A stretch of 63,270 nt of DNA, counting the filler, from Collodictyon triciliatum (lineage: Eukaryota), in the NCBI GenBank assembly GCA_043381765.1. It is 5 parts of 5 records of this genome, joined end to end, with 100 filler letters (N's around TTAATTAATTAA, not from the genome) between each part and the next. Parts side by side here need not be neighbours in the genome. Positions count along the whole stretch, not along the records: positions 19,002 to 45,134 come from JBHJMP010000624.1; 4 more parts are not named here. One strand, written 5' to 3'. Under the pieces are notes generated by a model, which saw nothing but the letters and a program-made list of their open reading frames with translations, did no database searches and was not told the DNA's origin. Positions 1 to 63,270 of this stretch are shown here, in pieces (the stretch's first letter is position 1; each line of letters opens with the position of its first letter). Made by a program: the position numbers and the translations under genes.

Positions 1-18728: not shown

Positions 18729-18901
18729 GTTTGCTGGTTTATGGCTCTCTCGTGTCTATCGGTTATTTATTATTTTGCTGTGTTTATTTGTTTGTTTATT
18801 TGTTTTTTTTTTATTCTTTTGCTGTGTTTTTTTGTTTGTTTTTTGTTTGTTTTTTGTTTGTTTTTTGTTTGTTTTTTGTTTGTTTTTTGTTTGTTTTTTT
18901 G

Positions 18902-19001
18902 NNNNNNNNNNNNNNNNNNNNNNNNNNNNNNNNNNNNNNNNNNNNTTAATTAATTAANNNNNNNNNNNNNNNNNNNNNNNNNNNNNNNNNNNNNNNNNNN
19001 N
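18902..19001. other. Artificial contig-joining linker
   Basis: N44-TTAATTAATTAA-N44. Confidence 0.95.
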
Positions 19002-19131
19002 ACATCCACACATCCACACATCCACACATCCACACATCCACACATCCACACATCCACACATCCACACATCCACACATCCACACATCCACACATCCACACA
19101 CATCCACACACATCCACACATCCACACATCC
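19002..19131. repeat. (ACATCCAC)n 8-mer microsatellite, intronic
   Basis: Directly visible. Confidence 0.9.
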
Positions 19132-19155
19132 ACCCACCCAAACCGGCCGACTCAG

Positions 19156-20044
19156 CCCCACTTACTCGCCAGAGACTGGGCCAAGGGCTGTGCGCGCGGC
19201 CGCCATCGCAGACAATGCACCAGCGGTGGCTGCACGAGATGGCGGGCCGCGGCCTTTGCCCCTCGCCAGACCGCAGCATCGGACACAGCCGCAAGATCCT
19301 TGTGCTCGACCTCGATGAGACGCTTGTCCACTCCACGGTGCGGCCCCACCGCCCCTGCTACGCCGCCGTCGATGTCTTCACAGACACCGGCTCCTGCACC
19401 CTCGCCCTCTACACGCGGCCCCACCTGCCCGAGTTTCTTGAAAAGGTATGGCTGCCCCGGACTCTTCGGTCGGCCCCTCTGACCCCTCCCTCTGCCTGCT
19501 CAGGTTGCCCAGTGGTACCATGTCTACATCTTCACGGCGGGCATGCGCGGCTATGCTGACCCCATCATCAATCGCATCGACTCCACCCGCACTGTTTTTG
19601 CGCGGAGGTTCTACAGAGAGGTATCCCACCCCGTGTGTCTTTTTGCCCGCACATGCACACGCACGCACCATGGCCGACTTGCATTCGCGTAGGACTGCAC
19701 GCGGATGGACGCCTGCTTCGTGAAGGACCTGCGCAAGGTGCACCACCACATGGGCAGCGTAATCCTCGTGGACAACTCGGACGTGTCCTTCCAGCTCCAG
19801 CCCGGTGAGTCCCCTCCACAGAGCCCCGCCCGCATGTGCGCCACTGTCTCGATACAGCGCCATCTCACGGCCGTGTCTCTGGGCAGATAACGGCGTGCCC
19901 ATCCCCACGTGGCTCGGCGACGACCCGCACGACACCGCCCTGCTCTCGCTCCTGCCGCTGCTCGACGCCCTGAGGCACACCCGCGACGTCCGCTCGCTCC
20001 TGTCTCTGCGGCCAAGCGCCACCCCCCGCATCACGCACGTCTGA
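19156..20044 (+). CDS. CTDNEP1: CTD nuclear envelope phosphatase (Dullard/Nem1 family, FCP/SCP HAD phosphatase), 5' truncated
   Basis: (S)[95 protein letters not shown]; introns at ~19446, 19621 and 19805; stop TGA at 20042-20044. Confidence 0.88.
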
Positions 20045-20045
20045 C

Positions 20046-20117
20046 GCCTCTTTGCCCGCCTCTTTGCCCGCCTCTTTGCCCGCCTCTTTGCCCGCCTCTT
20101 TGCCCGCCTCTTTGCCC
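20046..20117. repeat. 12-bp tandem repeat (GCCTCTTTGCCC) x~6 between CTDNEP1 and QPCT
   Basis: Directly visible. Confidence 0.9.
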
Positions 20118-20176
20118 AGACACACACCCGCACACCCGCACACCCGGCCAATAAACCCACGATAGAACCGCCCAGG

Positions 20177-22688
<2,512 letters not shown>

Positions 22689-22870
22689 CGCGTGTCCCGG
22701 CGCCACCCGCCCTGGCCCCCTGAGCAGCCGCCATGCGCCCATTAAACCCTACATCTTCTCTTCAAAGTCTCGGGCTGTGCGGTGCGTGTCTCTCCGGTCG
22801 CCTCTTTACCGTTTTTATCTTCATCGCCTGGGGCCGTGCTTGAATGCCGACCCACGCTGGCTGGTGCTCG

Positions 22871-25800
22871 CTACTCGTGGAAGGCAAAGACGTCTTCGGC
22901 AAAGAGGTCCTGGTATCCCTTTCCGGCCTTTGCAGGGCGACCCTTTGATGGAGGGACGGAAAGTACAAATTAGGCGAGGCCATGGGAGCCGCTGCACGAG
23001 GCGCGCGGCAGAGAGGAGGCTGCGGACGCAAGCAAGCGGCTAGCTCTGCATGCCAACCATGGCCGATACCGCTGGAAGCATTTGGTATCACAGGATGCCG
23101 TGCCTGTCCACACAGATGCTCATACCCTTTGCGAGGCTCCTCCGCGTCGTGGTGCCCCGCCCCGCCTGGCAATCTTGATGGACTGGGAGCATTCCTCCTC
23201 ATCCTGTCGGCTCATCTTCTCCAACGCCTGTCGGGAGGTCGGGTTAGGCACATGACATTTCTCCCAGGCAGGTCTTTAAGTGGGCAGCAAACCAGAAAGA
23301 CAGGCCGCATTGCGCTGCCCTTCAAGGGTGCAGATTTCAACTCACCAAGTAGGACGAGGTCCTCCCGACCTTGGCTCGATGCATCTCGTCTGGTTGATTC
23401 TGCGAGACACAAGTGCGAATTGGCGTCATTAATCTTGGTGTCATTTGCGTCTTGGGCTCGACACTCGGCCTCTTCCCATGCGTTAATCAGGGCACAGCCA
23501 CTCAAACACAAGGAGGGACTCGATGGAGTGGCAGAGTCAAAGCCTTATTGAAACAAGCGATGGCCCACAACACAGGAACTTGACATCTAGGAATGAAGTT
23601 GAACCTTTTCCGGGGTTTTGAATCCTGGACTGCCGGCACCTTCCTTGCCTCTCACACACGCTCGCTTTCCGGGACTTTGAAACTGGCTCATGGGTTGTGC
23701 TTGGCCCGCAGGGATTTCGTCCAACTGAGAATGTAGGATTTTTTTATATTCTTCTTGAGAAGGGCTTCAGCCTTGGACATATTTTTTTCCAAGCAAGAGC
23801 ATTACCTTGAAAAAAAAAAGGAAGGTAAGTGTGGGAACAAAGTATTTACCTCCCCGTCAGAACTTATATCTGCAGCTTGTATGGCACTGCCAGGTCGTTG
23901 GCTTGTTTGGGACACCACTTGAGTATGCACCATCATCTCCACTCTGGAAGGGCTCTCGAGGGTCTGGGACTGGGCAACAGATGATTGTCCGTATGATTGG
24001 ATAAAGAGATGATAGCCAATGCATGATATTTGGACGAAACAGGTTTCCCTGAGGGAATGAAGCTTACTCTCGCCTGGGATGGAACTATCCTTGCTGCGGG
24101 GCTCTTTTCGACGGACCTATCACGCTCCTTTTCAACCCTATCCCTTTCTTTATCCCTTTCCAATTTCTCTCTTTCCAATTTCTCCTTGATTAGCGTCTCC
24201 TTTTCTGCTTTTTCAACTTGTCGTTCCTTCTCCAGCTTCTCCTTCTCCAGCCTTTCCTTTTCAGCCCTTTCTCTATCTATCCGTTCCCATTCTTTTTCCC
24301 TCTGCTTTCCCATAAGCTCCTTCTCCAGGGCACGCTCTCGCTCTCTGTCCCGCTCCTTCTCTATCGCGTCCTATTTAATATAACATAAGGATATGTGTGG
24401 AAGCCGATTCTCCAAACAGTACATTCCAGCTAACCTTTTCTGCTTTGGTCTTGTCCAATTCAACCTGAGTTTTCATAATATTTGAAACACATTATAATGA
24501 ATAATATACATAATTATCGGTTTAAGAAAATTTAAAGGTATACTTTTATTGCGCGCCAATGAAATACATATTGATTTGCTTCTTTTTTTTCTTTGTTTTT
24601 TTCTTTTTCAATTATATGAAATTAATTTATTTATTTTTTTTTAAAAAAAAGGGCAACCAACCTGGAACTTTTCTAAAGACTTCACTGCCACCAAAAGTTC
24701 CTCCTTTGTTGATTCAAAAATTTTTTTCGTATATTTAGTATAGCATACCTTGAAGTCGAGGATAATTTAAGCCATTTATCAGGAAAAAAGGGATGGGGTA
24801 CCTTATTTAAACCCAAGTCAGTCCTTAACTTGGAGATGTCTCGCTCAAGTGAGTGCTTCTGCAACGAAAGCTCTGTCATCTTCTCTGCAAGCTCTTGTAT
24901 ATTTCGGTCTTTGACCTTTAATTCCTAATGAGATGACAAGTAAGCGAGCGTCTATAATTAATTATTTTTTTTTTTATAAAGAATTCTAAATTTTAAGAGA
25001 GCGAAAAGTATCGAATAAAGTTAAAATAGAATCATCTAGTCACTCCGATTATCATTGAAATAAAGCGTTCAAAATTTCTGTTCTTCTGTATCCTAATACC
25101 TCCCTTTGTTTGTCCATATCAGACATGATATTCTCTTGTAGGTCTTTAAGTTTCCTGGTCAGGATTGCATTCTCTTCACAAAGAGCTTCAATTTTCTTGT
25201 TGGAAGAGAGCTCCATTTCCTGATACCCAACGCGGAGACTCTCCCTCTCCGTTTCTGCCATTGCTCTGAAATTCTGCAGTATATTTGTTACAGCGATTCT
25301 AAAGAAATACGATGAAATGCACTACGAAGTTGAATTTGGTGGATTAGTTAGAGTAATCAAGATACCTCAATTTCTGTTGACAGCTTCTGTATTTCTTCCT
25401 TTGACAATTGCATCGCAGCGGCCTGGTTTTCCAATTCTAAAGTCCTCGTTTGGAGAGCTGCAGAGGCTTGGTTGTAACTTTCTCTCAATGAGGTAAATCT
25501 GGCTTCAATTGATTCATTCTTTTCCTTCATGGCCGAGTGTTCCTCCAAGAGTCTTTCATACTCACTCCTTTGCCTCTTTTCTTGGGATAGCTTGCTCCCA
25601 ATTTGACACTGGAATTCCCCGAGAGAATTTGAAAGCTTCAAAAGCCTCTCTTGATCGGATAGATGGAGCTGATTGGCGTCTTCCAGTTGTTTCTGTAGTT
25701 TATCAACATCTGCTTCTAGATTTGAAATTTTAACTCTACTATCATGCAAATCTTTACGAATGGATTCATGCTCATCATTTGATACAGATAGTTGTGCCTC

Positions 25801-28176
25801 GAGCTCCTTGGTTCTATTTTTAAAGAAAAAAAAGAAAAAGAAAGAAAGTTAAATCTAATGATATAGGAATTATTAAAAAAAATTTAAAAGAGGAAAAGAA
25901 AAAGGAGATGAGCAGGAGAGTTAGCGAGAGTTTTATCCACTTTCAGCCTTATTAAGCACTACTGGTAAGATACTAATACCTATCTTTGGCTTCAGACGCA
26001 TTCGATTTCTCCAGGTCCAGGGATCTCTCCAGGGATGCTGTTACTTCGTTGAGTTGGTGAATCACAATCTCCAAGCTTTTTTTGTATTCTTTTTCATTTC
26101 TAAGCTGACTTCCAAGGTCTTCAATATCGTGATTCTAAACAGTCAAGATGTTATTTCTGATAAGTAGTTTGCACAAACGTAGCTTCTTGTTTCGAGAAAG
26201 TACAAGTTTAAACTATTTTTGAAATGAACAAATTGTATGGTTCTTTGTCTAAAAGAGGGCTAGAAACCTTTTGAATCAGTATATTTTCATATGTCTCATG
26301 TTTCTTCTGATTTTCTTCATTATCTGTTCGCAAGCGACTCTCCATATCTCTCACGCATGATTCCATTTCTAGCCTGTAACTAACTAATTTAGTCTCTTCA
26401 AGTTTCCTTTTTTCAACTTCTATCTGTAGGTCGACACAGTCTTGCTCCAGCTTGGATGCATAATTTTTGCAGTCTCCTATAAATACATAGCACATAAAAA
26501 ATAATGTTATAGATTTTATATTGTGATTTAAATTTTTATTCTTTATTCGATTCAAAGATGTCAATTTATATTCTATGATTTTCAGACAAAGGAAATATTT
26601 GACTTATTTCTGAAGTTAGAGCCTCAATGTTTTTTTCGTATCGCCTGCATTCTTTCTCCCTGGCTTCGTGCCTCTTTTCAAAATCCTTGACTATTATTAG
26701 ATCTAATATTTTACTTTTTTTTTTAGTTGCATGATTCTTGGTCTTAGAGAAGAATTATTGAGCAGGAGCGTACTTTTTTCCAGCTGCATTTGAAGGGACT
26801 CAATTTGTCCGTATAGTTCTCTAGTCTTTTCTTCCGATTCTTTCATATTTGCTACGGCTTGTTCGCCGACTCTTTTGAAATTTTGCAAATCAACCTCCCC
26901 TGAAAATCATGTATGTTTAGTCATTTGATATGACAGAACAGTCCTGAAGATAAAGACATGTATAGCTTACCTAAGACCATCTTCTTTTGGCACGAGGAGG
27001 CCAGTTCCAAAATCATTTCTTGCCTGTGGCGATGTTTTTAATCGAAGGGTATAGTCAACGCAATTTCATCATGTGATATTATAGAAAATAATAGTAAATT
27101 GTAGGAAGGTTTCACTATAAACAATTATATGTAACCTCGCACGGGCCGTCTGAATGTCAAACTGGATTTGCTGCATCTTTTTTGTCTGTTCTTCAAGTCT
27201 TATTTCAAGTTTCATGTTGTCACTTTTTAGTTCTCTGATTACTTGCTCTTGAATCTCCACAGTCGTTTGGTATTTTTCTATTTTTCCTCTCTGCGATAGG
27301 CGTTGCTTAGTAGAGTCGTTGAATTTGGTCACACACACTTGGGAATTAAAAATAATTAAAATTACCATGACTTCTAGTTCGTTCTTTTTTACACTTTCTC
27401 CCATCAATATCCGTTCTTGAAATTAATTTAGTGATTACTCTTGTTGCTCATTCAATTACACCATAATCAATTGATTACTTTTTCCACAGAATTAATTATG
27501 TTGCTTGAATGTTGTGTTCGTTATCGCATTAGAGGACACGTTATTACCAGCTGTTTTCATGAGCGTGTTGTACCGGCCTGATGGGAATTCTCCCTGATTG
27601 CTTTGTTGGTTCACACTCTGCATCTGGACTAACCCGACCTCTTGGCGCGAAACCATTAGGGTCATTGGCGCCCTCGGTTTCAGCATGTTGGACAGCATCT
27701 ATGACGGGAACATTAAAATCTGAATACAACTTCTTTTTTTTTCAAACTCCTAGATGTTTGGAACTCTTTTGATTGGGTGGGAATAAGCGCTTGGTGGTAT
27801 TCGACTATTGACATAATTAATCTACCCCATAGCAGAACTTGTGCTAGTAACAGCACTCGGCATGCATGACAAAAATTGTGGGAGCGGTACATCCCGGCGC
27901 TATATACTGCGACATGGAGAATAGTCTCCAGAGACCAGGTGCGCATTCAAGGAATCCGGGCAATCCTTTCGGTGAAAATCCACCAGTACCGAGGACTTTT
28001 CGATTTACTGTGGTGGACGTAGGACAATTTCCTGGTATTATTGGGTTTGGAGTTCGCCAACGAAACAACAGAGCATTGTCATTTCCTCCATTCTTTGAAG
28101 CCGTCTTTGTGTGTATTGACTCAAATAATATTAACTAAATGCTATGTCGTGTAACCATACGCTCGCACACAATCAT
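22871..28176 (-). CDS. Long coiled-coil protein, candidate synaptonemal complex transverse filament (SYCP1/ZYP1-like); 5' end uncertain
   Basis: Exons at 27698-27548, 27415-27366, 27290-27136, 27023-26971 and from 26899 give YNTLMKTAERILMGESVKKNELEVMRGKIEKYQTTVEIQEQVIRELKSDNMKLEIRLEE...; a long heptad region follows, then a basic S/T-P tail ending GYQDLFAEDVFAFHE* (TAG at 22873-22871). Confidence 0.75.
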
Positions 28177-28410
28177 GTTAATGCGAGAAATGCAAGAAAA
28201 TTCGCTTTGTTTTTTCTCTCTCGTACTTTGGACTTTATGCCTCTACCCTGCTTTTTAACTAGTTTATGGTGCTCTTGTCTTCGAGAGGAGATGAGAAGAT
28301 AAGTGAGAGAATCTGGTTTAGAAGAGCATGGAGGAGCATAAACGTTGATAGTAAACATCAACAGCGCTTGTGTAGGAGAGTATATCTACATCTTCGTTAG
28401 GGTGTGGTGT

Positions 28411-29660
28411 TTAATCACTCCAATCGAAACGCCGCGGTTGCGGTCGTGTCCGGACATTCGGAGTTGCTGCAAACACAGCCGACTGTGGGTGATTCATTAC
28501 ACTGGGCTGCGCCATAAGGCTGAAATGGAAACGATGAGACCAAGGGGGATGCGTTACTATTGATGACGAAATATATCCATCCCAAAAAGAAAAGAAAAAG
28601 AAAAAGAAAAAGAAAAAGAAAAAGAAAAAGAAAAAGAAAAAGAAAAAGAAAAAGAAAAAGAAAAAGAAAAAGAAAAAGAAAAGAAAAAGAAAAGAAAAAA
28701 GAAAGATGAAAGATGAAAGAAGAAAAAAAAACAAAAAACAAAAAACAAAAAACAAAAAACAAAAAACAAAAAAAATGCGGTCATCATCTCCCACCAATCT
28801 ATTCACCAAATACATACATGAACAATAGAAATGAGAATAACTATTGCTCATAGACTTTTCAGCAGGAGGAATGAGAAGTGTGTGGTCTTACCTTTGTTGA
28901 GGGGGTTCTCGTCTTACAATGACGGAATCTGAATTCTCAGAAGGACGACCTGAATATTGCATAAAACACAGATTAGATGATAAAATGATGATAGATAGCA
29001 GTCTTGATTCATGAAAAAAAGTCATAAAAATGTCAAATATGAATAAGCAAATTCAGTCCCCAGTTCTACATAGAGCGGTATACCATGAGTAGAGTATACA
29101 GGATTTGGTACTTGTATCATACGTGCAGTTGTTCTGAATAAGCAATTGTGAGATTCATCACAGGAGCCAAAGCATCAAACTCTGCTCTTAGAGGAAGAAT
29201 GGAAAAGCAAGCAAACCTGTGACGATTGATTTCAAGGGGGATGTTATGCGTTTGGGTTGCAGTGGGTTGTCTTCGCCGCTGGATGCGCCTTTGCAAAGTG
29301 ACTGCGCGCCAATGACGCGCATATTTCCGCACACGATTCATTAAGGACTATGATTGTTTGAGTCGAGGCCATCGATTGCACACATATTTGTGGGTGAATT
29401 GTCGATAATTAGCAACGGAGAAGACATGAGGAGCAACAATGCACCCACTACAAATGAAATATCATATTAAACTGATTTGTTAGATTTGATTGCATTAAAT
29501 AAGTTGGATGTGTAGCCAGCTTACCCGGTATTTGTTGGTGTGCAATGTCATGATTTCCTGCTCTCTTCTCTCCTGAACATGAACTGCAGTCTATATGGTT
29601 TCCATGAATTGCATCAGACAGTAAAACAATACAGCAATAGATAAGCATAATATGTTATTG

Positions 29661-29753
<93 letters not shown>

Positions 29754-32700
29754 GAAAAAAAACCTCCACCAAACGCATTGCCGCGCGCTTCAGTAAGTTG
29801 ATTCTATATATCTCCATGCACCCTAGTACTTCCTTTTTCTTCGCTCTCCTTACCTTCAGGTATGAAAGCCAGCCCTGACATCACAAATAAAACAGCCTTA
29901 TTTAAAATTCGTGCTATGTATTTAAATTGAATCAAAAAGTAAATACGTTCTCTGTCGGGAAAGAAGAAGAAGGAGAAGAAGAAGCGTCTAATTGTAAAAA
30001 TATGGAGGAATAGAAGATAACATCAAATTAACATAACAGAGAGGCATATTTCTCAAAAAAAAAAAAACAGGATATATATTTGTCAGAGTGGGGGTTGCAA
30101 TTATCATGTACCTGTAAGGCAGACTTGTAAAGGCGATGGGCCCAGTGCCGAACAGCCACGAAAGTCATATTTCGGTCTGCCTTCTGTTCTCTTGTTTTCG
30201 CTTTCCAATCACGCAACGACCTTTCCAGTGTTTTGAACGTAAAAAAATCACCAGCTTTCATGTTCAATACCTGTCGGGATATTTTGAAACAGACCATTAA
30301 CCGAAGGGGTTCAAGAGTGAAACATGTTAGCCAAAGAGCGAGGGTAATTAGTTCGTTTCACCGCAGCGTGAGAGTATTATGGATAGGAAAGGTAAGAATA
30401 TGGATGTGAATTCAGAAAGCGTATGGGCACTGGGTATATCCATACCAACTTCCGACGACGCCTTACAACAAAAACGCACCATAGGACCAAATATCTGTGA
30501 ATACACTTTTTGCGAAAAAATGACCGAGCATGGAGAGATGCAACATCATATATCATTTTTTGTCGGCTGTATTCAGACCAGGCAGAGAAATGTCGCTTCT
30601 TCTTGGCTGAAAAGAAAAGAAAAGAAAAGAAAAGAAAAGAAAAGAAAAGAAAAGAAAAGAAAAGAAAAGAAAAGAAAAGAAAAGAAAAGAAAAGAAAAGA
30701 AAAGAANNNNNNNNNNNNNNNNNNNNNNNNNNNNNNNNNNNNNNNNNNNNNNNNNNNNNNNNNNNNNNNNNNNNNNNNNNNNNNNNNNNNNNNNNNNNNN
30801 NNNNNNAAAAGAAAAAGATAAATATAAATATAAAGATAAAGATAAAGATAAAGATAAAGATAAAGATAAAGATAAAGATAAAGATAAAGATAAAGATAAA
30901 GATAAAGATAAAGATAAAGATAAAGATAAAGATAAAGATAAAGAAAAGATAAAGATATTAAGACAATTGTATGCATTAGCAAACCATATTCGATTTTTTT
31001 TGAAACTTACCATAATCGAGACGAGACTGCAACAACGCAGCATTTTCTACGATGTCTTGCCTTTTCCGTTTTTGCAGTTGAGAGAATATCCGAATCGCAT
31101 GGAATACCTTTCAACAACATTTTAGTCCATCAATTTTTGGTTTTAGTAGAACGTTGGAGAGATATATGGGTGCTAATTTGGTCGTATTCTGCCCAACATT
31201 TCTGGCCAGTTTATGGCACTCTGGCACTGGTGTTAGAGGACGGAGTACTAATTCATACTTGAAACATTGTCCTACGTCTCCAAGCTGCTTTAGCCGCAAG
31301 TTCGGCTCGTTTATCTTTCATGTACAACCTAGCTGTTGATCAATACAGATTCAAGTAAATACTTTATGTTTATTAAAAAAAAATATGCAGAATCAGATTG
31401 TAGACTTTTGGCGGTGTACCCCGATTGTTCCATTTATTCCAGACAACTCTAATCAACCGTCGTCTTACAATCAGGTCTGCTGAATGATATATTCGCATCA
31501 TTTTTTCCTTGCATCGGATGAGGTCCTATATATAATTGAAATTTTGACAATTTATCATACGTCTTTCCTTCTTGAAGAAAGAAAAGCATCCATAAAAAAA
31601 ACTGTTGATAAAAAACCTTCCACAAAAATAGATGCTTTTTCATCATTTGCAAATCCCTAAAACTCAATGCTGCATCATTTTTGAGGCGACGCATTTGTTT
31701 TTGTGCTTTGTTCTATTGGCATCATTACATTGATTTCAAAGAATATGCGTAAGAAAATAAAAAAAAATGAAAATAAGATACATATTCATCGAAAAAAAGA
31801 CTCATGAGTATTACTCACAATCTGTAGGAGTACCAAACATCTTTTCAGAGTCGTGTTATTGCAATGGCCGATAGCTTGCTTGTAAAGGTCCTGGATTAAA
31901 AATGATACAAAAAAGCATCACATGTATACCCTTGTTTAAATAATTTTATGAACAAATGTGGTTCGTGCACACACGAATAAAATAACTATTTGAGTAAATT
32001 AATCCATGTAAAGTGTCCAAATTCAATCACATTCATCCTTTGGCGCTCTTTTGCAAATATTTGAATGCTGGCAAAACTTTTTCTCTTGATTTTACTACTG
32101 TGGTGTCTTTCAGCCAAATCCTACAGATAAATATTGTATACTCTTCTTAGAAATTTTAAACCCCCTAAAATGCTATTATATCAATTTTTAGAATTTTGGT
32201 GAACATCTTTGGTGCTCATATGATTCAAGGTATGAATGCAATATTGTACATAAAGATCATCAATATATCTCTTTTCATTCATGTTATGAATCCACAAAAA
32301 GATGGCATGTCTTAAGGCTTTTTTTCGGTAATGTGCATCTGCCTGTTTGTTACAGAAATTATTTAATTCTTTTTTTTTTTAAAAAAAAAAAGTTAACAAA
32401 AATAAACTATGGCATTCATCTCGTGACTAATATTCCGTGCTGTCTAAACGATACATATCTAAATTCGGCTCACCACTAAGATTTTTGCATGAAGGTATCT
32501 GTGTTCTTGGGCCCGAACAGCCCAAATATAGAAAAAGTCCTGTCTCAATTTGGAGTTCTGGTCTGCTTTAAGCGCCAGGCTGATGTCATGGATTTGCTTT
32601 TTATTAAGCATCCATATATACCATGCGTGAAGGCATCTAAAACAACAACATGATTTGTTTATATGAAACTGTTTAGGATTGATATATTTTTTATCTTATC

Positions 32701-34921
32701 TTGTGAGTAAAAAGTCTTAAGCTAGCACAATTATGCGCATCATGTGTGGAATAAACCTTTTTTGTAAACGAAGGTCCGAAAAATGTTTTGCCTCACTTTT
32801 GATTCCCTGTAATTTATTTCAAATTAATGATTATTTGCAATCAAAAAAAAAAAAGAAGAGATATTTGAGTCTTAAATTGCCAAAGAAAATAATACAAAAA
32901 TATCTTTGATGTAAAATAAATGGACACTTTTTTGACCACTGAACGTCTGTGATATTTCGCTAGCTCGCAGAATGCCCTCCTGATTATATATTTTGTTCGA
33001 TATCCTGCAGCCCATATCATTTTGGCCTAAAGTGAGATAAAATACAGATATTATCAACTCAAGAATAGAAAAATGCACCAATGTTCAAAGATATTTTCCA
33101 TCAGCCCAGAAATACCTGATTCCTTAGCTCTATTTTATTTTCCATTAAAGCCCTCCAATGATGAAAAGTGTATCTCTGCCACTAGTTAAAAAAATTGAAT
33201 ACAGTAATTAGATATATATAAAATAAAAAAATTCGGACTTTCTCGGGCAAATGAAATTTCGTAAAGGTTACTCACAAACAGACGAGCGTTTCGAAGTTTG
33301 CATAATTCGTATAAAGTCACAAGCATTCTTTTTTGAGTGCAGAAAGATTTCCATTCACGAAAGAGTCTTGTCTATCATTAAAAAAAAAATCAATTTTTAC
33401 CACACAATCATACTACTTTTTTTTCTCCCACATCATCAAATACCTTCACCATCATACAGCAGAATCTTTCAGCTGTTTGGTTTTGTTTCTTTTTCTTTTT
33501 TTTGAGACTGACATCTAAATTTGTATGATTATATTAAGGAAATTATGAAAATACAAACGAGGTGTGTATTTTTAATATTATATTTTCAAAAAAAGAAATA
33601 GTATCTGAAAAAAATCAAACATAGTCGCAATGATGCAATTGAATATTTCTGCAATTGTTCAGTCCGTTTCGAGTCTGCCAAGTGTTCCAGTTCACGCATG
33701 TGCCTCTGATATTGCATGAAGGTTATCCATTTCTCCAAAAACTTTTTTAGAATACTCCCATACAGGTGTTGATATGCGAGCACTGCAATGTGTGGAGTTG
33801 GAAAGATTATTGATTTAAATTTTGATTCATCAAAGCTTCCTTTGATGAACCTATACCACAGGGGAGTATGTATATATTAGCGTGGTTTTGAATAAACATT
33901 TATTCTATGACCAACTGAATTTAAAAGTAGAATACGAGTCCCTACGTTTCTTTTCTTCTTGGTCTAGCTGAAGCTTTATGTACGAAACCCACATCACCAT
34001 TGAGCTATGAAGAAGGTAGTGCCGTCGAAACTTGTCAGCGCAAGCTGTTTTTGTCCTCGTTGTTTTTGTTGCCGTTGTATAATTTCTCCATGCCTTTAAA
34101 ATTCTCTTGAAAAGCTTGATTTTTCTTTTAGAGATGTACTGTCGAAGGATATGTGAAAGTTTGCGAGATTGTTTAGCTCGGTTCATCCACTCCCGAAAGT
34201 AGTTTCCTGCAGTCAATTCCCGGTGGTGATAATCAGCGGCCTAGATGATTATGAAAGTCGGAAATTGAAGCTGCCAACAGGCACACAAAGATATACATCA
34301 TCTGTTTGGTTATGCGTCGAAAGAGAGAGAGAAAAGAAAGGAAAGAGCGGAACAAAAATTCAGGTGGTTGTGAGCATGAATCCTACTTTTTTGAGCTGCT
34401 TTTTGGTCCTGCGCACTTCGGTGTAGTGCAACCAAGCCTGAAGGCAGATGCGCCCATTCTTGATTACATCTGGAGATGCAGCAATGCTTTTAATCAAAGG
34501 CTTACTGCTTTGCCAAACAATTTAAAATGCGCTTCGCATGATGAGCAGCGCACGGCTTGGCCGGACACGATATGCCTGCAGAGCAGGGAAGGATGCTTTG
34601 CGATAGACCGGCCAACTCACAGTAGCGCACAGCATGAAGCAGAGACGTGCGCTTCTCAGCCTGCAACCAAAGGTATCTCCTCCACGTGTCCCAGACGGAT
34701 CGTCGGCGCATTGCGCGGTGGTGGCACTCGGCCGTGATTTCCCGCACCCACTCTGCATCGACAAGAGCCTCGCCCGCAACTCCCGCCTGCTTCGGCGCAT
34801 GTGCGCGTGATCCGTCCGACCCGCCCGCTGCTCTCTTTGCAGCCGTCTTTGCGGCCGGCCGCGGAATCCGTGAGGGAGCGCGGACGTCGCTCGAGTGCGC
34901 CGCGCTGTTGTTGCCGGACAT
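28411..34921 (-). CDS. SFI1: Sfi1-family centrin-binding repeat protein
   Basis: Many Sfi1 repeats of the form A..(F/Y/H)....L....F..W (e.g. ADKFRRHYLLHSSMVMW, AYQHLYGSILKKFLEKW, AERFCCMMVKTRLFREW, AVRHWAHRLYKSAL); C-terminal RPQPRR; more than 15 GT-AG introns. Confidence 0.85.
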
Positions 34922-35148
34922 TGCGGTCCGCGGAGAGGCTGCGGTTTCTGCTTGCGCGGTCTGCCCAGTTACTTTATGCCGCGTGTGTGGCGCTTGGGAA
35001 TGCCCGGTTGTGCGGGGGATGTACACGGCGCCGGTTTGTTGCGGGGGGAGTCGGGCATGTGCTTCTGTGTGCCCACACAGCGCAAGGATCCACACGCCGT
35101 GGAGAAAAGGGAGGGAGAGAACGAGGGAGAGAAGGCTGTGCGGTGCCG

Positions 35149-38100
35149 CTATTCCCCAAGGCTGACCCGCTGTCGTTTGCACGAGGGCGCCATACGCGCA
35201 TCCCACAAAGCAACCAGACCGGGCGCGCTGTCCTTGATGCCCTCTGTCTCCTGGATGTGCTGGCGCAGAATGTTGCTGGCCTTGCTCATCTGCATCGGCG
35301 GGGGCGACGCTTGGTTGAGCAGAAGGTCAAAGACAAACTCCCACAAGTCCGGCTGCTTCGGCCGTCTGAATGAAACACCAGGGTGGCGTGTTGCGTTAGC
35401 TTCATCTTTGGCGAAAGAACTGTAGGTGATTCCTCATATCCTCAGTATGCCTACCGTGATTCCACAGGGGCCGGCCTCAAACCACTTCTGGTTCGCTCCA
35501 CACAAAGAGCAGTTCCGTACAGCATCTCATGAACCACGCCGGCAGCCTGGAACAAATCAACCTGCCCAAATCATAGTTCAATACCCATGGGCGAGGAAGG
35601 TGAGGGCACGGTAATATTAAATACCGAGCAGTACACGTTTCTTTCTGGTGTTTGTTCGTCTCAGTGGGTGGGGATATGGGATGGGAGCATTGAAAGTAAA
35701 GCTCTCTTGATAGTGACCATAGCAATAACAAACAGAAACAAATCAAAAAAAAATGCACGAAAACACAAGAACAGATTCTGAAGGCAGGAACGGAATATAA
35801 ACAGAACCATGCAGGTGTATCCCAACAGCACAGTTACCTGGTGACCGTACTTCATTCCTGGGGAAATATCCAACCACTGTTCGCTCAGGAGGTTGTTGGG
35901 CCACTCCGATGAATGTGCGGAAAAAACGGCATCCATATCAATGGCTCGGTCGAAATTCACAAGTTGGAGACCCTGAACAGAAGTGAAAATATTAGAGAAT
36001 CACAGTAAGGGAATAACCAACACACAGTTGCCCATCACTTGCATCATACAGTAATGATGGTCTTTTTTTTTCTTCTCTTTCTTTTTTGGAAGGAAAGTTA
36101 CGGATTTTCCTTTGAAAAGATAATGCAATCGAGACAGCTGAAAAGAGTGACCTGTCGTGGAACTGTAATTCAAGGGAGAGGAGGAAACGGCAGATTCAAT
36201 TACCTTCATATCAAGAGCTCGGTTGGTCACGGGGAACCTGGGCTTCGGACTAGAGGGAACACCATTTATTATTTTTCAGATGATATCGGGGCGAGGGGAT
36301 TTTTTTTTTTTGATAGACAGTATCTCACCGCAGTTCTGATGATATCGATTCAGTACGATGATGGATTGTGATCAATAGGTTTGCTGCTGAAATGTTTCCA
36401 TGCACAATGCGAGCCTGTATGAGAGAGCCCAAAAGATCCATAATTTGGGCAGTATACAATACCACAACCTCCTCTGGAATCTCTTGATTTCTTGTCTTGG
36501 ATATTTCCAATAGGTTCTAGCATGGTGATAAAGCCAGACGTAGTAGAGTAAGATATGGAAGAGATAATGGATGCTTCAAACATTCTTTTGGATAATTTTG
36601 AAATAAAGTTTGGCTGACATTGGTTAGCAAAAAATTAAATAAAAATTCTTTGTCTGGACAAATATAAAAATTTTACTTGAAGTGATTGTGCATTGTTATG
36701 TTGTGTAACTGCCAAGTATATGTTGTCCTTCTTATGAATCGTAATGGGTGTTGGAAAGAACCGTCTCTGGTTTTGTTGTATTACAATCGTTGAGAAGCTA
36801 AAGATATCTGGTCTTTGAGTGATAAAGCTGATATACAGACATGTTTTAAAACGAACCTTTCCAGTTGATATGCGATCGCGAAACAGTTTACACACATAAA
36901 ATTCTGACAAAACTGCAGCATCTCCGACCTGTGAATGATTGGATTGGTTATTACAGATATCTCTTTTGGGTGTTTCTGCTATTTTTCTGGTCGAGATGCA
37001 TTTTTTTTATTTTTGATCCATTTGATGATGGCTTAAATTTGGACAATGGGTTAATTACTTTGATTTTAGTGATGAAATTCGGATTGATATCTTCTTGAAG
37101 CTCAGCAGTGTCATACTCTATTTGACTCTTTGATAAAACACGTTTCTCGACCACAAAGTACGACACTTCATCTAAATAAAAAAAATTTAAAAATTCTTAT
37201 TAGCTCAATCGACACAATCTAACTGCACTTTGTAGCCTATCATTAGATCACTAGCTGCTTCGAAGAGAAGGAGCGTCCAACACGAAGAAAAAATATTGGT
37301 TAAGTACTACCTATGGTTATTTCATGACATGGCTCCCACTCGATTTGGGGGTGGGTATTGTGGGTATTTGAGGCCAATGGTCCCGGCGTCAGGTGTTTCT
37401 CAACCTGCAAACTGTTGAGGATTCTTTCTATGATTTCATCGGGAATTCCTGAAGCAGTCATTTGCAGTACGGGTGGGACTGAGAGAGTAGAGCGAAGCGG
37501 GACGGTGTTGGTTGGAGCTTTCAGAGGAACAGCTGGGCGTTTTTCGGATTCCAATTGTAAGTTGCCTTTGGCTGGCTGCGGTGCAGAGTCCTTGGGCGAA
37601 GTCTGTTGCAGATTCTCATGGTCTTCCATTACAGAGAATTTGCTGCTCTGTGGAGGGCATATCAAAGAAACTGGCTTCAAATGTGACGTATTGAATACAC
37701 TCTCTGTTGTGTTGGCCTCAGAATCTTGGGTCATTACGGAATCGTTTATGGCGCCATTGAACCCAATCATTACATTGTCGATGGCAAAGCGCGTGTGTGC
37801 GGTGGGTGAATCCTCCACACCAGAAACAATGGACTGGTTGAAACTGCCATGTAGTGGGTGATACGATATGATTGGCTTCTCGACAAAAGCAGGCTTCTTT
37901 GATATTGTAGACAAATTGCGAGAAGAGTCGTTCAGATGGTTGCTCGCTAGAGGGCCAGGTCGTGAAGAGTCTTTGGACGTGCCTTTCGCACTGCTACGAT
38001 TGCAAGAAGGTCCTTCGTCCTGTTCAACGGCATCTGACTCAGTTTTGCAGGACTCTGTTGTTTTGCATTTACGTGTGGGTATAGCGTCGGGTAGCCCGGG

Positions 38101-39068
38101 CCCGGTGATGAAGCCATACAGGGCTGCCCGAATCTCTTCCGCAGAATTTTCGACCACAGCGGTTGTGTTTACTGGATGGAATAATCAGGATGTTTTTATG
38201 AATTACCCAAAAGATACATNNNNNNNNNNNNNNNNNNNNNNNNNNNNNNNNNNNNNNNNNNNNNNNNNNNNNNNNNNNNNNNNNNNNNNNNNNNNNNNNN
38301 NNNNNNNNNNNNNNNNNNNNNNNNNNNNNNNNNNNNNNNNNNNNNNNNNNNNNNNNNNNNNNNNNNNNNNNNNNNNNNNNNNNNNNNNNNNNNNNNNNNN
38401 NNNNNNNNNNNNNNNNNNNNNNNNNNNNNNNNNNNNNNNNNNNNNNNNNNNNNNNNNNNNNNNNNNNNNNNNNNNNNNNNNNNNNNNNNNNNNNNNNNNN
38501 NNNNNNNNNNNNNNNNNNNNNNNNNNNNNNNNNNNNNNNNNNNNNNNNNNNNNNNNNNNNNNNNNNNNNNNNNNNNNNNNNNNNNNNNNNNNNNNNNNNN
38601 NNNNNNNNNNNNNNNNNNNNNNNNNNNNNNNNNNNNNNNNNNNNNNNNNNNNNNNNNNNNNNNNNNNNNNNNNNNNNNNNNNNNNNNNNNNNNNNNNNNN
38701 NNNNNNNNNNNNNNNNNNNNNNNNNNNNNNNNNNNNNNNNNNNNNNNNNNNNNNNNNNNNNNNNNNNNNNNNNNNNNNNNNNNNNNNNNNNNNNNNNNNN
38801 NNNNNNNNNNNNNNNNNNNNNNNNNNNNNNNNNNNNNNNNNNNNNNNNNNNNNNNNNNNNNNNNNNNNNNNNNNNNNNNNNNNNNNNNNNNNNNNNNNNN
38901 NNNNNNNNNNNNNNNNNNNNNNNNNNNNNNNNNNNNNNNNNNNNNNNNNNNNNNNNNNNNNNNNNNNNNNNNNNNNNNNNNNNNNNNNNNNNNNNNNNNN
39001 NNNNNNNNNNNNNNNNNNNNNNNNNNNNNNNNNNNNNNNNNNNNNNNNNNNNNNNNNNTGTATGTATG

Positions 39069-39099
<31 letters not shown>

Positions 39100-39377
39100 G
39101 GCAGCAAACAAGGGCGCACCGCACCTTTGATGGACTGTAGTGGTGGCCTGGTTTGACGTACTGAGTTGGAAACAGAGCTATGTTGTTTCCCGGCAGGAGG
39201 TAAGGTGGGTTTTGCGGCTGTGGTAGGCACGGCAGTCTTTGAGACTGAAGCTTTGGGAACTACAGAAACGGTGCCAAAACGTTCAGAATTATAGGTTTCA
39301 TACAGAGGGAGAAGTTGAGCTTTGCCTGGGTTTTCGGAGTCCTTTCCAGGCGCATTTTCGGAGTTTTCGAGCCCCAT
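35149..39377 (-). CDS. BUB1: BUB1/BUBR1 (MadBub) family protein with degenerate kinase domain
   Basis: GLEBS-like ENSAEEIRA, CD1-like DSPTAHTRFAIDNVMIGF, ABBA-like FSVMED; kinase exons KIKV..SEFYVC, IVHGNISAANLL, LQLVNFDRAIDM, QVDLFQAAGVVHEMLYG and DLWEFVFDLLLN. An 839-N gap lies in intron 1. Confidence 0.85.
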
Positions 39378-39851
39378 ATCGACCTTTCTTGCAGCCCTGG
39401 AAGACGAAGCTTGTATTCTCGAAGTATGGCGCCTAGACACGCTGATATTGTTACCGGAGCAAACAAAGTCACTACGCTCTTCGCACAAGTCAGCGCGGCC
39501 GGCCCTCAAAAGTTAGTGGCGTTGTGAGATCAGTGGCTTCTTGCGGTATTGGGCGCATTGCAAGAGATTTATCCAGATTTTAAAATTTTGAATTCAGGAA
39601 ACACCGTCTGAATCTATCAACATTATTATAACACCACATCATAGATAAATTCATGTAATTTGATGTTATAATTACCTTTAATACTTATAATTATATTCAA
39701 AACGTAATATTCCAAATTGGTCAAGCTAAAATGGTATGGTTTATAGATTTATTAGTTTAAAAAAACAAAACAAAAAAAACAAAAACAAAAACAAAAAACA
39801 ATCGAATTTAATGTAGCGAAGAAAAAGACAGGGAGCAGCCACCAGCGCATA

Positions 39852-42800
39852 ATGTTACACGAGGTTCTCCTTGCACTACTTGGCCAAAGCGGGGACTTAA
39901 TTGTCTGGCGTGGGGATCGGCTATTGGTTTCCTCCTCGTTGGCCTTTGTGTCTGAGTCAGAGCGGGCTATGATTGAGTCTCTTTTGCCAATCGGTGCGCG
40001 CTTTCGTTATTTACAGGTTTGCAAGATCACACTTTACCGCACACACTGAATAAGGCCGTCTATAGATTCTTATCCCAACACTCATTTCATTTTTTGCGCT
40101 ATATTCCTCTTTACTCAGTTATGCGCATGGTTGAACTGACAGAAACATCCCACAGAATTTTGTAGATGTGCACATGTGCTCTCTGCAGCTGCCTGTCGCC
40201 GGATCCATCGTGGGAGGAATGAAACCTGGGCTTTACTTGAAAGCGTTTGCTCGTGGAATCCATGAAGGTACGTGTATATTTTTCATCGTGGGTGGCAGCC
40301 TCCTTCGCCAGGGCAACTCCTTGGATGTTGGTCATTGTGTAGGAATTGAGCCCAAATGCCTGCTTTGTCTCCTACTTATGACTTGTGCACTCCTGTTTAG
40401 TGCTGATGAGATTCCGAGAAGCCTTGGCTGCATCTGAGAAAGATATTTTTAGAAATGAAGGCTTTACGCTAACGAGACTACACATTTTCCTTCAAGAGGT
40501 AACGCTCCCCGTTTATATGTGGCAGGACATGTAAACAACTCCATATACTGGTATCTTTCATTCGAGCAAATTCACATACGAATGCATCTTTTGGTACTTC
40601 TGCTTCTTTCAAATCATAATTACTGAACTATGAAATATATAGTATGAAATTGTATTTCCATATCTGGTGAGATCTGTGGAGGCGATTCGAGAGAAGCAAT
40701 ATCACGGAGCACAGATCTTGAATATTGCATACCAATTTACCTTGTCAGGAGCCCCTGTTGTAAGACACACTTTTCAAAGGTCAGCTTATCTCTCTTTTTT
40801 TTTTTCCTATGGGTTCAAATATTCCTGAAAATAATGACAACTCGCTCTTTTTTCTTCTTTTTTTTTTCTTCTTCTTTTTTTTCGTACAGGTGTCGATGGC
40901 ACATTTGTCCGTATGTGATTTAGGTGTTCTATTTTAGATAACTGTATCTTAAAAGTAAATATATTAACCATAGAATTTTGCAAGTATGCACCTCTGTACT
41001 TTACAAGCAAATGTCGGCGTGGATGTTATATGGCTACCTTATTGATGATTATAAAGAGTTTTTTGTGGAGCCAGTGCATATTGAAGGCAAAAGCCACCAA
41101 CAAGTAATGCACACATGAAATTAATTATCACTGCAGATATAAATATGAATCCCAAGGTACATGTTTAATCACAACGGATTGCATAGGATTTTGTAGTATA
41201 TGGTGGATATCAGACACAGAAAATGGGACATTCTCATCAAAATCTCTGGTAGGAAACATATCATTGTCAACAACAAGAGAACGAGTGTATAAAAGTTGTA
41301 TCTATTTTATTTTATTTTATTTTTTATTTTATTTTATTTTATTTTATTTTATTTTATTTTATTTTATTCCTCCATCCATTCTATTTGTTGAGCGTTCCTA
41401 TCAAATAGGTCCTCTAGCTCAGTCAAAGGCGACTTCATCCCTTCGTTTATTTCAATGTCTATTGCCGAGAAAATACATTTCGTAGGAAAGGCCGTGAATG
41501 TCGTCAAAAAATTGGATGAGGCTGTACGAAATGGTAGTGGTGTCATTCATCAGCGTTTGCATGCATGGACATTACTTATCTTTGTATATTTTTTTGTTGG
41601 AAATGTAGAATACCTAAGTTCTGAAATGATAAAAACTTTCTGTGATGAGATCTTTTTACTGCAACAATCACCCATATTTGATTCTCGTCAATTTGAGGTA
41701 AAATATATTTGCCTTTTTTTCAAATGTTTTGTAAAATCGACTTATATGATGAAATCAAGATAAGTAATAGACAAGAATTATAAGCATTGATAATTTGAAA
41801 AACAAAAAATTACCTTTCAAATAACCTCTCATTCAATCTAAAAGGCAACGATAGATACAATTCGAAGCGCTGTCGCCAAGATTTTAAGAGAAATCGTGGT
41901 TGAGAAATTTGGAATCATAGACCATTTTAAGGTGGGGCATAGCTTTGAACAAGTTTTTTTTTTTACATTATTTTAAAAGAACCAACCTTCATACAAGAGA
42001 CTACTGTGTGTGTGTTTTTTTTTTTTTTAAAAAAAAATTATATTAAATATAATACACTACCGCTCTTAGATGTTGTGTGATTATTTTTGTCTTGGAGACG
42101 GATTGTTCTATCAATCATTTATAGATGAAACAAAGCTGTTATTTTCTTTGCCGCCTACAAGCCAAGCCGAACAGGGTATATCAAATATTATAATAAACTT
42201 ACCCATAAAAATAAATAAGTTTCGAACAAATATAGGTTTTTTTGCTTTGATTCATATATACTATCTCCCATTCGTGATAGAGTTGGCAACTGTGTTCAGA
42301 AACACCGTCACAAAAGTTAACATGGAAGGCTCGGACAATATTTTGAAGGCTTGTTTACAATTCAAATGTGTCTATTTTTCAACATATAAATGCATTAAAA
42401 AATTCTGGTTGTTTCAACAATTCATGATAATTCAATTTTATTATATTTTGTAGATTTTTTCATGCTCCATTATTACACAAGGCCAGACTACTGGTAATTT
42501 ATTTATTCGCTCATATACCACAATATAAGCAGGTGCCCTCTGAGATTCACATAATCTATGACCAGCATGAATGTATATGTGTGTATCTTGTGTGTTTTTA
42601 ACCAATCTAAATTGAATATAAAGGTAAACCTGTGACAATATTTGACATCTGGAAGAACATCTCCTTGGTGTGCAAAGCTGTATTTCCATTAAATCTTATC
42701 CTTGGTGAAAATAGTCTTCAGAGGTCACACACCAGCATTCTTTTTCATGAATTTTCGGCTATGTAACGCATTATGTGCTATTTCTCTTGGTACTATAACA

Positions 42801-44155
42801 ACATGCGAAACGAAACAGGTACTCTTTGGTATTTCGTCACTTATTTATGGTCAGACGGGTACAACATGAACTGAAGCAGGCTTGGATACCCCAAGTGAAG
42901 CAAAAGTTTATCGAAAGTGTGGTATCTGTCGAGTGGAAAGCTATTGTAGGTTTTATAATATGAATGTAACAGAAATAAGAGAATGACGTGGAAAATCCTT
43001 TCATCTTAAAATTAGCTCTATATTGGTGTATTTTATAGTGGCGTCTACGAAATCACATGTCATTTTTTATAGACGGACTTCAGTTCTATCTCCAGGTTTT
43101 TTTTTGAAATAATTTCTTGTTTAAATATGTGGTTATGTTTACAGCTATATTGATTGCACTATCGATTTTATGTAGGTGGATGTTGTCGATGCTCAATTTT
43201 CACAGTTTGTGAAGAAAGTACAGGAATGTCAAGACTTTGAGCTAATCAAACGCTTTCACGATGAATTTTTGAATACTGTGGTTTCGCAGTGTTTCGGTAA
43301 ATTCTTCCTCTATAACCCGCCTTAAAAAAAAACTAACATATTATATCGTTTTATTATTCGGTCTAGTTGAGAACAAAATTGCATCCACTCTGATGAATTT
43401 ATTTCAGGTTTATTTTGAAAAAAAATATATGATAACTTTATCCTAAATCGGTCTATACTTACGCAATCGGAAAGCATGCGCTGTGACGGCTCTGTATAGT
43501 GCAATTTCATTATTAACTGATGCTAAATCGTGCATGATTTGCTTATAATTACTAGCAATGCTTGAGTTTATGTGCGGTCATTTCGTCGGACAGTCCGACG
43601 CACCACAAGGAAAAAGTGAATGAAATCACTCAGGTGAAATACAGCTTTTGTAATTTATTTTTTCTAAGCATAAAATAAAATAAAAAAAAATCAATTTGTT
43701 GCTTAGTTTTGCGTGTCCTTGTTATCTATGTATTATTGTTGTTGTGACACTATGTCTTCTTTCCTCTCAGAGCGCTTTTTTTTTTGTGCAAATTACAGAA
43801 ATACAACCTCCAATTTGGGATTCTCTACACCGCATTAACACGTTCTTCTGCACTTGCTGCGTTGGCTCTCCGGTTTTTTTTCCTTTTGAATCTCTTTTTT
43901 TTTTTTCTTCTTTCTATTGTGTGGCTGTGCGATATGTAGATGCTCTGCTTTTTTTCTATATTGAACTACCATATGTCTTCTTATATATACTTCAAGGACA
44001 TTTTAATAACTACAATTCACTGTATCATTTCTTGCTTTCTATTCGAACACAGAATCGATTACAATGGATATTTCAGCAGGAACAGTTCATTATCAGCGCT
44101 TCACCCCACGCTTAATTCTTCAATACGCTCCTCCATATTTACCCCGATGGTATAA
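39852..44155 (+). CDS. TUBGCP4: Gamma-tubulin complex component 4
   Basis: MLHEVLLALLG, GLYLKAFARGI, YKQMSAWMLYGYLIDDYKEFFV, AEKIHFVGK, DYFCLGDGLFYQSFI, WRLRNHMSFFIDGLQFYLQVDVVDAQFSQ, RIDYNGYFS. Confidence 0.93.
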
Positions 44156-44363
44156 ACTGTCCTCGAAAATCCTTTGATTTTTTTTAACTCTAGGTTACAT
44201 TCGGTGTACTTTATCGCTGTTTATGTAATTACAATTTGCCGAAAACGAGAACCGTGCAAAATAAAATAAGAAAAGAATATTAATTATTGGGTAAGATTCC
44301 TCGGAGAACATCGGTTTTTTTTTCTAAAAAAAAAAAAGGGCTTTATAGATGGTATCGTCTGGT

Positions 44364-44999
44364 TCACCATTTGTCTAGCTTTTTTTTCGCCATGAGTTTC
44401 TATGAAATAAAGAACTTGAATTTCTGGGTTTATCACCAACAAATACCACAGAAAAGTTTGGTGATAACACAGAAAGAGCAGTATAAAGAAATGCTAGAGG
44501 ATGAAATAGTGGAGATAAGGACTTGCCTGCTGATGCGAGTTTACGCGAGGCGCTTTATAGCCAGATTTCTCTCGAGGGTCAAGCACAATATAGTCATCCT
44601 CCTGGCTCTGAAGCACGGGGTCCTACGAGAGTGGGTTGCGCACACCCAAACGCATTTGCGTGGTCACTTCTCAAATAACGTGCCAGAAGAACAAGAAATA
44701 CTTTGACGAAAAATACGAGGAATATAACAGTAGTATTAATAGCAATCATGACCGATTCGTAAAAGTCTCACCCGCACACGGGACTCTTTTTCGAAAACTA
44801 AGCGATGGTTCATCCACCCAGCATCAGAATCCCTCACTTTTTCAGACTCATCAGCTGTGTGTGGCTTGTCTGGCTGCTCATCCTCTCCGTGGTCAGTGGG
44901 CTCCAGCCCGTCGTCTGTGTTTCGTTCTTTCGGCGCTTCTTCGCCCTCGTGAGTGGTTGATGCCAGCTTGGTTTTGAATCCTTGCAATAGCCTCAGGGT
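44364..44999 (-). CDS. CWC27: Spliceosomal cyclophilin-like CWC27, 3' exons only
   Basis: TLRLLQGFKTKL..DAGWMNHRLVFEKESRVR|DPVLQSQEDDYIVLDPR..HQQ|KLMAKKKLDKW* resembles the recalled CWC27 C-terminus (GWMSHVLQFE..YDPR); truncated by the linker. Confidence 0.78.
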
Positions 45000-45037
45000 C
45001 TGGGAATTTGTTTTGTCTTTGTTTTTTGTCCTTTTGT

Positions 45038-45134
<97 letters not shown>

Positions 45135-45234
45135 NNNNNNNNNNNNNNNNNNNNNNNNNNNNNNNNNNNNNNNNNNNNTTAATTAATTAANNNNNNNNNN
45201 NNNNNNNNNNNNNNNNNNNNNNNNNNNNNNNNNN
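45135..45234. other. Artificial contig-joining linker
   Basis: N44-TTAATTAATTAA-N44. Confidence 0.95.
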
Positions 45235-45327
45235 GAAGGGGGGAGGGGGAGAAAGAAAAAAAAAAAAAAAAAAAAAAAGAAAAAAACATAAGATAGAGTA
45301 AGCGTATTGCGTTGTGCGATGCAACAG

Positions 45328-45509
45328 CTGAGCATATGTTTGATTTCGGCGGTGATGGTGCATCCGGTGGGCAGATGGCGGAGTGGAAGGCTTTGAATGA
45401 GAAGAGCCACCAGCGCATTCCTTGGCGGTTGCCAGGAAACACACAGACGGGAGATGAAAGTAATAGAGAAGGAGCAAGAGTTTGCATGAAAGTGAGAACC
45501 TCTTGCTAG
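45328..45509 (+). CDS. Possible terminal exon of a gene truncated by the linker
   Basis: CAG acceptor at 45325-45327, then an open frame (A)EHMFDFGGDG...RTSC*; converges on the ABCG gene; no recognisable family. Confidence 0.3.
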
Positions 45510-45676
45510 TTTTTTTTTTTTGGAGGGGGAGGGAATAAGGATAATAATGTGACCAAGAGGAAAATATTGACTTGGTCTGATTCTCTACTCGGTTCTCGTA
45601 TAATTTTCTTTGGAGGAAGAAAAAAAAAAAGAAGGCAACAACGAGAGTTTGTAAAGAAATGGATTGGTGGCGCGTC

Positions 45677-48476
45677 TTAGATGTTCTTGACACTAACGCG
45701 ATCTCGGAGGAACAGTGAGATGTAGAGAAGAGCGTTGAAGACGAAAAAGATAAGAATTAAGATCGACACAGACTCTCCATAGTCATATTCATCATAGCTG
45801 TAATCCGCCAATACATCCTGTTTGTGTTGAGAGAAGTTTGTAGTTGCCCAGATTATGTCATGGATGCAGGTAGAATAGATAGTTTTAAAGCGCGGAGCAT
45901 GTAAAAGAGCACTCACATTTCCTGTCTGATAGCCGCATCCTCTGGGGTCAGCATCCTCGAAGCGGTAACCCTAATCGTATGTGCCCGGTAAACAGAGTAT
46001 GAAAAGCCAAATAGAATAGAAGAAAGATAAAAAGAGAGTATTCCTTTGTGCTATTATTTGCCGCTGTTTCAGTGGTGGCCATGGACGGTCGGGAGGTGAG
46101 CTTACGTCGAATTCGTTATTGGCGAGTCCTTGCATTCCCCACCTCATGAAGGATATATCAGTTATCCATTTCACCGATTTTGGAATTTCCTGATGGTAAG
46201 AGAGGTGGGTAAGCAAATCACAAATCTCCTGTTGAAATTTAAATTTTCCAGTGATTTGCAAGTAGACCAGAAGATTCTTACACTGCGCTTGACAAGATAA
46301 CTGGCGAAGAGCATGAAAATGACCCCAAATAGAGGGGCCACAACAGCTCCAACAGATGGGTTGGGTACAATAGAGCCAACGAAAAGACTGAGGGACTATA
46401 AGAGGAAGTAAACGTTCAATAGAATTCATGTAGATTATTCAGTATGTGAGCTGAGATGGAATAAATACCTGAGCAGTGTTGAACAAGATGTAGACCATCA
46501 GAAGGAATTTGGCAAAATGGTCTCCGCCATCTCTCAGGTTTGTCATATAATAGTAAATAACTGAGAAGATAAGGGGGAGGACAAGAAGAGGAAGTCTGTC
46601 CGTAAGCATGCGAGAGAAGTAGTATGAATTCAGTGAGTAAGCATTTCCACGCCTCTCATGAATTACTAGATCGCGCTCCAAAGGAAACACTTGGACGAGT
46701 TGGAAAATGGAAGAGAAAACTATTGCTGCTACTGCATAGAAGAGGGCGCTCATTCGTGAGCGAATAGCAGAGGTTGACTCGGACAAGTCGAAAAAGACAA
46801 GACCTCCGAGTAAGCCCTATGCCAACAACGTTTCAATATGAGAATATGGCTTTATGCTTCTTTTTTTTTTTGCACAGACAAAATTGCTTACCAATTTTTT
46901 AAATTGTTATTATTGTTATTAAATATAGAGTGTGGCGCTGACCATAAATAGCGTAGAAATAACCCGAGCCTCAAATTCAATAGAGCTTCTCTTCAAGGTA
47001 ACTATGTTTCTCCACATGAGTAGCTTTGTCTGCTCAAATCCTGATAATCTATTGGTAAAAATGAGACGATGGGTAGGGATATTTTAACCCATTTGACATC
47101 AAAATATGCAGTTTAAACAATGAGGATTCAGTGCAGACTAGGATATGTGTATATATAAAAGAAGCAAATATGGTTTCTTGTAATTTCAACCGCCCTCGAA
47201 AAGGTAACCGAAAAAGCAAGAACCTGTCCAGCTCCTCCGATTGCTTGGCGACATCAAGTGGTGCGAATTGGCTGGGGGTGTTAATTTTAGCTTCCATTTC
47301 TCGGCCAAGGTCAGAGTCGATGTAATTCTGGTTAATTATTTTAATTCAATGAAAATGTAGATAAAAGTAAAAATAAAAATAAAAAGGGGCAAAATTGTAG
47401 GAGAATGGCTATGTACCCTAAAGTGTATATAAATGGATAATAGATGTAAAATAGGAAGAGTAAGAACTTGGCAGTATCCACGGATGTCTCCATTCTTCAG
47501 AGTTCCATTATATCCTATAATGTCGGCACCTGGAGTCGTGACATCGAGGATGTAGTCGGCTGGGTTCATCTTTGTTGGGCACTTGAAGCTGATGAATTAT
47601 TGTTTGAGATATTCGGATCTGAAGTCTATAAATATACCAGGAGAAAAGGAAAGGTTCAAAATACCCTATGGAGGCGAAATACTCCGTGCAACGAGAAACT
47701 GGGCCGAAATAGAAGGTGTTTCCCTCGTACAACAAGAATAGAGTGTCCATTTGGAAGAAGATATCAGGCCTGATTTTGGATTGTACAGAATCAATTGGTG
47801 TTTTAAAAACGAGCTTTCAATCAAAGAACTTCCGTTTGTGATTAGGACATTAATAAATCTGAAAGGATTGGATGTACCTTGGTTGGTGAATGGAAGCGAT
47901 GATAGTGCGGCCTTCACGAGCTAGTTTTTTGAGAATGCTGATAACATTGTAGGAAGAGTTACTGTCCAAACCAGTGGTGGGCTCATCCAAAAAGATAAGT
48001 CCGGGTCTAGTTACAAGCTCAATACCGATGCTAACTCTTCTCTTCTCTCCGCCAGATACACCTCGGAAAAAGTATCCTCCAATAAGAGTCTCGCGGGCCT
48101 AAGAGAAAATAAGACAGAAAAAGCATTATACCAAGGAATAGCTTAGATTATATTGGCGTAGTATTAGAGGTGGTCTTAATCTGAAGCACAGCATACTTTG
48201 GAGAGGCCCAGTTCGTCGATGATCTCGTCTGCGATCTGCTCTTTCTCGATTTGGCTTATAGACTATAACAATAAAGATTGTATTAGCCAGACAGGCAAAA
48301 GTACACAGCCTGGGAGGGGTGGAAGATATTGTGACCATGGAATAAGGATCTAATGAAGATATTTGAAGATTTCCCGTTTTCTTTTCCCTTCTTTTGTTTT
48401 GTTTGAAAATGTACTGAAAAATGTAAATAAACGAAATAGATTAAAAAGTGTGCGTGCATGTGCGTGCGTGCGTGCG

Positions 48477-48522
<46 letters not shown>

Positions 48523-48622
48523 NNNNNNNNNNNNNNNNNNNNNNNNNNNNNNNNNNNNNNNNNNNNNNNNNNNNNNNNNNNNNNNNNNNNNNNNNNNNNN
48601 NNNNNNNNNNNNNNNNNNNNNN

Positions 48623-48719
<97 letters not shown>

Positions 48720-63270: not shown

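Follow-up and report, generated by a model that had tools for sequence, protein, structure and literature searches.

A minus-strand gene with a coding span of 27698..22871 was modelled at this locus, giving a predicted product of about 892 residues after splicing; positions refer to the window, the whole 63,270-nucleotide stretch of Collodictyon triciliatum DNA that was analysed, filler included. The gene model (model A) is provisional: its 19 exons were set by hand and its junctions predicted from DNA alone, in place of a naive dynamic-programming gene model that ran through the AT-rich introns. All 18 introns are of the GT...AG type and measure 64-197 nt each, and the frame is open across the 19 exons up to the stop, with no internal stop. 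No coding part was recognised upstream, in 27699-28176. The product of a neighbouring ABCG gene is nearest to plant clusters; a word-index homologue search with an exon of that gene found none. The exons of model A are as follows.

27698-27548, minus strand: exon 1
27415-27366, minus strand: exon 2, residues 51-67 (ERILMGESVKKNELEVM)
27290-27136, minus strand: exon 3
27023-26971, minus strand: exon 4
26899-26774, minus strand: exon 5
26690-26604, minus strand: exon 6
26476-26268, minus strand: exon 7
26134-25980, minus strand: exon 8
25813-25366, minus strand: exon 9
25273-25100, minus strand: exon 10
24924-24802, minus strand: exon 11
24703-24662, minus strand: exon 12
24464-24435, minus strand: exon 13
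24370-24068, minus strand: exon 14
23969-23850, minus strand: exon 15
23724-23605, minus strand: exon 16
23471-23346, minus strand: exon 17
23260-23126, minus strand: exon 18, doubtful
22942-22871, minus strand: exon 19, encoding GRPAKAGKGYQDLFAEDVFAFHE and the stop, stop included

In the first part of the gene, introns I1-I13 have a GC content of 0.20-0.36, versus 0.36-0.52 in exons E1-E13. The tail exons lie in GC-rich DNA, and composition therefore gives no intron marking there. The junctions regarded as uncertain are E9/E10 (alternative 25382/25298), E11/E12 (alternative acceptor 24748) and E15 to E18; the E16 donor (GTTCAA) and the E17 and E19 acceptors (AAG) are weak splice sites. Exon 18 was picked by eye in a GC-rich region in which intron and exon composition are alike; it is without a ZYP1 counterpart, and E17 and E19 can be joined in phase when it is skipped. 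A branch-site motif, considered as backing for intron 2, was inconsistent across introns and was dropped.

The first exons encode a segment resembling the N-terminal motif of the transverse-filament proteins SYCP1 of animals and ZYP1 of plants. The initial annotation had described four small exons spliced in phase to a peptide SGRYNTLMKTAERILMG...GEVDLQNFKRV; joining exons 1-5 at GT...AG reproduced this peptide letter for letter and in frame, although the exons are five rather than four. The pieces fall in different frames, and the motif is therefore invisible in any one ORF, as had been stated. Besides exon 2, the motif occupies the following features.

27548..27581, minus strand: exon 1 part of the motif, residues S40-A50 and the first base of E51
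27563-27561, minus strand: codon of L46, the putative counterpart of human SYCP1 L109 and ZYP1A L44
27180..27290, minus strand: exon 3 part of the motif, residues 68-104

Residues 40-104 (S40-K104) aligned without gaps to residues 38-102 (S38-K102) of Arabidopsis thaliana ZYP1A, with 18/65 identities and a BLOSUM62 sum of 87, in which the first 17 columns (31) were scored by machine and the remaining 48 (56) by hand; the motif starts at residue 40 here and at residue 38 in ZYP1A. Residues 51-101 (E51-E101) aligned, again ungapped, to positions 17-67 of human SYCP1 chain 6f5x (15/51 identical, hand sum 67). The ungapped register to both proteins, proposed earlier from reference strings, was thus found. 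Those strings were also accurate where they could be compared: for ZYP1A at the N-terminus and for ZYP1 at the C-terminal end, they agree with the text printed in PMC9957857. The human SYCP1 string agrees with PDB alignments over residues 114-168. The human stretch before residue 114 was given by the initial annotation as YSKLYKEA; a full-text search with a 9-letter piece of that stretch returned no paper.

The N-terminal similarity to ZYP1A and SYCP1 exceeds chance as judged by the nulls used here. Taking the best ungapped local score as the statistic, the same 65 residues scored a mean of 41.3 (sd 5.2, maximum 64) against 1000 random 871-residue sequences of core composition, at most 63 against 500 heptad-phase-preserving shuffles, 38 against the protein's own core and 42 against the reversed core; the scores of 87 (65 residues) and 67 (51 residues) exceed those of all 1000 random and all 500 phase-preserving nulls. 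When the 17-mer of ZYP1A 38-54 was used alone, its score of 31 at residue 40 was the best in the model A protein (runner-up 23) and was reached at 0 of 126,440 six-frame positions. Within exon 3, the block N92-x-K-L-x-I-R-x-x-E is common to the human (NEKVSLKLEE) and ZYP1A (NAKLRVRKKE) sequences, and phmmer aligned the exon 3 part of the motif, ungapped, to positions 36-71 of SYCP1 chains 6f5x/6f62.

By register arithmetic and published residue numbering, L46 would be the counterpart of human L109. L109 is essential for head-to-head assembly. In Billmyre et al. 2023 (PMC10588951), it is described as essential for synapsis in mouse, the N-terminal motif of SYCP1 is reported to be identifiable in A. 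thaliana ZYP1, and, of the pair V105/L109, L109 alone is kept in A. thaliana. At the position matching human V105 the gene product has an arginine.

In HMMER the alignment to SYCP1 ran on into intron 2, which prompted an alternative, model B, in which exon 2 is skipped (acceptor 27339/27338, exon start 27337). With exon 2 included, the motif is ungapped to both ZYP1A (hand sum of +23 for the exon 2 piece) and human SYCP1 (+7); in model B the ZYP1A 17-mer scored at best 23, at another place in the protein. Since the ZYP1A 17-mer match disappears in model B and a gap to the human sequence is needed, model A was taken as the main model and model B as a possible alternative. Against human SYCP1, translated intron 2 and exon 2 align comparably well, and chance can therefore yield short similarity here. 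This observation bears on the reading in which the gene encodes an unrelated long coiled-coil protein (golgin, centrosomal or nuclear-matrix) whose likeness to SYCP1 and ZYP1 stems from composition, heptads and post hoc motifs; the margin over the random and phase-preserving nulls argues against it.

The overall build of the product is a head of 39 residues, a core of 652 and a tail of 201. The features downstream of the head, with those of the tail, are listed below.

24101..27581, minus strand: proline-free, heptad-rich core, residues 40-691, end of exon 1 to exon 14, pI 5.4
23611..23631, minus strand: tail motif SPGFKTP, exon 16
23415..23450, minus strand: tail motif TQMTPRLMTPIR, exon 17; ZYP1B counterpart TRLTPKLMTPTI

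The several hundred coiled-coil residues reported by the initial annotation correspond to this core, over which a heptad score devised for this analysis, rather than a calibrated coiled-coil prediction, was positive to about residue 616. The basic, S/T-P-rich tail was likewise recovered: its 201 residues, delimited by provisional exon junctions, have a pI of 9.7, 7 S/T-P sites and 18 prolines, and it terminates in DLFAEDVFAFHE, directly before the stop at 22871. The last 15 residues have a pI of 4.2, in keeping with the ZYP1-like acidic-aromatic end that had been described.

Three patterns link the tail to ZYP1. All were selected after both sequences had been seen, and the ZYP1 side consisted of A. 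thaliana ZYP1A and ZYP1B only. SPGFKTP, whose pattern matched once in 126,536 six-frame residues, occupies the same rank in the tail as SPFVKAKETP in ZYP1A, and was given low weight because the pattern was drawn up with both sequences in view. The TQMTPRLMTPIR motif, with TPRLMTP where ZYP1B has TPKLMTP, scored 39, compared to 13 for the next best place in the protein (shuffled-motif P = 0.0008); among 126,470 six-frame positions, 39 was reached at one, the site itself. The pattern DLF[AS]E..[FYW]AF[DEH] gave one match in 126,536 six-frame residues, located right before the stop at 22871. The tail motifs each occur once in the six-frame window, on one strand and in three frames, in ZYP1 order, and they end at the stop. 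Taken alone, the two C-terminal half motifs had equal or better matches at 10 and 11 six-frame positions, respectively, as would be expected were the protein an unrelated coiled coil; this reading is harder to reconcile with three collinear motifs at matching places (core start, tail and extreme end), none of which recurs among 126,000 six-frame positions.

The position of these motifs also bears on whether two genes were wrongly fused: one AT-rich, encoding a coiled coil and terminating near 23936, the other GC-rich and lying downstream of it. GC jumps from exon 14 on, introns I16-I18 are as GC-rich as exons, the exon 14 ORF continues unspliced to a stop at 23936, and the weak sites at E16, E17 and E19 fall in this region. 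Exon 14 nonetheless terminates at a strong GTAAGC donor, the ZYP1 tail motifs lie downstream on the same strand in ZYP1 order, and no Pfam family was found on either strand of the GC-rich downstream region; we therefore consider a fusion extremely improbable and treat the 19 exons as one gene.

Database searches were dominated by coiled-coil background. In PDB, N-terminal queries recovered SYCP1 N-terminal coiled-coil chains as 2 of 4-5 matches per query, with E-values of 0.076-6.3 (0.08-0.25 for single exons), which are not significant, and RasGRP1 (4l9u), an unrelated coiled coil, scored as well as SYCP1. Exons 5, 9, 10, 11 and 14 yielded no SYCP1 in PDB, matching lamin, GCN4, tropomyosin, TNIP1 and similar proteins; for exons 10, 11 and 14, towards the C-terminus of the core, no SYCP1 chain was present among 2, 14 and 4 matches, respectively. 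Pfam searches with 11 exon or ORF pieces (8 + 3; E up to 10) returned sub-threshold generic coiled-coil families without SCP-1, in a scan of single pieces with HMMER filters that drop weak matches. A 66-residue N-terminal piece met generic coiled-coil clusters only in ESM Atlas, a language-model atlas, and HMMER with exon 3 against 1.84 billion representatives gave one match (P0001, a 1068-residue repeat protein), which was judged spurious. With exon 9 and with the N-terminal piece as queries, word-index homologue searches and scans of metagenome contigs alike returned nothing. In 3 studies (freshwater metagenomes), 4 DNA runs have contigs with short identical pieces; none of these runs bridges an intron or shows a relative, and no RNA run was listed.

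Generic background and non-significant SYCP1 E-values are what an unrelated coiled coil would give, but no motor, GRIP or other coiled-coil-family domain appeared in the Pfam scans; together with the null scores and the collinear motifs, this makes that explanation unlikely. We assign a probability of roughly 0.78 to the reading that the gene encodes a meiotic transverse-filament protein of the SYCP1/ZYP1 lineage, with a tail closer to plant ZYP1. The orthologue proposed by the initial annotation is thus the best reading, because of the ungapped motif to both proteins, the family build and the ZYP1-like tail and end, although SCP-1 did not emerge from Pfam at the level of exons. The description of the protein as a bridge between SYCP1 and ZYP1 stands as a likeness to both, but a modest one: over the 51 checked columns, identities counted by hand were 15 (gene product-human), 12 (gene product-ZYP1A) and 11 (human-ZYP1A). 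The gene thus most likely adds a member to the family represented in animals by SYCP1 and in plants by ZYP1, long rod proteins that hold paired chromosomes together in meiosis.

By analogy with that family, the core of some 650 proline-free residues would form a parallel coiled-coil rod. The basic S/T-P-rich tail, whose composition was established above, may lie at the chromosome axis and bind DNA or chromatin, and, more speculatively, the conserved acidic-aromatic C-terminal peptide could dock on an axis partner. A true ZYP1/SYCP1 relative might instead not work as a transverse filament, having diverged as a paralogue into another role or being a decaying or silent copy. The spacing of the tail motifs, 19 and 88 residues versus 74 and 25 in ZYP1 (hand count), would suit such divergence; the open 19-exon frame without internal stop and the retention of the functionally critical leucine and of the core length speak against it, and we regard it as very unlikely.

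If the transverse-filament reading is true, the host, a freshwater eukaryote, would be expected to undergo meiosis with a synaptonemal complex. Protist meiotic gene inventories usually miss transverse filaments ('not found', e.g. in diatoms; PMC4647503) because these evolve so fast; BLAST scores among them are no better than those of randomised proteins (PMC4132317). As a third, distant sequence with the N-terminal motif and ZYP1 tail motifs, the gene product would support common descent of SYCP1 and ZYP1. The initial annotation had described that link as joining two families often treated as unalignable; it is already published, common descent being proposed in PMC10588951. The comparison would mark L46, the N-x-K-L/V block, TP[KR]LMTP and the C-terminal DLF...AF peptide as residues under long-term constraint. 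A tentative extension, which we hold doubtful, places the host outside animals as well as land plants, with a protein that joins the SYCP1/ZYP1 head-to-head motif to ZYP1-type tail motifs; one transverse-filament gene, both of its ends already defined, would then have been present very early in eukaryote history, and the C-terminal peptide would be an ancient axis-docking motif. If this were true, transverse filaments in protist genomes could be found with a profile built on the present sequence.

Among known systems, yeast Zip1, Drosophila C(3)G and C. elegans SYP-1 have the head-rod-tail build and, presumably, the role in common with the gene product (PMC4132317), and the N-terminal motif was not found in them according to PMC10588951. 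Animal SYCP1 (Pfam SCP-1, PF05483; PDB 6F5X/6F62) shares the head-rod-basic tail build and, over residues 51-101, slightly more identities than ZYP1A (15/51 versus 12). Its C-terminal coiled-coil structures were unmatched by exons 10, 11 and 14 of the gene, whose product was therefore not classed as SYCP1 sensu stricto. ZYP1A and ZYP1B come from a land plant, unlike the present gene, and outside the motifs identity is too low for a search match; the ZYP1 C-terminal end also includes seven residues (GSLNPYA) that are missing here. The dimensions are similar, with a head of 33, a core of 679 (34-712) and a tail of 159 residues in ZYP1A (hand count) versus 39, 652 and 201, and total lengths of 871 and 856 in ZYP1 versus 892. 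Like the gene product, ZYP1A and ZYP1B have a proline-free core and a basic S/T-P-rich tail, and the acidic-aromatic C-terminal end is, in comparison with these two proteins, a ZYP1 feature: both the tail motif TP[KR]LMTP and, just ahead of the stop, the DLF[AS]E...[YF]AF[DH] end are present in ZYP1 and in the gene product.

An intron-rich eukaryotic gene was assembled on the minus strand at 22871-27698 of the window, where the six-frame listing gives only short open pieces that change frame and are separated by AT-rich spacers. When GT...AG introns were set by hand, 19 exons joined into a single open frame of 892 codons with its stop at 22871 (model A); the introns measure 64-197 nt, and the last exon ends DLFAEDVFAFHE. 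The N-terminal peptide proposed in the initial annotation proved to be the exact product of spliced exons 1-5. In the 5' two thirds of the gene, introns 1-13 have a GC content of 0.20-0.36 against 0.36-0.52 for exons; a sharp shift in composition then falls inside the gene, and from exon 14 onward the locus is GC-rich throughout (exons and introns, 49-61% GC), so that composition is no guide to introns there. Because GC marks introns 1-13 and not the later ones, model A is reasonable in its N-terminal and core junctions and provisional in those of exons 15-18, in the tail. Short identical contigs covering parts of the gene were found in four freshwater or lake metagenome DNA runs from three studies, and the sequencing runs listed for this DNA included none of RNA; the metagenome contig scans produced no relative. 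A Pfam search of the opposite strand of the gene and of the flanks at 27713-28138 gave no family.

Likeness to the synaptonemal transverse filament proteins was seen at the start of the core. The full Arabidopsis thaliana ZYP1A and ZYP1B sequences are printed in PMC9957857, and the ZYP1 strings quoted in the initial annotation agree with the sequences there. Aligned without gaps, residues S40-K104 and ZYP1A S38-K102 share 18 identities over 65 columns and give a BLOSUM62 sum of 87, of which 31 (first 17 columns) was computed by script and 56 tallied by hand. The best site for the ZYP1A 17-mer in the protein is residue 40 (score 31; runner-up, 23), and a score of 31 is attained at none of the window's 126,440 six-frame positions, since the match crosses the junction of exons 1 and 2. 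In HMMER's own register, residues E51-E101 and positions 17-67 of the SYCP1 chain (human 114-164) have 15 identities in 51 columns, for a hand-tallied sum of 67. The same 65 residues were compared with 1000 random 871-aa sequences matched in composition to the core of the protein, for which the best ungapped local score averaged 41.3 (sd 5.2, maximum 64); they scored 38 against the protein's own core, 42 against the reversed core and at most 63 against 500 heptad-phase-preserving shuffles. The sums of 87, partly hand-tallied, and 67, wholly so, both exceed every null; a Gumbel fit, by extrapolation, places 87 at about 1e-5. The main weakness of the analysis is that its database searches used single exons or unspliced ORFs and that the long alignments of this motif were tallied by hand from printed sequences.

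In the alignment register, L46, a leucine in exon 1, falls on human SYCP1 L109. According to the initial annotation, the human stretch before residue 114 would read YSKLYKEA. At the position of human V105 this protein has arginine and ZYP1A has serine. Billmyre et al. 2023 (PMC10588951) found L109 to be essential for head-to-head assembly and synapsis, and to be the only one of two SYCP1 tip residues conserved in A. thaliana.

Intron 2 (27291-27365, minus strand) calls for caution: its frame stays open, and its 3'-most 47 nt have a GC content like that of an exon. When translated, it lengthens the HMMER alignment to SYCP1 with a gain of about 3 bits (KFNDSTKQRLSQ vs KWKVSTEAELRQ), and its fit to human SYCP1, at about residues 117-129, equals that of exon 2. 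One possible explanation is an alternative acceptor at 27339/27338, giving a transcript (model B) that skips exon 2 and has an exon starting at 27337; another is chance resemblance of a 16-residue stretch to SYCP1. Exon 2 was retained and model B rejected as the main model, because under model B the ZYP1A match disappears and the human alignment requires a gap; model B stands as a possible alternative. Intron 2 shows that short local likeness is cheap in sequence of such composition.

The build of the protein was set beside that of ZYP1. Model A has a head of 39 aa, a proline-free core of 652 aa (40-691, pI 5.4) and a tail of 201 aa, as compared with 33, 679 and 159 aa by hand count for ZYP1A; the overall length of 892 aa compares with 871 and 856 aa for ZYP1. 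The tail is basic (pI 9.7), with seven S/T-P sites and 18 prolines, and turns acidic over its final 15 residues (pI 4.2). Exon 18 (23126-23260, minus strand) is without a ZYP1 counterpart; exon 17 can be spliced directly to exon 19 with the frame kept, and the protein would then be 847 aa long with a tail of 156 aa, close to the 159 of ZYP1A.

Within the tail, TQMTPRLMTPIR scores 39 against TRLTPKLMTPTI of ZYP1B, the next best site in the protein scoring 13; among 126,470 six-frame positions only its own site reaches 39, and the shuffled-motif P is 0.0008. The ending of the protein, DLFAEDVFAFHE followed by the stop, resembles the 20-residue C-terminal end and stop common to ZYP1A and ZYP1B. 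Singly, the two halves of this C-terminal motif are weak, being equalled at 10 six-frame positions in one case and 11 in the other; joined, they form a pattern with a single occurrence in 126,536 six-frame residues, at the end of the gene before the stop, and a looser tail pattern, SP.F.K..TP, is also unique. These patterns were picked after both sequences had been seen and so weigh less than the raw counts. The three tail motifs lie on one strand, in three frames and in ZYP1 order; their spacing is unlike that of ZYP1. Yeast two-hybrid work with Arabidopsis ZYP1B showed autoactivation by its 22 C-terminal residues, their role being left open (PMC9825157).

Database searches, for which single exons or unspliced ORFs of the gene served as queries, were essentially negative. 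A Pfam scan of 11 exon or ORF pieces did not return SCP-1 and gave generic coiled-coil families below threshold only; ESM Atlas clusters for the N-terminal piece were all generic coiled coil; and word-index protein searches with two exon-derived queries gave no match. When exon 3 was scanned by HMMER against 1.84 billion representatives, the sole match was P0001, an unrelated repeat protein judged a spurious hit; it is 1068 aa long and has six repeats, nearly identical and about 95 aa each, in which KEIKSDNSELKFNEE occurs. In the PDB, the human SYCP1 N-terminal coiled-coil chains 6f5x and 6f62 made up two of five, two of four and two of four matches to three N-terminal queries, at E-values of 1.1/6.3, 0.076/0.099 and 0.15/0.25, level with RasGRP1, an unrelated coiled coil. 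Five other exons matched lamin, GCN4, tropomyosin and TNIP1, and never SYCP1. Taken alone, the single-exon searches thus did not rise above generic coiled-coil background, the outcome that the initial annotation had named as telling against its transverse-filament claim.

We nevertheless consider the best explanation to be that the gene encodes a transverse filament protein of the SYCP1/ZYP1 lineage with a ZYP1-like tail, at a probability of a little under four in five. This reading is drawn from sequence comparison: the motif at the start of the core scores above background against both families and lies equally far from the N-terminus, the critical leucine is kept, the build matches and the ZYP1 tail motifs are collinear. 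The orthology claimed initially is supported in part, by motif, L46, build and tail and not by the single-exon searches. By analogy with the family, the core would form a parallel coiled-coil rod, head-to-head assembly would involve residues 40-50 and the N-terminal coiled-coil end after them, and the basic tail would lie at the axis. It is not counted as a SYCP1 proper: PDB searches with exons 10, 11 and 14 matched no C-terminal coiled-coil structure of SYCP1, and single-exon Pfam scans did not reach SCP-1.

Elsewhere in the window, the following exons were recognized:

11822-12247 and 13036-13554, plus strand, ABCG-type half transporter
18954-19559, plus strand, NLI-interacting-factor-like phosphatase (NIF, E 5e-9)
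46439-46816, minus strand, ABCG-type half transporter; nearest ESM Atlas clusters are plant ABCG, with recorded members mostly Streptophyta
60267-60746, plus strand, leucine-rich-repeat protein (LRR_8, E 4e-10)

The ABCG exons represent two half transporters (Pfam ABC2_membrane, E 8e-18; ABC2_membrane_7, E 3e-10 and 3e-5); a word-index search with 46439-46816 returned no protein. Blocks of about 33% and about 50% GC alternate along the window (e.g. 16000-24000, 34000-36000), microsatellites with hexamer or dinucleotide units are very common (e.g. 22200-22420, 28580-28700, 50000-50800), and N runs, several of them within repeats, total 1988 N. No rRNA, tRNA or Rfam family was found across the 63 kb.

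The initial annotation presented the protein as linking two families held to be unalignable, a link which is not new: PMC10588951 already reports the SYCP1 N-terminal motif as identifiable in ZYP1 of A. thaliana and as spanning two kingdoms, and alignments in its Fig. 1B and supplement may already include sequences from neither plants nor animals. In the main text of open-access papers, we found no report of such a protein in a protist and no description of the C-terminal DLF...AF motif as conserved; ZYP1 is reported in green and streptophyte algae in PMC9957857. A protist source for the gene is plausible, and if the source were an alga of either kind the protein would be an expected orthologue. 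Over the 51 verified columns, the protein shares 15 identities with SYCP1 and 12 with ZYP1A, and SYCP1 and ZYP1A share 11 with each other, placing the new protein only slightly nearer to each family than the families are to one another.
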